Below, one piece after another: positions 1 to 64,000 of a DNA stretch of 64,000 nucleotides (positions within the stretch are counted from its first letter, which is position 1; each line of letters begins with the position of its first letter). A program made the position numbers and the translations under genes. The stretch comes from Gammaproteobacteria bacterium (GTDB lineage Bacteria; Pseudomonadota; Gammaproteobacteria; UBA4575). The notes under the pieces are model-generated. The model did not search any database, was not told the origin of the DNA, and saw only the letters and a program-made list of their open reading frames with translations. The stretch lies in the NCBI GenBank assembly GCA_965243395.1, contig CBDEUS010000002.1, positions 978,293 to 1,042,292 of the forward strand, written 5' to 3'.

Positions 1-9775: not shown

Positions 9776-9793
9776 ATACAGATATCGTGCCAA
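9776..9793 (-). promoter_or_regulatory. Weak sigma-54 (-24/-12)-like element upstream of pilA.
   Basis: The minus strand reads TTGGCACGATATCTGTA. The -24 TGGCAC is good but the -12 is CTGT rather than TTGC. It lies about 150 bp upstream of the pilA ATG, and pilR (sigma-54 activator) is adjacent. Confidence 0.25.
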
Positions 9794-9910
9794 ATTTAAT
9801 CTGGCGGGATAACTCTAATGAAAACAGTATGTTCGATTTGGTGTTTAGAATCATGAGTCAGAAGACAAGTGGTAGATTCTGACGATTGGCTGGACTTCAG
9901 TGTTCAAGAG

Positions 9911-9925
9911 TGACAATTATTGTCA
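9911..9925. promoter_or_regulatory. Perfect inverted repeat TGACAAT-T-ATTGTCA, a candidate PilR or other enhancer-binding site.
   Basis: 7-bp arms containing TGTC half-sites. It lies between the pilR stop and the pilA promoter region. Confidence 0.3.
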
Positions 9926-9940
9926 GTTTAGTGATAAATA

Positions 9941-11302
9941 TCATTCTAATTCAAGCTTTTGCAGCCGGTATCGCAGCTGTCTAAAGGTGATTCCCAATAG
10001 TTTAGCAGCAGCTGTTTTATTCCAGCGAGTTTTTTCTAAGGCAGCAATAATGGCTTTGCGTTCTTTCTGAATAAGATAATCTTCAAGCTGGTCTACAGAG
10101 AGAGAGATAGAGGATTCGTCAGGGTTGACCGTATCAGTTTTTGTAGCCGGTTCATTATTGGGTAAATCAAGATCATTGGCATCAATTTCAGATCCGTCGC
10201 ACAATGTAGCTGCACGTTCTAAAATATTTTCGAGTTCACGAATATTACCTGGAAAAGTATAGGCCTGAAGCTTCTCAATAGCTTCTTCTGACAAGTTGTA
10301 TGAATTTCCATTGCTTGCAGAAATTCTGTTTAGCATAAAGTTGGCAAGAATTGGTAAATCTGTGATTCGTTCTCGAAGCGGAGGTATATTCAATTCGATT
10401 ACATTGATTCGATAATATAAATCTTGTCGAAAACTACCTGATTCTACTTCAGCGGCAAGATCTTTATGAGTTGCGCTCAGAAGGCGAATATCCACAGGTA
10501 TTTCTTTTTGACTGCCAACAGGCTTGATCGCCTTTTCCTGAATTGCACGTAATAATTTAACCTGCATATGAATTGGAAGTTCTGCAATTTCATCTAAAAA
10601 TAAAGTACCACCATTTGCAGCTTGAAAAAGACCTTCTTTATCGTTTACAGCACCAGTAAAACTTCCTTTCACATGACCAAAGAATTCGCTTTCCATAAGC
10701 TCAGTAGGAATTGCGCCACAGTTTACAGGTACGAAACTTGCGCTTGCTCGTGGTCCTTGCTGATGTATTTGTGTGGCAACCAACTCTTTCCCTACACCAG
10801 ATTCACCACGTAGATAAACGGGTGCTTGACTACGAGCTAACTTATCTATCTTTTGTCGCAACTCAAGCATCGCATCCGATTCACCTAGTAACTTTTGTGA
10901 TTGTTTACTTGCGCCATCACTTGTAACTTCAATTGGCGTGCTTGAAACTTTTAGCGCAGTATCAACCAACCCACGTAACATGTTTAAGTCAATAGGTTTG
11001 GAAACAAAGTCAAAAGCGCCTGCTTTCAGAGCTTTTATGGCAGTTTCCATACTGCCAAATGCAGTGATTACAGCTACTGGGATATGTGGAAATCGAGCTT
11101 GAATATGTTCAACTAATTCAATGCCTGTGCCGTCAGGAAGTTTCATGTCAGTGAGACATAAATCAAAAGGTTGATTATCAAGAAGTGATTTAGCTTCACG
11201 CACATTAGCAGCTGCATGTGAATCTAAATTCATGCGGCTTAGCGTTATTTCCAGTAACTCTCTTATATCAGGTTCGTCATCTACGACTAATATATTTTTC
11301 AA
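9941..11302 (-). CDS. pilR: Sigma-54-dependent two-component response regulator (NtrC family).
   Basis: 453 aa with an N-terminal receiver (VVDDEPDIREL...D), an AAA+ domain carrying ESGVGKE and GSFTGA (the GAFTGA variant), and a C-terminal HTH. It overlaps pilS by 4 bp. Confidence 0.88.
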   Translation of the reverse strand: MKNILVVDDEPDIRELLEITLSRMNLDSHAAANVREAKSLLDNQPFDLCLTDMKLPDGTGIELVEHIQARFPHIPVAVITAFGSMETAIKALKAGAFDFVSKPIDLNMLRGLVDTALKVSSTPIEVTSDGASKQSQKLLGESDAMLELRQKIDKLARSQAPVYLRGESGVGKELVATQIHQQGPRASASFVPVNCGAIPTELMESEFFGHVKGSFTGAVNDKEGLFQAANGGTLFLDEIAELPIHMQVKLLRAIQEKAIKPVGSQKEIPVDIRLLSATHKDLAAEVESGSFRQDLYYRINVIELNIPPLRERITDLPILANFMLNRISASNGNSYNLSEEAIEKLQAYTFPGNIRELENILERAATLCDGSEIDANDLDLPNNEPATKTDTVNPDESSISLSVDQLEDYLIQKERKAIIAALEKTRWNKTAAAKLLGITFRQLRYRLQKLELE

Positions 11303-12957
11303 GATTTTGACTCTCCTGCTTTATTGGTAGCGAGGCTGACATCTGCAGGAAATTCTATTCTGAAGCAGCTGCCACCATCAGGCATACTAATATAACGTAA
11401 ATCTCCACCATTATTTTTGCATAATTCCCTTGAAAGGTATAAACCGAGGCCTGTACCAGTATCACTGGTAGTAAAAAATGGTTCAAATAATTGTTTTTGA
11501 TGTTCAATATCTATCCCCGGTCCATTATCAATCACATCTAAATAAGGAGCAGAGTGACCTTGGCTAGTATCGACTATTAGCTGAAGGCGAAAATTTTCTT
11601 TGCTAGAACCATATTTCTTAGCATTTTTGCAGAGGTTCCATAACACTTGGTGTAAGTTATTTGGATCCATCATAGTAAATGCATCGGAAGGTGTAATTTT
11701 TAATGAAACCCAATCTTTTTGTAGCTCATTAGTACGGGTGAATTCTTCAATAAATTTTCGCAACCATAAGCCTAAGTTTATTTTTTCTGGCTTAGGTTTT
11801 TCGCGCCGTGATAAACGCAAAACATTGTTGATAATTGTGTTCAAACGAATAGATTGGTCTTGAATTATTGTAGCGAGTCTTTTATCTGCTTTATGCAGCT
11901 CCGAAGATTCGTCTAACAACTGTGCAGCATGACTGATAGCACCTAGTGGGTTTCTAATTTCATGTGCAATACTTGCTGTGAGTCTACCTAAGGATGCTAA
12001 TTTCGTTTCTTGAACTTGTTTGTCGACTTCAGTGTTGTCATTAAGATAAATTACAGACCCTCTGTCATGTTTACGTAAACCCACGGGTACAATTCGTATC
12101 TGAAGATCTGCTTTGTTAGTACGTCTTAATTTTCCCAGATAGTTTCTGAATTCTGTATTTTCTGTTGATGCTTTATTCCATGATTTATATAAATCAAATA
12201 AAGGTACAGATACGTCTAAAAGTTTAGAATTATCATTTATATCTGGTTGATCCAATAATTTCCACGCCGCATGGTTATGCATTCGAATTGTGCCGGTATC
12301 ATCAATCACCATAATTCCGGCATCCATTCGATTAATTAAATGCTCATTGAGTTTTCCCAAATTGGCTAAGTCAATCCCACGTTGTGCAGCAAGTTTGGCG
12401 CTTTCGCTAGCGCGATGCGCTAAAGTAATTGCTAATAATGCAGTGGCGAATAGAGCGGCACCAAGAAGACCTGCCTGAGTGTAAGCCGTTTTTTCAAATA
12501 GACCATGTAAGTTTGCATAAATTTCATGGCCGAGAATTGCTAGAGTGGCTAGAGCAGCGAATAGCAATGCAGACTTGCCCGGCAAAAGTAAACTTCCGCC
12601 AGCTACAACAGCGATAATTAAGGTACCAAAACCACTGGTCACGCCACCATACAAATTCATTAAAGCGATGATCGCTATAATATCTACAGTGATTGAGATA
12701 TAAACTTGTGATTTGTATGGCAACCATCTGAAGTATGCAACAATAAGCGCAAGTATTGCGGTAAGAAAATAAATACCACTTACCCACCGTAGTAAATGTG
12801 GGTCAAGAGAAGAGAGGAATCTTGTACTGTCAATAAAAAGACTAAGACTAAAAAATATTATGGCAACAATAATTCGATATACTGAAAATAGCCTAAGTGC
12901 AGGCCACTGTTGCGTGGTTTTATCTTCTTGTGTATTGCTCATAGCAGTATTAAGCAA
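11299..12957 (-). CDS. pilS: Sensor histidine kinase PilS.
   Basis: 552 aa with six N-terminal transmembrane helices, the HisKA motif SIAHEIRNPL and an HATPase_c domain (DNGPGI...GTGLGL). Confidence 0.85.
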   Translation of the reverse strand: MLNTAMSNTQEDKTTQQWPALRLFSVYRIIVAIIFFSLSLFIDSTRFLSSLDPHLLRWVSGIYFLTAILALIVAYFRWLPYKSQVYISITVDIIAIIALMNLYGGVTSGFGTLIIAVVAGGSLLLPGKSALLFAALATLAILGHEIYANLHGLFEKTAYTQAGLLGAALFATALLAITLAHRASESAKLAAQRGIDLANLGKLNEHLINRMDAGIMVIDDTGTIRMHNHAAWKLLDQPDINDNSKLLDVSVPLFDLYKSWNKASTENTEFRNYLGKLRRTNKADLQIRIVPVGLRKHDRGSVIYLNDNTEVDKQVQETKLASLGRLTASIAHEIRNPLGAISHAAQLLDESSELHKADKRLATIIQDQSIRLNTIINNVLRLSRREKPKPEKINLGLWLRKFIEEFTRTNELQKDWVSLKITPSDAFTMMDPNNLHQVLWNLCKNAKKYGSSKENFRLQLIVDTSQGHSAPYLDVIDNGPGIDIEHQKQLFEPFFTTSDTGTGLGLYLSRELCKNNGGDLRYISMPDGGSCFRIEFPADVSLATNKAGESKS

Positions 12958-13078
12958 TATAAATTAGCGTAAGTAATCATTCATTAGATGTATGTGAGCA
13001 TACAGCAGCTAATATATATGTGCTTAAATTCATCGGTATAATAAGCTGGCCGATCGTCATAACATTAAATACATAAAT

Positions 13079-14257
13079 ATGAATATACATGAATACCAAG
13101 CGAAAGCCTTATTTGCAGACAACGAAATTCCTGTCTTATCTTCACACTTAATTGAGATGGGTGACGATGTTCAGTCTATCTGTGATGAACTCAAGCATCA
13201 ATCCTGGGTTGTAAAAGCACAAGTGCACGCAGGAGGTCGAGGCAAAGCCGGAGGCGTAAAACTGGTGAGAGATTCAAATCTGTTAGCAGAAACAGTTTTA
13301 GATATGCTAGGAAATACTCTTAGAACTAAGCAAACAGGTAAATCAGGACTGCCGATTAATGCGGTTTTACTGGAAGAGGTAATTGATATAGAAACTGAGC
13401 TTTATCTCGCTTTGCTGATTGATCGATCTGTAAAGCAGCTAGCAATAATCGCTTCTGCTGAGGGCGGTATGGATATTGAAGAGGTGGCTAAAAATACTCC
13501 AGAGAAAATCATAAAACACTATATTCATCCTGCAGTGGGCATTCAGAGCAATCAAATAAATGATATCGGCTATGCGCTAAATTTTTCTAGATCTCAAATT
13601 AAACAATTTTCAAAAATTATACAAAATCTTGTTAAATTATTTTTAGATAACGATTGTAGTTTGATTGAAGTTAATCCATTAATCGTAAACTCAGATGGTG
13701 ACCTTATCGCATTAGACGCAAAAATTAATCTTGATGACAATGCTTTGTTTCGACATAAGCAGTTGCAATCTTTTTATGATCCAGCACAACAAAATCAAGT
13801 AGAAGCAAAAGCTAAAAAGCTAGGCCTAAATTATATTAAACTTGACGGAAACATAGGTTGCATTGTTAATGGTGCTGGATTGGCTATGGCAACAATGGAT
13901 TTAATAAAGCATCATGGAGGCGAACCTGCAAACTTTCTTGACGTCGGAGGCGGAACAACACAAGGGAAAGTATCAGAAGCATTTAAACTCGTTTCAAGTG
14001 ATGCTTCAGTAGAAGCCATTTTTGTGAATATATTCGGTGGAATAGTGCGGTGTGATTTAATCGCGCAAGGAATATTAGATGCCCAAAAAGAAATGAGTAA
14101 GAATGAAATTGCTCTTAATGTTCCTATCATTGTACTTTTACAAGGTACTAACGCAGATGAAGGAAAAAAAATTCTAGAAAATCAATCTTCTAAAATAATT
14201 CCGGTGGATAACCTTACCGATGGCGCGAAGAAAGCAATAGCTTTAGCATCCTCATAA
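13079..14257 (+). CDS. sucC: Succinyl-CoA synthetase beta subunit.
   Basis: [12 protein letters not shown] and [14 protein letters not shown] match E. coli SucC almost motif for motif. Confidence 0.95.
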
Positions 14258-14279
14258 AACTAAAAATGGATTTAAATTC

Positions 14280-15152
14280 GTGAGTATTCTCATAAACAAA
14301 AATACTAAAGTGCTTTGTCAGGGATTGACAGGCGCACAAGGAAGCTTTCATACACAACAAGCTCTCGATTATGGAACTCAAGTTGTGGCCGGAGTTACAC
14401 CTGGTAAGGGCGGAGAATCTGTTTTGAATTTACCTGTTTATAACACAGTAAGCAGTGCGTTAACTGAACATCATATTGATGCAAGTGTGATATATGTGCC
14501 CGCAGCATTTGCTGCAGATGCCATTCTTGAATCCATCAACGCTGGAATAAAGCTTATTGTTTGCATCACAGAAGGGATTCCCGTCTTAGATATGGTAAAA
14601 GTGAACGCTGTTCTTAAAGACAGTGAGTCCCTGCTAATTGGGCCAAACTGCCCAGGTATTATCACACCAGATGAATGTAAGATTGGTATTATGCCGGGCG
14701 ATATTCATCGCACAGGTAAGGTGGGTATTGTTTCTCGCTCAGGCACACTTACTTATGTTGCAGTTAACCAAACCACGCAGCATGGCTTGGGTCAGTCAAC
14801 ATGTATCGGAATTGGAGGTGATCCCATACACGGTCTTAATTTTATTGATTGTTTGCAAATGTTCAATGAAGACGAAGATACAGATGGAATCATTATGGTC
14901 GGTGAAATTGGGGGAACAGCAGAAGAAGAAGCGGCTGAATATATTCAGCAAAATATTACTAAACCGGTAGTAGCCTACATTGCGGGTGTTACTGCACCAC
15001 CAGGAAAGCGCATGGGTCATGCAGGTGCCATTGTTAGTGGCGGTAAAGGGACTGCTGAACAAAAATATACCGCATTGGAAAAAGCAGGAGTGAATACTGT
15101 TAGAACGCCTGCAGAAATCGGTAAACAAATAAGCGAACTACTGAAGCGTTGA
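14280..15152 (+). CDS. sucD: Succinyl-CoA synthetase alpha subunit.
   Basis: 290 aa with a CoA-binding domain and the phosphohistidine region GHAGAIV. It starts at GTG. Confidence 0.95.
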
Positions 15153-15170
15153 GCATTTCTGATTATTAAT

Positions 15171-16799
15171 ATGAAAGAAGTTCTAAATATTTCTTTGGCT
15201 CAGCTTAATTTTTTAGTTGGTGATGTAGAGGGGAACACACAGCAAATTATTAATGCAGCAAAACAAGCACGTGATCAAAATTCAGCGGATATCATCGTAT
15301 TCACTGAACTAGCTATCACAGGTTATCCACTTGAAGACTTATTGTTCCGCTCATCATTGATGGTGCGTGTTCAAAATGCACTCGAAAAAATAAAAACTGA
15401 AGTTGAAGACATATATTTGTTAATCGGTGCACCTACAAAAGAGGGTCATGAGTTATTTAATTCTGCACTTTTGATTTATAACTCGAAAACCATAGCTACT
15501 TATCATAAACACCAGTTGCCAAACTACGAAGTGTTTGATGAAAAACGTTATTTTAGTTCTGGTAGTGCAGCATGTGTTGCAAATGTAAAAGGAGTCAATA
15601 TTGGCATAACGATATGTGAAGATATCTGGTTTGCAGAACCTATTTCTAAAAGTAAACAAGCTGGTGCAGAGTTGCTTATTAATATTAATGCGAGCCCGTA
15701 TCAATTCAACAAAACCAATATGCGAACTGAAGTATTAAAGCAACGTATTTCTGAGCAAAATATTCCAGTTGTGTACGTAAACCAAGTTGGAGGGCAAGAT
15801 GAGCTTGTATTTGACGGTGAATCATTATGCTTAAACAAAACAGGTGAACTTTGTTTACAAGCACCAGTATTTGAAAGCGGTGCTTTTACAATTTCATATT
15901 CTAAAACTGAAAATGATTTGCTTAAGAGTGCGTGTATTAATAAATGTCTAACAAAGGCAGCTTCAATATACCGAGCATTAGTTCTGGGCGTAAAAGACTA
16001 TGTGCAAAAAAATTCTTTTTCTGGTGTCGTATTGGGATTGTCTGGAGGTGTTGACTCGGCATTAACGTTAACCATTGCAGTTGATGCTCTGGGTGCTGAG
16101 AACGTACATGCGGTAATGATGCCTTTTCACTATACATCTGATATGAGTAAAGAGGATTCGAATAAGCTTGCTTCTGCAATGAGTGTGCATTTGGATGAGA
16201 TTCCTATCGAGGGATCATTTGATGCATTGATAAATTCTCTTGAGCCTATATTTAGGGATTTACCTGTAGGTGTAACAGAAGAGAATCTTCAGTCTCGAAT
16301 TCGAGGCGTATTGCTCATGGCAATATCAAATAAGATGGGTAATATGTTGCTAACTACAGGAAATAAAAGTGAAATGTCAGTTGGCTATGCAACACTTTAC
16401 GGTGATATGGCTGGCGGATTTGCGCCATTGAAAGATGTTTCTAAAACGATGGTTTACGAGTTAGCAAAGTATAGAAATACAATTTCAGATGTTATTCCAG
16501 AAAGAATTATTACACGAGCACCCTCTGCAGAACTAGCACCAGACCAGGTAGATCAAGACAGTTTGCCACCTTATGAAATTCTTGACCCTATTCTTGAGAT
16601 GTTTGTTGAACAGGATTGTACATTAGAAGAAATAGTAGCAAGTGGTTTTAGTGAACATGTGGTAAGGCGAGTTATCAAAATGGTATTACGCAACGAGTAT
16701 AAACGACGGCAAGCACCGCCAGGTGTTAAAATTACTTCACGCGCATATGGAAAAGATCGACGTTATCCAATTACTTCGGGATTTTTAAAAAATATTTAA
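15171..16799 (+). CDS. nadE: Glutamine-dependent NAD+ synthetase (nitrilase-like domain plus NAD synthase domain).
   Basis: 542 aa with an N-terminal CN-hydrolase domain and a C-terminal PP-loop SGGVDS. Confidence 0.9.
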   Translation: MKEVLNISLAQLNFLVGDVEGNTQQIINAAKQARDQNSADIIVFTELAITGYPLEDLLFRSSLMVRVQNALEKIKTEVEDIYLLIGAPTKEGHELFNSALLIYNSKTIATYHKHQLPNYEVFDEKRYFSSGSAACVANVKGVNIGITICEDIWFAEPISKSKQAGAELLININASPYQFNKTNMRTEVLKQRISEQNIPVVYVNQVGGQDELVFDGESLCLNKTGELCLQAPVFESGAFTISYSKTENDLLKSACINKCLTKAASIYRALVLGVKDYVQKNSFSGVVLGLSGGVDSALTLTIAVDALGAENVHAVMMPFHYTSDMSKEDSNKLASAMSVHLDEIPIEGSFDALINSLEPIFRDLPVGVTEENLQSRIRGVLLMAISNKMGNMLLTTGNKSEMSVGYATLYGDMAGGFAPLKDVSKTMVYELAKYRNTISDVIPERIITRAPSAELAPDQVDQDSLPPYEILDPILEMFVEQDCTLEEIVASGFSEHVVRRVIKMVLRNEYKRRQAPPGVKITSRAYGKDRRYPITSGFLKNI

Positions 16800-16800
16800 A

Positions 16801-17745
16801 CTAGTTACAGTAATAAGTTCTAAGTTTAAGCTTTTCTAACATTTTCTCTAATAAGCTCTCTGCGCAAGTATGATTTTCTTGTGCAAATTTCTCATCGATT
16901 ACACCACCTTTACCAGTCTGGTAGTTTTGTGCATATATGCGATGTGTATCGTTAGCTAAATCTTCAATACCAAGTGATATATAGGCTTGTTCTAGTATAT
17001 ATACGGCTTCAGGCATTATTTCGGCACCCTGATAGTTTTCCATGACATACTTCGCGCGATTAGCGGCTGCAACATAAGCCCCGCGTTTCATATAAAATCT
17101 TGCAACTTTCACTTCATATTCGGCAAGCTCGTTACGCAAATAAATCATGCGTAATTTTGCGTCATCAGCATATTCACTTTCAGGATATTTCTCGATTAAC
17201 AATCTAAAAATCTCAAAGGCTTCTCGAAGAGAGGTTGGGTCATTGTTAGACGGGTCACGTTTAAGAACATAATGAATCAAGTTTTTTCCGCTATCAAAAG
17301 TAATTAAGCCTTTCATATAGTAAGCATAATCAATACTTGGATGTTGCGGGTTTAATTGAATAAATCGATTTATAGTACTTAAGGCTTGTTCTACATTGTT
17401 TTGTTTATAATAAGCAAAAGTTAGTTCAAGTAATCCTTGTTGCGCATAGCGCCCAAACGGGTAACGGCTTTGTAATAACTCAAATTGCTCAACTGCTCCT
17501 GTAAAATCTCGTGCGTTTAATGATTGATGTGCTTTTTTATATAATTTAGCAGCGGAGTCATCAGCAGCAATCTCCGGATCCTTTTCTTCATCGTCTTTGC
17601 CAAACGGCCACAATGACGAGCAGCTACTGATAGACGCTATGAGTAATAGCATTATTACAGCCTGCCAAATGGATCTTTTTCTTTGAAGTGTATAGTCTTT
17701 CATAGGATTGAAAGTATAACCATTTTTGTTATGAATCCGTACCAA
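16801..17745 (-). CDS. bamD: Outer membrane protein assembly factor BamD (TPR lipoprotein).
   Basis: Lipobox SISSCSS followed by TPR repeats. It is divergent from rluD, as in E. coli. The true start may be the internal Met at about 17703. Confidence 0.8.
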   Translation of the reverse strand: MVRIHNKNGYTFNPMKDYTLQRKRSIWQAVIMLLLIASISSCSSLWPFGKDDEEKDPEIAADDSAAKLYKKAHQSLNARDFTGAVEQFELLQSRYPFGRYAQQGLLELTFAYYKQNNVEQALSTINRFIQLNPQHPSIDYAYYMKGLITFDSGKNLIHYVLKRDPSNNDPTSLREAFEIFRLLIEKYPESEYADDAKLRMIYLRNELAEYEVKVARFYMKRGAYVAAANRAKYVMENYQGAEIMPEAVYILEQAYISLGIEDLANDTHRIYAQNYQTGKGGVIDEKFAQENHTCAESLLEKMLEKLKLRTYYCN

Positions 17746-17767
17746 AATACACTTTAGATATTCAAAA

Positions 17768-18718
17768 ATGTCAGATAGAGAAATAATAATAGGTGTGATA
17801 CCTGATGAATATAAAGGTTTACGCTTAGACCACGCATTGGCGAAAATGTATCCAGACTATTCGCGAGCACGCCTGCAAAAATGGATAAAATCAGGCGCAA
17901 TCACGGTTGATGGAAACATGCTGCGTCCTAAAGACGATATTGGGGGTGGAGAGAGAGTAGAAATAGAAATAATTCCAGAAGATGAAGTATTTCTAAAACC
18001 TGAAGCCATACCTTTAAATATTAACCATGAGGATGACCAAATAATTGTGGTAAATAAACCTTCAGGTTTAGTTGTACATCCGGGTGCGGGAAATTCAAGT
18101 GGTACCCTGGCGAATGCTTTATTACACCATTTCCCAGATATACGAATGGTGCCGAGAGTAGGTATTGTGCACAGGCTCGATAAAGATACTACAGGGTTAT
18201 TAGTAATTGCTAAAAACATTAAAACGCAGACAAATTTGGTTGAACAATTACAACAAAGAATAGTTTCTCGAAATTATATTGCACTTGTACATGGCGAAAT
18301 TATTTCCGGTGGAACAATTGAAAATCCGATAGGAAGGCACTCAGTTGACCGTAAAAAAATGGCGGTGAAGCCCACCGGTGGAAGAGATGCGATCACACAT
18401 TATCGAATTCGCAAAAAATTTACAGGCTTTACTTTATTAGATGTTAGTTTAGAAACTGGGAGAACACATCAAATACGTGTGCATATGTCTTATCAAAAGC
18501 ATCCTATTGTTGGAGATAAAGTGTATGGTCGAAAAATTAATCCTGGTAAAAAAGCTGTACTTACATTACTTGCGAAATTTCCACGCCAAGCCTTACATGC
18601 AGCTGAGTTGTCATTCAAGCATCCGAAAACTAATCAACAAGTTTCATTTAAAGCGCCCATTCCTAATGACTTTCATGCGTTGATCGATGCGCTCGAAAAA
18701 GCAGATCATGAAGCTTGA
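17768..18718 (+). CDS. rluD: 23S rRNA pseudouridine synthase D.
   Basis: S4 domain plus the RluA-family catalytic motif HRLDKDTTGLL. Confidence 0.9.
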   Translation: MSDREIIIGVIPDEYKGLRLDHALAKMYPDYSRARLQKWIKSGAITVDGNMLRPKDDIGGGERVEIEIIPEDEVFLKPEAIPLNINHEDDQIIVVNKPSGLVVHPGAGNSSGTLANALLHHFPDIRMVPRVGIVHRLDKDTTGLLVIAKNIKTQTNLVEQLQQRIVSRNYIALVHGEIISGGTIENPIGRHSVDRKKMAVKPTGGRDAITHYRIRKKFTGFTLLDVSLETGRTHQIRVHMSYQKHPIVGDKVYGRKINPGKKAVLTLLAKFPRQALHAAELSFKHPKTNQQVSFKAPIPNDFHALIDALEKADHEA

Positions 18719-19445
18719 ATATATTAAACCCGATTGGGCTGCGCCGGAAAATATTTCCTGTGTGACTACAACTCGTGTGGGTGGATATAGTAATAATGAA
18801 TATTCATCTTTGAATTTAGGCGGGCATGTTAAAGATGCTATTAATAATGTTGAGCAAAATCGAAATTTAATATTAAAAGATCTTAAACTTCCCAGCAGCC
18901 CTGTTTGGTTAGAGCAGGTACATGGTTCAATTGTATTGGAATTAAATGATAGAACATCTGAAAATACTGTTGCGGATGCAGCTTATACTCAACAAAAAGG
19001 AATCGTTTGTGCTGTGCTCACCGCAGATTGTTTACCAATCGTATTTTGTGATCACAAAGGTCAATATGTTGCCGTTGCTCATGGAGGTTGGCGGGGATTA
19101 GTTGGAGGCATTATCGAAAACACTTTACAAGCATTGCCTGTTGCTAATGAAGAAATGATGTGTTGGTTAGGTCCTGCCATCGGTCCGAATAAATTTGAAG
19201 TAGGCAAAGAAGTCTTTGAACAATTTCTAGAAAAAGATGTTATTAATGAAAATGCGTTTCAAACACAAGAAAATGGAAAATATTTAGCTAATATTTATCA
19301 ATTAGCCAAAAACATTCTTGCTAAAGAAAGTGTGGCGCAAGTGTATGGTGGTCAGTATTGCACCCATACTGAAAGCGATAAGTTTTATTCCTACCGAAGA
19401 GATGGTGAAGCAGGGAGAATGGCAACACTCATCTGGCGTGATTAG
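18687..19445 (+). CDS. pgeF: Purine nucleoside phosphorylase / polyphenol oxidase-family protein YfiH (PgeF).
   Basis: DUF152 motifs TADCLPIV and HGGWRG. The rluD-yfiH order is conserved. Confidence 0.85.
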   Translation: MRSKKQIMKLEYIKPDWAAPENISCVTTTRVGGYSNNEYSSLNLGGHVKDAINNVEQNRNLILKDLKLPSSPVWLEQVHGSIVLELNDRTSENTVADAAYTQQKGIVCAVLTADCLPIVFCDHKGQYVAVAHGGWRGLVGGIIENTLQALPVANEEMMCWLGPAIGPNKFEVGKEVFEQFLEKDVINENAFQTQENGKYLANIYQLAKNILAKESVAQVYGGQYCTHTESDKFYSYRRDGEAGRMATLIWRD

Positions 19446-19522
19446 TGAGCACTTGGATGTGCGAATAAGAGTTGCAACAGGGATGTTGCTTCAGTTTCAA
19501 AGTTAACTAATCTCGATTATTT

Positions 19523-19549
19523 CTGCTTACGGCCAATAGCGGACATTAT
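19523..19549 (-). repeat. Copy 1 of a local imperfect-palindromic repeat family (consensus about AATGTCCGCTWTTGGSYCGTWAG).
   Basis: On the minus strand it reads ATAATGTCCGCTATTGGCCGTAAGCAG. It overlaps the stop of ORF 19546-19854. Confidence 0.6.
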
Positions 19550-19854
19550 TTTAAATCATCATGTTCAAATTCGTCGCGATAGGTATTAGGTTTGCGATAC
19601 TTGCTAAATATAATGCTATTGAAAGGCCATGGAATAAACTTTCTAGGAATAGCATTTGGTGAATGCTGATTAACAAGATATAAGACAATAGATGCGCCAA
19701 TAAACGGCACAAGCCAGCAAATTACCATTTGTGCATTTCTTTGGAAAGGTTCTAGTGTTTCATCATATTTTGCTGCAACACTTCCAATAAATGCAAGCCA
19801 GAGCCAAAATAAGAAAAGCACAATAACGAAAAGTAGTGATATAAATTCAAACAT
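19546..19854 (-). CDS. Hypothetical small inner-membrane protein (two transmembrane helices).
   Basis: 102 aa, hydrophobic (FISLLFVIVLFLFWLWLAFIG and WLVPFIGASIVLYLV). An AGGAGA ribosome-binding site is provided by the upstream repeat copy. Confidence 0.5.
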   Translation of the reverse strand: MFEFISLLFVIVLFLFWLWLAFIGSVAAKYDETLEPFQRNAQMVICWLVPFIGASIVLYLVNQHSPNAIPRKFIPWPFNSIIFSKYRKPNTYRDEFEHDDLK

Positions 19855-19870
19855 ATTTGTATTTATGTCT

Positions 19871-19895
19871 CCTAACGGCCAATAGCGGACATTAT
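19871..19895 (-). repeat. Copy 2 of the repeat family.
   Basis: On the minus strand it reads ATAATGTCCGCTATTGGCCGTTAGGAG. It overlaps the stop of ORF 19892-20518 and supplies the ribosome-binding site of the next ORF. Confidence 0.6.
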
Positions 19896-20518
19896 GGAGC
19901 TGAGCATCCTAGAGCTAATCTAAGTGTTGATTCATCTTTTGCTTTTGAGTCTTTTGGATAAAACAAGCTTAAACATGCATATGATTCCATTATTTTTTCA
20001 GAAAATTTCTTAATATCTTGACCATGTATATGAAGCAATTTTCCAGCTTTAATGTAATAGGCATTTTCATGAACAAATGTATCCTCAGGTTTTACAGTTC
20101 TCCTAACAAATACATATCTGATTCCGTTCTCAAGGATCTTATCTTCAATTACTTCAGAATGAATATCTTCATTTGTTGTTAAAACTTTTTTAAACGCCTC
20201 ATCCCCTGGATACATCCCTATCCTTATTTCTGGTCGTAAAGATAGATTATATGGTTCATCAAGTGCATGATATAGCCTCAATCCATTTATATTGAGCTGC
20301 CCAATGTATCGATTAGATATAGAAATGTACCCGTCTAATGCCTGATAGATTACTTTATTAGCTATTTGCTCATCCGTAACACCTTTAGAAATGATTAATC
20401 TATCTGGTAATGATTTCCCAATAAGAAAACCATTCGCAAAACTAAGAACTGAGATAATTAATACCGAAATTAATAAAAGCAATATAGTCACAGGATTAAA
20501 CTTGGAGGTTATATACAT
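19892..20518 (-). CDS. Hypothetical protein with an N-terminal signal-anchor and a periplasmic domain.
   Basis: 208 aa. There is one N-terminal transmembrane helix (TILLLLISVLIISVLSF) and no recognisable catalytic motif. Confidence 0.5.
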   Translation of the reverse strand: MYITSKFNPVTILLLLISVLIISVLSFANGFLIGKSLPDRLIISKGVTDEQIANKVIYQALDGYISISNRYIGQLNINGLRLYHALDEPYNLSLRPEIRIGMYPGDEAFKKVLTTNEDIHSEVIEDKILENGIRYVFVRRTVKPEDTFVHENAYYIKAGKLLHIHGQDIKKFSEKIMESYACLSLFYPKDSKAKDESTLRLALGCSAP

Positions 20519-20562
20519 TTTATCTTGTAGGCTTCATTTCATATCTTATGCAATATATCTGC

Positions 20563-20578
20563 CTTGAGTCGTAAGCAG
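20563..20578 (+). repeat. Degenerate partial copy of the repeat family (CTTGAGTCGTAAGCAG).
   Basis: It matches the TTGGCCGTAAGCAG half of copy 1. Confidence 0.35.
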
Positions 20579-20581
20579 TCA

Positions 20582-20857
20582 TCAGCTAAATATGGAACTA
20601 AATATTTCACCTATGGTTTCAAACACACCTGCTACACCCTCGAAAATTGCTTCTAGAAAACTGACTAAGCACTCAAGAATGCTTTCACTACTGCTGACTA
20701 CTGGTACTGATATGCCGCTTAATGCAGCTAATATAATTATTGAAGGAATCAGAGTGACATCTGCGATAAAAATATATATAACAGAACCTATTAATGTGAA
20801 TGCACAAATTGTATTTAACAACCTAACGAGAATTGACTTTTGTCTTCTGTTTTTCAT
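20582..20857 (-). CDS. Hypothetical small membrane protein.
   Basis: About 91 aa starting from the ATG at 20857 (MKNRRQKS...). The track ORF begins at an upstream TTG. It has one or two transmembrane helices. Confidence 0.4.
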   Translation of the reverse strand: MKNRRQKSILVRLLNTICAFTLIGSVIYIFIADVTLIPSIIILAALSGISVPVVSSSESILECLVSFLEAIFEGVAGVFETIGEIFSSIFS

Positions 20858-20883
20858 ATATCTTTCTCTGCTCAAAACTATTT

Positions 20884-20914
20884 AAATGTCCGCTTTGGGT
20901 CGTTAGCTGTCATT
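20884..20914 (+). repeat. Copy 3 of the repeat family, in the opposite orientation to copies 1 and 2.
   Basis: AAATGTCCGCTTTGGGTCGTTAGCTGTCATT. It is an imperfect hairpin and overlaps the stop of ORF 20910-21194. Confidence 0.6.
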
Positions 20915-21194
20915 CAGATGTTAACCCACATTTTTGGCATTTTCTTGGCCACCAACTGTAGTAGCTAATAATCTTTTTACAGGATGGACATTTAGAATAT
21001 CTAATCGCAACAAAGAGCGAAACAAGCCCAACTACTTGTAGAATAATTATTAGTATTGAAGGATTTACAGGAAGGTTTACTAACTCATGTTGATAATGTC
21101 TAACAATAATAGCAGGAATCCAAAAGCACAATGCTATTAAAGTAAAAAGGATTCGCTTGAATCGGTGCTCTTTAAATAACAGTTGATTATTCAT
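20910..21194 (-). CDS. Hypothetical membrane protein with a C-terminal zinc-ribbon.
   Basis: 94 aa with two transmembrane helices and the C-terminal CPSCKK...CQKCG motif (CxxC-x13-CxxC). Confidence 0.45.
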   Translation of the reverse strand: MNNQLLFKEHRFKRILFTLIALCFWIPAIIVRHYQHELVNLPVNPSILIIILQVVGLVSLFVAIRYSKCPSCKKIISYYSWWPRKCQKCGLTSE

Positions 21195-21221
21195 ACTGGG
21201 TGAAGTATTTCAGACTTAATT

Positions 21222-21253
21222 GAATGTCCGCTTTGGGTCGTAAACGGACATTC
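21222..21253. repeat. Copy 4 of the repeat family, a perfect 9-bp-stem hairpin.
   Basis: GAATGTCCG-CTTTGGGTCGTAAA-CGGACATTC. Confidence 0.6.
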
Positions 21254-21380
21254 TAATTAAGAATAGAATCGGTTGCATCGTCCCTGATGGACATCATATT
21301 CGCGCTTCCCTGCGCTCACATCCCAGCGCTTACTACATATTCTGTGCTCTTGGCCGATGAATAGAATATATTAATTCACT

Positions 21381-21416
21381 TCTCAGGCCTTGAAATAGCT
21401 AGGGTTGCCCCCATCT
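21381..21416 (+). promoter_or_regulatory. Sigma-32 (RpoH) heat-shock promoter of clpB.
   Basis: TCTCaggCCTTGAAA, then 13 nt, then CCCCATCT. This is a near-consensus match to TCTCNCCCTTGAA-N13-15-CCCCATNT. It lies 35 bp upstream of the clpB ATG. Confidence 0.8.
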
Positions 21417-21450
21417 CAAAGACAAAGTTTATGAATATGGAGTTGTCAGG

Positions 21451-24030
21451 ATGCGCATGGATAAATTAACCACTAATTTCCAGCTTGCTTTGCAAGAGGC
21501 GCAGTCTATGGCAGTCGGGCAGGATCACCAATTCATTGAGCCTGTTCATTTATTGTTGGCAATGCTGAATCAAGACAACAGTGTGGTGGCATCTCTTTAT
21601 TTAAGTGCGGGTGCAGATGTAAATGCAATAAAACAGAAATCACAGGAAATAGTAAATCGTTTGCCTCATGTTTCCGGTACTGCCGGTGAAGTGCATATAT
21701 CGAATAACCTTAGTAATCTATTAAATGTAACCGACAAACTTGCACAACAAAGTGGTGACGATTATATCGCTTCCGAAATGTTTGCGGTTGCAGCGATTGA
21801 AGACAAGGGTGAGCTTGGAAGTTTATTAAAACAGTCAGGTTTAAATAAGCAGCAATTAATATCTGCGCTTGAAAAAATGCGAGCAGGAGAAAGCGTGAAC
21901 GATCCTAATGCAGAAGAAACACGACATGCGCTTGATAAATACACGATTGATTTAACCGAGCGAGCAGAACAGGGCAAGCTTGATCCAGTTATTGGTCGTG
22001 ATGATGAAATTCGCCGTGCGGTTCAAGTTTTACAACGTCGTACTAAAAATAATCCAGTACTAATTGGTGAGCCAGGTGTGGGTAAAACGGCCATTGTAGA
22101 AGGTTTGGCTCTGCGCATCGTGAATGGTGAAGTTCCTGAAGGGATTAAAAACAAAAAACTATTATCACTTGATTTAAGTGCACTCATTGCGGGGGCAAAA
22201 TTTCGTGGTGAATTTGAAGAAAGACTTAAAGCAGTATTGAAAGAACTTTCTAAGCAGGAAGGGCAGATCATATTATTTATTGATGAGTTACACACCATGG
22301 TAGGCGCAGGCAAAGCTGAAGGGGCTATGGACGCAGGCAATATGTTGAAACCAGCATTAGCACGAGGGGAGTTACATTGTTTGGGTGCAACTACTTTAGA
22401 TGAATATCGACAGTATATTGAAAAAGACGCTGCGCTTGAGCGACGTTTCCAAAAAATAATTGTTGATGAACCCAGTGTTGAAGACACCATCGCAATTTTG
22501 CGTGGTTTAAAAGAACGTTATGAAGTGCATCATGGTGTAGATATCACCGATCCGGCGATTGTCAGTGCGGCCACACTCTCTCATCGTTACATTTCAGATC
22601 GACAGTTGCCGGATAAAGCTATTGACTTGATTGATGAGGCTGCTTCACGCATTCGTATGGAAATCGATTCCAAACCGGAATCAATGGATAAACTGGATCG
22701 TAAACTTATTCAACTAAAAATTGAGCGTGAGGCATTAAAGAAAGAATCTGATGATGCATCCAAGAAACATTTGGATGAACTTGAAGCCGAAATTCAAAAG
22801 CTTGAAAAAGAATATGCAGATCTAGAAGAAATTTGGCGCGCAGAAAAAAATACCTTGCAAGGTTCGCAGGAAGTGAAAGAAGCGCTTGAGCAAGCGCGCA
22901 TAGACTTAGATGCTGCACATCGTGCAGGAGATCTAGCCAAGATGTCGGAATTGCAATATGGAAAGATTCCTGAATTAGAAAAGCAATTACAGTCAGCCAG
23001 CGAAGTAAAGAGTGGTGATAATAAATTACTTCGAAATAAAGTTACGGATGCGGAAGTGGCTGAAATTGTTTCGCATTGGACAGGTATTCCAGTATCTAAG
23101 ATGTTGGCGGGTGAGCGTGAAAAATTATTGGAGATGGAATCTGTACTTCGTAAGCGAGTCGTTGGTCAAGATGAAGCGGTGCAAGTCGTTTCAGATGCGG
23201 TGCGCAGATCCCGTGCAGGTATATCTGATCCCAGGCGGCCCAATGGTTCTTTCTTATTTCTTGGGCCAACAGGTGTAGGTAAAACAGAACTGACCAAAGC
23301 TTTAACCGAATTTTTATTTGATAGTGAAGATGCGCTTATTCGTGTAGATATGTCTGAGTTTATGGAAAAACATTCGGTAGCACGTTTAATAGGTGCGCCT
23401 CCGGGTTATGTGGGTTATGAAGAGGGTGGATATTTAACTGAAGCGGTAAGACGTAAGCCGTATAGTGTTGTATTACTGGATGAAATTGAAAAAGCACACC
23501 CGGATGTTTTTAATATTTTATTACAAGTCTTAGATGATGGTCGCCTAACAGATGGTCATGGTAGAACAGTTGATTTTAAAAATACTGTCGTCATCATGAC
23601 GTCTAATTTAGGGAGTGATGTCATACAAGAGCTTTCATCGGATGCGCAGTATGAAGAAATGAAAGCAGCCGTTATGGAAGTGGTTGCAGCACGTTTCAGG
23701 CCCGAATTTATTAATCGCATTGATGATGCGATTGTGTTTCATCCGCTTGCACAAGAGCATATACGTGCCATTACTGAAATCCAGTTAGAGCACTTGCAAA
23801 AGAGACTTAGTGATCGTGATATCAGATTGTCATTTTCAGATATAGCTTTAGAAAAATTATCTAAAGCTGGATTTGATCCAGTCTATGGTGCAAGACCCCT
23901 AAAGCGTTCAATACAAGAACTCGTCGAGAACCCATTAGCCCAAAAGTTGTTATCAGGTGATATAAAAACGGGCGCAGAGGTGAGCGTTGATGTAAAAAGT
24001 GATCAATTAGAATTTGTTTCGAAATCTTAG
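21451..24030 (+). CDS. clpB: Chaperone disaggregase ClpB.
   Basis: 859 aa. [14 protein letters not shown] is like E. coli MRLDRLT. There are two AAA+ modules with a coiled-coil M domain. Confidence 0.95.
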
Positions 24031-24040
24031 CTTTAATATA

Positions 24041-24068
24041 AGGAGCAACGTATAGTTGCTCCTTTATT
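24041..24068. terminator. Bidirectional rho-independent terminator shared by clpB (+) and the convergent repeat-protein gene (-).
   Basis: AGGAGCAAC-gtata-GTTGCTCCT is a perfect 9-bp stem flanked by T-rich or A-rich runs. Confidence 0.75.
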
Positions 24069-24084
24069 ACCACATTGCCACATA

Positions 24085-24477
24085 TTAGTGTCTTCGGTTA
24101 AAACGTTGACCTTTGCGATCAAGCCGACGATCAATGCGATCTCCTTTTCGATCTAATCGATTATCAATGCGATCACCTTTTCGGTCTAATCGATTATCAA
24201 TGCGGTCTCCTTTTCTTTCTAGACGATTCGCCAAATGATCTTTACCAGCATCGCGTGCGCGGTCAGCTTTATGATCCAAGCGGTTTTCAATACGATCACC
24301 TTTGCGGTCAAGCCTTCGGTCGACGCGATCACCCTTGCGGTCTAAACGGTTTTCGATACGATCACCTTTGCGATCTAAATGTCGTTCAACCCTATCGCCT
24401 TTGTCCGCACTTGCTATAGAAGTACCGCCAAGCAATAACACAGCCGAGAAAAGTAGTGCTAAGTTTTTCGTTTTCAT
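24085..24477 (-). CDS. Secreted low-complexity protein composed of tandem 11-residue charged repeats (DRKGDRIxNRL).
   Basis: Signal peptide MKTKNLALLFSAVLLLGGTSIASA, then about 8-9 repeats of LDRKGDR[IV][ED][NR]R. There is no hydrophobic core. Confidence 0.6.
   Translation of the reverse strand: MKTKNLALLFSAVLLLGGTSIASADKGDRVERHLDRKGDRIENRLDRKGDRVDRRLDRKGDRIENRLDHKADRARDAGKDHLANRLERKGDRIDNRLDRKGDRIDNRLDRKGDRIDRRLDRKGQRFNRRH
24100..24400 (-). repeat. Intragenic tandem 33-bp coding repeats.
   Basis: The minus strand repeats units like cgatcaagccgacgatcaatgcgatctcc / cgatctaatcgattatcaatgcgatcacc. This corresponds to the 11-aa protein repeat. Confidence 0.6.
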
Positions 24478-24596
24478 ATTCTTTACTCCAGTTGCATGAT
24501 TTACAGTACATACAACGTGTGAGTTAGAATTACGTTGACAGCAGTAGTACTTTATTAGTGTTAGGCCTAATAGAGCGAAATAGCTCTAGAACTTAG

Positions 24597-25442
24597 TCAC
24601 TTACGTTCGATCTTTGATGATTTTGAAAGCAAAGTATCAAGAATAGGTGTAGGTAATAGCCTCTTTAGGTAAGCAAATAAAAAGGTTGGAACCGTTACGT
24701 AGTATCTGGTTCTCGGGTTTCTGCTGTTTAATGCAAGCAGCACCTTTTTTGTTACTGCTTCTGGTTCTAATGTAAAGGGTACTGCCGGGCCTTCAGTTTC
24801 TAAACGCGCAATAGTGTCTTGGTACTGATCATGAAAGCGGCTTTTTTTACTTTCAATATTTTTTTGAAATAGTAATAAGCTGTTTTGTCTAAATCGACTG
24901 GTAATTGGGCCCGGTTCAACTATGGATACACGAATATTTGTATTTTTTAATTCTAAACGCAATGTATCGCTGATACCTTCGAGCGCAAATTTAGAGGCAA
25001 TATAGGCGCCGCGAAATGGCATGGCAACGAATCCAAGTACAGAACTGATTTGAACAATTCTGCCATAACCTTGTTGATGCATAGCTGGAAGAATTGAATT
25101 TGTAAGTTCGACTAAACCAAATAAATTGGTTTCGAATTGATCTATTAATACACTACGTTGTAAATCTTCTACTGCTCCAGGTTGTCCAAAGCCAGCATTA
25201 TTAATCAATCCGTAAAGTTTTCCATTTGTTTCATTTAATACTGTTTTTACAGCTGATTGGATCGATTCAGAATTTGCAACGTCCAATTGCAAGCTCCTCA
25301 ATCCAAGACTAGAAAGTTTTTCTACATCAGATTGTTTTCTTGCTGAGGCAAATACTTCATAACCGTTTTCTTTTAGTGAATGAGCTAGATGTAATCCAAT
25401 CCCGGAAGAGCAACCTGTTATTAAAATATTCTTATCAACCAT
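24597..25442 (-). CDS. Short-chain dehydrogenase/reductase (SDR).
   Basis: TGCSSGIG glycine motif and a YxxxK catalytic region. Confidence 0.85.
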   Translation of the reverse strand: MVDKNILITGCSSGIGLHLAHSLKENGYEVFASARKQSDVEKLSSLGLRSLQLDVANSESIQSAVKTVLNETNGKLYGLINNAGFGQPGAVEDLQRSVLIDQFETNLFGLVELTNSILPAMHQQGYGRIVQISSVLGFVAMPFRGAYIASKFALEGISDTLRLELKNTNIRVSIVEPGPITSRFRQNSLLLFQKNIESKKSRFHDQYQDTIARLETEGPAVPFTLEPEAVTKKVLLALNSRNPRTRYYVTVPTFLFAYLKRLLPTPILDTLLSKSSKIERK

Positions 25443-25530
25443 GAAAAATATTCTGACATAAAAAAACCGGACCTCTTTCGAAGCCCGGTTTTTATTACAC
25501 TTAATGTGTGACTAGATCTTATAGATCATC

Positions 25531-26880
25531 CTATAAGTCAAAATCATCATCATTGTTGTCAGCAGTGCAAGGACGTGCCTCAATCTGGTTGTCCGCAGCA
25601 TACTGCTCGGCACCCGCATCAATAATGGCTTGAGATAACGGTACGTCACCTTCAATCCAATCCGATACGATGTTCCACTGACGCTTGCCGGCATCCCATT
25701 GCTGGAATTTCGCAAGGTGACCGCCTACGTGGTCTAAGCAGGTAAGGTTCAACTCAGGTACAAGACCGGTTGCGCCTAGCTCTTCAATGCGTGCCGCATC
25801 TAAACGTAGGTTCTCAAAGCCCCAGCGTGCTTCCGCTGAAGTCAATGGACGGTTGCCAAAACGTGCTTGGGCAATGCGTAGCGCTTCAGTGTGTACCACA
25901 CCCGCTAATACGCCAAGGTTCCAGTACACAGAGCCTAAACGTGACTTATCTTGTAGGTCTCCGTTTCCAGCGCCATATACAGTCTTGATGATTTCTTGTA
26001 CGACTGCGAAGTCGGTGCCTGCAGGGTGGGTGGTAATCGCTTGATAACCATCTGCCGCTTTACCTGCTGGAATCACGTCTTCGTCTGAGTTAGACCAGAT
26101 GTTGCCGATTAGACGGCTTACTGGATAACCGGTACGTACCGCAGTCTGCATCGCTACTGGGTTCATTACACCCCAGCCTCTGAGTAGTACATAGTCAGGC
26201 TTAAGTTTACGAATGTTCAACCATTGAGATTGTTGTTCGTTACCTGGGTGAGGTACTTCTAGAGGGTGATGCGTACAACCGTGCTTCTCGCACATGCTGT
26301 CCATAAAGTCGATCGCTTCACGACCGTATGGAGATCCGTGATAAAGCATGGCAATTTTCTTGCCTTTCAGGTTGTCACGTCCGCCTTCTAATACGTCACC
26401 AATGAAGTGCACCATAATAGAGTGCTCGTCATAGGTGTTGATGCCAGGCATAAAGTAGTAAGGGAAGATGTCGCCACGCTGTCCCGCGGTCTTACCGTGG
26501 TTCACCGCAATAATGGGCATCTTGTCTTTACGTCCGGTCTCAATCAATGCAGTTGAGATACCTACTGATAATGGGTCAAAGAATACCGCACCACCTTCAC
26601 GATCTTTTAATCGCTTGTAGCACTCTACTCCGCGCTCCACTGAATACTCAGTCTCGCACTCTGACCAGATCAGCTTCACGCCATTGACGCCGCCATCTCT
26701 TTCATTAAGTAGGTTGTAGTAGTCTAGGATGCCACCAAAATAACCCGTTCCACCTGCCGCGTATGGTCCTACGCGATAACTTGGAATCGGTACGTACATG
26801 GTCTCTTCGGCTTGTACCGCCGTACTCACCGCTAGCATCGATCCTAATGCCACTACTAACGTTAATAGTTTTTTCTTCAT
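25531..26880 (-). CDS. Periplasmic substrate-binding protein, type-1 PBP fold (Leu/Ile/Val or amide/urea-binding family). It is orphan: no permease or ATPase genes are adjacent.
   Basis: 449 aa with a signal peptide and a LivK-like fold. It has an unusual acidic tail, DNNDDDFDL. The gene is visibly more GC-rich (about 50-55%) than its flanks. Confidence 0.75.
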   Translation of the reverse strand: MKKKLLTLVVALGSMLAVSTAVQAEETMYVPIPSYRVGPYAAGGTGYFGGILDYYNLLNERDGGVNGVKLIWSECETEYSVERGVECYKRLKDREGGAVFFDPLSVGISTALIETGRKDKMPIIAVNHGKTAGQRGDIFPYYFMPGINTYDEHSIMVHFIGDVLEGGRDNLKGKKIAMLYHGSPYGREAIDFMDSMCEKHGCTHHPLEVPHPGNEQQSQWLNIRKLKPDYVLLRGWGVMNPVAMQTAVRTGYPVSRLIGNIWSNSDEDVIPAGKAADGYQAITTHPAGTDFAVVQEIIKTVYGAGNGDLQDKSRLGSVYWNLGVLAGVVHTEALRIAQARFGNRPLTSAEARWGFENLRLDAARIEELGATGLVPELNLTCLDHVGGHLAKFQQWDAGKRQWNIVSDWIEGDVPLSQAIIDAGAEQYAADNQIEARPCTADNNDDDFDL

Positions 26881-26957
26881 GTGTACTCCTCCTGTCCTTC
26901 AAGTACATGGGTCAAAAAAATAACCACAAGTCTTAAAACAAGGGTTGATTTTGAATC

Positions 26958-26974
26958 GTGAAAAGTCTTTTCAC
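26958..26974. promoter_or_regulatory. 17-bp perfect palindrome GTGAAAAG-T-CTTTTCAC upstream of the binding-protein gene.
   Basis: Seen directly in the sequence, about 80 bp upstream of the start codon. Confidence 0.4.
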
Positions 26975-26985
26975 ATCTTGTAAAA

Positions 26986-27006
26986 AAATAACTTAAGTAG
27001 TTATTT
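26986..27006. promoter_or_regulatory. Second palindrome AAATAACT-taagt-AGTTATTT in the same promoter region.
   Basis: 8-bp arms with a 5-bp spacer, seen directly in the sequence. Confidence 0.35.
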
Positions 27007-27238
27007 TTTTAGACCACATAGGCTAATAGAAGTTTTAGCCATATATGCCTTACGGGCAGTGTAGCCATTGCGTCGGGGAATGCAAGTTAAATAGATAGTT
27101 TGAAATAAAGTAGATAAGAATATATTAAAATACTAAACGAATTATATTACCCAAATAAAAACATGGTTAAGAAAATTTGTTTATTAAATACTTAAGCTAA
27201 ATGCTTAAGTTACGGGCAATTTGTGATTAAACGTAGGC

Positions 27239-27565
27239 TTATGGAATACAACGATACACTGCAAATGTTTGTTGTCCATTATCAATTTTAGAAATCGCAG
27301 TTACTGTATCGCCCCCCATGTTTACTGAGCTGTTACGCGCCAAAATTTGCAGTTCCTTTGCAATGACTGTGGGTTGACGAGGAACCGTCATTAAAGTGGG
27401 TTTAACTTTTACAGTTGTAGCACCACGTTTTTGGCAGTTCGCAACCTCACCTGCACTTAATACACGGGCTTTTTCGCCACCATGAGTAAGCTTCACAGTT
27501 GCACACGCATTAAGTGCAAACGCAACTAAAACAGAAAACAAAATAAAATAAATTTTTTTCAGCAT
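27239..27565 (-). CDS. Small lipoprotein (DUF4156-like).
   Basis: 108 aa with lipobox LNAC and an N-terminal signal peptide. Confidence 0.55.
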   Translation of the reverse strand: MLKKIYFILFSVLVAFALNACATVKLTHGGEKARVLSAGEVANCQKRGATTVKVKPTLMTVPRQPTVIAKELQILARNSSVNMGGDTVTAISKIDNGQQTFAVYRCIP

Positions 27566-27640
27566 ATTAAAAAAGCCTTTATAAGATTTTTCCTTATTAT
27601 ACCTATTTAAATGTTTGGATTATTAGATTGTAGGTTAGTT

Positions 27641-29374
27641 TCAATTGCTTTTAGAATTTTTAATTGTTTCTTCTATAAAGTCTACTAAATTATCGATAGG
27701 AATCTGCTGGGCTTCTTTATCTGTGCGGCCTTTATATTCGATCATTCCGTCGTCTAAGCCGCGATCACTTACAACTATTCGGTGCGGAATGCCAATTAGT
27801 TCATGATCTTTAAACATTAGTCCTACACGAAGATCGCGGTCATCAAAAAATATTTCAATAGCTCTTTGTTTTATGTCTTCATACAAGCGTTCACAAGTTT
27901 TTTTCACTTGGGTAGATTTTTTCATATTGATTGGAATTAATGAGATTTCAAAAGGTGCAATGGCTTGTGGCCAAATAATTCCATATTCATCAAAATTTTG
28001 TTCAATCGCAGCAGCGACTACACGAGTCACTCCGATACCGTAACAACCCATGGTAAGAATTTGCTCTTTACTGTCATCACCTAGCACACTGGCTTTAAGG
28101 GCTTGGCTATACTTATCGCCTAGCTGAAATATATGTCCTACTTCAATTCCGCGTTTAATCAGCACTGTACCTTTGCCATCTGGGCTTGGATCACCTTCAA
28201 TTATTTTTCGAATATCGACACTGTTGGTTTCATCAAATTTTTCAAAGTCTCGCTTCCAATCTACGCCTTTCATATGGAAGCCATCTTCATTTGCACCACA
28301 AACAAAATCATTTAATGTTGATGCAGCATGATCTATCAGTACAGGACAATTTAGTTTTAAGGGTCCAATAGAACCTGGTTTGCATCCTAATTGTTTTTGT
28401 ATTTCTGTCTCACTGGCAAATTCGATAGGGTCTGCAACAGCGGGTAATTTTTGTGCTTTTATAGCATTCAGTTCATGGTCACCACGTATCACAAGAGCTA
28501 CTAGTGGACTACTGCTTCCTTTAACTACGAGTGTCTTGGCAACTTGATCCGCTTTTACTTTTAAAAATTTGCAAACATCTTCGATACTGTGTTGATTAGG
28601 TGTGGCTATTTTTTCTAAGTCAGATCGAGATTGTGTATCAGATATATTGTCAGATTTGTATACGGGAGCGAGTTCTACATTTGCCGCATAATCGCTCTGA
28701 GTAGAAAAGGCAATTGCATCTTCGCCTGATTCCGCTAATACATGAAATTCATGCGATGCATTACCTCCAATACTGCCGGTATCCGCTTCTACTGCACGAA
28801 ACTCAAGCCCTAGACGTGTGAAAATATTTTGATAAGTCGTAAACATTACTTGATAAGTACGTTCCAAACATTTTTTATTTAAGTGGAATGAGTAAGCATC
28901 CTTCATGCTAAATTCACGAGCTCTCATCACACCAAAGCGTGGGCGAATTTCATCACGAAATTTGGTTTGTATTTGATAAAAATTAACCGGTAGTTGTTTA
29001 TAGCTACGAATTTCTTTGCGAACAAAGTCTGTGATTACTTCTTCATGAGTCGGGCCATAGCAAAATTCACGATCATGGCGATCATGTATGCGTAATAATT
29101 CGGGTCCATATTGATCCCACCGTTCTGATTCTTGCCATAACTCAGCAGGTTGTATAGAGGGCATTAAAACTTCTATTGCACCGGACTTATTCATCTCTTC
29201 ACGAATAATATTTTCAACTTTTCGTAAAGTGCGCAGGCCCATAGGCATCCATGTGTATAACCCAGCTGCCAAGCGACGGATCATGCCAGCACGTAACATC
29301 AGTTGGTGGCTGATCACTTCTGCATCGGCTGGAGATTCTTTAAGAGTAGATAAAAAGAACTGACTTACGCGCAT
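27641..29374 (-). CDS. proS: Prolyl-tRNA synthetase.
   Basis: 577 aa with class II aaRS motifs and an editing insertion. Confidence 0.95.
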
Positions 29375-29493
29375 AAAGATATATAGATTGAGTCAATCAG
29401 AATTATTAGTTATTCAAGCTACATAGTAACAAGAAGTCACCACGATCCATATCATGGAGAAAATATAAACAGGGATAATTCAGCTAGCAGAAT

Positions 29494-29943
29494 CTAGCTG
29501 CAGAATTCTTTGACTTGTTCTTCAGTCTCTTCAATTTTAGCTTGGCGTTCTTCTTCGCTCAGCTTGCGGTATACATCACCGTCTTTAACTGTCACTTGGC
29601 CACGGCTGGTGAGGGATTCCATGTTTTTAGTGGCAATTGCACAGTTTTCAGCTTTGATTTTATTGCTCTCTTCTAAAACTTCTTTGTCCAATTCTTTTTG
29701 TTTGCGTTGCTCACGTCGCTCTTCAAATGTACTACCAGAGCTGCTTGAACCAGAATTTGCAGTGGCGACAGAAGTTTTACCAATCTCTTCTTCAAAGACC
29801 ACCTCAAAGGGTACCCCTGGTGCAGGAGGAGTTTGGCTATATATGATTCGACCTTCCTCTGTCCACTTATACACAGGTCCAGCATGAGCAGCTGCCAATA
29901 ATAAGAAGGTGAAGCAAATCGTAAATAGTGTTTTAGCAATCAT
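29494..29943 (-). CDS. Secreted DUF4124-like protein.
   Basis: Signal peptide, then a VYKWTEEGRIIYSQTPP motif typical of DUF4124. Confidence 0.55.
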   Translation of the reverse strand: MIAKTLFTICFTFLLLAAAHAGPVYKWTEEGRIIYSQTPPAPGVPFEVVFEEEIGKTSVATANSGSSSSGSTFEERREQRKQKELDKEVLEESNKIKAENCAIATKNMESLTSRGQVTVKDGDVYRKLSEEERQAKIEETEEQVKEFCS

Positions 29944-30219
29944 CAGTGGTGAAAATCATGTGTCTTTGAACGTATACAGTCTAGCAAAATAAGCCAAATT
30001 ATGGGGATTTCTGGATTTAAGAAAGGCTGGGCGGAGCTATTCGAACGACGAAGCAAGCGATCAAGCAAGGACTTAGATCACACTCTGGTGTACGTAGGTA
30101 CTTGTTTTATAACCATTGTTAACCCAAATTTTTAATGAAATTTCATGAGACTTCGCATGGGCATCTGGTGCTATACTGGCACCTATAAAAAAAAATAATT
30201 AGGCTTCAAAGAGGTCTCC

Positions 30220-31119
30220 ATGGCGGATCGACGATTACAGGTATTTTATACCGTGGCTAAGTTGCTTAGTTTCACGAAGGCAGCAGAAACCCTGCACATG
30301 ACTCAACCAGCGGTTACTTTTCAGGTACGTCAGCTGGAAGAGCATTTCAACACTCGTTTATTTGATCGTACTCATAATCGCGTCACATTAACTGAAGCGG
30401 GCAGAAAATCTTATGAATATGCAGAAGAGATTTTTGAGCTCTATGCTGAAATGGAAAATTCTATTAAAGAGTTAACTGGTGATGTAAGTGGTGTTTTAAC
30501 GTTGGGAGCAAGCACGACCATTGCAGAGTACATGTTACCGAGTCTACTCAGTGGTTTTACCAAAGAATATCCAGATATACAGCTGCGCCTTAAAGTTTCT
30601 AATACCGAGGGAATCGTGTCGATGATTGAAAATAGTATGATCGACTTAGGTATTGTTGAAGGACCTGTTACAAATAAAAATTTGTTAGTTGAAGAATGTC
30701 GTAAAGACTCCTTAGTCGTCATTGTTCCTAAGGATCATGAATTAGCAAGTAGAAGTTCTATCAGTATGGATGAGCTAATGCATTACCCATTTATATGTCG
30801 TGAAGAAGGTTCGGGTACGCGTGATGTGATTATGGAGTACATGCTAAGCCAGGGATTGGATCGAAATAATTTAAATATTAGTTTAGAACTTGGTAGCCCT
30901 GAATCAGTTAAGGGTGCAGTAGAAGCGGGAATGGGTGTTTCAATTGTTTCAAATGTCACAATCGAGAAGGAACTCAAGTTGGATAGCTTATATAAAGTTG
31001 ATTTGTCTCCTCAACTTGAAAGACCTTTTTCATTCGTGCGTCAAAGACAAAAATTTAGACTGCATGCAATGGAACAGTTGCTTGACTATGCAAGAGGATA
31101 TTGCAGTCCAAACAATTAA
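30220..31119 (+). CDS. LysR-family transcriptional regulator.
   Basis: An N-terminal winged HTH (LSFTKAAETLHMTQPAVTFQVRQLEE) followed by a LysR substrate-binding domain. Confidence 0.85.
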   Translation: MADRRLQVFYTVAKLLSFTKAAETLHMTQPAVTFQVRQLEEHFNTRLFDRTHNRVTLTEAGRKSYEYAEEIFELYAEMENSIKELTGDVSGVLTLGASTTIAEYMLPSLLSGFTKEYPDIQLRLKVSNTEGIVSMIENSMIDLGIVEGPVTNKNLLVEECRKDSLVVIVPKDHELASRSSISMDELMHYPFICREEGSGTRDVIMEYMLSQGLDRNNLNISLELGSPESVKGAVEAGMGVSIVSNVTIEKELKLDSLYKVDLSPQLERPFSFVRQRQKFRLHAMEQLLDYARGYCSPNN

Positions 31120-31228
31120 GCGGCTTAATTTCAGCAGGCTTTATGATGGTTAGCAAAATCTGTTTCTAATGCTTTGAAGAATTATTCTTCTATCTGTGTA
31201 CTCTTAATAGTATTCCTAGATTTAAAAA

Positions 31229-32335
31229 ATGATTGAATACATACGAAATTGGTATCAGCGACACTTCTCTGACCCGCAAGTAGTCATACTCGCATTATTT
31301 ATCATTGCAGGATTCGCTATCATTTTGCTTGCTGGTGATTTGCTAGCGCCTATATTGGCTAGCATCGTGATTGCTTATGTATTGGATGGAGCAGTCGAAA
31401 TTTTAAGACGTGGAAAAATCCCTAGATTTTTGGCACTTGGCTTAGTCTTTTCAGCTTTTATTACGTTGTTATTGATTATTATATTTGGGCTTTTGCCTAA
31501 GCTTTCGCAGCAATTCACTCAATTCTTTCGAGAACTTCCTAATATGATCTCTCAAGGTCAGAATTTAATAATGCAGTTACCAGAGCGTTATCCAAGCATT
31601 GCTCAAATTTTTACTGAAGAACAGATTAATGAACTTATTTGGTCTATTCGATCACAATTAATTTCTGCAGGACATAATTTTATTAGCCAACCTTTGGAAT
31701 CCGTAGTGGGCTTGCTCACAATAATGGTTTATTTGATTCTAGTACCTTTGCTTGTATTCTTTTTTCTTAAAGATAAAGAAAAGATTTTAAATTGGCTGGA
31801 GGGATTTTTGCCTTCAAATCGTGAGCTAACAAATGAAGTTTGGTTTGATGTAAACCAAAAAATTGCAAGCTATATACGCGGTAAGTTCATTGAAATATTT
31901 TTGATCTGGTCAGTCACTTATGTAACGTTTGTATTCCTTGGATTAGAGTACGCTATGCTGCTCTCCTTTTTGGTGGGAATTTCCGTAATCATTCCATATG
32001 TAGGTGCAGCAGTTGTCACCATTCCTATTGCATTTGTCGCATATTTCCAATGGGGCTTTAGTGCTGAGTTCGCTTATCTGCTAATTGCTTACACGGTCAT
32101 ACAATTTTTAGATGGCAATATTCTGGTTCCCTTACTGTTTTCTGAAGTTGTTAATTTGCATCCGGTAGCAATCATTGCAGCCGTACTTGTCTTTGGAGGT
32201 ATTTGGGGATTATGGGGTGTGTTTTTTGCAATTCCCCTTGCAACATTAATAAATGCTGTAATTAAAGCATGGCCTACAAAAAAGAGTTCTGAAGAAATTC
32301 AATCAGATGAAACGCAGTCCGCTAAACCTGCTTAA
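31229..32335 (+). CDS. AI-2E family transporter (PerM/YdiK-like).
   Basis: 368 aa, polytopic membrane protein with a UPF0118 layout. Confidence 0.8.
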   Translation: MIEYIRNWYQRHFSDPQVVILALFIIAGFAIILLAGDLLAPILASIVIAYVLDGAVEILRRGKIPRFLALGLVFSAFITLLLIIIFGLLPKLSQQFTQFFRELPNMISQGQNLIMQLPERYPSIAQIFTEEQINELIWSIRSQLISAGHNFISQPLESVVGLLTIMVYLILVPLLVFFFLKDKEKILNWLEGFLPSNRELTNEVWFDVNQKIASYIRGKFIEIFLIWSVTYVTFVFLGLEYAMLLSFLVGISVIIPYVGAAVVTIPIAFVAYFQWGFSAEFAYLLIAYTVIQFLDGNILVPLLFSEVVNLHPVAIIAAVLVFGGIWGLWGVFFAIPLATLINAVIKAWPTKKSSEEIQSDETQSAKPA

Positions 32336-32541
32336 ATTTGTTTGTATTAAGATCTATAACAAAACCTGAAACTCACTTAAAAAGCAGATATTTTTATTTG
32401 ATACAAGTTTCTTATTTATCGTATCGGTTAAGTTGATATCATTATTTTAATGGGTGTTAAGCTGCCAGATTTCTTGTAATACTATGATTTCATTTGTAAT
32501 ATCGCTCGCTGCATCAATCAACCAACTTATCGAGGTAGCCT

Positions 32542-33417
32542 GTGTTCCGAGGTAGCATGGTCGCGATGGCGACACCCATGCATGAAGACGGTGCGGTCGA
32601 CTACGACGCATTGGCTAAATATATAGAGTTTCATATTGAACATGAAACGGATGCTTTAGTGCCCGCCGGTACGACCGGTGAATCTGCAACACTGGACCAT
32701 GCTGAGCATTGTGAAGTAATAAAATTTGTTGTGGATCAAGTGAAAAGACGTGTTCCGGTAATTGCAGGTACAGGTGCAAATTCTACTCAAGAGGCAATCG
32801 ATTTAACTCAGTGTGCGAAAGATGCGGGAGCCGATGCTTGTTTATTAGTATCACCTTACTATAACAAGCCAACTCAAGAGGGTTTAGTGCTGCATCATCA
32901 AGCCATAGCTAAAGCTGTGGCAATACCTCAAATTCTTTATAACGTGCCTGGGCGTACTGCTTGTGATTTGTTGCCAGAAACTGCAATTCGTCTTTCTAAA
33001 GTAGATAATATTGTGGGTATTAAAGAAGCAACTGGTGAAATCAATCGATGTACACAAATCTTAGATGGTAGTCCTGATGGTTTTATGCTGATTAGTGGGG
33101 ATGACGATTCAGCAATGGAGTTTTTATTATCAGGAGGTTGTGGAGTGATCACCGTTACAGGAAACGTAGCCCCTAAATTATTTCATGATATGTGCATGGC
33201 ATGTCTCGATGGTGATCGACACAAAGCACAAGAGATAAATGCTAAATTAGAAAAGTTGAACAAGGACTTATTTGTTGAGTCTAATCCTATACCGGTTAAA
33301 TGGTGTTTAACCGAAATGGGCTTATTTCCCTCAGGCGTGCGTTTACCTATGACCACTTTATCTGCTCAGTATCATGACACCTTACGGCAAGCACTATCGG
33401 CTGCTGGTTCAATATAA
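32542..33417 (+). CDS. dapA: 4-hydroxy-tetrahydrodipicolinate synthase.
   Basis: Motifs GTTGES and NVPGRT. The conserved dapA-bamC pair follows. Confidence 0.9.
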   Translation: MFRGSMVAMATPMHEDGAVDYDALAKYIEFHIEHETDALVPAGTTGESATLDHAEHCEVIKFVVDQVKRRVPVIAGTGANSTQEAIDLTQCAKDAGADACLLVSPYYNKPTQEGLVLHHQAIAKAVAIPQILYNVPGRTACDLLPETAIRLSKVDNIVGIKEATGEINRCTQILDGSPDGFMLISGDDDSAMEFLLSGGCGVITVTGNVAPKLFHDMCMACLDGDRHKAQEINAKLEKLNKDLFVESNPIPVKWCLTEMGLFPSGVRLPMTTLSAQYHDTLRQALSAAGSI

Positions 33418-33438
33418 ATATATAAGGATCATAAATTA

Positions 33439-34485
33439 GTGCGAAAAATTTACATCATTTGCATTTTATTTTCTTTACTACAAATTAATGCGTGTGGATT
33501 TTTACAGCTTGGCTCGGACTATGCTGATGCTGGTTCCACCAACCCATTAGAAGCTCCACCTGATTTAGTTACACCACAGTGGGAAGATAGTTTAGAAATA
33601 CCTAAAACTGCAAATGATCGCGTGAGCGCATTAGAGACTCAAGGGCCAGCATTAGGTGCAGCAGTATTGCCCGAATTTGTTGATGTGCGCGTACGTCGTG
33701 AAGGACCTACAACTTGGTTAGAAGTAGATAGCGATCCTGTTTCTCTATGGCCGGCAATTCGAAGCTTTTGGCAAGATCAAGGTTATCCAATTGGTGCTGA
33801 TGAACCTTTGTTGGGTTATATCGAAACGGAATGGAAGCAACATACAGATCGTTCATTTAGTAGTGAGACCAATCAAGAAAGTTATGATGTAATTGGTGAA
33901 AAATTTCGAACCCGTCTTGAGCGTCAACCCAATGCGGTTACGAATATTTTCTTAACTCATCGTGGTGCTGAAGTTGCAGCCATAAATAAGCAAAATCAAA
34001 TTTTATGGAAACCACAAGCACCTAATGGTGAGCGCGAAACTGAAATGATGATCCGCTTAATGGAGTTTTTGGGTAATACAAGACTAGAAGCACAACAGAA
34101 ACTCGCTGGAGCTGACGCACAGTTTTTGTATCTTGATATTAAAGATATCGGTGGCGTACCTGTACTTGTTGTTGGTGATATTTATTCACGTGTTTGGCGA
34201 CGTACCGGGGTAGCGTTAGATCGTTCTGGTTTAGTGGTTGAAGATCATGATCGCAATAAAGGCGTTTACTTTGTTGCAGTTGATCTTGCGCCTGTGGGTG
34301 TGCCAGTTGAGGAAGCAAACACAGAGAAAGTGTTTTATGAAATCCACTTATTGGGTCAAGGAAAGCAGACATTAATTACTGCACATCAAGTCGATCAAGA
34401 AGAAGGTGTAATCACTCCAGAAACAGCAAGGCAGTTGTTGAAGCGGGTGGTGGCTGCGTATCCTGGGAGTTATCCAAATTCCTAG
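33439..34485 (+). CDS. bamC: Outer membrane assembly lipoprotein BamC (NlpB).
   Basis: Lipobox INAC. It lies immediately downstream of dapA, as in other gammaproteobacteria. Confidence 0.7.
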   Translation: MRKIYIICILFSLLQINACGFLQLGSDYADAGSTNPLEAPPDLVTPQWEDSLEIPKTANDRVSALETQGPALGAAVLPEFVDVRVRREGPTTWLEVDSDPVSLWPAIRSFWQDQGYPIGADEPLLGYIETEWKQHTDRSFSSETNQESYDVIGEKFRTRLERQPNAVTNIFLTHRGAEVAAINKQNQILWKPQAPNGERETEMMIRLMEFLGNTRLEAQQKLAGADAQFLYLDIKDIGGVPVLVVGDIYSRVWRRTGVALDRSGLVVEDHDRNKGVYFVAVDLAPVGVPVEEANTEKVFYEIHLLGQGKQTLITAHQVDQEEGVITPETARQLLKRVVAAYPGSYPNS

Positions 34486-34682
34486 ATGAATGAAGCCCTG
34501 AATTAGCTTTATGCTTCGTTAAATTAATTTTTCAAAATACTCATTTACGAATTTGTAAACTCCGTTTTTTAAAAATTAATTTGTCTTGCCTAAAACTAAT
34601 TCAGAACTTCTTTGTATTCATTTAAGTCTTTTAAACTTATATATGCCTGATCTCCATACATGGCCTTAGAAGCGATTAGTTG

Positions 34683-36551
34683 CTAAGAAGTTTGTTTTGT
34701 TTTTTCTTCTGTAAATTCTTTAATTGATTTCAATATAGATTCAGCATCTAAACCTGCTTCTTCTAGTAGTTCCTCGCGTGATGCGTGATTTTGGTATGCA
34801 TCAGGTAAGCCTAGGTTTTTAATTTTCACAGTTTTATTTTTAGCTAATACTTCATTCACCGTACTTCCAGCACCCCCGGCAATAACATTATCTTCAACAG
34901 TAATGAGATACTTGTGTTGCTGGGCAATTTTTTTGACAAGTGCATTATCAATTGGCTTAACGAAACGCATATTCACCACCGTAGCATTAAGTTTTTCACC
35001 AGCCTGTAATGCGTCATATACCGGACTGCCGAAAACTAATATCGCAATATCTTTTCCTTCGCGTAAGACTTTTGCTTTTCCAATTTCAATTTCTCGCATA
35101 TCTGGAGAAACAGGAGCGCCAGGTCCACTACCACGCGGATAACGCACTGCTGTTGGGCAATCTTGCAGATGTGCGGTGTACAGCATGCGTCGAGTTTCAT
35201 TTTCATCCGCTGGGGTCATGACAATCATATTGGGTATGCAACGAAGGTAAGTTAAGTCAAAACTTCCTGCATGAGTTTGACCGTCTGGTCCCACTACACC
35301 GGCACGATCGATTGCAAACACAACAGGTAAGTTTTGCACTGCTACATCATGAATCAGTTGGTCATAAGCACGTTGTAAAAAGGTCGAATAAATTGCTACT
35401 ACTGGTTTTAATTTTTCACATGCCATACCAGCAGCAAGGGTTACTGCGTGTTGCTCGGCAATTGCAACATCAAAATAACGATCAGGGAATTTTTTTGAAA
35501 ACTCCACTAAACCAGAACCTTCACGCATAGCAGGGGTTATGGCCATTACCCGTTCATCTTGTTCAGCAATATCGCAAATCCAATCGCTAAATACTTTTGT
35601 ATAAGTTGTTTTGGGTTTTTTGTTTGATTTTACGACTCCAACACTAGGGTCGAATGAAGGTACAGCATGATAACCAACGGGGTCTGATTCAGCTTTTTCA
35701 TAACCTTTACCTTTGCGTGTAACGATATGCAAGAGGCGTGGGCCTTGTAAGCGTTTTAAGTTTTGCAGTGTTTTCACTAAGCCTGAAACATCATGACCAT
35801 CAACCGGGCCAAAATAATTTACACCCATTTCCTCAAACAATGTTCCAGGTGCAATCATGCCTTTAATATGTTCTTCAGTGCGTTTAGCTAACTCATGCAT
35901 AGGAGGAATTGGCTCTAATAATTTTTTGCTACCTTCACGCATAGTTGAAAAGACACGTCCCGATAACATGCGTGTTAAATAATTTGTCATCGCACCAACA
36001 TTCGGTGAAATAGACATTTCATTATCATTTAAAATAACAAGTAAGTCGGCTCGGCAAGCACCTAAATGATTTAGCGCTTCATAAGCCAATCCTGCTGTAA
36101 GTCCACCATCACCTATTATTGCTACTACTTTTCGTTTGTCAGTATGTTGACTTGCAATCGCCATGCCGAGTGCTGCACTGATCGAGGTACTGGAATGACC
36201 AACGCCAAAATGATCATACTCACTCTCACTACGTTTAGGGAATGGAGCTAATCCGCCCTTGGTGCGAATAGTAGTAATTTGATTTTTACGCCCGGTAAGA
36301 ATTTTATGTGGATAACATTGATGACCGACATCCCAAACAATACGGTCGTGAGGTGTATTAAAAACATAATGTAATGCTGTGGTTATTTCTATTGCGCCAA
36401 GCCCCGCTGCAAAGTGTCCTCCACTGGTAGCTACAGAATCTAATAAATAAGACCTTAATTCTTGCGCAACTGCAGGCAGTTGTTTGGCATCAAGCGCTCG
36501 CAAATCCGCAGGGAAAGTGATGTTATCTAGTAAAGGATATGACTGGCTCAT
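34683..36551 (-). CDS. dxs: 1-deoxy-D-xylulose-5-phosphate synthase.
   Basis: 622 aa with the ThDP motif GDG...N and the dxs-ispA-xseB synteny. Confidence 0.95.
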
Positions 36552-36571
36552 ATTGAGGAATATATTTAAAT

Positions 36572-37504
36572 TTATGAATCGCGCGTTACCATGTACTCGC
36601 TTATCGCACGTAAATTTTGAGCACGTTCATCCAATTCTTTAATTTCTTCTAGTGCTTGTTGTAATAAATTATTAGCGCTAAGTTCAGCTTGTGCTATTCC
36701 CACAATGCTAGGGTAGGTGGGTTTATTTTGTGCAGCATCTGAACCTTGTGGCTTACCTAACGTTACCGTGTCTGATTGAATATCTAAAATATCATCACGT
36801 ATTTGAAAGGCGAGTCCAACTTTTTCCGAAAAATGCGCAAAATGTGCATACATTTCAGGGTCATTTATATCACTAGCCACTACGGCCATTAAAACACTCG
36901 TTTGTATTAATGCTGCAGTTTTCAAGGTGTGCATATTCGTAATTTGTGATTCATTTAATTGCTTATTGACGGAAGCCAAGTCAATTGCTTGACCACCTGC
37001 CATACCTAAAGAGCCAGAAGATTTTGCAAGTAGCTGAATCATTTTGACACGTTGATCATCTGTAATTTCTGCATTTGCAAGAATGCTAAATGCAAGTGCT
37101 TGGATTGCATCTCCCGCAAGAATAGCGGTCGCTTCAGTAAATGCTTTATGACAAGTCGGGCGGCCACGACGTAAATCATCATTATCCATGGCGGGTAAAT
37201 CGTCATGGATCAGAGAATAACTATGCATTAGCTCTACGGCGCAGGCTGCACAGTCTAAATTGGTTAAGTTACAGCTAAGGGCTTCACCTGTTGCATACAC
37301 TAGGGCAGGCCGGATTCGTTTACCGCCGCCTAACACCGAGTAACGCATAGCTTGATGCAGCGTCTTAGGTGAGTCAGTATCTTTTGGTAATTCAATTTCT
37401 AGCTGCTGATTGACGCGATTAGCATATAGATTAATTAAATCTTCTACGCATAATTGCTCAGCAATAGCTGCACCGATCATTTCATTCGTCTTTAGGATTT
37501 TCAT
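36572..37504 (-). CDS. ispA: Farnesyl diphosphate synthase.
   Basis: DDxxD motifs ([12 protein letters not shown] and FQIRDDILD). Confidence 0.9.
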
Positions 37505-37739
37505 TGCTGTCGAAATCCTTTTCTACCCAATCTTTATTTTCTTTATTAAGCACTGAAATTTTTTGTTCAGCAGTTTGTAAAGCTTGGCGACACTCTCGTG
37601 TTAGCTTTACACCTTGTTCAAAGTTTTTCAGAGAATCTTCTAATGACAAATCGCCTTTTTCTAACTTATCAACCAAAGTTTCAAGTTCTTTTAAAGATTT
37701 TTCAAAATCAATAGTTTTAGCAGTTGGTTTACGTGCCAC
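37482..37739 (-). CDS. xseB: Exodeoxyribonuclease VII small subunit.
   Basis: 85 aa, coiled-coil FEKSLKELETLVDKLEKGDLSLEDSL. It overlaps the ispA start. Confidence 0.85.
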   Translation of the reverse strand: MARKPTAKTIDFEKSLKELETLVDKLEKGDLSLEDSLKNFEQGVKLTRECRQALQTAEQKISVLNKENKDWVEKDFDSNENPKDE

Positions 37740-37915
37740 AATAATTCCTATATTTTTAATGAATCACTTATTTTGATATCTCGGTGATAGGTCTAGTTGA
37801 CATGCTTTTAGACCTGTTCTAAAGTTCCATAAAGTTTAGACTAAGTCTAAATCAGAATAAAATCGGCAAATTCATCATGTCTTTGCTGTAATCATAATAG
37901 CTGGAGGTAGCGATA

Positions 37916-38332
37916 ATGTCTCTAAAAGGCAGTAAAACAGAAGAAAATCTAAAAGCCGCATTTGCGGGCGAATCACAGGCGAATCGTCGATATTTATATT
38001 TTGCAGCTAAGGCTGACGTAGAAGGTTACAACGATGTGTCCGCTGTATTTCGCTCAACTGCGGAAGGGGAAACGGGTCATGCTCATGGACATCTGGAATA
38101 TCTAGAAGAATGTGGTGATCCTGCTACTGGATTACCCATTGGTGGAACTAGTGATAATTTAAAAGCCGCAATCGCTGGCGAAACTCACGAATATACCGAT
38201 ATGTATCCAGGCATGGCAAAAACCGCTCGTGAAGAAAGTTTTGATGAGGTTGCAGATTGGTTTGAAACACTTGCTAAAGCTGAGCGTTCCCATGCAAACC
38301 GTTTCCAAAAAGCATTAGATACTTTAGATTAA
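37916..38332 (+). CDS. Rubrerythrin-family ferritin-like diiron protein (no rubredoxin domain).
   Basis: 138 aa with two ExxH motifs ([10 protein letters not shown] and AGETHEYTD). Confidence 0.8.
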
Positions 38333-38396
38333 GTTAGATTTAACAACACTTAATTGTCGATAAGATTTTGCAGAGTACAAACCGTAATTATGCGGT

Positions 38397-39764
38397 TTGT
38401 ACAATGCAGAAGTTTTCAAAAACACAACAGGATTTTTTATGAGAGAGGGTAGCTTAGAAGCACCTACAAGACATCCTATTGATTGGCAAGATCCAAAGTT
38501 TTATGACGAAGAGGATCTCAATGCAGAATTAGAACGTGTTTATGATATTTGTCATGGATGCAGACGCTGTGTAAGTCTGTGTAATTCTTTTCCAACATTA
38601 TTTGATTTAGTGGATGAATCCGACACCATGGAAGTAGATGGTGTTGCAAAAGAAGATTACATCAAAGTAGTTGATCATTGTTATTTATGTGATCTCTGTT
38701 TTTTAACTAAATGTCCTTATGTGCCGCCACATGAATGGAATGTGGATTTCCCGCATTTAATGCTACGTGCAAAAGCTATCAAGTTTAAAAAGCAGGGAGC
38801 GTCTAAGCGAGACAACATGTTGAGCAACACTGACAAAAACGGCAGGTTCTATGGAATTCCTGTTGTTGCACAAACGGTCAATGCTGTGAATAAAAATACC
38901 ATTGCACGTAAACAAATTAAAAAGTCACTAGGTATTCACCCTGATGCATACTTGCCTGGCTATGTAAGTAAACCTGCAAAAAAGCAGTTCGCTAAACATC
39001 AATCTACCGTAAGTCCAACTGCTGTGGGCAGCACTACAGGCAAAGTTGCTATTTATACAACCTGTTATGGGAATCATAATGAACCAGAGCTGGTGGAAGG
39101 ACTCATCAAAATTTTTGAGCACAATAACATTGCAGCCAAAATTATCACTCAAGATAAGTGTTGTAGTATGCCTAAATTAGAATTAGGGGATTTAGCTTCC
39201 GTTGCTGCAAACAAAGAACACAATATTCCCATATTATTAGATGTGATCCACGACGGCTGGGATATTATCGCTCCTGTTCCTTCTTGCGTGTTGATGTTTA
39301 AACAAGAATTACCTTTGATGTTTCCCGAAGATGAAGCCTTAAAGAAAGTGCAACAATCAATTTTTGATCCGTTTGAATATCTAGCGCTACGTCACAAAGA
39401 AGAGCTGCTCAATACAGAATTTAAAACCTCACTTGGAAAAGTTTCCTATCACGCTCCGTGCCACTTACGTGTACAAAATATGGGAAATAAAACACGCGAT
39501 ATTTTGAGCTTAGTGCCAGATACTGAAATTGAGCTCATTGAACGATGTGCTGGGCATGACGGCACCTATGCGGTTAAGGAAGAATTTCATGAGGTGTCAA
39601 TGAAAATTGCAAGGCCGGTGGTAAATAAAATTAAGAAAAATGAACCCGACTATTTTTCTAGTGATTGCCCTTTAGCAGGCCATCATCTAGCAAATGGTAT
39701 CGATAAAAATCAATCTTCACCAACCCATCCTATATCGTTGCTAAAAATTGCTTACGGACTATAA
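38397..39764 (+). CDS. Iron-sulfur oxidoreductase with two 4Fe-4S ferredoxin motifs plus CCG domains (GlpC/HdrD/LldE-like).
   Basis: CHGCRRCVSLC and CYLCDLCFLTKCP, then Cys-rich CCG-like repeats (KCCSMP, PCHLRVQ, RCAGHDG). Confidence 0.7.
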   Translation: MYNAEVFKNTTGFFMREGSLEAPTRHPIDWQDPKFYDEEDLNAELERVYDICHGCRRCVSLCNSFPTLFDLVDESDTMEVDGVAKEDYIKVVDHCYLCDLCFLTKCPYVPPHEWNVDFPHLMLRAKAIKFKKQGASKRDNMLSNTDKNGRFYGIPVVAQTVNAVNKNTIARKQIKKSLGIHPDAYLPGYVSKPAKKQFAKHQSTVSPTAVGSTTGKVAIYTTCYGNHNEPELVEGLIKIFEHNNIAAKIITQDKCCSMPKLELGDLASVAANKEHNIPILLDVIHDGWDIIAPVPSCVLMFKQELPLMFPEDEALKKVQQSIFDPFEYLALRHKEELLNTEFKTSLGKVSYHAPCHLRVQNMGNKTRDILSLVPDTEIELIERCAGHDGTYAVKEEFHEVSMKIARPVVNKIKKNEPDYFSSDCPLAGHHLANGIDKNQSSPTHPISLLKIAYGL

Positions 39765-39772
39765 ATCCAAAA

Positions 39773-40357
39773 ATGGAAAAACTCACACGACAAGACTTAC
39801 ATTCTTTGGAAGACTATTCTGCTATGCGTGATGAATTTCGTGCACAAGTGATTCAACATAAAAAAAATAGAGTGTTACAAGTGGGTCCTAATGTCACTAT
39901 GCATTTTGAAGATCGTCTTGTAATGCATTACCAAATTCAAGAAATGTTGCGTGCAGAAAAAATATTTGAAAGTGATGGCATACAGGAAGAATTAGATGCC
40001 TATAATCCAATGATTCCAGATGGTAGTAACTGGAAAGTCACCTTTATGATCGAGTTCCCTGATCCTGAAGAGCGTGCTGTGCGTTTAAAAGAGCTGTTAG
40101 GAATTGAAGATACTACTTATGTACAAGTATCAGGATATGAAAAAGTACATCCAATTTCAGATGAAGACTTACCACGTGAAACGGCAGAAAAAACTTCATC
40201 AGTACATTTCATGCGTTTTGAATTAACATCTGAGATGGTAAGTGCTTTGAAAGACGGCGCAGCAATAAGTGCAGGGATTGACCATCCTAAATATCAGCAT
40301 GCGATTGAAGCTTTACCGATTTCAATGAGAGATTCTTTAGTTGCTGATTTGGATTAA
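39773..40357 (+). CDS. DUF3501-like protein, operonic with the Fe-S protein.
   Basis: 194 aa, only 8 bp downstream of the CCG protein gene. The family assignment is from memory. Confidence 0.45.
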   Translation: MEKLTRQDLHSLEDYSAMRDEFRAQVIQHKKNRVLQVGPNVTMHFEDRLVMHYQIQEMLRAEKIFESDGIQEELDAYNPMIPDGSNWKVTFMIEFPDPEERAVRLKELLGIEDTTYVQVSGYEKVHPISDEDLPRETAEKTSSVHFMRFELTSEMVSALKDGAAISAGIDHPKYQHAIEALPISMRDSLVADLD

Positions 40358-40382
40358 TTGATGAGTGCGTGGAAGCGCAAAT

Positions 40383-40805
40383 TTAATATTCTAGCTTTTG
40401 TTTTAGTAGGTATTGCACGAAGCTAATTCGAGATTGCCTGTTTTTCCTCACTTTATGATGTTCACACCATTTCGCATAATCTTTAGCTTTAACCTTTACG
40501 CGTTCAAAAGGTTTGCTGCGACGAAGTAAGGCGAGGGTGGCTTTATCTGCGTTACTTAACCATTGTTGATATGTGTTATGTAGTGTTTCAGGATCCTCAC
40601 AAATCTTTTTTATTTTTTTCCACTCATTTTCATCGTACCAAGGAATAGCGATTACACTTAATTCAGATGTTTCTGAATAGCGATTAATTTTACGAAAAGT
40701 GACCCATGGCATGCCTATTGTATCTGCCATTCTCTTAATCGTAGAGTCGCCTTGGAAAAACTTCATATATTCTTTTATCTGCTTGAGTAGTATTAGCTTA
40801 AGCAA
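40383..40805 (-). CDS. Hypothetical protein.
   Basis: 140 aa, basic, with no recognisable motif. The start could be an internal Met. Confidence 0.35.
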   Translation of the reverse strand: MLKLILLKQIKEYMKFFQGDSTIKRMADTIGMPWVTFRKINRYSETSELSVIAIPWYDENEWKKIKKICEDPETLHNTYQQWLSNADKATLALLRRSKPFERVKVKAKDYAKWCEHHKVRKNRQSRISFVQYLLKQKLEY

Positions 40806-40920
40806 AAAAGATTAGAAGATATGTTTTGACCAGATATAAGGAATACTAAAGAGGTTTAAAATGAGCTTTTCTGATTTAAATTCAAGATAAAAAAATCAAC
40901 CCAATCGTTAGAAATGGATA

Positions 40921-41769
40921 TCATTTGCGAATATTCACACGTTTAGGTAATTCGTCGAACTCAATCTGCTCTTCACCATTGTAGACAAGAAAGGCTTTGC
41001 CTTTTGCGCGGGCGATCATAACGATGCCTAAGTCTCGTGCCAGTTCTAAGCCCATATTCGTAACACCGGATCGTGAAAGTAAAACGGGGATGCCCATGTT
41101 GGCAGATTTCATCACCATTTCTGAAGTTAAACGTCCAGTGGTGTAAAAAATTTTGTCATCGCCTTGCTGGTGTTCCAGCCACATCCAACCTGAAATGGCA
41201 TCTGCAGCATTATGTCGACCCACATCTTCAACGAATTTTAAAATTTCAGTGTCTTTGCATAAGGCACAACCATGTACCGCACCGGCTTTTTTATAAATAT
41301 CATTAAATTTGGTGATTGCAGCCAGTAATTCATAAATTTTAGATTGTTTTAGTGAAACCTTTGGAAGTTTTTCATCATAAAGCTTATCTAATGTGCAACT
41401 GAATACAGTACCTTGTCCACAACCAGAAGTTACCGTGCGTTTACTGAGCTTTTCTTCCCAATCAGTAATTTCTTTTTCAGGCATCAGATTTACATCAACA
41501 CGTTCTTTGTTCCAATCCACACTTACCGATTCAATATCTGTAATGTTTTCTAGCAAGCGTTGATTACGTAAATAACCCAGTGCCAATTCTTCAGGGTGTG
41601 TGCCGAGCGTCATTAAAGTAACAATTTCTCGATCGTTCACTTTCAAAGTTAATGGTGATTCTCCGGCTACATGCACTTCTTTATTTTCACCAAATTGATT
41701 TATGGCATTTACTGCATGTGTGGGCGATAAGCCCTGTTGTGAAAGTTTGGGTCGATAGACTTTATCCAT
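40921..41769 (-). CDS. fdhD: Formate dehydrogenase accessory sulfurtransferase FdhD.
   Basis: 282 aa with FdhD/NarQ-family features including the conserved Cys region SGCGQGT. Confidence 0.8.
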   Translation of the reverse strand: MDKVYRPKLSQQGLSPTHAVNAINQFGENKEVHVAGESPLTLKVNDREIVTLMTLGTHPEELALGYLRNQRLLENITDIESVSVDWNKERVDVNLMPEKEITDWEEKLSKRTVTSGCGQGTVFSCTLDKLYDEKLPKVSLKQSKIYELLAAITKFNDIYKKAGAVHGCALCKDTEILKFVEDVGRHNAADAISGWMWLEHQQGDDKIFYTTGRLTSEMVMKSANMGIPVLLSRSGVTNMGLELARDLGIVMIARAKGKAFLVYNGEEQIEFDELPKRVNIRK

Positions 41770-41771
41770 GG

Positions 41772-43124
41772 CTACAATACCTTATCAATGGCCTCTTTGA
41801 GTTTATCGACTGCTATAATTTCTAGTCCTGATATTTTTTCTTTAGGTTTATTTGCTCTTGGAATAATGGCTTTTTTGAAACCATGTTCTTTGGCTTCTTT
41901 TAAACGCGATATTCCATTGAACACCGGTCGTATTTCACCCGTTAAACCCACTTCACCAAATGTAATTAAATTCCGATCTAGTGGTTGGTCTCTGAAACTG
42001 GAATATGCTGCAAGCAACACAGCTAAATCTGCACCGGTTTCTTTTAATGACATACCTCCCACAATATTTACAAATACATCTTTATCATAAATCGCGATAC
42101 CGGCATGACGATGTAAAATTGCAAGAAGCATTGTTAAGCGATTTTGTTCAATTCCAAGTGTAACTCTTCTTGCATGCCCGCTTGGATTGTCATCTACGAG
42201 TGATTGTACTTCTAATAATAGTGGTCGGGTGGCTTCACAGGTAACGGTAATTACGCTCCCAGGTGTATGTTCATTGCGTTGTGACAAAAAGATTGCAGAA
42301 GGATTTTTGACTCCCTTGAGCCCAGTATCTTGCATGGCAAATACTCCGAGCTCATTTACTGCACCAAAACGATTTTTGACTGCACGTAATACTCGGTAAC
42401 GCCCCCCTTCATCGCCTTCAAAATATAGAACTGTATCTACAACATGTTCTAAAACACGTGGTCCCGCGATAGCCCCATCTTTGGTTACATGACCCACAAC
42501 AAAAACTGTGGTGTTAGTCTGTTTTGCGAATTGAGTGATTTGACTGGCACATTCGCGAACTTGTGAAACTGAGCCTGCAGCAGAAGGAGTTTTCTCGGAT
42601 GATAAAGTCTGAATCGAGTCTATTACCATAATATTGGGTTTTTCCCGCATGGCATGGGCAAGGATTTCTTCTAAATTATTAGACGCGATGACTCTAAGCG
42701 TTGAATCTTTATAGCCTAGTCGTTCTGCACGAAGCGCCACTTGTTGTAATGACTCTTCACCCGTTACATATAATGCGCGTTCATGATCAAGTGAGCTCAA
42801 AACTTGTAGCAGCAAAGTTGATTTTCCGATTCCAGGATTACCACCGACTAAAATAACTGAGCCGGGCACAATTCCTCCGCCCAGCACACGATCTAATTCT
42901 GTAAGAGGTGTTTTTATTCGGTCATGGGTTTCACAAGTAATTTCGTTAATGCTTTGTACTTCATTTTCTGCACCTGCAAGTGCAAAAGATCCAGCTTTTT
43001 GTTTTTGAAAAACAGCAGCTTGTTTTTCTATTGAATTCCATGCACCACACTCGGAACATTGGCCCATCCATTTTGAGAAAAGGGCTGCACATTCTGTACA
43101 CACATAGCTGAGTTCTTTTGCCAT
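41772..43124 (-). CDS. radA: DNA repair protein RadA (Sms).
   Basis: N-terminal zinc finger CTECAALFSKWMGQCSECGAW, a Walker A GNPGIGKST and a Lon-like C-terminus. Confidence 0.95.
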   Translation of the reverse strand: MAKELSYVCTECAALFSKWMGQCSECGAWNSIEKQAAVFQKQKAGSFALAGAENEVQSINEITCETHDRIKTPLTELDRVLGGGIVPGSVILVGGNPGIGKSTLLLQVLSSLDHERALYVTGEESLQQVALRAERLGYKDSTLRVIASNNLEEILAHAMREKPNIMVIDSIQTLSSEKTPSAAGSVSQVRECASQITQFAKQTNTTVFVVGHVTKDGAIAGPRVLEHVVDTVLYFEGDEGGRYRVLRAVKNRFGAVNELGVFAMQDTGLKGVKNPSAIFLSQRNEHTPGSVITVTCEATRPLLLEVQSLVDDNPSGHARRVTLGIEQNRLTMLLAILHRHAGIAIYDKDVFVNIVGGMSLKETGADLAVLLAAYSSFRDQPLDRNLITFGEVGLTGEIRPVFNGISRLKEAKEHGFKKAIIPRANKPKEKISGLEIIAVDKLKEAIDKVL

Positions 43125-43187
43125 GTGGTTTATTGTACTAGATGGATTAGCTTGCTTGCGTGACTCGAATGGGAGAGCTGGATAAAT

Positions 43188-44465
43188 TTAAGCTACTTGC
43201 TCATGCTGAGGAAGGCGAGGACTCATACGAACGGTGCGAACCGCATTATTTTGAATTTGGACCACTTCTATGGGATAGCCATCTATTAATACGCTCGTTC
43301 CAGGTTCAGGGATGGATTGAAAGTGTTCCAAAATTAAACCGTTGATTGTTTTTGGGCCATCCACGTGCAATTGCCAGGCGAGTGCCTTATTGATGTCTCG
43401 AATATGTGTACCACCGTCTACTACATAAGTGCCATCTTTTTGAGGATGGATTTCTACATCATAAGTTGCGGGGTCATTGGTAAATTCGCCGACTATTTCT
43501 TCTAATAAGTCCTCAAGAGTAACCATGCCTTGAATGTCTCCAAACTCATCTACCACCAAACTTAAACGACGTTTATTACCTTGGAATTCAAAGAGTAATT
43601 TTTTTAAGTTAGTTCCTTCTGGAATGAAGTATGGTTCACGAATTACTTTTTCTAAATCCTCTCGCTCCAAATCCTTATCAACTATTTTCAAGATGAACTT
43701 GCGCAAGTGCAGAAATCCGACAACATTATCAATATTATTGCGGTACACGGGTACTCGTGTATAAGAGATGTTTTTTAATTGTGTAACAATGTCATCCCAA
43801 TCATCTTCTAAATCGATGCCAATAATTTCATTTTTTGGGATCATGATGTCTTCAGCCGTAATATGTTCAAGATCCAAAACACCTAACAGCATTTTTTGAT
43901 GCTCAGTTGAAATAGTAGTACCTTCATCGTTAACAGCAGTACGTAGCTCATCGTGAGATAAAGTTGTTAACACACTTTCTTTAACATCCACACCAAATAA
44001 TCGTAACAAAGAATTAGAAAAGAAATTCGTAACCCATACAAAAGGATATAAAATATCTAACAGTGGTTTATACACCCGCGCTGCGGGCAGCGCTATTTTT
44101 TCAGAATGTAGAGCGGCAAGGGTTTTGGGTGTGAGTTCTGCAAAAATCAAGATCGCAAAAATTAAAATAAAAGTTGCAATCGCAATACCGACTTCACCAT
44201 GAAGGCGATAACCAATGTATGCAGAAAGTTGTGCGATTAGAATGTTGACAACATTATTGCCAAGCAAAATTAATCCGATGAGTCGGTCTGGATTTTTTAA
44301 AAGTTTTTGTGCCTGTTTGGCACCTCTGTGACCATCATTTGCTAAATGACGCAGGCGATAACGGTTTAATGCCATTAACGCTGTTTCTGAGCCTGAAAAA
44401 AATGCCGAAAATAAAAATAATACAAGCAACACTATAAATAGTGTGCCTATCGAATATTCGTCCAA
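43188..44465 (-). CDS. CNNM/CorC-family membrane protein (DUF21-CBS-CorC_HlyC).
   Basis: 425 aa with N-terminal transmembrane helices, a CBS pair and a CorC/HlyC transporter-associated C-terminus. Confidence 0.85.
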   Translation of the reverse strand: MDEYSIGTLFIVLLVLFLFSAFFSGSETALMALNRYRLRHLANDGHRGAKQAQKLLKNPDRLIGLILLGNNVVNILIAQLSAYIGYRLHGEVGIAIATFILIFAILIFAELTPKTLAALHSEKIALPAARVYKPLLDILYPFVWVTNFFSNSLLRLFGVDVKESVLTTLSHDELRTAVNDEGTTISTEHQKMLLGVLDLEHITAEDIMIPKNEIIGIDLEDDWDDIVTQLKNISYTRVPVYRNNIDNVVGFLHLRKFILKIVDKDLEREDLEKVIREPYFIPEGTNLKKLLFEFQGNKRRLSLVVDEFGDIQGMVTLEDLLEEIVGEFTNDPATYDVEIHPQKDGTYVVDGGTHIRDINKALAWQLHVDGPKTINGLILEHFQSIPEPGTSVLIDGYPIEVVQIQNNAVRTVRMSPRLPQHEQVA

Positions 44466-44525
44466 GGTCGTGTTGACCCTCCGGTAATAAAGATACGGTC
44501 ATTAACTGCCGCAAAGAGGGATTTG

Positions 44526-45359
44526 TCAAGAGAGAGGTACGCTATCGATCCTGTGAAGTAGTATTTCCTGGACAAACTTACTGCCTAAGTAGGCCAAAAT
44601 CAGAAATACAAAACCTCCTAATGTCCAGCGAATGGCCGTTTGTCCGCGCCAACCAAATTTCCAACGTCCCCAAAGTAGAACTGCAAAAAGTATCCAGGCG
44701 AGAATGGATAATATGGTTTTATGCGCAATTTGTTGTTCAAACATGTTTTCTAAATATAAAAACCCAGTAAATAACGCTACGGATAACAAGACAAACCCAA
44801 TGGTGATGGTTTGAAACATAAATTTTTCAGTTTCATGCAGTGGTGGTAAAGCGCGGGTAATACCTTGCAATTCAGCATTGCGTAAATGCCGGTCTTGATT
44901 AAGTAATAAGATCGACTGAATAGCCGAGATAGTTAGTACGCTAAATGCGAAAAGTGAAAATAGAATATGAAATTGCAAGCCACGCACATTAGACGTGGAA
45001 ACATGTATTTCGGGTTTTATGATGGTTAAGACGATTGCCGCAATAATAATAGGCAATAAAAACAAGCCTAAGAATTCTCTTTTTTTACTGACGGATAAAA
45101 TCAATACTAATGCAGAAATGATGAACAGAACTAATGAAACAGCATTATAAAAGGTAAGGTTCAATCCTTGTGAAGTAAACGTTTGGGGGTATAGGTGCAG
45201 TGCATGAACGAGGCAGGCAATAGACCATAGAATCAGCATCAAGCCACGTTTGTCGGGTGTATGGGAATCGGGCACATGATGTGAACGCCATAACAACAAC
45301 ACAAAGGTAAATGCATAAAATGCTATGGCGCCGTACTTAAGTATGCTTGACATAAACAA
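44526..45359 (-). CDS. ypjD: Inner membrane protein YpjD (cytochrome c assembly family).
   Basis: Polytopic and divergent from ffh, as in E. coli. Confidence 0.7.
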   Translation of the reverse strand: MFMSSILKYGAIAFYAFTFVLLLWRSHHVPDSHTPDKRGLMLILWSIACLVHALHLYPQTFTSQGLNLTFYNAVSLVLFIISALVLILSVSKKREFLGLFLLPIIIAAIVLTIIKPEIHVSTSNVRGLQFHILFSLFAFSVLTISAIQSILLLNQDRHLRNAELQGITRALPPLHETEKFMFQTITIGFVLLSVALFTGFLYLENMFEQQIAHKTILSILAWILFAVLLWGRWKFGWRGQTAIRWTLGGFVFLILAYLGSKFVQEILLHRIDSVPLS

Positions 45360-45544
45360 ACAAAATTATTTAATTAGCGATAAATTAAGAGTGTGCAGTA
45401 CAAGAAATAAATTAAGTATGCAATAGTGTCTTCTATCGTGGGTTTAATTTTTGGCAAAATAACTTAAAGTAAACTGAGATCAGCTAGACATTTCTGCATT
45501 ACCTGCAATGATAGCATTATTCAGATTGTGATTATCGAATAACC

Positions 45545-46312
45545 ATGAATATACGTGTCCTTGGCTGTAGTGGGGGTATTGGTTCGGGTCATAGAACCAC
45601 TTCTTTACTGTTAGATGATTCTGTACTGATTGATTGTGGTACAGGTCTTGGCGATCTATCGCTTGATGAAATGTTAAAGATACAGCATGTATTCATTACT
45701 CATTGTCATTTAGATCACATCGCTCTCCTCCCTATGTTATTGGATACTTCATACGATCACTTGGTCAATCACCCACTAACTTTGCACTGTAAACAAGAGA
45801 CCTACGAAATATTGGCAAAACACATTTTTAATTGGGATGTATGGCCAAACTTTTTTGAATTACCCAGTGCTGAGACACCAGTGATTATTTATGAATCTAT
45901 GCAGCCTGGAGACTGTATTGAATTTGGTGACAAGATTGTAAAAATGGTCGAAGTAAACCATTCCGTTCCAGCAGCTGCTTATGTAATTAATAATGGCACT
46001 GGCACGATTGCTTTTACGGGCGACACTTTTACCAATGACACTTTTTGGCAGTCTTTAAATGAAGAGCCGAACATGGATATCGTGATTGTAGAATGTGGTT
46101 TTACCAATGAAGAAGAAAATATAGGGCGAGATGCGAAACATTACTATCCTAAGGCATTAGCTGAGGATCTGAAAAAATTGAAGCACCGGCCAGATCTCTA
46201 TATCACGCATTTACAACCAGGTAGGGAAGAACGGATCATAGAACAACTCAATTCATCCATAACAGAATTTAACATTCATCAACTTTCCAGCGGCCAAATA
46301 ATTTCGATCTAA
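45545..46312 (+). CDS. Class II 3',5'-cyclic-nucleotide phosphodiesterase (CpdP-like, MBL fold).
   Basis: Signature HCHLDHIALLP, matching the class II PDE pattern HxHLDH. Confidence 0.75.
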   Translation: MNIRVLGCSGGIGSGHRTTSLLLDDSVLIDCGTGLGDLSLDEMLKIQHVFITHCHLDHIALLPMLLDTSYDHLVNHPLTLHCKQETYEILAKHIFNWDVWPNFFELPSAETPVIIYESMQPGDCIEFGDKIVKMVEVNHSVPAAAYVINNGTGTIAFTGDTFTNDTFWQSLNEEPNMDIVIVECGFTNEEENIGRDAKHYYPKALAEDLKKLKHRPDLYITHLQPGREERIIEQLNSSITEFNIHQLSSGQIISI

Positions 46313-46371
46313 TTTCGATATAATTTACTCCACTTTTTTTAACGAAGCCCCATGAAGATGGGTGCATTGAT

Positions 46372-47733
46372 ATGTTTGACAATTTATCTACTCGCTTATC
46401 GAGTACTGTTCAAAAGTTACGTGGCCAAGCGCGCCTTAGTGAAGAAAATATTCAGGAAACGTTGCGCGAAGTACGCATGGCATTGCTAGAAGCAGATGTC
46501 GCGTTACCTGTTGTTAAAGATTTCATCGCAAATGTAAAAGAAAAAGCCTTAGGGCAAGAAGTGCTTACAAGCCTGTCACCCGGGCAGGCCTTCATCAAAA
46601 TTGTAAATGATGAACTTGTGCACTTGATGGGCGATGCCAATGAATCGCTTACCTTAGCGGCCCAACCACCTGTAGTGATATTGATTGCCGGTCTACAAGG
46701 GGCAGGTAAAACCACCAGTATCGGAAAACTTTCAAGATTTTTAACCGAAAAACAAAAGAAAAGCGTTGCAGTAGTCAGTTGCGACATCTATCGACCTGCA
46801 GCGATCCAACAGCTACAAACCCTGGCCAAAGAAGTGGGTGTTGATTTCATTTCCAGTGAAACCAATCAGGCGCCAATCGATATTGCTAACCGTGCTGTGG
46901 ATTATGCAAAAACACAATTTAAAGATGTGTTGATCATCGATACAGCGGGGCGTTTGCATGTTGATGAAGAAATGATGCAAGAAATTATTTCATTGCACCA
47001 AGTTGTTCAGCCTGCAGAGACCTTATTTGTTGTAGATAGTATGAGTGGTCAAGATGCGGCGAACTCTGCTAAGGCATTTAATGAAGCATTACCGCTTACA
47101 GGTGTGATACTGACTAAGACAGATGGTGATGCACGTGGAGGTGCGGCGTTATCGGTACGTCATATTACTGGCAAACCGATAAAATTCTTAGGTACAGGAG
47201 AAAAAACTACTGCTTTAGAACCTTTCCATCCTGATCGCGTGGCATCTCGAATACTGGGAATGGGTGACGTAGTCAGTTTGGTAGAAGAAGTTGAACAAAA
47301 GGTTGATAAAGATAAAGCGCAAAAGCTAGCGAGGAAAATTAAAAAAGGTAAAAGCTTTAATATGCTTGATCTAAAAAGTCAGTTAGAGCAGATGATGAAT
47401 ATGGGTGGCTTGGCTGGAATTATGGATAAAATTCCTGGTGCTGCGGGGATGCCGAAAAATGTTCCTGGCATGGGGGATGACAAAGCGATTCATCAAATGA
47501 TTGCAATTATTAATTCCATGACACCACACGAGCGTCGCTTTCCGGATGTGATTAAAAATACACGAAAACGACGTATTGCGGCAGGCTCAGGTACACAGGT
47601 ACAGGATGTGAATCGACTTCTCAAACAGCATTTGCAAATGAAAAAAATGATGAAGAAATTCTCGAAGAAGGGTGGTATGCAGAGAATGATGCAGGGACTG
47701 AAGGGTGGTGGCTTACCGCCTGGATTAGGCTAA
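46372..47733 (+). CDS. ffh: Signal recognition particle protein Ffh.
   Basis: NG domain with GLQGAGKTT and a Met-rich M domain. Confidence 0.95.
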   Translation: MFDNLSTRLSSTVQKLRGQARLSEENIQETLREVRMALLEADVALPVVKDFIANVKEKALGQEVLTSLSPGQAFIKIVNDELVHLMGDANESLTLAAQPPVVILIAGLQGAGKTTSIGKLSRFLTEKQKKSVAVVSCDIYRPAAIQQLQTLAKEVGVDFISSETNQAPIDIANRAVDYAKTQFKDVLIIDTAGRLHVDEEMMQEIISLHQVVQPAETLFVVDSMSGQDAANSAKAFNEALPLTGVILTKTDGDARGGAALSVRHITGKPIKFLGTGEKTTALEPFHPDRVASRILGMGDVVSLVEEVEQKVDKDKAQKLARKIKKGKSFNMLDLKSQLEQMMNMGGLAGIMDKIPGAAGMPKNVPGMGDDKAIHQMIAIINSMTPHERRFPDVIKNTRKRRIAAGSGTQVQDVNRLLKQHLQMKKMMKKFSKKGGMQRMMQGLKGGGLPPGLG

Positions 47734-47862
47734 GTCTCTAATTTCCTAGATGCATATCTCTTTATCCCTTGCTGAGAACGCTATGCCAGCTTTATTTTTA
47801 AGTAAATTTACGTACAATGCCCAGCTCGATTTTAGCTATTCATTTAAAAGTATTAGAAATAT

Positions 47863-48114
47863 ATGGTCACCATTCGATTAGCCAGAGGCGGAGCCAAAAA
47901 ACGCCCTTTCTACCACATAGTTGTAACGGATTCTCGTAAGCGACGTGACAGTAGCTACATTGAGCGTATCGGATACTACAATCCTCGCGCTACCGGTGAG
48001 GAAGTAAGACTGAATATTGAAATGGATCGGTTTGATCACTGGTGTGGGCATGGTGCTCAACCTTCCGAACGTGTTGCATCACTTGTTAAGCAGCACCAAA
48101 AACAAGCTGCCTGA
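47863..48114 (+). CDS. rpsP: 30S ribosomal protein S16.
   Basis: [17 protein letters not shown]. Confidence 0.95.
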
Positions 48115-48150
48115 TTAGACTAAGCTCTTGCCCAAGCTTGGGCCAAAATC

Positions 48151-48672
48151 TTGGTTCAAGATTCCTACATCCAAGTTGGCCAAATACAAGGCGTATTTGG
48201 CATCAAAGGTTGGTTAAAAATTTTTTCTCATTGTCGGCCTAAAGAACAAATTTTCGAGTATCTCAATTGGCAATTACGTGCACCAAAAGGTGTGGATACG
48301 TATGAGTTACAGGGAGGCAAGCCACATGGTAATGGCCTGATTGCTAAGCTTAAGTATGTAGATGATCGTACTCATGCAGAAACACTAAAAGGTGCAGAAA
48401 TTTGGGTCGCTAAATCAGAATTGTCTGAGCTCGAAGATGACGAGCACTATTGGTATGAGTTGGAAGGCTTAAAAGTAATAAATGAAGCAGGCGAATACTT
48501 AGGCGATGTAAAAAAATTACTGGAAACAGGAGCCAATGATGTATTGGTTGTCACAAATGAAACAGGTCAGCCAGAAATTCTAATACCTTATATTAAAGAT
48601 CAAGTGATTAAGGGCGTAGACTTAGAAAAAAATACCATAACGGTTGATTGGTTAAGGGACTATTCATTATGA
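48151..48672 (+). CDS. rimM: Ribosome maturation factor RimM.
   Basis: Conserved rpsP-rimM-trmD-rplS operon; PRC barrel. Confidence 0.9.
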   Translation: MVQDSYIQVGQIQGVFGIKGWLKIFSHCRPKEQIFEYLNWQLRAPKGVDTYELQGGKPHGNGLIAKLKYVDDRTHAETLKGAEIWVAKSELSELEDDEHYWYELEGLKVINEAGEYLGDVKKLLETGANDVLVVTNETGQPEILIPYIKDQVIKGVDLEKNTITVDWLRDYSL

Positions 48673-49406
48673 AATTTAGTGTTATTACACTGTTTCCAGA
48701 AATGGTTCTTAATTTGTCTCAGTATGGTGTGGTGAGTCGTGCCTTCGAGAAAAAATTAGCGGGTTTGGAAGTCATTAATCCCCGTGATTTTTCTGATGAC
48801 CCAAATCGTCGAATTGATGATCGTCCTTATGGCGGCGGCCCTGGCATGGTGATGCAATTTGAGCCCTTGCAAAAAGCGATTCGACATGCCCAAGAACAAT
48901 CCACAAATTCTCGAGTCATTTATTTGTCTGCGCAGGGAAAGCCTTTAGAGCATTCGGATATAAGCCGACTAAGCACTTATGACTCAATCACCTTATTGGC
49001 GGGGCGCTATGAAGGTGTTGACGAGCGCATCATAGAAGCGGAGGTAGATGAGGAGATTGCAATTGGAGATATCGTCGTAAGTGGCGGTGAATTGCCTGCA
49101 ATGATGTTGATCGATGCCTTAATTCGTCATATTCCGGGGGCATTGGGGCATGAGGAATCAGCTCATCAAGATTCCTTTGTTGACGGACTGCTCGATTGCC
49201 CTCATTATACGCGCCCGGAAAGTATCCAGGGTCTCAGTGTGCCAAAGGCACTATTGGGGGGTGATCATCAAGCTATACAGAAATGGCGCGAGAAACAGTC
49301 ACTCGGGCGTACTTTCCAGCGCAGGCCGGACTTACTTGAGAAACTAAATCTCAGTGATGAACAAAAGGCCTTGCTAGAGGAGTATATACAAGAGCAGCTA
49401 GATTAA
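48648..49406 (+). CDS. trmD: tRNA (guanine37-N1)-methyltransferase.
   Basis: SPOUT-fold motifs. It overlaps the rimM end. Confidence 0.95.
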
Positions 49407-49420
49407 AGTACGTTAAGAAT

Positions 49421-49765
49421 ATGTCGAATATTATCCAAGAAATAAACCAACAACAGCTTAAAAAGGATCTGCCTGATTTCAGTCCTGGCGACACGGTAGT
49501 GGTGCAGGTAAAAGTAAAAGAAGGTAATCGTGAGCGATTACAGGCCTTTGAAGGAGTTGTAATAGCCAAGCGCAATAGAGGCTTAAATTCAGCCTTTACT
49601 GTTAGAAAGCTTTCCCATGGTGAAGGTGTAGAAAGAGTATTTCAAACACATAGTCCATTAATTGACAGTATAAAAGTGAAACGTAAAGGAAATGTGCGTC
49701 GCGCTAAACTTTATTATCTACGAGGACGCACTGGTAAGGCCGCAAGAATTAAAGAGAAAATCTAG
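49421..49765 (+). CDS. rplS: 50S ribosomal protein L19.
   Basis: 114 aa, conserved L19. Confidence 0.95.
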
Positions 49766-49790
49766 GTTTCTTACTCAACGAATTCTAATC

Positions 49791-49821
49791 AAACGCCTCG
49801 TTGAACGAGGCGTTTTTGTTT
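49791..49821 (+). terminator. Rho-independent terminator of the rpsP-rplS operon.
   Basis: AAACGCCTCG-ttga-ACGAGGCGTTTTTGTTTT. Confidence 0.8.
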
Positions 49822-49878
49822 TGGTCTCAAGCTCATCAAATGTCTGATCTTGAAGTTAAAAAAGGTACAATCCTATAT

Positions 49879-50340
49879 ATGAAACAAATAATCGTAAATG
49901 CACCCATTGGGAAAATAGCAGTTAGTTATGAAGATGAATTTGTAACCGAAGTGAAGCAAGTCGCATCACAGACACGTGCGGTAACAAATAAAGATCCCTT
50001 CGCGGTGGAAATTCAAAAACAATTCAAGTCGTATTTTTCAGGAGATCTTTATGAATTTAATTTGCCATTCTTGTTTAAACAGGGAACGGATTATCAGTTA
50101 AAAGTTTGGGATCAAATAAGAAAGATCTCATTTGGCAAAACCAAAACGTATGGAGAAATAGCAAAAAAAATTAAGTCCGGTCCTCGAGCAGTGGGCAATG
50201 CATGTCGACGTAATCAATTGTTGTTACTGGTTCCTTGTCATCGTGTGGTGAGTGCAACAGGTTTAGGGGGATTTATGGGTGATGCTGATGGGAGTTTAGT
50301 TCGCAGAAAACAATGGTTGCTAGATCACGAACAAGCGTAA
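49879..50340 (+). CDS. ogt: Methylated-DNA-protein-cysteine methyltransferase.
   Basis: Active site PCHRVV and an HTH. The start is moved to Met 49879 because the track ORF start overlaps the rplS terminator. Confidence 0.8.
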   Translation: MKQIIVNAPIGKIAVSYEDEFVTEVKQVASQTRAVTNKDPFAVEIQKQFKSYFSGDLYEFNLPFLFKQGTDYQLKVWDQIRKISFGKTKTYGEIAKKIKSGPRAVGNACRRNQLLLLVPCHRVVSATGLGGFMGDADGSLVRRKQWLLDHEQA

Positions 50341-50397
50341 AACATTTTTATGCATATTCATTATCTAAAGCATGAGTTGCGTTGGTGTTGAGGAAAG

Positions 50398-51099
50398 ATG
50401 CACGTTCATTATCTTAAGCATGTTCCTTTTGAAGGTTTGGGCTCTATGGAGGGCATGTTTATAGAGCGAGGCTGTGATCTTTCACGTACCTGTATGTATG
50501 AAGACCAATCATTGCCTTCCATTCATGACATTGACGCACTAATTGTTATGGGTGGACCAATGGGAGTGAATGATGATGATAGTTATCCATGGCTTACGTT
50601 GGAAAAAGAATTTATTGAATCGGTCATTAAACTAGACGTGCCTGTAATGGGTGTATGTTTAGGTGCACAACTCATTGCAAATGTATTAGGCGCATCGGTT
50701 ACAAAAAATGTACATGAAGAAATTGGTTGGTTTCCGGTAAGTCGCACTAAAGGACTTATGGACACAAGGGTGGAAAATCTTCCTACACGTTTTGATGCTT
50801 TGCATTGGCATGGTGATACTTTTGATATACCCGATGGCGCAAGCAATTTTTTGACAAGTGACGGTTGTGCAAATCAGGGTTTTGCATATGGCGACTCAAC
50901 TTTAGCACTACAGTTTCATTTAGAAATGTTGCCGAGCAATGTAGAAGCAATCTATCAGGAATGTGGCTCAGCAGATAAGAGCGGGAAGTATATTCACAGC
51001 TTGGGTGAAATGCTTGCTCCAGCCGAGAAGTATCAAGAGGCTAATCATGTACTAAAAAATATCCTTGAGACCTTTGTTTTTCAAAAAATGCCCCAATAA
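50398..51099 (+). CDS. Class I glutamine amidotransferase-like protein.
   Basis: GATase1 triad region (GVCLGAQ and an HW motif). Confidence 0.75.
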   Translation: MHVHYLKHVPFEGLGSMEGMFIERGCDLSRTCMYEDQSLPSIHDIDALIVMGGPMGVNDDDSYPWLTLEKEFIESVIKLDVPVMGVCLGAQLIANVLGASVTKNVHEEIGWFPVSRTKGLMDTRVENLPTRFDALHWHGDTFDIPDGASNFLTSDGCANQGFAYGDSTLALQFHLEMLPSNVEAIYQECGSADKSGKYIHSLGEMLAPAEKYQEANHVLKNILETFVFQKMPQ

Positions 51100-51113
51100 A
51101 CGATAGGAGACCA

Positions 51114-51323
51114 GTGATGGAAGACAACAGCAGAAAAGATATCCGAGCCTTATTAAAAACCTTTGGTGTGAAAGCAGATGAAGCCATTGTGGGTCATTTG
51201 GCTAAGAACCCAGATGTTAAACAGTTATCGCTTAAAGTTACACTTGAGGATTTGACGGATTATGGATCTTCATCTCCAAATGGTGAATTGTCTTTTATAG
51301 TGGATGGCGAAATAAACCGCTAA
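51114..51323 (+). CDS. Small hypothetical protein upstream of htpG.
   Basis: 69 aa with GGAGA 6 nt upstream. No motif recognised. Confidence 0.35.
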   Translation: MMEDNSRKDIRALLKTFGVKADEAIVGHLAKNPDVKQLSLKVTLEDLTDYGSSSPNGELSFIVDGEINR

Positions 51324-51341
51324 TTAACGTTTCGAATAGTT

Positions 51342-53258
51342 ATGAGTACGAAGACAGATAAAAATAATAAAAAAGATGATGCTAAGGAAACTTTGCAGTT
51401 TGAAACAGAAGTAGCACAACTTCTACATCTAATGATTCATTCTCTTTATTCGAATAAAGAGATATTTTTGCGAGAGTTAATTTCAAACGCTTCTGATGCT
51501 TGTGACAAATTACGCTTTGAGGCGATATCAGACGATTCATTGCTAAGTGATGATTCGGATTTAAAGATTCAAGTAGAGTTTGATAAAGATGATAGAACGG
51601 TAACCATTCGTGACAATGGTGTCGGCATGAGCCGTGACGAAGTCGTCAATAATATCGGCACGATTGCAAAATCAGGAACCAAAGAATTTTTATCGCAACT
51701 CACGGGCGATCAAAGCAAAGACTCACATTTAATTGGTCAGTTCGGTGTCGGGTTTTATTCTGCTTTTATTGTCGCCGATAAGGTCACGCTAAAAACACTT
51801 CGTGCCGGGCTTGAAAAAGATCAAGCCGTTCAATGGGAATCTGAAGGCACAGGTTCATACACTTTGGAAAATATTGAAAAAACAAAGCGTGGCACGGAAG
51901 TGACATTACATCTCAAAAAGGATGAAGATGATTTGTTAACGAGTTGGCGATTACGTTCTATTATTACCAAATACTCGGATCATGTGCCTTTGCCCATTGA
52001 AATGCGCGAGGAAAATGATAAAGGTGAGGTCACTGCAAAATGGGAAACCATTAATAAAGCTTCTGCCTTATGGGCACGACCTAAAACAGAAATTTCAGAA
52101 GACGAATATAAAGAGTTTTATAAACACGTAGGACATGATTTCGTTGATCCATTGCTATGGACGCATAACCGAGTTGAAGGTAAAACAGAATATACATCGC
52201 TTTTGTACATTCCTTCTCAAGCCCCGTTTGATTTATTTGATCAAAATCCAAAACATGGTGTAAAGCTCTATGTACAACGTGTCTTTATCATGGATGATGC
52301 GGAAAAATTATTACCAAGATATTTGCGTTTTGTTCGCGGTGTAATCGATTCGAATGATTTACCACTCAATATTTCGCGGGAAATTCTGCAAAGCAATAAA
52401 GTCATCGACAACATCCGCTCGGGTTCGGTTAAAAAAGTATTAGGTCTTTTAGAAAAGCTTTCAAAAAATGAAACCGATAAATATCAAGAATTTTGGAATG
52501 TGTTTGGCAAGGTCTTAAAAGAAGGTCCTGGTGAGGACTTTGCCAACAAAGAAAAAATTGCCAAGTTAATGCGCTTTGCCTCAACACACCAGGAAAGCGA
52601 CGTACAAAACGTTTCGCTGGATGATTACATAGCACGTATGAAGCCAGAGCAAGAAAAAATTTATTACATCACTGCAGATAACTATGCAGCGGCAAAAAAC
52701 AGTCCCCACCTGGAAATATTTAAAGATAAAGGTATTGAAGTTTTATTGTTATTTGATCGAGTAGATGAATGGCTCATGAGTCATTTAACCGAGTATGAAG
52801 AAAAATCTTTTGCTTCGGTGGCAAAAGGCGAGCTTGATCTAGATAAATTAGGCACTGAAGAAGATAAAGAGAAGCGTAAACAAGCGGAAAAAGATGCCGA
52901 GGGATTAGTTAAACGTATTAAAGATGTCCTAGAGGATAAAGTTGAAGATGTTCGAGTTTCTCATCGATTAACTAATTCTCCGGCATGCATCGTTCTAAGT
53001 GAGCATGATATGGCGTTGTATATGCAACACCTTATGAAACAAGCCGGGCATGAAATGCCATCCACTAAACCTGTTTTAGAAATTAATCCAACCCATGCTC
53101 TAGTAGAAAGAATGGAAAATGAGCAAGCAGAAGATCGTTTTGAAGATTGGGCTAAAATTTTGTTTGATCAGGCGATACTCGCAGAAGGTGGGCAGCTTGA
53201 AGATCCTGCAACATTTGTGAATAGATTGAATCAAATGATTAATGAGCTCGCCCAATAA
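51342..53258 (+). CDS. htpG: Chaperone HtpG (Hsp90).
   Basis: [27 protein letters not shown] is almost identical to the E. coli HtpG N-terminus. Confidence 0.95.
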
Positions 53259-53700
53259 AAATATAAAAGATAAAAAAGCATTCTGGCAAACCAAAACCCT
53301 TAAGGAGATGTCCAAAAAAGAATGGGAATCTCTCTGCGATGGTTGTGGAAAGTGCTGCTTAATTAAACTGGAAGATGCAGAGACCAAAGAACTCTTTTAT
53401 ACAGACGTTGCATGCCATCTTCTGGACCACGACACATGTCAATGTAAAGATTACTCCAATCGAAAAAAGTTGGTTGAGGACTGCTTGCAGTTAGAAGCGG
53501 ATGATGTTGAAGATTTTAAATGGTTACCAGAAAGCTGCGCTTATCGTTTATTGTATGAAGGCAAAGAACTACCTGACTGGCATTATTTAATTTCGGGTGA
53601 TAAGCAAACAATCCATAGACAGAAAATGTCTGTGCAAAATCGTATTGTGAGTGAAACAGAAGTGATGGAAGTAGCCGAACATATAGTGTACTGGGTTTAG
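53242..53700 (+). CDS. UPF0260 protein YcgN-like (Cys-rich).
   Basis: [13 protein letters not shown] motif. Confidence 0.7.
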
Positions 53701-53707
53701 TATTACA

Positions 53708-54364
53708 CTAAATTATACTGGCCAAATATCCATCCTGTCCTTTTATTTTATTTGTGTAGTGCAAATTAAAATCTTCCACAATTGATTTTTGCACAGCTTC
53801 TAAGTCTAGTAAATTATCTCTCCATCTTTTCAGCTTGGGGAAATTATTCCAATCTAATAGATTCAATTTTTCATTCATAAAATCTAAACGGATAAGTAAA
53901 GGCGCATATGCAGCATCTATGAGTGACAGTTCTTCACCATTAAAAAATGTTGAGTCGTCTAATATATCTTCTACTCTTTGTAAACGAGTCACACATTCAC
54001 CCATTTGTCCTTTCATGTCTTTTTCGTCTTTATGATTCGCAATTAAAAATAAATCTGCTAAGCAGGTCCCACCATATTCAATCCAGGCTCGATTTTTAGC
54101 AAGGGTGAGCGGATCAGATGGTTTGAGTGAACCAGGGGTAACATCGTCAATAAATTCATTTATTACCGCAGACTCGAAAAGAACTTCTTTGTCGTCTACT
54201 TTCAAGACCGGTACTTTGCCAAGCGGAGAGATTTCTAAAAACCAGTCTGGCGGATTTAATAAGTCAATGAACGTAATATCAAATTCACAATTTTTGTGGT
54301 TAAGTGTGATCACACTACGCTGTACAAAAGGGCAAACATTGAAGCTGATAAGTTCTAGTTTCAT
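53708..54364 (-). CDS. Glutathione S-transferase family protein.
   Basis: 218 aa with a thioredoxin-like N-terminus (VCPFVQR) and a GST C-terminus. Confidence 0.8.
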   Translation of the reverse strand: MKLELISFNVCPFVQRSVITLNHKNCEFDITFIDLLNPPDWFLEISPLGKVPVLKVDDKEVLFESAVINEFIDDVTPGSLKPSDPLTLAKNRAWIEYGGTCLADLFLIANHKDEKDMKGQMGECVTRLQRVEDILDDSTFFNGEELSLIDAAYAPLLIRLDFMNEKLNLLDWNNFPKLKRWRDNLLDLEAVQKSIVEDFNLHYTNKIKGQDGYLASII

Positions 54365-54421
54365 GGTAGAAATAGCTAAAATTTGAATCGCTGTATTATA
54401 CGTAAGAGTTTAAGATATCCC

Positions 54422-54814
54422 ATGTCAGAATCGCAAAAAATTCGTATAGATAAATGGCTTTGGGCCGCACGCTTTTTCAAAACACGTGCACTGGCATCAA
54501 AAGCTGTGGATGGAGGAAAGGTGCATGTAAATGGCCAACGTGTGAAGTCTTCGCGACCTATTCAAGTGGGAAATCGTATAGAAATCACACGTGCACAAAC
54601 GCATTTCGTGATTGAGGTTGTTGCTCTCAGTGAAAAACGAGGTCCAGCAAAAAAAGCTCAACTTTTATATAACGAAACTCAAGATAGTATCGAGCAAAGA
54701 GAACATCAGTCACAGCAAAGAAAAATCATGAATGCCAGTTTACCTAGATCGCAAGGCAAGCCGGACAAGCATCAACGCCGCCAGATTCGCAAAGCGAGTG
54801 GCAAGTCAAATTAG
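54422..54814 (+). CDS. hslR: Heat shock protein 15 (ribosome-associated, S4 domain).
   Basis: IRIDKWLWAARFFKTRALA is like E. coli Hsp15 (RLDKWLWAARFYKTRALA). The start is taken at the internal Met. Confidence 0.85.
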   Translation: MSESQKIRIDKWLWAARFFKTRALASKAVDGGKVHVNGQRVKSSRPIQVGNRIEITRAQTHFVIEVVALSEKRGPAKKAQLLYNETQDSIEQREHQSQQRKIMNASLPRSQGKPDKHQRRQIRKASGKSN

Positions 54815-54863
54815 TAAAAATGAGTAATTAATGGAATTTTCTGAAAAGACGATTAGGTTGGCG

Positions 54864-55673
54864 TTATTGATTAATTTTGAATGAGATGACAGATTTAGAA
54901 TCGTTATCTACAGGTTTGCCCATGCTCATGACTCCACTGGTAATAAGAGTCTGTTCGTTTTTTGAGACATGAATTTTTTGACCGTTATCAAATTTAATGT
55001 AAGTTCCATTGAAACTATTATCGGCTAAAAAGAATTTACCTTCTTTAAATGTAATTTTGGCATGTGCGCGTGATACAAATTTGCCTTGCACGACAATATC
55101 ACAGCTTGGATCACGGCCCACTTGGCAACTTTCTTTTTCGCCTGTGACGACATGTTTCTTGCCTTTTAATGAAAGCTCGATTGATGCTTCTGCTTCATTT
55201 GCATCAATTGAAGGATCTGGTTCAGGTAGTTCATCTTGAGACGGAATATGAATTTCTGCAGATTCATCCATTTCTGCAATGTCTTCAATTTTGTTATTTG
55301 AAACAGCTTCTATATTAGTAGCATCCAAAATTTCATCTTCTAGATCTTTAATAGAAGATACTATATTGGATGAGGCAGGTTCATCGTCTTTAAGGGCTTC
55401 TTCCAGTTCCCGTGCCCTAGTATCACTTATGTCAATGGATGTGTTGTTTGGTTGTTGTTTTTTCTCGGCAGCAACAGGAGTAGAAGCTGAACTTTCTTCT
55501 TGAGCTTCTTCCTCTTCTACTACATGACGCCGGTCGACTTTTCTACGGCGACTTTTAGTCACCAATACTCCATCACTATCAATGAATGGATAGGTGACTT
55601 TACGGCCCCAGCGGCGGCGTTCATTTTTTCTGCGTTCTTTCATGAAATGGGAGAATATACGTATCAACCCCAA
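54864..55673 (-). CDS. FHA-domain protein with an Arg-rich N-terminal motif and an acidic linker.
   Basis: The C-terminal FHA is GRDPSCDIVVQG...SRAHAKI...NGTYI. The N-terminus is ERRKNERRR...YPFIDSDGVLV...RRRKVDRR. Confidence 0.7.
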   Translation of the reverse strand: MGLIRIFSHFMKERRKNERRRWGRKVTYPFIDSDGVLVTKSRRRKVDRRHVVEEEEAQEESSASTPVAAEKKQQPNNTSIDISDTRARELEEALKDDEPASSNIVSSIKDLEDEILDATNIEAVSNNKIEDIAEMDESAEIHIPSQDELPEPDPSIDANEAEASIELSLKGKKHVVTGEKESCQVGRDPSCDIVVQGKFVSRAHAKITFKEGKFFLADNSFNGTYIKFDNGQKIHVSKNEQTLITSGVMSMGKPVDNDSKSVISFKINQ

Positions 55674-55796
55674 AGTATGCGGAAATAGCTAACACTTTGA
55701 ATAGCTTAAGACTATTCTACAGCCAGGTGGTAGAAACCGGCCGATTAATGTATCCAGAAACCTGCTTGTTTTGGCTGCGTGTAATGGCCAGAGTGA

Positions 55797-56312
55797 CTAT
55801 GGACAGAAGTAGTGGATTACGTCTTTCTCTACGTATTCGATTGGGGTGCCAAGGCTAATAATGCCACTGCCATGTAGTTCCATTTTTTCACCCATCAGGA
55901 ACATTTCGCCTTCATCGTTTTTAATATAGGTGCCATTGGTGCTGTGGTCTGTGATATGAAATACACCGTTTTCGAAACTAAATCGTGCATGTTGTCGTGA
56001 TGTGTAACGATTTTGAATTTTTACAGTGCAAGTTTGTGCACGTCCCACAATGACTTCATCAGTATCAGGAAATAATTCACAAACTTCATCTTTATGCCAC
56101 AAGAATAGCCGTGTTGCCTCTGTATCTGCGGTGTCAACATCAGATTTAGCATCGTTCTGAATTTCGATGTTATTGATTCTTCGATCAGGAATTCTTCGAC
56201 GGTCTTCACGAACTAATGTTTGGTCACTATCGAAAAATGGAAATGGGGGGCTGTCGCTGGATTTGCGACGATCTTCAAGAGTTCTTCTTTCGTTAATGAA
56301 TTCCGTGCCCAT
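55797..56312 (-). CDS. FHA-domain protein, a paralog of the upstream gene with the same N-terminal Arg-rich motif.
   Basis: The C-terminal FHA is GRAQTCTVKIQNRYTSRQHARF...NGTYI. The N-terminus is ERRTLEDRRK...FPFFDSDQTLV...DRRRIPDRR. Confidence 0.7.
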   Translation of the reverse strand: MGTEFINERRTLEDRRKSSDSPPFPFFDSDQTLVREDRRRIPDRRINNIEIQNDAKSDVDTADTEATRLFLWHKDEVCELFPDTDEVIVGRAQTCTVKIQNRYTSRQHARFSFENGVFHITDHSTNGTYIKNDEGEMFLMGEKMELHGSGIISLGTPIEYVEKDVIHYFCP

Positions 56313-56391
56313 ATTTAATTGAAGTAAAGTAACTATTTACTCACGTAATTAATTAGTGAGTGCTTAGGTAACACCGCTACAGAATGTTACG

Positions 56392-56559
56392 TTATGTAAT
56401 GATCAGTAAAGACTGAGTCAGTTGTGGTGCCCAGATTTTAAACATGGCATATCCATAAGTAGCAAGACCTAAAAATAACCATATTGCGAGTAAAAATATT
56501 GGAGAAACTTGTTGCTCCTCGAAGCTGGGAGTACTTGCGTTTTCTACAAGTTGTGTCAT
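56392..56559 (-). CDS. Possible 55-aa single-pass membrane peptide upstream of the FHA pair.
   Basis: MTQLVENASTPSFEEQQVSPIFLLAIWLFLGLATYGYAMFKIW..., with a GAGGT ribosome-binding site 7 nt upstream. It is below the ORF-track size cutoff. Confidence 0.3.
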   Translation of the reverse strand: MTQLVENASTPSFEEQQVSPIFLLAIWLFLGLATYGYAMFKIWAPQLTQSLLIIT

Positions 56560-56804
56560 TTACATACCTCAAAGACTAGATGTTTGTACTCTAGATGCAA
56601 ATTTTATCATGATGCTTGTTAAGTTGATATGAAGCTTTTGAAGTTTTTATTGTTTTCAATTGTGAAGTTTTTTGTGTAATTTAGTTGTCGAGTAGCGAAT
56701 AAATAAACGTCAAAAATTTAGGGTAATAAGCAAAGATTTTAGATTTAGATGTTATGATAACTTAAAGAAAATATTGAATATTTGTATACGAATTATTTCT
56801 TACT

Positions 56805-58118
56805 ATGAAGAAAGATTTAGATTCTAAGCTAGCTGATTTGCATCTTTCTTGCTTGACAGAGCAATCAATTGACTCCAGTCAGATATGTGACGGTGCCTTG
56901 AAAATTATTTCTCAGCTGCATGCAGCAGGGTTTCAAGCCTATATTGTGGGCGGTGGAGTAAGGGATTTATTGCTGGATTTGCACCCCAAAGATTTTGATA
57001 TTGCCACCAATGCCACCCCCGAAGATGTGCGTCGTTTATTTGATAACAGCCGAATAATCGGCAGGCGTTTTCGTATAGTTCACGTCTATTTTGAAGGTGG
57101 TTTTGTTGAAGTTTCAACGTTTCGTGCAGCAAGTAGAGCCAGTACAAACAAAGAGGGGCGTATTATTGCGGACAATACATTTGGCAGTATTGAAGAAGAT
57201 GCGTTTCGTCGTGACTTTACGGTTAATGCATTATTTTATGATTCAGAAAATGATCAAATTTTAGATTTAGTTAATGGTATTCAAGACGTAAACGCTAAAT
57301 TATTACGTGTCATTGGCGATCCTGATTTACGTTTTCGTGAAGATCCAGTACGTATGTTGCGTGCCATCAGATTAGCAACCAAGCTTAATTTTGAAATTGA
57401 AGAGAGTGCTAAAGATGCAATTATTCGTTTGGGTTGTTTGCTATCCGAAGTACCCTCGGCACGTTTGTTTGATGAAATGATTAAACTATTTCATGGAGGC
57501 CATGCTTTAGAAACTTATAAGGGTTTACGTGAGTATGATTTATTTCGTCATATGTTTCCTCTGACTCAGCAAGTGCTCGAGGAAGAGACAGCTAGTGAGT
57601 CATTTACATTTACGAATTTGGTTCGAATCGCGCTGGAGAATACAGATGAACGTATTCTTACTGGAAAATCGGTTACACCTGCATTTCTGTACGCAGTATT
57701 TTTATGGGGGCCTATGCGTAAACTAAGCAAACAGCTGGAGCTGGATGGTTTGTCACCACGGGTCGCTCATGATGCTGCTGCAAAAGATACTATTCTTTCG
57801 CAATTACCTTATACATCAATTCCAAAACGCTTTTCTTTTTCGATGCGTGATATTTGGAATTTGCAATATCGTTTTTATCGCCGAAGGGGTAAGCAAGTAT
57901 ATAAGTTGTTTGAGCATGATCGGTTTCGTGCGGCCTACGATTTTTTATGCTTACGAGCAAGCGCTGGAGAACCGGTAGATGAACTTTGCGAATGGTGGAC
58001 GGTTTTTCAAGAAGTGGATGACGCTACACGGCGAAAGATGTTGCGTGCTTCAAAAGAGACTAAAAAATCTAAAGCAAAAATGAAGTCGGGCCGCTATAAA
58101 AACAAAACCTATCATTAG
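56805..58118 (+). CDS. pcnB: Poly(A) polymerase I.
   Basis: Nucleotidyltransferase motif GGGVRDLLL...DFD. The pcnB-folK pair is conserved. Confidence 0.9.
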   Translation: MKKDLDSKLADLHLSCLTEQSIDSSQICDGALKIISQLHAAGFQAYIVGGGVRDLLLDLHPKDFDIATNATPEDVRRLFDNSRIIGRRFRIVHVYFEGGFVEVSTFRAASRASTNKEGRIIADNTFGSIEEDAFRRDFTVNALFYDSENDQILDLVNGIQDVNAKLLRVIGDPDLRFREDPVRMLRAIRLATKLNFEIEESAKDAIIRLGCLLSEVPSARLFDEMIKLFHGGHALETYKGLREYDLFRHMFPLTQQVLEEETASESFTFTNLVRIALENTDERILTGKSVTPAFLYAVFLWGPMRKLSKQLELDGLSPRVAHDAAAKDTILSQLPYTSIPKRFSFSMRDIWNLQYRFYRRRGKQVYKLFEHDRFRAAYDFLCLRASAGEPVDELCEWWTVFQEVDDATRRKMLRASKETKKSKAKMKSGRYKNKTYH

Positions 58119-58130
58119 GTTTTTAACACT

Positions 58131-58631
58131 ATGCCTTTTAAAGATGCCTACATAGGGTTAGGAAGTAATTTATCTGATCCACATGCTCAGGTTGCTCAAG
58201 CACTGCAAGAGCTGAATGATATTGCGGATACCAAGCTTGTAAAAGTTTCAAGTTTTTATATCAGTAAACCCATGGGTCCTTCAGATCAGCCTGATTACAT
58301 CAATGCAGTGGCTAAAATCAGTACGAGTCTTTCTGCCGAAGAACTGCTAGTAGAATTGCAACGTATTGAAAATAAGCACCAAAGGCAGCGAAATAAGCAA
58401 CGTTGGGGGCCAAGGACCTTAGATTTAGATATCATCCTATATGGGGATGAACAAATTGATAGTAAGAAGCTACAAATCCCACATTACGGTGTATCTGAAC
58501 GAGGATTTGTATTAATTCCTTTACAAGAGCTACAGGCGGACCTCATTATTCCTGGCAAGGGCTCAGTTGCTGATCTTATTGAGAAACTGCCGGATTACCA
58601 TTTAGAAAAGTTAAACCATAATAATGGATAA
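58131..58631 (+). CDS. folK: 2-amino-4-hydroxy-6-hydroxymethyldihydropteridine pyrophosphokinase.
   Basis: HPPK motifs (GPRTLDLDIILY). Confidence 0.9.
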   Translation: MPFKDAYIGLGSNLSDPHAQVAQALQELNDIADTKLVKVSSFYISKPMGPSDQPDYINAVAKISTSLSAEELLVELQRIENKHQRQRNKQRWGPRTLDLDIILYGDEQIDSKKLQIPHYGVSERGFVLIPLQELQADLIIPGKGSVADLIEKLPDYHLEKLNHNNG

Positions 58632-59274
58632 GCATAATCTTAAATACATAGTCATCGAGGGGCCGATTGGGGTGGGAAAAACCAGTTTGGCGCAACGTTT
58701 GGCTGACGAGTTTGGTTCAACATTGTTGCTTGAACATGTTGACGATAATCCTTTTCTTGAACGTTTTTATCAAAATCCGCGCGAAGCCGCGTTGTCTACA
58801 CAACTTTATTTTTTATTACAACGTACAAAACAGCTTCAAGAATTTAAGCAAGCCGATATTTTTTCGCCAGTGCGTGTGGCCGATTTTCTGATCGAAAAAG
58901 ATCGTTTGTTTGCGCAAGTAACTTTAAATGCCAGTGAATTTGAACTTTATGAACAAATTTATTCGCATTTAACCATAGACGCACCCGTTCCTGATTTAGT
59001 GGTGTATTTACAAGCGCCAGTAGAAATTTTAATTCAGCGTATTCGTAAACGTGGAAGAGGTTATGAACGTTTGATTGAAACGGCATATTTAGAGCAATTG
59101 AACGAAGCGTATGCGAAGTTCTTCTATGACTATGAAGAAGCTCCATGTTTAATTGTCAATGCGAGTGATATTGATTTCATTAACAATGATCAAGACTATC
59201 AGCAGTTGTTACATGAAATACTCAATACAGAGGCAGGCAAGCGTTATTTTAACCCTTTGCCATTTGCTGGTTAG
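58624..59274 (+). CDS. Deoxynucleoside kinase (dGK/dAK family).
   Basis: P-loop IEGPIGVGKTS and a DRY/F-like ERS region. Confidence 0.8.
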   Translation: MDKHNLKYIVIEGPIGVGKTSLAQRLADEFGSTLLLEHVDDNPFLERFYQNPREAALSTQLYFLLQRTKQLQEFKQADIFSPVRVADFLIEKDRLFAQVTLNASEFELYEQIYSHLTIDAPVPDLVVYLQAPVEILIQRIRKRGRGYERLIETAYLEQLNEAYAKFFYDYEEAPCLIVNASDIDFINNDQDYQQLLHEILNTEAGKRYFNPLPFAG

Positions 59275-59307
59275 AAATTCCTAACTTTACCCTGACATTT
59301 TTTTAGA

Positions 59308-60105
59308 ATGAGTATTCATAAGCCGCAAAAAAATATTACTCTCACTCGTTTGCATGAGATGAAAGCAAGTAATGAAAAAATTGCTTGTTTAACAGCCTAT
59401 GACGCCAGTTTTGCCACCATCCTGGATCAAGCAGGTATGGATGTAATCCTCATTGGCGACTCACTCGGCATGGTGGTGCAAGGACAAGACAGTACTGTTT
59501 CTGTAACCATGGAAGATATGATTTATCACAGCCAATGTGTAAGTGCAGTAGTAAAGAATGCCTTTGTTATTGCAGATATGCCATTTATGTCTTACACCAA
59601 CGTTGAGCAAGCATTAGCCAATGCAACGGATCTCATACAACTAGGCGGTGCGCAAATGGTCAAGCTCGAAGCTTCTACTAGACAGGTGAGTATTGTTGAA
59701 GAATTAAGTGAGTGTGGAATCCCAATTTGTGCGCATTTAGGTTTGCGTCCTCAGTATATTCATAAATTAGGCGGTTACGCCATGCAAGGCAAGGATGATG
59801 CGAGTGCGAAACAGTTGTTTGAAAGCGCTCAAAGCTTGCAAGCTGCAGGTGCTGATATGTTGTTGTTAGAGTGTGTGCCTAAGGCTTTAGCAAAAAAAAT
59901 TACTCAAGAATCTTCTATACCTGTAATTGGGATAGGAGCTGGATCAGATTGTGATGGACAGATTCTTGTGCTACATGACGTCATTGGTATCACTCATGGA
60001 GTTACTCCAAAGTTTGCAAAAAACTTTTTATCTGAAGCGGATGATATTCCATCTGCTATTTCAAATTACGTTAATGACGTTAAGAATCTTAAATTTCCTC
60101 ATTAA
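59308..60105 (+). CDS. panB: 3-methyl-2-oxobutanoate hydroxymethyltransferase.
   Basis: 265 aa, conserved KPHMP. Confidence 0.95.
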   Translation: MSIHKPQKNITLTRLHEMKASNEKIACLTAYDASFATILDQAGMDVILIGDSLGMVVQGQDSTVSVTMEDMIYHSQCVSAVVKNAFVIADMPFMSYTNVEQALANATDLIQLGGAQMVKLEASTRQVSIVEELSECGIPICAHLGLRPQYIHKLGGYAMQGKDDASAKQLFESAQSLQAAGADMLLLECVPKALAKKITQESSIPVIGIGAGSDCDGQILVLHDVIGITHGVTPKFAKNFLSEADDIPSAISNYVNDVKNLKFPH

Positions 60106-60111
60106 ATAATC

Positions 60112-60963
60112 ATGCAAGTTGTAAATACGGTTGCTGAGTTACGCCAGCAAGTTAAGGTATGGAAATCTGAGCGGGAAAAAATTGCATTTGTTCCTACAAT
60201 GGGCAACTTGCATGCGGGTCATTTAGCATTAGTCAAACATGCGCATACATGTGGAAGCAAAATTGTTTGCAGTATTTTTGTCAATGCTTTGCAATTTGAT
60301 CGAGACGAAGACTTACAAGCCTATCCACGCACACCCGAGCAAGATCTTGAAGCTTTAAAGAGTGAGGATGTAGATTTAGTTTTCATGCCAGAACATGATG
60401 ACGTCTATGCTGAAAAGCATAAACCGAAAAAGGTAATTCCTAAACATCCTATTAACCAAGAATTATGTGGTGAGTTTCGACCAGGATTTTTTGATGGCAT
60501 TGTAGAAGTGGTTGCAAGATTATTTGATATGGTTGCTCCCGATGTTGCGGTATTCGGTGAAAAAGATTTTCAACAACTGGTTATTATTAAGCTATTAGTA
60601 GAAGATTTAAGATTACCGATTAAGATCGAATCCGTTGCAACGCAGCGAGAGGAAGATGGTTTAGCGTATAGCTCGCGTAATGTTTATTTAAGCTCAGAAG
60701 AAAGAGCAAAAGCCAGACATTTATATGCAGCCTTAAAGCATGTAAAAACTCAAATTGAGTCGGGATTTAATGACTTCGAGGCCTTAGAGCAACAGGCAAT
60801 GGGGCAGCTTTCACTGGCGGGTTTTCAGCCAGATTACGTAGCCATTCGAGATGCCGAAGATCTCGGTAACCCTGAATATGCTACTGATTCTATTGTAATT
60901 TTAGGAGCTGCATGGCTTGGAAAAGCACGTTTGATCGACAATTTACTGTTACAAATCCGTTAA
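60112..60963 (+). CDS. panC: Pantoate-beta-alanine ligase.
   Basis: PTMGNLHAGH HIGH-type motif. Confidence 0.95.
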   Translation: MQVVNTVAELRQQVKVWKSEREKIAFVPTMGNLHAGHLALVKHAHTCGSKIVCSIFVNALQFDRDEDLQAYPRTPEQDLEALKSEDVDLVFMPEHDDVYAEKHKPKKVIPKHPINQELCGEFRPGFFDGIVEVVARLFDMVAPDVAVFGEKDFQQLVIIKLLVEDLRLPIKIESVATQREEDGLAYSSRNVYLSSEERAKARHLYAALKHVKTQIESGFNDFEALEQQAMGQLSLAGFQPDYVAIRDAEDLGNPEYATDSIVILGAAWLGKARLIDNLLLQIR

Positions 60964-61017
60964 ATCAGTATACTTAAGACAAGAGTATTCGAAGATTCAT
61001 AATTCAAGGAGTTCGGT

Positions 61018-61116
61018 ATGTGGATGTTAGTTGTATTTATGATTGTACTAACCTTTGTAGTAAATATTGCTGCACAATTAAATTTATTTTCTCACCTTAA
61101 GAATGGTACTTATTAG
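61018..61116 (+). CDS. Possible 32-aa hydrophobic peptide between panC and its terminator.
   Basis: MWMLVVFMIVLTFVVNIAAQLNLFSHLKNGTY, with AAGGAG 7 nt upstream. Confidence 0.25.
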   Translation: MWMLVVFMIVLTFVVNIAAQLNLFSHLKNGTY

Positions 61117-61144
61117 CAGTTATCTCATTCTTAATATTAGAATT

Positions 61145-61177
61145 AAAAGGGCGCGAATAGCGCCCTTATTTTTTTAC
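61145..61177 (+). terminator. Rho-independent terminator ending the pan transcription unit.
   Basis: AAAAGGGCGC-gaata-GCGCCCTTATTTTTTT. Confidence 0.8.
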
Positions 61178-61313
61178 GCTGTCAGAAGCCTTGATTTATT
61201 CTGGCTACTTCGTTAAAAATCATTTCAATTTTACTCATGTATATATTTATACATATCGCTCTTTTCTATAATTTTTGCCTCGTCTCAAAATAAATCAAGG
61301 CTTCTCTGAGAAA

Positions 61314-62861
61314 ATGAGTAATACAATAAAAAAATTGTCCTCTTATCAGGCACTAGCCAAGCATTTTGATGATATTAAATCGCATACCTTGCGAGAATCG
61401 TTTGCACAAGATACTAATCGCTTTTCAAAGTTCTCGGTGCGATTTGAAGGGCTATTATTTGATTATTCAAAAAACCGTATTTCAAAAAATACGCTTACAA
61501 AGCTTATTGCATTATTTAATGAATGTGATGTCGATGGTTGGCGAAAGAAGATGTTCGCGGGCGAAGAAATCAATACTACAGAGAAGCGTGGAGTTCAACA
61601 TACAGCATTACGAGATTTGGAAAATAAAGAATCTGATATTGCTAACAAACAAATAGATGCACTAAAGAAGATAGAATCTTTTATTGCCAAGTTACAAAAT
61701 TCAAATATTACTGATGTAGTGAACATAGGTATTGGTGGTTCTCATCTAGGCCCACAATTTGTATGTGATGCTTTGCGAGAATATTCCAGTTCAAATTTAA
61801 ATATTCATTTTGTAGCCAATGTAGATGCAGAAGAAATAAATCGTGTTCTAGAGAGTCTCCAACCCAAAAACACCTTATTTATTGTCACTTCTAAGAGTTT
61901 TACAACTCAAGAAACATTAACCAATTCATTATCCGCAAGATCTTGGCTAACAAGTGATAGAAATCTAAAAAATGAAGATCATTTTGTTGCAGTTACCGCA
62001 AATGTAAAAAAAGCCACTGAATTTGGGATTGCAGAAGAAAATATATTTCCCATGTGGGATGAAATCGGTGGACGCTATTCACTTTGGTCTGCAGTAGGTT
62101 TGTCTATCGCAGTTAAGATTGGGATGGAAAACTTTAAAGAATTGCTCAATGGAGCACATGCTATGGATCAGCATTTTATACATGCATCAGCTGACCAAAA
62201 CATTCCAGTTTTGATGGCGTTATTAGATATTTGGAACCAACATTTCCTGAATACAACTGCACATGCAATTCTTCCTTATGATGTACGTTTAGCGTATCTA
62301 CCAGCTTATTTGCAACAGCTTGTAATGGAGAGTAATGGTAAGTCAGTCGACCGTCAGGGAAATGTATTAACAGTGCCAAGCTCCGCAATTTTGTTCGGTG
62401 ATGTGGGAACAAATGCGCAACATAGTTTTTTCCAGTTATTGCATCAAGGAACACAGCAAGTGAGCTGTGACTTTATTGGTATAGCAAAACCATCTCATGA
62501 TAATCATGAACAGCATGAAATTTTACTGGCAAACATGATTGGTCAAACACAAGCTTTGATGATGGGGCAAAGCTTAGAAGAGGCAGGTGATCAGCATAAA
62601 GTATTCTTGGGTAATCGAGTTAGCAATACAATTTTGTTATCAGAATTGACTCCTTACTCACTAGGCATGTTATTAGCCATATATGAGCATAGAACGTTTG
62701 TTCAAGGAGCATTACTGAATATCAATTCCTTTGATCAAATGGGAGTTGAATTGGGTAAACGACTGGCGAATAAATTGCTCGACAAAATCCGGGATGATTC
62801 GGTAACTGGAGAAGACTCATCCACCAGTGGTTTGATCGACTTTTATAAACAGAACAATTAG
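61314..62861 (+). CDS. pgi: Glucose-6-phosphate isomerase.
   Basis: PGI signature region and the SIS domain. The start is taken at MSNTIKKLSSYQAL, the typical Pgi N-terminus. The track ORF starts 13 codons earlier. Confidence 0.9.
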   Translation: MSNTIKKLSSYQALAKHFDDIKSHTLRESFAQDTNRFSKFSVRFEGLLFDYSKNRISKNTLTKLIALFNECDVDGWRKKMFAGEEINTTEKRGVQHTALRDLENKESDIANKQIDALKKIESFIAKLQNSNITDVVNIGIGGSHLGPQFVCDALREYSSSNLNIHFVANVDAEEINRVLESLQPKNTLFIVTSKSFTTQETLTNSLSARSWLTSDRNLKNEDHFVAVTANVKKATEFGIAEENIFPMWDEIGGRYSLWSAVGLSIAVKIGMENFKELLNGAHAMDQHFIHASADQNIPVLMALLDIWNQHFLNTTAHAILPYDVRLAYLPAYLQQLVMESNGKSVDRQGNVLTVPSSAILFGDVGTNAQHSFFQLLHQGTQQVSCDFIGIAKPSHDNHEQHEILLANMIGQTQALMMGQSLEEAGDQHKVFLGNRVSNTILLSELTPYSLGMLLAIYEHRTFVQGALLNINSFDQMGVELGKRLANKLLDKIRDDSVTGEDSSTSGLIDFYKQNN

Positions 62862-62863
62862 CT

Positions 62864-63922
62864 TTACTTGTGTTGCTCGAGAGCCCATTCGGTATGCTCT
62901 CTCACTAGTTCGCTTGGATTTTTTAGCTTTTCTTTTAGTGCATGAACTACGGCAGGTGTGCTAGGTGCATTGCCCAAAGCAACCGCAATGTTTCGCAACC
63001 AGCATTCGTAGTCAATGCGCCGAATAGCCGAACCCACGGTATTTTCCAAGAATTCTTTTTCGCTCCAATTAAATAGGTCAATTAACTCAGGTGCGTCTAA
63101 ATTATTTCGTACAGCGAAATCTGCAAGCTCACTTTTTTGTTCAAACCGATTCCATGGGCAATACAGTTGACAATCATCACAACCATAAATCCTATTCCCC
63201 ATTGCTTTTCTGAACTCGATTGGAATGGAGCCCTTTAATTCAATTGTGTGATAAGAAATACAACGACGTGCATCTAATTTATACGGTGCAATAATCGCTT
63301 GAGTCGGACAGACATCCATACATGTTCGACATGTACCGCAGTGGTTTTCTACAGGACTGTCGACTGGTAACGGCAGGTCGGTATAGAGTTCGCCAAGAAA
63401 GAACCACGAACCACATTCTTTATTGATTAAATTTGTGTGTTTTCCTATCCATCCAAGTCCTGCTTTTTCTGCCAAAGCTTTTTCAAGAACGGGAGCGCTG
63501 TCTACAAATGCACGGTAACCAAATGAACCCACTTCATCAGCAATTTTGTCCGCAAGTTTTTGCAAGCGTTTACGTATTACTTTGTGATAATCACGCCCCA
63601 ATGCATAACGGGAAATATACGCTTGTTCAGAAGTCCTTAATACTTCCTCTTCGTTTGTGGCATCAGGTGCCTGATAATTAATGCGAGTAGAAATAATACG
63701 AATTGTCCCGGGAATTAATTTTTCAGGGCGAGACCGCTTTGTACCATGCTGATTCATGTAGTGCATTTCTCCATGGTAACCAGCTTCTAACCAATTCATT
63801 AGGTATGTTTCATGTTCACTTAATTCAGTATTTGTAATTCCAATTTCGTCAAAGCCTAATTCATTACCCCAGACTCTGATGTCTTGAGCAAGCTTTACAA
63901 AATCGGTTGTGACACTATTCAT
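62864..63922 (-). CDS. queG: Epoxyqueuosine reductase.
   Basis: 352 aa with the 4Fe-4S motif CGTCRTCMDVCPT and a QueG-type N-terminus. Confidence 0.9.
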   Translation of the reverse strand: MNSVTTDFVKLAQDIRVWGNELGFDEIGITNTELSEHETYLMNWLEAGYHGEMHYMNQHGTKRSRPEKLIPGTIRIISTRINYQAPDATNEEEVLRTSEQAYISRYALGRDYHKVIRKRLQKLADKIADEVGSFGYRAFVDSAPVLEKALAEKAGLGWIGKHTNLINKECGSWFFLGELYTDLPLPVDSPVENHCGTCRTCMDVCPTQAIIAPYKLDARRCISYHTIELKGSIPIEFRKAMGNRIYGCDDCQLYCPWNRFEQKSELADFAVRNNLDAPELIDLFNWSEKEFLENTVGSAIRRIDYECWLRNIAVALGNAPSTPAVVHALKEKLKNPSELVREHTEWALEQHK

Positions 63923-63946
63923 GGGTAGGCTAGGTATAATTCAGAT

Positions 63947-64000
63947 ATGCAGAAAATCAAAAATCAAATTTATTTGGCTCATCAAGTTCGGGAACTGGAT
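63947..64000 (+). CDS. Start of a NAD(P)H-hydrate epimerase/dehydratase (Nnr/YjeF)-like gene. It is partial and continues beyond the window.
   Basis: MQKIKNQIYLAHQVRELD resembles the Nnr N-terminus (LYxAEQVRELD). It is divergent from queG, as in E. coli. Confidence 0.4.
   Translation, partial: MQKIKNQIYLAHQVRELD

Follow-up and report, generated by a model that had tools for sequence, protein, structure and literature searches.

Within the window (the whole 64-kb stretch of DNA that was analyzed), an insert of ~1.9 kb at positions 19441 to 21321 separates two housekeeping genes, pgeF and clpB. The gap between these genes carries four small open reading frames (ORFs), all on the minus strand, with a copy of a short repeat at each junction (four good copies and one degenerate copy). 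The short repeats, here called T sites, are of two subtypes (T1 and T2), and a longer inverted repeat, E54, stands at either end of the insert. In order of position, the features are as follows.

18687-19445, plus strand: pgeF, NCBIfam PgeF/YfiH match
19441-19501, plus strand: left E54, beginning at the pgeF stop codon (TAG followed by TGAGC); nhmmer E = 6e-19
19518-19547, plus strand: T2 site copy A, TATTTCTGCTTACGGCCAATAGCGGACATT; outer arm holds the ORF1 stop codon TAA
19526-19547, minus strand: 22-mer match in copy A
19546-19854, minus strand: ORF1, 102 aa, two hydrophobic segments (hydropathy scan)
19864-19893, plus strand: T2 site copy B, TATGTCTCCTAACGGCCAATAGCGGACATT; contains the stop codon of ORF2 and, upstream of ORF1, an AGGAG
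19872-19893, minus strand: 22-mer match in copy B
19892-20518, minus strand: ORF2, 208 aa, N-terminal membrane anchor, one hydrophobic segment (hydropathy scan)
20555-20584, plus strand: degenerate T1 site, TATATCTGCCTTGAGTCGTAAGCAGTCATC; holds the ORF3 stop codon TGA; nhmmer E = 0.027
20582-20857, minus strand: ORF3, 91 aa if started at ATG or 97 aa if started at the TTG at 20875, two to three hydrophobic segments (hydropathy scan)
20885-20914, plus strand: T1 site copy C, AATGTCCGCTTTGGGTCGTTAGCTGTCATT; contains TGA, the stop codon of ORF4
20885-20906, plus strand: 22-mer match in copy C
20910-21194, minus strand: ORF4, 94 aa, two transmembrane segments (hydropathy scan), C-terminal CPxC...CxxC zinc ribbon
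21223-21252, plus strand: T1 site copy D, the only copy with near-perfect arms; hairpin spans 21215-21262
21223-21244, plus strand: 22-mer match in copy D
21261-21321, minus strand: right E54, inverted; nhmmer E = 1e-16
21451-24030, plus strand: clpB

An initial annotation of this DNA described 2 kb inserted between pgeF and clpB, four minus-strand small ORFs, and a repeat at every junction. This description holds: pgeF is directly followed by clpB in three relatives, the ORFs have the lengths and positions given, and four junction copies with 0 to 1 mismatch are joined by one degenerate copy. The E54 pair and the division of the T sites into two subtypes were absent from that account. Sigma-70-like matches within the island numbered three, versus nine expected. 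Downstream of the right E54, a sigma-32-like promoter follows after ~70 nt and the clpB start after ~130 nt.

Neighboring ORFs in the island are mutually unrelated, and none of the four had a Pfam, NCBIfam, or PADLOC match. ORF1 had no homologue among 5.8 billion protein clusters, so that its status as a real gene is not certain. The same search returned a single homologue of ORF2, P0003 (75% identity), and with a dN/dS of 0.21 between the two, ORF2 is by its sequence a real gene under purifying selection. An AlphaFold model of ORF2 based on a two-sequence alignment had low confidence (pLDDT, 57) and was too poor for a fold search. The exact sequence of ORF3 had no match in the protein collection. 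ORF4, which ends in CPSC...CQKC, belongs to a small conserved family of 21 homologous clusters in which the cysteines are invariant, and its homologues at two loci (L131 and L132) lie inside canonical integron cassettes. Because no homologue of ORF1 and only one of ORF2 was found, and because the island ORFs are missing from syntenic relatives, they are, on this comparison of sequences, not the conserved core genes that the initial annotation had considered as an alternative. The small size of the products, their membrane or secreted location, and their lack of known domains would suit an orphan immunity-gene array of a polymorphic-toxin system, as originally suggested, and some ORFs of a related array in Dyella look immunity-like by eye. 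We consider this extremely unlikely, given that no toxin, Rhs, CdiA, or T6SS gene lies within 9 kb on either side, that the domain searches returned no match, and that the cargo of sister islands includes a FadL-type porin, ArsR, an Na+/H+ exchanger, a CBS protein, an M23 peptidase, and a Rieske fragment.

The T sites are a family of 30-bp imperfect palindromes with arms of equal length. A 22-mer, AATGTCCGCTWTKGGYCGTWAG, has four copies in the window with 0 to 1 mismatch, versus 0.01 expected; the 23-mer consensus proposed earlier is one base too long and matches one copy only. A profile search found no further copy in the remaining 62 kb of the window. T1 and T2 have in common 10- to 11-bp inverted arms (AATGTCCGCT / AGCGGACATT) and differ (T1 versus T2) in a 7- to 10-bp asymmetric center, TTGGGTCGTT versus the equivalent ATTGGCCGAA. 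The copies had been described as lying in both orientations; their strands do differ, but they are really two subtypes. Stop codons of all four ORFs sit within a repeat (TAA in ATAATG or TGA in AATGAC), in agreement with the initial annotation, while the ribosome-binding site that it assigned to the repeat is present for ORF1 (AGGAG in copy B, with its end ~14 nt from the ATG) and not for the other ORFs.

Folding of the sites, for which a check of likeness to attC had been suggested, differed among copies. Copy D (21215 to 21262) gave a strong hairpin (DNA fold z = -8), whereas copies A, B, and C folded no better than shuffles on either strand. Across phyla, the near-invariant part of the site is the outer arm plus the center (22 to 23 nt). 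The inner arm varies without compensation, with pairs 5-26 and 7-24 mismatched in 40 to 60% of copies, and a perfect stem is present in 23 of 177 T1 copies and 9 of 108 T2 copies. Since the inner arm is uncompensated, perfect stems are few, and three of the four window copies are unfolded, these patterns point to recognition of the T sites by a protein that would read them as sequence and not as a hairpin.

To delimit the family, a 19-mer from the site was matched against GTDB genomes, and the next 11 nt were then required to fit at 8 or more of 11 positions (chance, 0.8%). The 19-mer matched more than 116 stretches, and the next 11 nt fit in 92, which gives at least 92 family loci; matches in Firmicutes were judged to be chance. 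Hosts include Alpha-, Beta-, and Gammaproteobacteria, Nitrospinota, and Nitrospirota, as well as bins of Gemmatimonadota and Planctomycetota. Among them are isolates of Dyella, Lysobacter, Noviluteimonas, and Pseudomonas, and long contigs of Nitrospinaceae and Nitrospirota. In Dyella (67% GC), the T site retains its ~47%-GC sequence. Relatives have many copies: at least thirteen 8-kb blocks with T sites occur in OZ252002.1, and five blocks, with up to 23 sites in one, occur in CBDCTA01. A single T site among ordinary housekeeping genes was seen at 38 of 116 loci. Collections of plasmids (72,556) and phages held no match to a full T unit (see below) or to E54 plus T2, and the 19-mer occurs on only nine IMG/VR contigs, so that T sites are not a phage feature. 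Rfam has no family matching the island, full T units, or E54. The site sequences had no literal match among 8 million papers, and a keyword search returned CRISPR papers only.

In other genomes, 38 full units were found in which T1 and T2 form inverted 30-nt ends around a 43- to 53-nt linker (56 to 113 nt overall; start-to-start distance mostly 73 or 83 nt); the window has no such doublet. Covariation between the T1 and T2 inner arms of one unit, as an inner stem would produce, was inconsistent by eye in five units, and this idea was dropped. The full unit, two inverted imperfect palindromes with a linker, has the shape of a REPIN or BIME (PMC3116915, PMC3337134) and folds as one long hairpin (z = -3.3). 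Both properties would be expected under the main rival explanation, which we regard as somewhat unlikely, namely, that T sites and E54 are nonautonomous repeats of the REP/REPIN or MITE type, served by a RAYT/HUH or insertion sequence (IS) transposase elsewhere. Such repeats would build up where intergenic space tolerates them and in accessory regions that evolve fast, the cassette-like appearance would come from their insertion between small accessory genes, to which they would supply stop codons, and any role would be at the RNA level, in ending or stabilizing transcripts. The many solitary copies between housekeeping genes, with no enzyme beside them, are likewise a REP-type distribution. 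However, REPIN-RAYT systems are lineage specific and mostly vertically inherited (bioRxiv 10.1101/2022.05.22.493013), whereas the same 30-mer is present here across classes and phyla, few T copies fold, and no copy lies in the other 62 kb of the window. The initial annotation had weighed a repeat confined to this locus against an ordinary REP; the family is spread over many genomes and is not an ordinary lineage-specific REP.

Likeness to a cassette array of an integron, or of an integron lacking its integrase (CALIN), had also been proposed. Under this reading, the repeats would be attC sites, folded from single strands and recombined by an IntI whose gene lies elsewhere. The units are promoterless, contain a single ORF, are co-oriented, and have the site 3' of each ORF, and the ORF4 homologues are true integron cassettes. 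T1 (CGCTTTG-GGTC-GTTAGCG) also resembles an attC right-hand simple site at L132 (CTGTTTG-AGGC-GTTAGGA). CALINs are common and by definition lack a nearby intI (PMC4889954). We applied our own structural scan for an AAC box and a GTT box with paired L boxes, with shuffle controls. The scan detected both complete canonical attC sites used as controls, at L131 (294 to 370) and L132 (442 to 489). In the island it gave one match (20495 to 20622), versus a shuffle rate of 2.1, and none at the junctions. Elsewhere it matched 1 of the 38 full units and nothing in the Dyella array, and counts in the arrays at L113, L009, and L135 were at or below the shuffle rate. T sites are not attC. They are 30 bp long, with arms of equal length and no extrahelical bases; they lack the AAC...GTT architecture, and in the full unit a GTT-type box precedes an AAC-type box, which is inside-out relative to attC. 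Considering also that, of the four good window copies, only copy D folds and that tblastn with IntI1 (an approximate query sequence) found no IntI-like gene in the 64-kb window, membership in the integron/CALIN class is very improbable.

E54 is an inverted repeat of 54 to 60 nt with two GGA-loop hairpins that covary over 20 copies. In the island, its two copies pair over 54 nt (19445 to 19498 with 21266 to 21319; 70% complementary), and they are the only two that nhmmer found in the 64-kb window. The second hairpin of the left copy has a terminator-like score on the plus strand, which fits the RNA-level role expected of a REP or MITE. All seven islands examined (the window, L108, L093, L062, L087, L119, and L135) have the same layout, E54> T2 ...genes... 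T1 <E54, with cargo that is bounded by inversely oriented sites and consists mostly of minus-strand ORFs. Four of these islands (L062, L119, L093, and L135) sit within truncated T sites, suggesting repeats inserting into repeats, again as the REP/MITE explanation would have it.

Convergent E54 pairs enclose 0.6 to 5 kb of cargo at unrelated loci in several genomes, and the island ends are kept as 100-nt blocks that are 75 to 88% identical between genomes. Both observations favor a second rival, which we consider unlikely: that the whole island is a mobile insertion cassette, a nonautonomous transposon that would move as one piece with its passenger genes, with E54 and the adjacent T site together forming ~100-nt terminal inverted repeats for an IS transposase encoded elsewhere. 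On inspection, no target-site duplication was evident at the junctions of the window, L108, L093, L119, or L135 islands (L062 was ambiguous), and neither the plasmid collection nor the loci examined yielded an IS with ends resembling E54. Movement of the island as a whole would be compatible with T-site recombination inside it.

The likeness to cassettes seen in the initial annotation is borne out: units of one ORF and a 3' site recur in other genomes. An array at L113 has at least 11 units in 8 kb, all in one orientation and each with one small unrelated ORF whose stop codon is at or within the site. In Dyella, five ORFs follow tRNA-Phe with one site behind each, the sites being in direct repeat. 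Overall, the ORF stop codon overlaps the site in 42 of 217 site-adjacent ORFs. The ORF2 homologue P0003 lies in an array at L117, where the site types on its flanks are the same as those of ORF2 and its neighbors are different; compared with that array, the window has exactly one additional unit (ORF1 plus T2), with duplicate T2 sites around it. A CBS-domain cassette at L001 and L007 is 83% identical over the interval that begins where the upstream site stops and includes the cassette's own site, and the upstream site types differ between the two. Such cases of clear sharing amount to two pairs among the 217 site-adjacent ORFs. The units fit the description of a cassette, one mostly promoterless ORF with its own 3' site that recurs in other arrays. 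Two of these results speak against the REP/MITE explanation: homology between shared cassettes ends exactly at the sites and includes the ORF, and the duplicate T2 sites around ORF1 are unexplained by repeat insertion.

Cassette content also differs between relatives at the same locus. The gap between pgeF and clpB is occupied by three different cargoes in the window, L119, and L135, each bracketed by E54, and is empty in L121, L136, and L137. In an unrooted neighbor-joining tree built from three flanking proteins, the empty L121 and the occupied L135 are equally near to the window, and this pattern of presence requires either independent gains at the same site or precise loss, a point in favor of the mobile insertion cassette. 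The empty gap of L121, however, has a decayed E54 right behind pgeF, and in L119 this remnant is again present, together with a second island. These remnants favor an old resident platform with internal turnover over repeated insertion of a whole element. A scan of JGI metagenomes with PgeF returned only a 28% relative.

An enzyme was sought among the neighbors of T sites by clustering ORFs of 150 aa or more from ~0.9 Mb of flanks of 116 loci, and no recurrent gene family was found in these flanks. The top families were ABC ATPases, peptidases, aminotransferases, and TPR proteins, with P4-type integrases at 3 of the 116 loci. A tblastn search with IntI1 over the same loci returned a housekeeping xerD (at an xerD-dsbC locus) and a lone integrase beside a site (L104). 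The window and loci searched yielded no RAYT-like ORF, with one spurious match, in a test that is weak as the Escherichia coli RAYT query was approximate. No circular junction or polymorphic excision was observed.

We propose that cassettes are exchanged at double-strand core-type sites by a recombinase encoded elsewhere, a proposition for which we see the case as evenly balanced. The island is delimited by the inverted E54 pair, and within it each cassette consists of a short leader, its ORF, and, 3' of the ORF, a 30-bp T site. T1 and T2 would be double-strand core-type sites of a site-specific recombinase whose gene lies elsewhere in the genome. Two directly repeated sites of the same subtype would recombine to release a circle carrying the gene and its site, and the reverse reaction would place such a circle at a site of that subtype in any array. 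Their different centers would keep T1 and T2 from cross-reacting, and such incompatibility could explain why islands begin with T2 beside one E54 and end with T1 beside the other. What the sequences show directly is the island's anatomy, the near-invariant outer arm and center, the boundaries of cassettes at T sites, the changing cargo at one locus, and the repeated use of one design at seven loci; the recombinase, the circles, double-strand recognition, and T1/T2 incompatibility are inferred. Library and literature searches returned no counterpart of this kind of island.

It is possible, as a more tentative and broader reading, that T sites and E54 make up a second integron-like gene-capture system, widespread in environmental bacteria, which exchanges single-gene cassettes across phyla through 30-bp core sites recognized as double strands. 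Such a system would have two incompatible subtypes, a recombinase encoded elsewhere, and E54-delimited platforms, and would draw on the gene pool of integrons. Among systems that stockpile and shuffle single promoterless genes, only integrons are well understood, and the genes in their cassettes form a large, unexplored pool in environmental bacteria. If the reading is true, tools that search for attC, such as IntegronFinder, miss a substantial share of the accessory genes carried on cassettes, and a site-specific recombinase or transposase of wide distribution awaits discovery. A 30-bp site that is short, is near-invariant, and has two apparently noninteracting versions would also be an attractive genetic tool. 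Even under the REP-like rival, an element common to several phyla would still be unusual.

Among known systems, REP, BIME, and REPIN elements are likewise extragenic imperfect palindromes of ~30 nt in spaced inverted doublets, and their enzyme, if any, acts in trans from a single copy, RAYTs being typically single-copy genes (PMC3116915, PMC5581495). T sites differ in having one sequence common to phyla rather than one family per lineage, in clustering with small accessory ORFs, and in lacking the GTAG head. Mobile insertion cassettes and cargo-carrying MITEs resemble the island in their long terminal inverted repeats (here the E54 pair) and in passenger genes without a transposase inside, whereas the interior of the island is modular and its cargo varies at one locus. 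What the island has in common with integrons and CALINs is promoterless single-gene units, a conserved site behind the ORF with the stop codon at or in the site, a cassette family (ORF4) also carried by true integrons, and a huge cassette content of mostly unknown and small proteins in arrays without an adjacent integrase (PMC4889954). The differences lie in the site, which is conserved in sequence as well as in structure, has no R''/R' pair or bulged bases, and comes in two subtypes, and in the platform, which is bounded by inverted E54 rather than by intI-attI. attC sites usually range from 57 to 141 bp, well above the 30 bp of a T site.

The pdif modules of Acinetobacter plasmids, which are recombined by XerC/XerD, are a further parallel: one or a few genes lie between inverse ~28- to 30-bp sites and are shuffled between replicons by a recombinase encoded outside the module (PMC6449649, PMC13141974). 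T2-gene-T1 units likewise have inverted ends. In comparison, T sites have a layout of ~10-10-10 or 11-8-11 rather than 11-6-11, are chromosomal (no match in the plasmid collection), also form direct-repeat arrays, as in Dyella, and span several phyla. To our knowledge, T sites have no similarity by eye to the gammaproteobacterial dif consensus. In Neisseria, dRS3 repeats are short palindromic sites with arms around a variable core that bound mosaic intergenic units (NIME), and minimal mobile elements place different cassettes in one gap between conserved genes in each strain. Those repeats are genus specific, the units between dRS3 copies are mostly noncoding, and exchange is ascribed to transformation and to homologous recombination within the neighboring genes. 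The island shares with these Neisseria elements both palindromic sites that bound its units and a single conserved gap in which the cassettes vary.

The initial annotation placed four small minus-strand ORFs of 102, 208, 91, and 94 aa between pgeF and clpB, and all four were found there, together with the hydrophobic segments in their products and the CPSC...CQKC ribbon that it described for ORF4.

Features of the pgeF-clpB interval, in window coordinates
18687-19445, plus strand: pgeF (PgeF/YfiH models)
19441-19501, plus strand: E54, left copy
19546-19854, minus strand: ORF1
19892-20518, minus strand: ORF2
20582-20857, minus strand: ORF3
20910-21194, minus strand: ORF4
21261-21321, minus strand: E54, right copy
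21389-21395: clpB sigma-32-like promoter, CTTGAAA
21409-21416: same promoter, CCCCATCT
21451-24030, plus strand: clpB

The repeat reported at every island junction was recovered as four copies with 0 or 1 mismatch and a degenerate fifth at 20555 to 20584. The consensus first given for it was one base too long and was replaced by the 22-mer AATGTCCGCTWTKGGYCGTWAG, which has four matches with 0 or 1 mismatch in the window, against 0.01 expected. A profile search of the remaining 62 kb of the window returned zero extra copies of the repeat (T site). A putative decayed sixth T-like site (21333 to 21366; ..TTGGCCGA..) closely precedes the clpB sigma-32-like promoter and was not significant in the profile search. 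As had been proposed, the repeat overlaps stop codons, with all four ORF stops lying inside a copy. Its suggested role as a ribosome-binding site stood for ORF1, whose Shine-Dalgarno sequence is in the repeat, and failed for the other ORFs. The copy described as a perfect hairpin, copy D, does fold (z = -8) and is the sole real hairpin among copies A to D; on neither strand do A, B, and C exceed shuffled sequence in folding. An inverted repeat of 54 nt (E54; 19445 to 19498 and 21266 to 21319), overlooked in the initial annotation, encloses the island, which measures 1881 nt as bracketed by E54. Elsewhere in the window (749 to 9628), a type IV pilin gene (9179 to 9628, minus strand) is followed by a low-GC (28 to 35%) cluster of glycosyltransferase, asparagine synthase, and polysaccharide-synthesis epimerase/dehydratase genes, a cluster that resembles a pilin-glycosylation or surface-polysaccharide island.

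At 30 nt, the T-site consensus is imperfectly palindromic and comes as T1 (AATGTCCGCTTTGGGTCGTTAGCGGTCATT) or T2 (TATGTCTGCTTTCGGCCAATAGCGGACATT), T2 being approximately T1 inverted with a different center; read on the plus strand, the order in the window is T2, T2, T1 (degenerate), T1, T1. A 19-mer from the repeat, searched against one-genome-per-species GTDB (596 Gb), gave more than 116 matching stretches (a lower bound), where by our own estimate a few tens would be expected by chance. Eleven of the matches listed, including all three from Firmicutes, did not extend; in at least 92 loci the family pattern continued through the following 11 nt, at 8 or more of 11 positions (chance, 0.8%). 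Many-copy hosts are uncultured Gammaproteobacteria (OZ252002.1, OZ241890.1, CBDCTA01, and a Thiotrichales bin). T sites were also found in isolates of Dyella, Lysobacter, Noviluteimonas, and Pseudomonas and in bins of Alpha- and Betaproteobacteria, Nitrospinaceae (on 228- and 492-kb contigs), Nitrospirota, Gemmatimonadales, Phycisphaerales, and Caldithrix. The Dyella genome has 67% GC, yet its T site stays AT-richer. No match to T sites was found among Rfam families, in 72,556 plasmids and 50,697 phages, or in the literature searched by literal sequence. Across copies, the outer arm and center are near-invariant, and the inner arm varies without compensation, with pairs 5-26 and 7-24 mismatched in 40 to 60% of copies and a perfect stem in 23 of 177 T1 and 9 of 108 T2 copies. 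Conservation thus lies in the sequence and not in the ability to fold, as expected of a site recognized by a protein.

In many genomes the usual junction is a full unit (n = 38) of T1, a 43- or 53-nt linker, and T2, 103 or 113 nt in all, which folds into one long hairpin (z = -3.3). L113 has at least 11 full units within 8 kb in a single orientation, each interval holding one small ORF that ends at or within a unit. These ORFs are mutually unrelated and mostly of unknown function; several appear membrane-embedded by eye, and they include an M23 peptidase and a Rieske fragment. Single-site junctions in the same style as the window occur in the culturable Dyella japonica DSM 16301 (L009, 1768 to 4300), downstream of mutY-yggX, where at least five small ORFs directly follow tRNA-Phe with one T1-type site behind each; no integrase was found within 8 kb. 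Overall, the stop codon lies inside the T site for 42 of 217 site-adjacent ORFs. No recurrent gene family was found beside T sites, the neighbors being ordinary housekeeping genes, and IntI1-like matches near them were confined to one lone integrase and a xerD-dsbC locus. The integrase, a tyrosine recombinase with a Phage_integrase domain (L104, 6144 to 6907), has a T1 site directly against its stop codon, a single instance that may be coincidence; the neighboring UvrD-helicase/PD-(D/E)XK/IrrE protein recurs in L016, L072, and L092.

E54 is a second conserved family, composed of two short tandem hairpins with an invariant GGA in the loops (CAnGGAnG) and compensatory changes at 6 of 9 stem base pairs (20 copies, 13 loci). 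It has no match in Rfam, and its GGA-loop hairpins match the consensus of CsrA/RsmA-type binding hairpins. If transcribed, the left copy would fall in the pgeF 3' untranslated region, and the cassette transcript would carry the right copy in its leader. Copies occur in L117, L101, L072, L056, and other loci, and in seven loci (the window, L108, L062, L093, L087, L119, and L135) a convergent pair surrounds an island of T sites and ORFs. In all seven, T2 adjoins the plus-strand E54 and T1 the minus-strand E54, and most cargo ORFs are on the minus strand. Long arrays, too, have E54 at their ends. Together, E54 and the adjoining T site form a conserved block of ~100 nt, with 75 to 88% identity across genomes.

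Syntenic contigs of relatives, found via PgeF homologues, confirm the reported 2-kb insertion between pgeF and clpB: in L121, L136, and L137, clpB directly follows pgeF, with no T site and no intact E54 in between. Cargo at the junction differs among the window and two occupied relatives, each E54-bracketed. In L119 (8738 to 12357), two signaling genes, one HD-GYP and one GGDEF/EAL, come first, followed by a 578-nt island whose single ORF is broken. L135 (6738 to 11704) carries a 5-kb island whose T-separated cargo is a 125-aa ORF, a FadL-type porin with ArsR, a Na+/H+ exchanger, and a 115-aa ORF. Within this lineage, the pgeF-clpB gap is a hotspot: three relatives have no insert there, and the other three loci are differently filled. 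Identity to the window over NadE, RluD, and PgeF is about 80% for L121, 90% for L119, and 77% for L135. E54 or a remnant begins at the pgeF stop codon (TAG|TGAGC) in the window, L119, and L135, and the empty L121 (8690 to 8904) has a decayed E54 right after pgeF. In an unrooted neighbor-joining tree of the three flanking proteins, the empty L121 is as near to the window as the occupied L135, so that the pattern calls for a loss that was precise or for gains that were targeted and repeated. The interior of the platform turns over and its ends stay put. Past clpB, the window encodes a 130-aa secreted protein (24085 to 24477, minus strand) of about 11 tandem DRKGDRIENRL-like units with no Pfam family, and ORFs of 130 to 142 aa occupy the matching position in L119, L121, and L137.

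Individual cassettes could be followed in two cases. Across 5.8 billion protein clusters, ORF2 has a single homologue, P0003 (75% identity), and a dN/dS of 0.21 marks ORF2 as a real gene; ORF1 has none among the clusters searched. On its contig (L117), P0003 comes after a linker and the reverse complement of T1, a T2-type site overlaps its stop with E54 directly after, and the next gene differs from that of the window. The window has exactly one unit more, made of ORF1 and a T2 site and flanked by duplicate T2 sites. A CBS-domain cassette shared by L001 and L007 is 83% identical over a stretch that begins where the upstream site ends and runs through the cassette's own site, with unlike upstream site types and neighbors. 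Both comparisons indicate that cassettes move as units.

With 10- to 11-bp inverted arms around a 7- to 10-bp asymmetric center, T sites may be double-strand, core-type recombination sites for a recombinase encoded elsewhere in the genome, the likeliest reading, to which we give a roughly even chance. Such an enzyme would act on like T sites in direct repeat to release a circle of gene plus site, which could re-enter at a like T site elsewhere. Unlike centers would bar recombination of T1 with T2, which fits the constant placement of T2 at one island end and T1 at the other. Directly seen are the island anatomy, how conservation is distributed, where cassettes end, the turnover, and the platform layout; the enzyme, the circle, and the T1-T2 incompatibility are inferred. 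The main rival, a REPIN/MITE-like family mobilized by a transposase encoded elsewhere, seems to us rather improbable; in its favor are the doublet-shaped full unit and the many solitary T copies between housekeeping genes, as well as islands lying inside truncated T sites. Islands abut such sites in L062 (840 to 870), L119 (11628 to 11651), L093 (7010 to 7020 and 7878 to 7900), and L135 (about 11520 to 11545), the left T2 being cut after ..AATAG and the right T1 lacking its left arm. It looks as if an E54 island was inserted into the center of an older T site without obvious duplication. That E54-ended islands also move whole is unlikely in our estimate and would be compatible with recombination at T sites.

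Among known systems, a typical REP family was rejected, since REP families are lineage-specific and mostly vertically inherited (bioRxiv 10.1101/2022.05.22.493013) and the 62 kb of core DNA contain no T copy. The suggestion of an orphan immunity-gene array was not borne out. The likeness to integrons first noted holds for cassette-like behavior and breaks down for family membership, given the 30-bp sites and their non-attC structure. A structural attC scan detected both complete canonical attC controls, none of the island junction sites, and 1 of 38 full units. Unlike attC, the full unit has its GTT-type box before its AAC-type box and is thus inside-out, T-site arms are equally long, and the majority of copies fail to fold; with the site length and the scan, these differences rule out a canonical integron or CALIN. 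No IntI-like ORF was found in the window with an IntI1 query. The ORF4 family comprises 21 clusters of about 93 aa with an invariant CPxC...CxxC, and two of three homologues looked up lie in canonical integron cassettes (L131, 1 to 1108; L132, 1 to 811; R'' ACCTAAC/TCCTAAC and R' GTTATAT/GTTAGGA), each with 2 transmembrane segments and the CPxC...CxxC motif; the third has neither attC nor T site. The T-cassette gene pool therefore overlaps that of integrons. L131 starts and finishes with GGCGTTA, like an attC-primed amplicon. The island is one member of a family, spread across phyla and apparently undescribed, whose gene cassettes are bounded by sites and lie on platforms delimited by E54. T1 (CGCTTTG-GGTC-GTTAGCG) resembles the right-hand simple site of attC in L132 (CTGTTTG-AGGC-GTTAGGA), a likeness that may reflect distant kinship.

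What the first reader, a model, noticed from the sequence alone, without database searches (positions are those of the whole stretch)
54864..56559. Tandem paralogous FHA-domain proteins sharing a novel Arg-rich N-terminal module, with a small membrane peptide upstream
Both proteins have the same three-part layout. The N-terminus is an ERR/DRR-rich segment of about 50 aa with a conserved PF(I/F)DSD(G/Q)xLV core, flanked by RRxxDRR. An acidic low-complexity linker follows. The C-terminus is a canonical FHA domain (G-R...S-R-x-H-A...N-G-T). The Arg motifs are reminiscent of RxxxR c-di-GMP-binding, as in PilZ or I-sites, or of nucleic-acid binding, but do not match the PilZ DxSxxG motif. A 55-aa single-pass membrane peptide gene with a strong ribosome-binding site lies just upstream on the same strand. 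FHA proteins read phospho-Thr marks, yet no Ser/Thr kinase or phosphatase gene is in the window. The duplicated arrangement suggests a small signalling module. It lies between the heat-shock gene hslR and pcnB.
Basis: seen in the sequence. Interest (0 to 1): 0.65.

Follow-up and report, generated by a model that had tools for sequence, protein, structure and literature searches.

The report
Twin FHA proteins with arginine-box module

Summary
On the minus strand lie a 55-aa membrane peptide gene (56392-56559), a 171-aa FHA protein (55797-56312) and a 259-aa FHA protein (54864-55643). The trio keeps this order in 27 of 28 related genome loci.

Both FHA domains are canonical, with the phospho-threonine-binding residues intact. 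The N-terminal module is not compositional bias. It consists of four [D/E]RR triads around a [FY]P[FL]xDxxGxLV beta-hairpin. A profile of it finds 418 protein clusters. About 70% of the best 150 are stand-alone proteins of 50-130 aa. FHA is the only recurrent fusion partner.

No Pfam, NCBIfam, PADLOC, PHROG or PDB entry matches the module. AlphaFold gives only a short hairpin with unstructured arms.

The stand-alone genes have no conserved neighbours, riboswitch or phage or plasmid link. No kinase, phosphatase or GGDEF gene is in the window.

The closest known mechanism is the Caulobacter Cle arginine-rich peptide, which folds round a c-di-GMP dimer. Homology to it is not detectable and the motif spacing differs. 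My preferred reading (about 0.3) is therefore a new linear guanine-nucleotide-binding module coupled to phospho-threonine reading. RNA or polyanion binding and protein docking remain live rivals.

The parts
56601..56609 (-). Probable promoter of the operon: an extended -10 box, TGATAAAAT (TGnTAAAAT in the relatives)
   Evidence: Conserved in 13 related loci, in a block otherwise shared with the divergent pcnB promoter region. This is a consensus-level inference; no transcript data exist.
56567..56570 (-). Shine-Dalgarno GAGG, 7 nt upstream of the peptide start codon
   Evidence: Read from the sequence. Conserved as GAGG/GAGA in the orthologous loci.
56392..56559 (-). pep55: a 55-aa peptide with one hydrophobic span (residues 19-41) and a nearly invariant C-terminal half, WLFLGLATYGYAMFKIWAPQLTQSLLIIT
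   Evidence: ORF. Present directly upstream of FHA_S in L001-L028 except L027 and as a 52-aa version in the distant clade. Substitutions by codon position are 125:68:368. No Pfam, NCBIfam, PADLOC or PHROG hit.
56339..56361 (-). Inverted repeat (ACTCAC-N11-GTGAGT) between pep55 and FHA_S; possibly an attenuating or stabilising hairpin
   Evidence: A hairpin is kept at this position in related loci although its sequence differs. No T-run follows it, so it is not a classic terminator. Its function is inferred.
55797..56312 (-). FHA_S gene (171 aa): RR-box module, short acidic linker, FHA domain
   Evidence: 69 homologues share the same architecture (P0001-P0069).
56160..56291 (-). RR-box module of FHA_S (residues 8-51): ERR-x3-DRR-x8-FPFFDSDQTLV-x2-DRR-x2-PDRR-INNIEI ('S-type', like the stand-alone proteins)
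   Evidence: Invariant residues. Hit by the stand-alone-only HMM at E 1.7e-19. AlphaFold pLDDT is below 50 here. Net charge is only +1.
55800..56114 (-). FHA domain of FHA_S (residues 67-171), with pThr-binding residues R91, S105, R106, H108, N126, G127 and T128
   Evidence: Pfam E 7e-13. AlphaFold pLDDT about 90. Foldseek matches solved FHA domains (ArnA, Rv1747, OdhI, GarA) at E about 1e-7 to 1e-5. The PDB sequence search puts OdhI/GarA top at E 2e-7.
55675..55745 (-). Highly conserved non-coding block upstream of FHA_L: ATCGGCCGGTTTCTACCACCTGGC ... AAGCTATTCAAAGTGTTAGCTATTTCCGCATAC. Probably an internal promoter or operator
   Evidence: Nearly invariant in L001-L017 and unique in the window. 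There is no support for an RNA structure: the covariation term is 0 and the folding z-score is -0.72. The distant clade keeps the TATCGGC and CATACTT boxes. It falls below the threshold of the sigma-32 scan. Its function is inferred.
54864..55643 (-). FHA_L gene (259 aa): RR-box module, long acidic linker with conserved helix-like blocks, FHA domain
   Evidence: An identical protein, P0084, is on a 1.3-Mb contig. 77 homologues were found.
55524..55643 (-). RR-box module of FHA_L (residues 1-40): ERR-x2-ERR-RWGRKVT-YPFIDSDGVLV-TKS-RRR-KV-DRR ('L-type'); net charge +11
   Evidence: Residues 1-39 are nearly invariant across homologues. Hit by the stand-alone-only HMM at E 7.6e-17. Charge.
55182..55523 (-). 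Acidic linker of FHA_L (residues 41-154, net charge -27) with conserved blocks S69xDIS..ELEEAL, S97IKDLExEILxAT and ELPEP
54867..55181 (-). FHA domain of FHA_L (residues 155-259): GR...SRAHA...NGTYIK
   Evidence: Pfam E 6.8e-15. 38% identical to the FHA_S domain. Conservation.

Best explanation
Shown.
- This is a chromosomal, vertically inherited three-gene operon (pep55, then FHA_S, then FHA_L) of an uncultured gammaproteobacterial lineage labelled Thiotrichales in several records.
- Each FHA protein joins a canonical phospho-threonine-reading FHA domain to a 'RR-box'. The RR-box is an uncatalogued mini-domain of about 45 residues, made of four [D/E]RR triads around a short aromatic beta-hairpin ([FY]P[FL]xDxxGxLV).
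- The RR-box is a widespread independent unit. It occurs mostly as stand-alone proteins of 50-130 aa, sometimes duplicated or membrane-anchored. FHA is its only recurrent globular partner.

Inferred.
- The RR-box is largely unfolded on its own. It folds round a small anionic, guanine-containing ligand. Most likely this is an intercalated c-di-GMP dimer or a related cyclic dinucleotide.
- The Asp/Glu of each triad would read the Watson-Crick edge of a guanine and the Arg pair its Hoogsteen edge, with the hairpin aromatics stacking on the bases. This is how the Caulobacter Cle ARR/CSP peptide works.
- In the FHA fusions, ligand binding would change what the FHA domain can reach, through release from the acidic linker, pairing of the S-type and L-type modules, or recruitment to the membrane by pep55. 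Nucleotide second-messenger level and Ser/Thr phosphorylation would thus be read together.
- The stand-alone proteins would act as ligand-dependent mini-effectors or buffers.
For: Anatomy and conservation:
- The trio is conserved in 27 of 28 loci across two clades, down to 41% identity, while the flanking genes change.
- The family has 418 clusters; the best 150 split into 106 stand-alone, 33 FHA fusions, 7 TM-anchored, 1 double module and 3 longer proteins.
- A reciprocal HMM hits both window proteins at E 1e-17 to 1e-19.
- A degenerate DNA pattern finds 51 metagenome loci, and all 51 are in frame in small ORFs.

Grammar of the module:
- Among 251 instances the residue before each RR is acidic in 79%, 96%, 94% (D/N/E) and 97% of cases. 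The RR pairs are 98-100% conserved (76% for the first Arg of the first pair), P20 is 100% and D23 and G26 are about 88%.
- Conserved acidic residues next to every Arg pair, and a net charge of only +1 for the FHA_S module, do not fit a generic backbone-binding arginine-rich motif. They do fit guanine recognition.

Precedent:
- The Cle ARR is a tandem [Y/F]xGP[D/E][R/K]R (PMC5677366).
[quoted passage not shown] (R/K)RxxD. It is unstructured in the apo form and folds on a c-di-GMP dimer, with Asp bonded to guanine N1 and Arg to the Hoogsteen edges (PMC7382256).

Structure prediction agrees:
- The module has pLDDT below 50 in FHA_S.
- With a 112-sequence alignment only a short central hairpin is confident (pLDDT 84-90), the arms are extended and pTM is 0.32.

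Second-messenger theme:
- The nearest FHA relatives outside the family are class III nucleotide cyclase-FHA fusions (P0070-P0082; L029).
- A stand-alone RR-box gene sits divergently next to a GGDEF-EAL gene and a fimbrial usher cluster in L030-L032. Another is convergent with a GGDEF gene in L040.
Against: - No binding data exist.
- Homology to the Cle ARR is not detectable. hhalign aligns only 7 columns (iPDRRin / gPDRRrf), with probability 1.2%. The PDB entry 6SFT is not found by the profile.
- Spacing differs. Here the third and fourth triads are 3 residues apart, whereas CSP has DRR-x11-RRxxD and single-residue deletions in its loop weaken binding.
- There is no clear enrichment of GGDEF, EAL or PilZ genes among 115 flanking ORFs of 46 loci. 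No Pfam family occurs more than 3 times. No c-di-GMP riboswitch was found.
- No GGDEF signature is in the window. Whether this small genome makes c-di-GMP at all could not be checked.
- The distant-clade FHA_L has lost the fourth triad (IDIR).
- The module is also very basic in FHA_L (+11) and is followed by a -27 linker. That pattern is equally typical of regulated nucleic-acid binders.
Confidence: 0.32

Rival explanations
1. The RR-box is an arginine-rich RNA, DNA or other polyanion-binding motif that folds on binding. On this reading the stand-alone proteins are small nucleic-acid or ribosome binders. The FHA fusions tether a phospho-dependent partner to RNA or DNA. The acidic linker of FHA_L acts as an intramolecular mimic that gates binding. 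The conserved 70-bp block upstream of FHA_L could be its own operator.
For: - The module has 10-11 Arg in about 45 residues. The FHA_L module has net charge +11 and is followed by a -27 linker.
- The arms are predicted disordered or extended.
- The weak, non-significant fold matches are extended tails of ribosomal and RNA-polymerase proteins.
- The stand-alone genes are solitary with no conserved partner, as expected for global small binders.
- The neighbours hslR and pcnB are RNA- or ribosome-related.
- A strongly conserved non-coding block lies inside the operon.
Against: - An acidic residue is conserved immediately before every Arg pair, in 79-97% of instances.
- The FHA_S module has net charge +1 and the stand-alone proteins average only +3.6. 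Both are unusual for backbone-binding arginine-rich motifs.
- No similarity to any known nucleic-acid-binding family or structure was found.
- The synteny with hslR and pcnB looks like inherited chromosomal position. The distant clade has ispG upstream instead.
Confidence: 0.22
2. The RR-box is a protein-protein element. Either it is a GarA/OdhI/DgcB-style N-terminal tail that is phosphorylated on its conserved Thr and bound by its own or the paralogue's FHA domain, giving an on/off switch. Or it is a hairpin that pairs S-type with L-type modules or docks onto an unknown acidic partner.
For: - The architecture, an N-terminal tail plus an FHA domain, matches OdhI/GarA. These are also the closest solved sequence relatives of the FHA domain.
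- DgcB shows self-tail recognition (PMC6733907).
- Thr32 (QTLV) is at least 90% conserved in FHA_S, and Thr29 (LVT) is conserved in FHA_L.
- FHA is the only recurrent fusion partner of the module, which by Rosetta-stone logic points to a functional link.
- Module-bearing genes come in pairs at the same chromosomal site in two lineages: the tandem pair here, and a divergent pair in L093 made of a two-module protein and a module-FHA protein.
Against: - The residue at pT+3 is Arg in both proteins. Self-binding tails have hydrophobic +2/+3 residues and an E-x-T-S context.
- The Thr is not conserved across the module family. At the two positions Thr is only 10% and 29%.
- About 70% of family members have no FHA domain and no FHA gene nearby.
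- No kinase or phosphatase is in the window or next to module-FHA genes in four other lineages.
Confidence: 0.2
3. The RR-box binds anionic membrane lipids. Together with pep55 it holds the FHA proteins at the inner membrane, as membrane-tethered FHA proteins such as FhaB/FipA are held. The module would be a peripheral membrane anchor rather than a ligand sensor.
For: - A conserved membrane peptide is co-transcribed with the two FHA genes.
- Seven of the best 150 family clusters carry an N-terminal transmembrane helix before the module.
- The module has aromatic plus Arg residues (W/F13, F/Y19, F/L21).
- The weak, sub-threshold NCBIfam best hit is FhaB/FipA.
Against: - The conserved acidic residues in every triad and the near-neutral FHA_S module argue against electrostatic lipid binding.
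- Most family members have no membrane partner nearby.
- Module-FHA genes in other lineages lack a pep55 gene.
Confidence: 0.08

Closest known systems
[quoted passage not shown]
   Same: - It is a short linear arginine-rich element built from repeated [D/E][R/K]R units, one of them preceded by Pro (xPDRR here, GPDRR in CleD).
- A small aromatic beta-hairpin lies directly before a DRR.
- It is largely unstructured alone.
- It is transferable and self-sufficient as a unit, appended to a signalling domain.
   Different: - No homology is detectable (hhalign probability 1.2%).
- The RR-box has four triads rather than two. The hairpin sits between the triad pairs.
- The spacing between the last two triads is 3 residues rather than 11.
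- It is found in Gammaproteobacteria rather than Alphaproteobacteria.
- It is N-terminal to FHA or stand-alone, rather than C-terminal to a CheY receiver.
- Ligand binding has not been tested.
OdhI / GarA (actinobacterial small FHA regulators) and the DgcB FHA-GGDEF protein
   Same: - They are small cytoplasmic proteins with a conserved N-terminal tail and a C-terminal canonical FHA domain.
- They are the best PDB sequence matches for the FHA part.
- DgcB links FHA to c-di-GMP signalling.
   Different: - Their tails are short ETTS-type phospho-acceptor motifs with a hydrophobic +3 residue, bound by their own FHA domain.
- Here the N-terminal part is a 45-residue arginine-box that also exists without FHA. 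Its Thr has Arg at +3.
- No kinase gene is nearby.
PilZ domain c-di-GMP receptors
   Same: PilZ domains have an N-terminal RxxxR arginine switch. FHA_L has R5-x3-R9, and a conserved Asp and Gly follow in a beta-strand region.
   Different: - There is no PilZ Pfam hit even at E<=1.
- There is no D/NxSxxG motif and no beta-barrel.
- The whole RR-box is only about 45 residues.
Class III nucleotide cyclase-FHA fusion proteins (P0070-P0082; L029)
   Same: They are the closest FHA-domain relatives outside the family: 34-43% identity, E 1e-15 to 1e-9. The FHA domain is C-terminal to a second-messenger-related module.
   Different: - Their N-terminal part is a catalytic cyclase of about 190 aa, not an RR-box.
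- In L029 a Ser/Thr kinase gene follows directly. That is not the case here.
Arginine-rich motifs of viral RNA-binding peptides and small arginine-rich bacterial proteins such as DUF1127 (PMC11707872, PMC12501420, listed)
   Same: They are short, Arg-rich, often disordered until bound, and often stand-alone small proteins.
   Different: - There is no sequence relation. The Pfam scans, which include DUF1127, gave no hit.
- The RR-box has a strictly conserved acidic residue before each Arg pair and a hairpin core.

Membership tests
FHA domain (PF00498) | Profile match above the curated gathering score | tested here: met
   55.7 and 49.3 bits against a cut-off of 20.7.
FHA domain (PF00498) | Conserved pThr-binding residues (Gly-Arg, Ser-x-x-His, Asn-Gly-Thr/Ser) | tested here: met
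   R91, S105, R106, N126, G127 and T128 are invariant and H108 is at least 90% conserved in FHA_S orthologues. The equivalent FHA_L positions are 80-100% conserved.
FHA domain (PF00498) | Beta-sandwich fold | tested here: met
   The AlphaFold model has pLDDT about 90 over residues 67-171. Foldseek matches solved FHA domains at probability 1.00.
FHA domain (PF00498) | Binding of a phospho-threonine peptide | not testable with these tools
   This needs peptide-binding assays. No candidate kinase or target was identified.
[quoted passage not shown] | Detectable sequence homology to the CleD ARR | tested here: not met
   hhalign of the 112-sequence module profile against CSP1 aligns 7 columns at probability 1.2%. 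The profile search of the PDB does not find 6SFT.
[quoted passage not shown] | Tandem [Y/F]xGP[D/E][R/K]R, that is DRR-x11-(R/K)RxxD | tested here: not met
   The RR-box has four [D/E]RR triads, with the last two 3 residues apart. Only one triad is preceded by Pro (motif taken).
[quoted passage not shown] | Small beta-hairpin with an aromatic platform directly before a DRR; unfolded in the apo form | tested here: inconclusive
   AlphaFold predicts a short hairpin at [FY]P[FL]..xLV (pLDDT 84-90), extended arms and pTM 0.32. In FHA_S the module has pLDDT below 50. This is consistent with the feature, but a prediction is not a measurement.
[quoted passage not shown] | Binds two c-di-GMP molecules with nanomolar affinity | not testable with these tools
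   Needs ITC, MST or NMR.
PilZ domain | Profile match to PF07238; RxxxR plus D/NxSxxG motifs | tested here: not met
   No PilZ hit at E<=0.1 for the window proteins or E<=1 for the stand-alone proteins. DSDG and DSDQ do not fit D/NxSxxG.
OdhI/GarA-type self-inhibited FHA regulators | Equivalog-level profile match | tested here: not met
   The NCBIfam OdhI model scores 27 and 18 bits against a cut-off of 200.
OdhI/GarA-type self-inhibited FHA regulators | N-terminal phospho-acceptor Thr in an E-T-T-S-like context with hydrophobic +2/+3 residues | tested here: not met
   The contexts are T32-L-V-R in FHA_S and T29-K-S-R in FHA_L, so +3 is Arg in both. The Thr is not conserved across the module family.
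T6SS TagH/Fha1 or T3SS YscD-type FHA proteins | Profile match above the cut-off and secretion-system genes nearby | tested here: not met
   TIGR03354 scores 37 and 35 bits against 120. Yop-YscD_cpl scores 32.1 and 20.6 against 33.2. The scanned neighbours are housekeeping genes.
Known anti-phage defence or phage protein families | Match to PADLOC or PHROGs models; presence on phage or plasmid DNA | tested here: not met
   No PADLOC or PHROG hit. No match in viral contigs or plasmids.

The most novel reading that the evidence does not exclude
The RR-box is a new, self-sufficient linear receptor for c-di-GMP or another guanine-containing cyclic dinucleotide, unrelated by descent to PilZ, I-sites or the Cle ARR. 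Environmental Gammaproteobacteria deploy it as free 50-130-aa mini-proteins, as membrane-tethered forms and as N-terminal switches on FHA domains. The operon here would be a device that integrates second-messenger level with Ser/Thr phosphorylation at the membrane.
Probability: 0.22. Interest if true: 0.8.

Novelty: new variant of a known kind. Interest (0 to 1): 0.6.

Why it matters
If the RR-box binds a nucleotide messenger, it would be only the second example of a short, portable, fold-on-binding peptide receptor for c-di-GMP. It would also be the first found fused to a phospho-threonine reader, giving a direct point of cross-talk between two major bacterial signalling currencies.

It would assign a function to several hundred clusters of 'hypothetical' small proteins in marine and sediment Gammaproteobacteria. 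It would also offer new minimal peptide scaffolds for sensors or sequestering tools.

Even if the ligand is something else, the family is large, strongly conserved and absent from the Pfam, NCBIfam and PDB copies searched. A 46-residue synthetic peptide is enough to test it.

Tried and rejected
1. Compositional bias was rejected. The module is invariant in orthologues, and an HMM built from unrelated stand-alone proteins finds it at E about 1e-17 to 1e-19.

2. Known families gave nothing for the module or the peptide: Pfam, NCBIfam, PADLOC, PHROGs, a PDB sequence profile and Foldseek. A Prp8 N-terminal stretch ([20 protein letters not shown]) resembles the first half of the module, but at E about 1 it is treated as chance.

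3. Guilt by association failed.
- 115 ORFs flanking 46 non-redundant stand-alone loci fall into 126 Pfam families, none in more than 3 loci.
- No second module copy lies nearby in 51 loci.
- No Rfam riboswitch lies next to the module gene in the 40 loci scanned.
- No sigma-32 or sigma-54 promoter lies upstream of the stand-alone genes.

4. GGDEF association was checked. A GGDEF gene is adjacent only in L030, L031/32 and L040, and lies within a few kb in L069 and L074. This is not clearly above expectation.

5. A kinase or phosphatase in the window was not found by regex or by phmmer with PknB, the L029 kinase and PstP.

6. A structured RNA in the conserved block upstream of FHA_L was rejected. 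The covariation term is 0, the z-score is -0.72, and the only Rfam match in the region, inside the FHA_L coding sequence and not in this block, is a sub-threshold PYLIS_4 match.

7. A sigma-32 promoter for FHA_L was considered. The block does not reach the scan threshold that the clpB promoter passes with a perfect match, so this is left open rather than claimed.

8. The 361-aa protein that follows the trio in the distant clade is absent from the window, so it is not part of the system.

A hand-made degenerate DNA pattern replaced it.


Full report
**What is there**

On the minus strand of the window lie three consecutive genes.
- pep55 runs 56392-56559 and encodes 55 aa.
- FHA_S runs 55797-56312 and encodes 171 aa.
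- FHA_L runs 54864-55643 and encodes 259 aa. It starts at the ATG at 55643. The longer TTG-initiated ORF in the mechanical list is not supported, because an identical 259-aa protein (P0084) and all homologues start MKERRK.

The genes sit between hslR/Hsp15 (54383-54814, +, convergent) and pcnB (56805-58118, +, divergent). The wider neighbourhood is housekeeping:
- upstream: ffh, rimM, trmD, a RadA-like ATPase, corC, ogt, htpG, ycgN and a GST;
- downstream: folK, a deoxynucleoside kinase, panB, panC, pgi and queG.

The GC content of the trio (0.394) equals that of the window (0.384). There is no match in plasmids or viral contigs. This is a core-chromosome locus.

**The FHA domains**

Pfam FHA hits both proteins well above threshold. 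The two domains are 38% identical (E 2e-18). The phospho-threonine-binding residues are invariant or nearly so in 60 FHA_S and 67 FHA_L homologues.

AlphaFold models residues 67-171 of FHA_S with pLDDT about 90. Foldseek matches solved FHA domains. By sequence the nearest solved relatives are OdhI and GarA.

Equivalog models all score far below their cut-offs. This holds for OdhI, FhaB/FipA, T6SS TagH and YscD. The proteins are FHA proteins but belong to none of the named subfamilies.

The nearest FHA relatives outside the family are class III cyclase-FHA fusions. In L029 one of these is followed by a Ser/Thr kinase gene.

**The operon is conserved**

A genome scan gave 29 loci, all from uncultured Gammaproteobacteria, several of them labelled Thiotrichales. 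In 27 of the 28 true relatives pep55, FHA_S and FHA_L occur in the same order and orientation.

A distant clade (L018-L027) has FHA_S at 41-51% identity. It keeps the trio although ispG replaces pcnB upstream and an unrelated 361-aa gene is inserted downstream. L028 keeps the same flanks and pep55, but only a truncated FHA_S and no FHA_L.

pep55 evolves as a coding sequence. Its substitutions by codon position are 125:68:368, and its C-terminal half is nearly invariant. It has a GAGG Shine-Dalgarno and a conserved extended -10 box, TGnTAAAAT. The two FHA genes have no Shine-Dalgarno.

Between FHA_S and FHA_L lies a block of about 70 nt (55675-55745) that is nearly invariant across L001-L017. 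It is unique in the window and lacks any RNA-structure signal. I read it as an internal promoter or operator, but that is inference.

**The N-terminal module is a real, widespread mini-domain**

A 46-column profile of the module from both paralogue families was run against 1.84 billion representative proteins. It found 418 clusters at E<=1e-3 and 43 at E<=1e-10. The best 150 break down as follows:
- 106 stand-alone proteins (87 of 80 aa or less, 19 of 81-130 aa);
- 33 FHA fusions, three of them with two modules;
- 7 with an N-terminal transmembrane helix before the module;
- 1 two-module protein without FHA;
- 3 longer proteins.

An HMM built only from stand-alone proteins hits both window proteins at E 1.7e-19 and 7.6e-17, and nothing else in the window. 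A degenerate DNA pattern for PFxDxxGxxVxxDRRxxPDRR found 51 metagenome loci. All 51 are in frame in small ORFs.

All named members are 'hypothetical protein' from Gammaproteobacteria MAGs. No Pfam, NCBIfam, PADLOC or PHROG model, PDB sequence or solved fold matches the module.

**Grammar of the module**

Over 251 instances the consensus is:

[ED]-R-R-x3-[DE]-R-R-x-[WF]-x5-[FY]-P-[FL]-x-D-[S]-x-G-x-L-[VI]-x2-[DN]-R-R-x2-P-[DE]-R-R-[LI]-x-N-I-x-V

This is four [D/E]RR triads, two on each side of a short hairpin.
- The residue before each Arg pair is acidic in 79%, 96%, 94% (D/N/E) and 97% of instances.
- FHA_S carries the 'S-type' module, like the stand-alone proteins. FHA_L carries an 'L-type' module (NRRR..DRR, RWGRK), which is shared with most single-gene module-FHA proteins of other lineages.
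- The net charge of the module is +1 in FHA_S and +11 in FHA_L. In FHA_L a -27 linker with three conserved blocks follows it.

AlphaFold gives pLDDT below 50 for the module within FHA_S. With 112 stand-alone sequences it gives a confident short hairpin only (pLDDT 84-90, pTM 0.32).

**Context of family members**

Stand-alone genes are solitary. The flanking ORFs of 46 non-redundant loci fall into 126 Pfam families, none present more than three times. The other context checks were also negative:
- no second module copy is nearby;
- no riboswitch lies next to the module gene in the 40 loci scanned;
- no sigma-32 or sigma-54 promoter is upstream.

A GGDEF-EAL gene is the divergent neighbour in L030-L032, where a CS1-type fimbrial usher cluster follows. 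A GGDEF gene is convergent in L040. This is suggestive but not clearly above expectation.

Module-FHA genes of other lineages are single genes without a kinase, a pep55 gene or a paralogue.

The informative exception is L093. At the same chromosomal site (pcnB-folK-dNK on one side, ycgN-htpG on the other) sits a divergent pair. One gene encodes a two-module protein without FHA (P0162). The other encodes a module-FHA protein (P0170). Pairs of module-bearing genes at this site are thus older than the present tandem arrangement, and FHA is dispensable in one partner.

**Mechanism**

No ligand or partner has been shown. The best-fitting precedent is the arginine-rich region of the Caulobacter Cle proteins. 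Its features, as reported in the two papers (PMC5677366, PMC7382256), are:
- a tandem [Y/F]xGP[D/E][R/K]R motif;
- in the minimal CSP peptide, a small aromatic beta-hairpin followed by DRR ... (R/K)RxxD;
- no structure in the apo form, and folding round an intercalated c-di-GMP dimer;
- Asp bonded to guanine N1 and Arg bonded to the Hoogsteen edges.

The RR-box shares this grammar. It has [D/E]RR units, one xPDRR, a hairpin with aromatics directly before a DRR, and predicted disorder. Its conserved acidic residues and the near-neutral S-type module are hard to reconcile with plain backbone binding.

Against membership of that family:
- hhalign finds only a 7-column match at probability 1.2%;
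- the spacing differs, 3 residues against 11;
- the taxonomic range and the fusion partner differ.

I therefore claim 'may work like', not 'is a member of'.

Three rivals remain.
- An arginine-rich nucleic-acid or polyanion binder, gated by the acidic linker.
- A protein-protein element. This could be a GarA-like phospho-tail, which is disfavoured by Arg at pT+3 and by the non-conserved Thr. It could also be S/L module pairing.
- A lipid anchor working with pep55.

**Verdict**

The feature is a new variant of a known kind: FHA adaptors with a regulatory N-terminal element. It is built on an uncatalogued mini-domain family whose function is open and cheaply testable.

Noticed in passing
window 21389-21416 (+), upstream of ORF 21451-24030: A perfect sigma-32 heat-shock promoter consensus, CTTGAAA-N13-CCCCATCT, lies 35 nt upstream of a ClpB gene (Clp_N, AAA_2 and ClpB_D2-small domains). 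It is the only such match in the window apart from a weaker one at 41072-41099.
   Followed up: partly
window 55675-55745 (-): This roughly 70-nt non-coding block between FHA_S and FHA_L is more conserved across L001-L017 than the flanking coding sequence. It is unique in the window and shows no RNA covariation. The distant clade keeps only the TATCGGC and CATACTT boxes. It may be an internal promoter or operator.
   Followed up: partly
L093 3175-3669 (-) and 3974/4001-4546 (+) (GCA_947258875.1): At the same syntenic site (pcnB-folK-dNK on one side, ycgN-htpG on the other), another lineage has a divergent gene pair. One gene encodes a 164-aa protein with two RR-box modules and no FHA (P0162). 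The other encodes a 181-aa module-FHA protein (P0170).
   Followed up: partly
L030 3455-5207; L031/L032 3469-5225: A stand-alone RR-box gene is divergently adjacent to a GGDEF-EAL gene. It is followed by five small genes without Pfam hits and a CS1-type fimbrial usher (TcfC/CooC_C). This could be a c-di-GMP or adhesion context.
   Followed up: no
L028 6046-6440: In this MAG FHA_S is broken into a 73-aa N-terminal ORF plus out-of-frame remains, and FHA_L is absent, while pep55 is intact. This is either decay of the system or an assembly error.
   Followed up: no
L018-L024 and L028, about 600-800 nt downstream of FHA_L (e.g. L019 7731-8810): A conserved protein of about 360 aa (MRRKQLIDTTYKIQQAIS...) is inserted between the trio and hslR in the distant clade only. 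It has no homologue in the window. It was not scanned against Pfam.
   Followed up: partly
window 55644-55671 and 56313-56340 (-): Neither FHA gene has a Shine-Dalgarno sequence. FHA_L is instead preceded by CUCCC (CCUCC in the relatives), which resembles the anti-Shine-Dalgarno, with a GGGG/GAGG about 27 nt upstream of the start. Only pep55 has a strong ribosome-binding site.
   Followed up: no
PDB chains of Prp8 (e.g. 9r8v_A residues 97-119): The eukaryotic Prp8 N-terminal stretch [20 protein letters not shown] resembles the first half of the RR-box (RR-x3-DRR-x-[WF]-x5-FP[FL]xD). At E about 1 it is treated as chance.
   Followed up: no
window 45545-46312 (+): This metallo-beta-lactamase-fold protein has a partial match to class II cAMP phosphodiesterase (PDEase_II, E 6e-9). 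It is the only nucleotide-messenger-related hint in the part of the window that was scanned.
   Followed up: no
window 53242-53258: The ycgN-like gene (CxxCxxCC, 53242-53700) overlaps the end of htpG (51342-53258) by 17 nt on the same strand, which suggests translational coupling.
   Followed up: no
L096 4902-5000 / L097 3333-3431: The reading frame of the module-FHA gene P0180 stays open upstream of the called start and carries a further partial RR-box hit (E about 1e-7). The protein may be longer, with one and a half modules.
   Followed up: no
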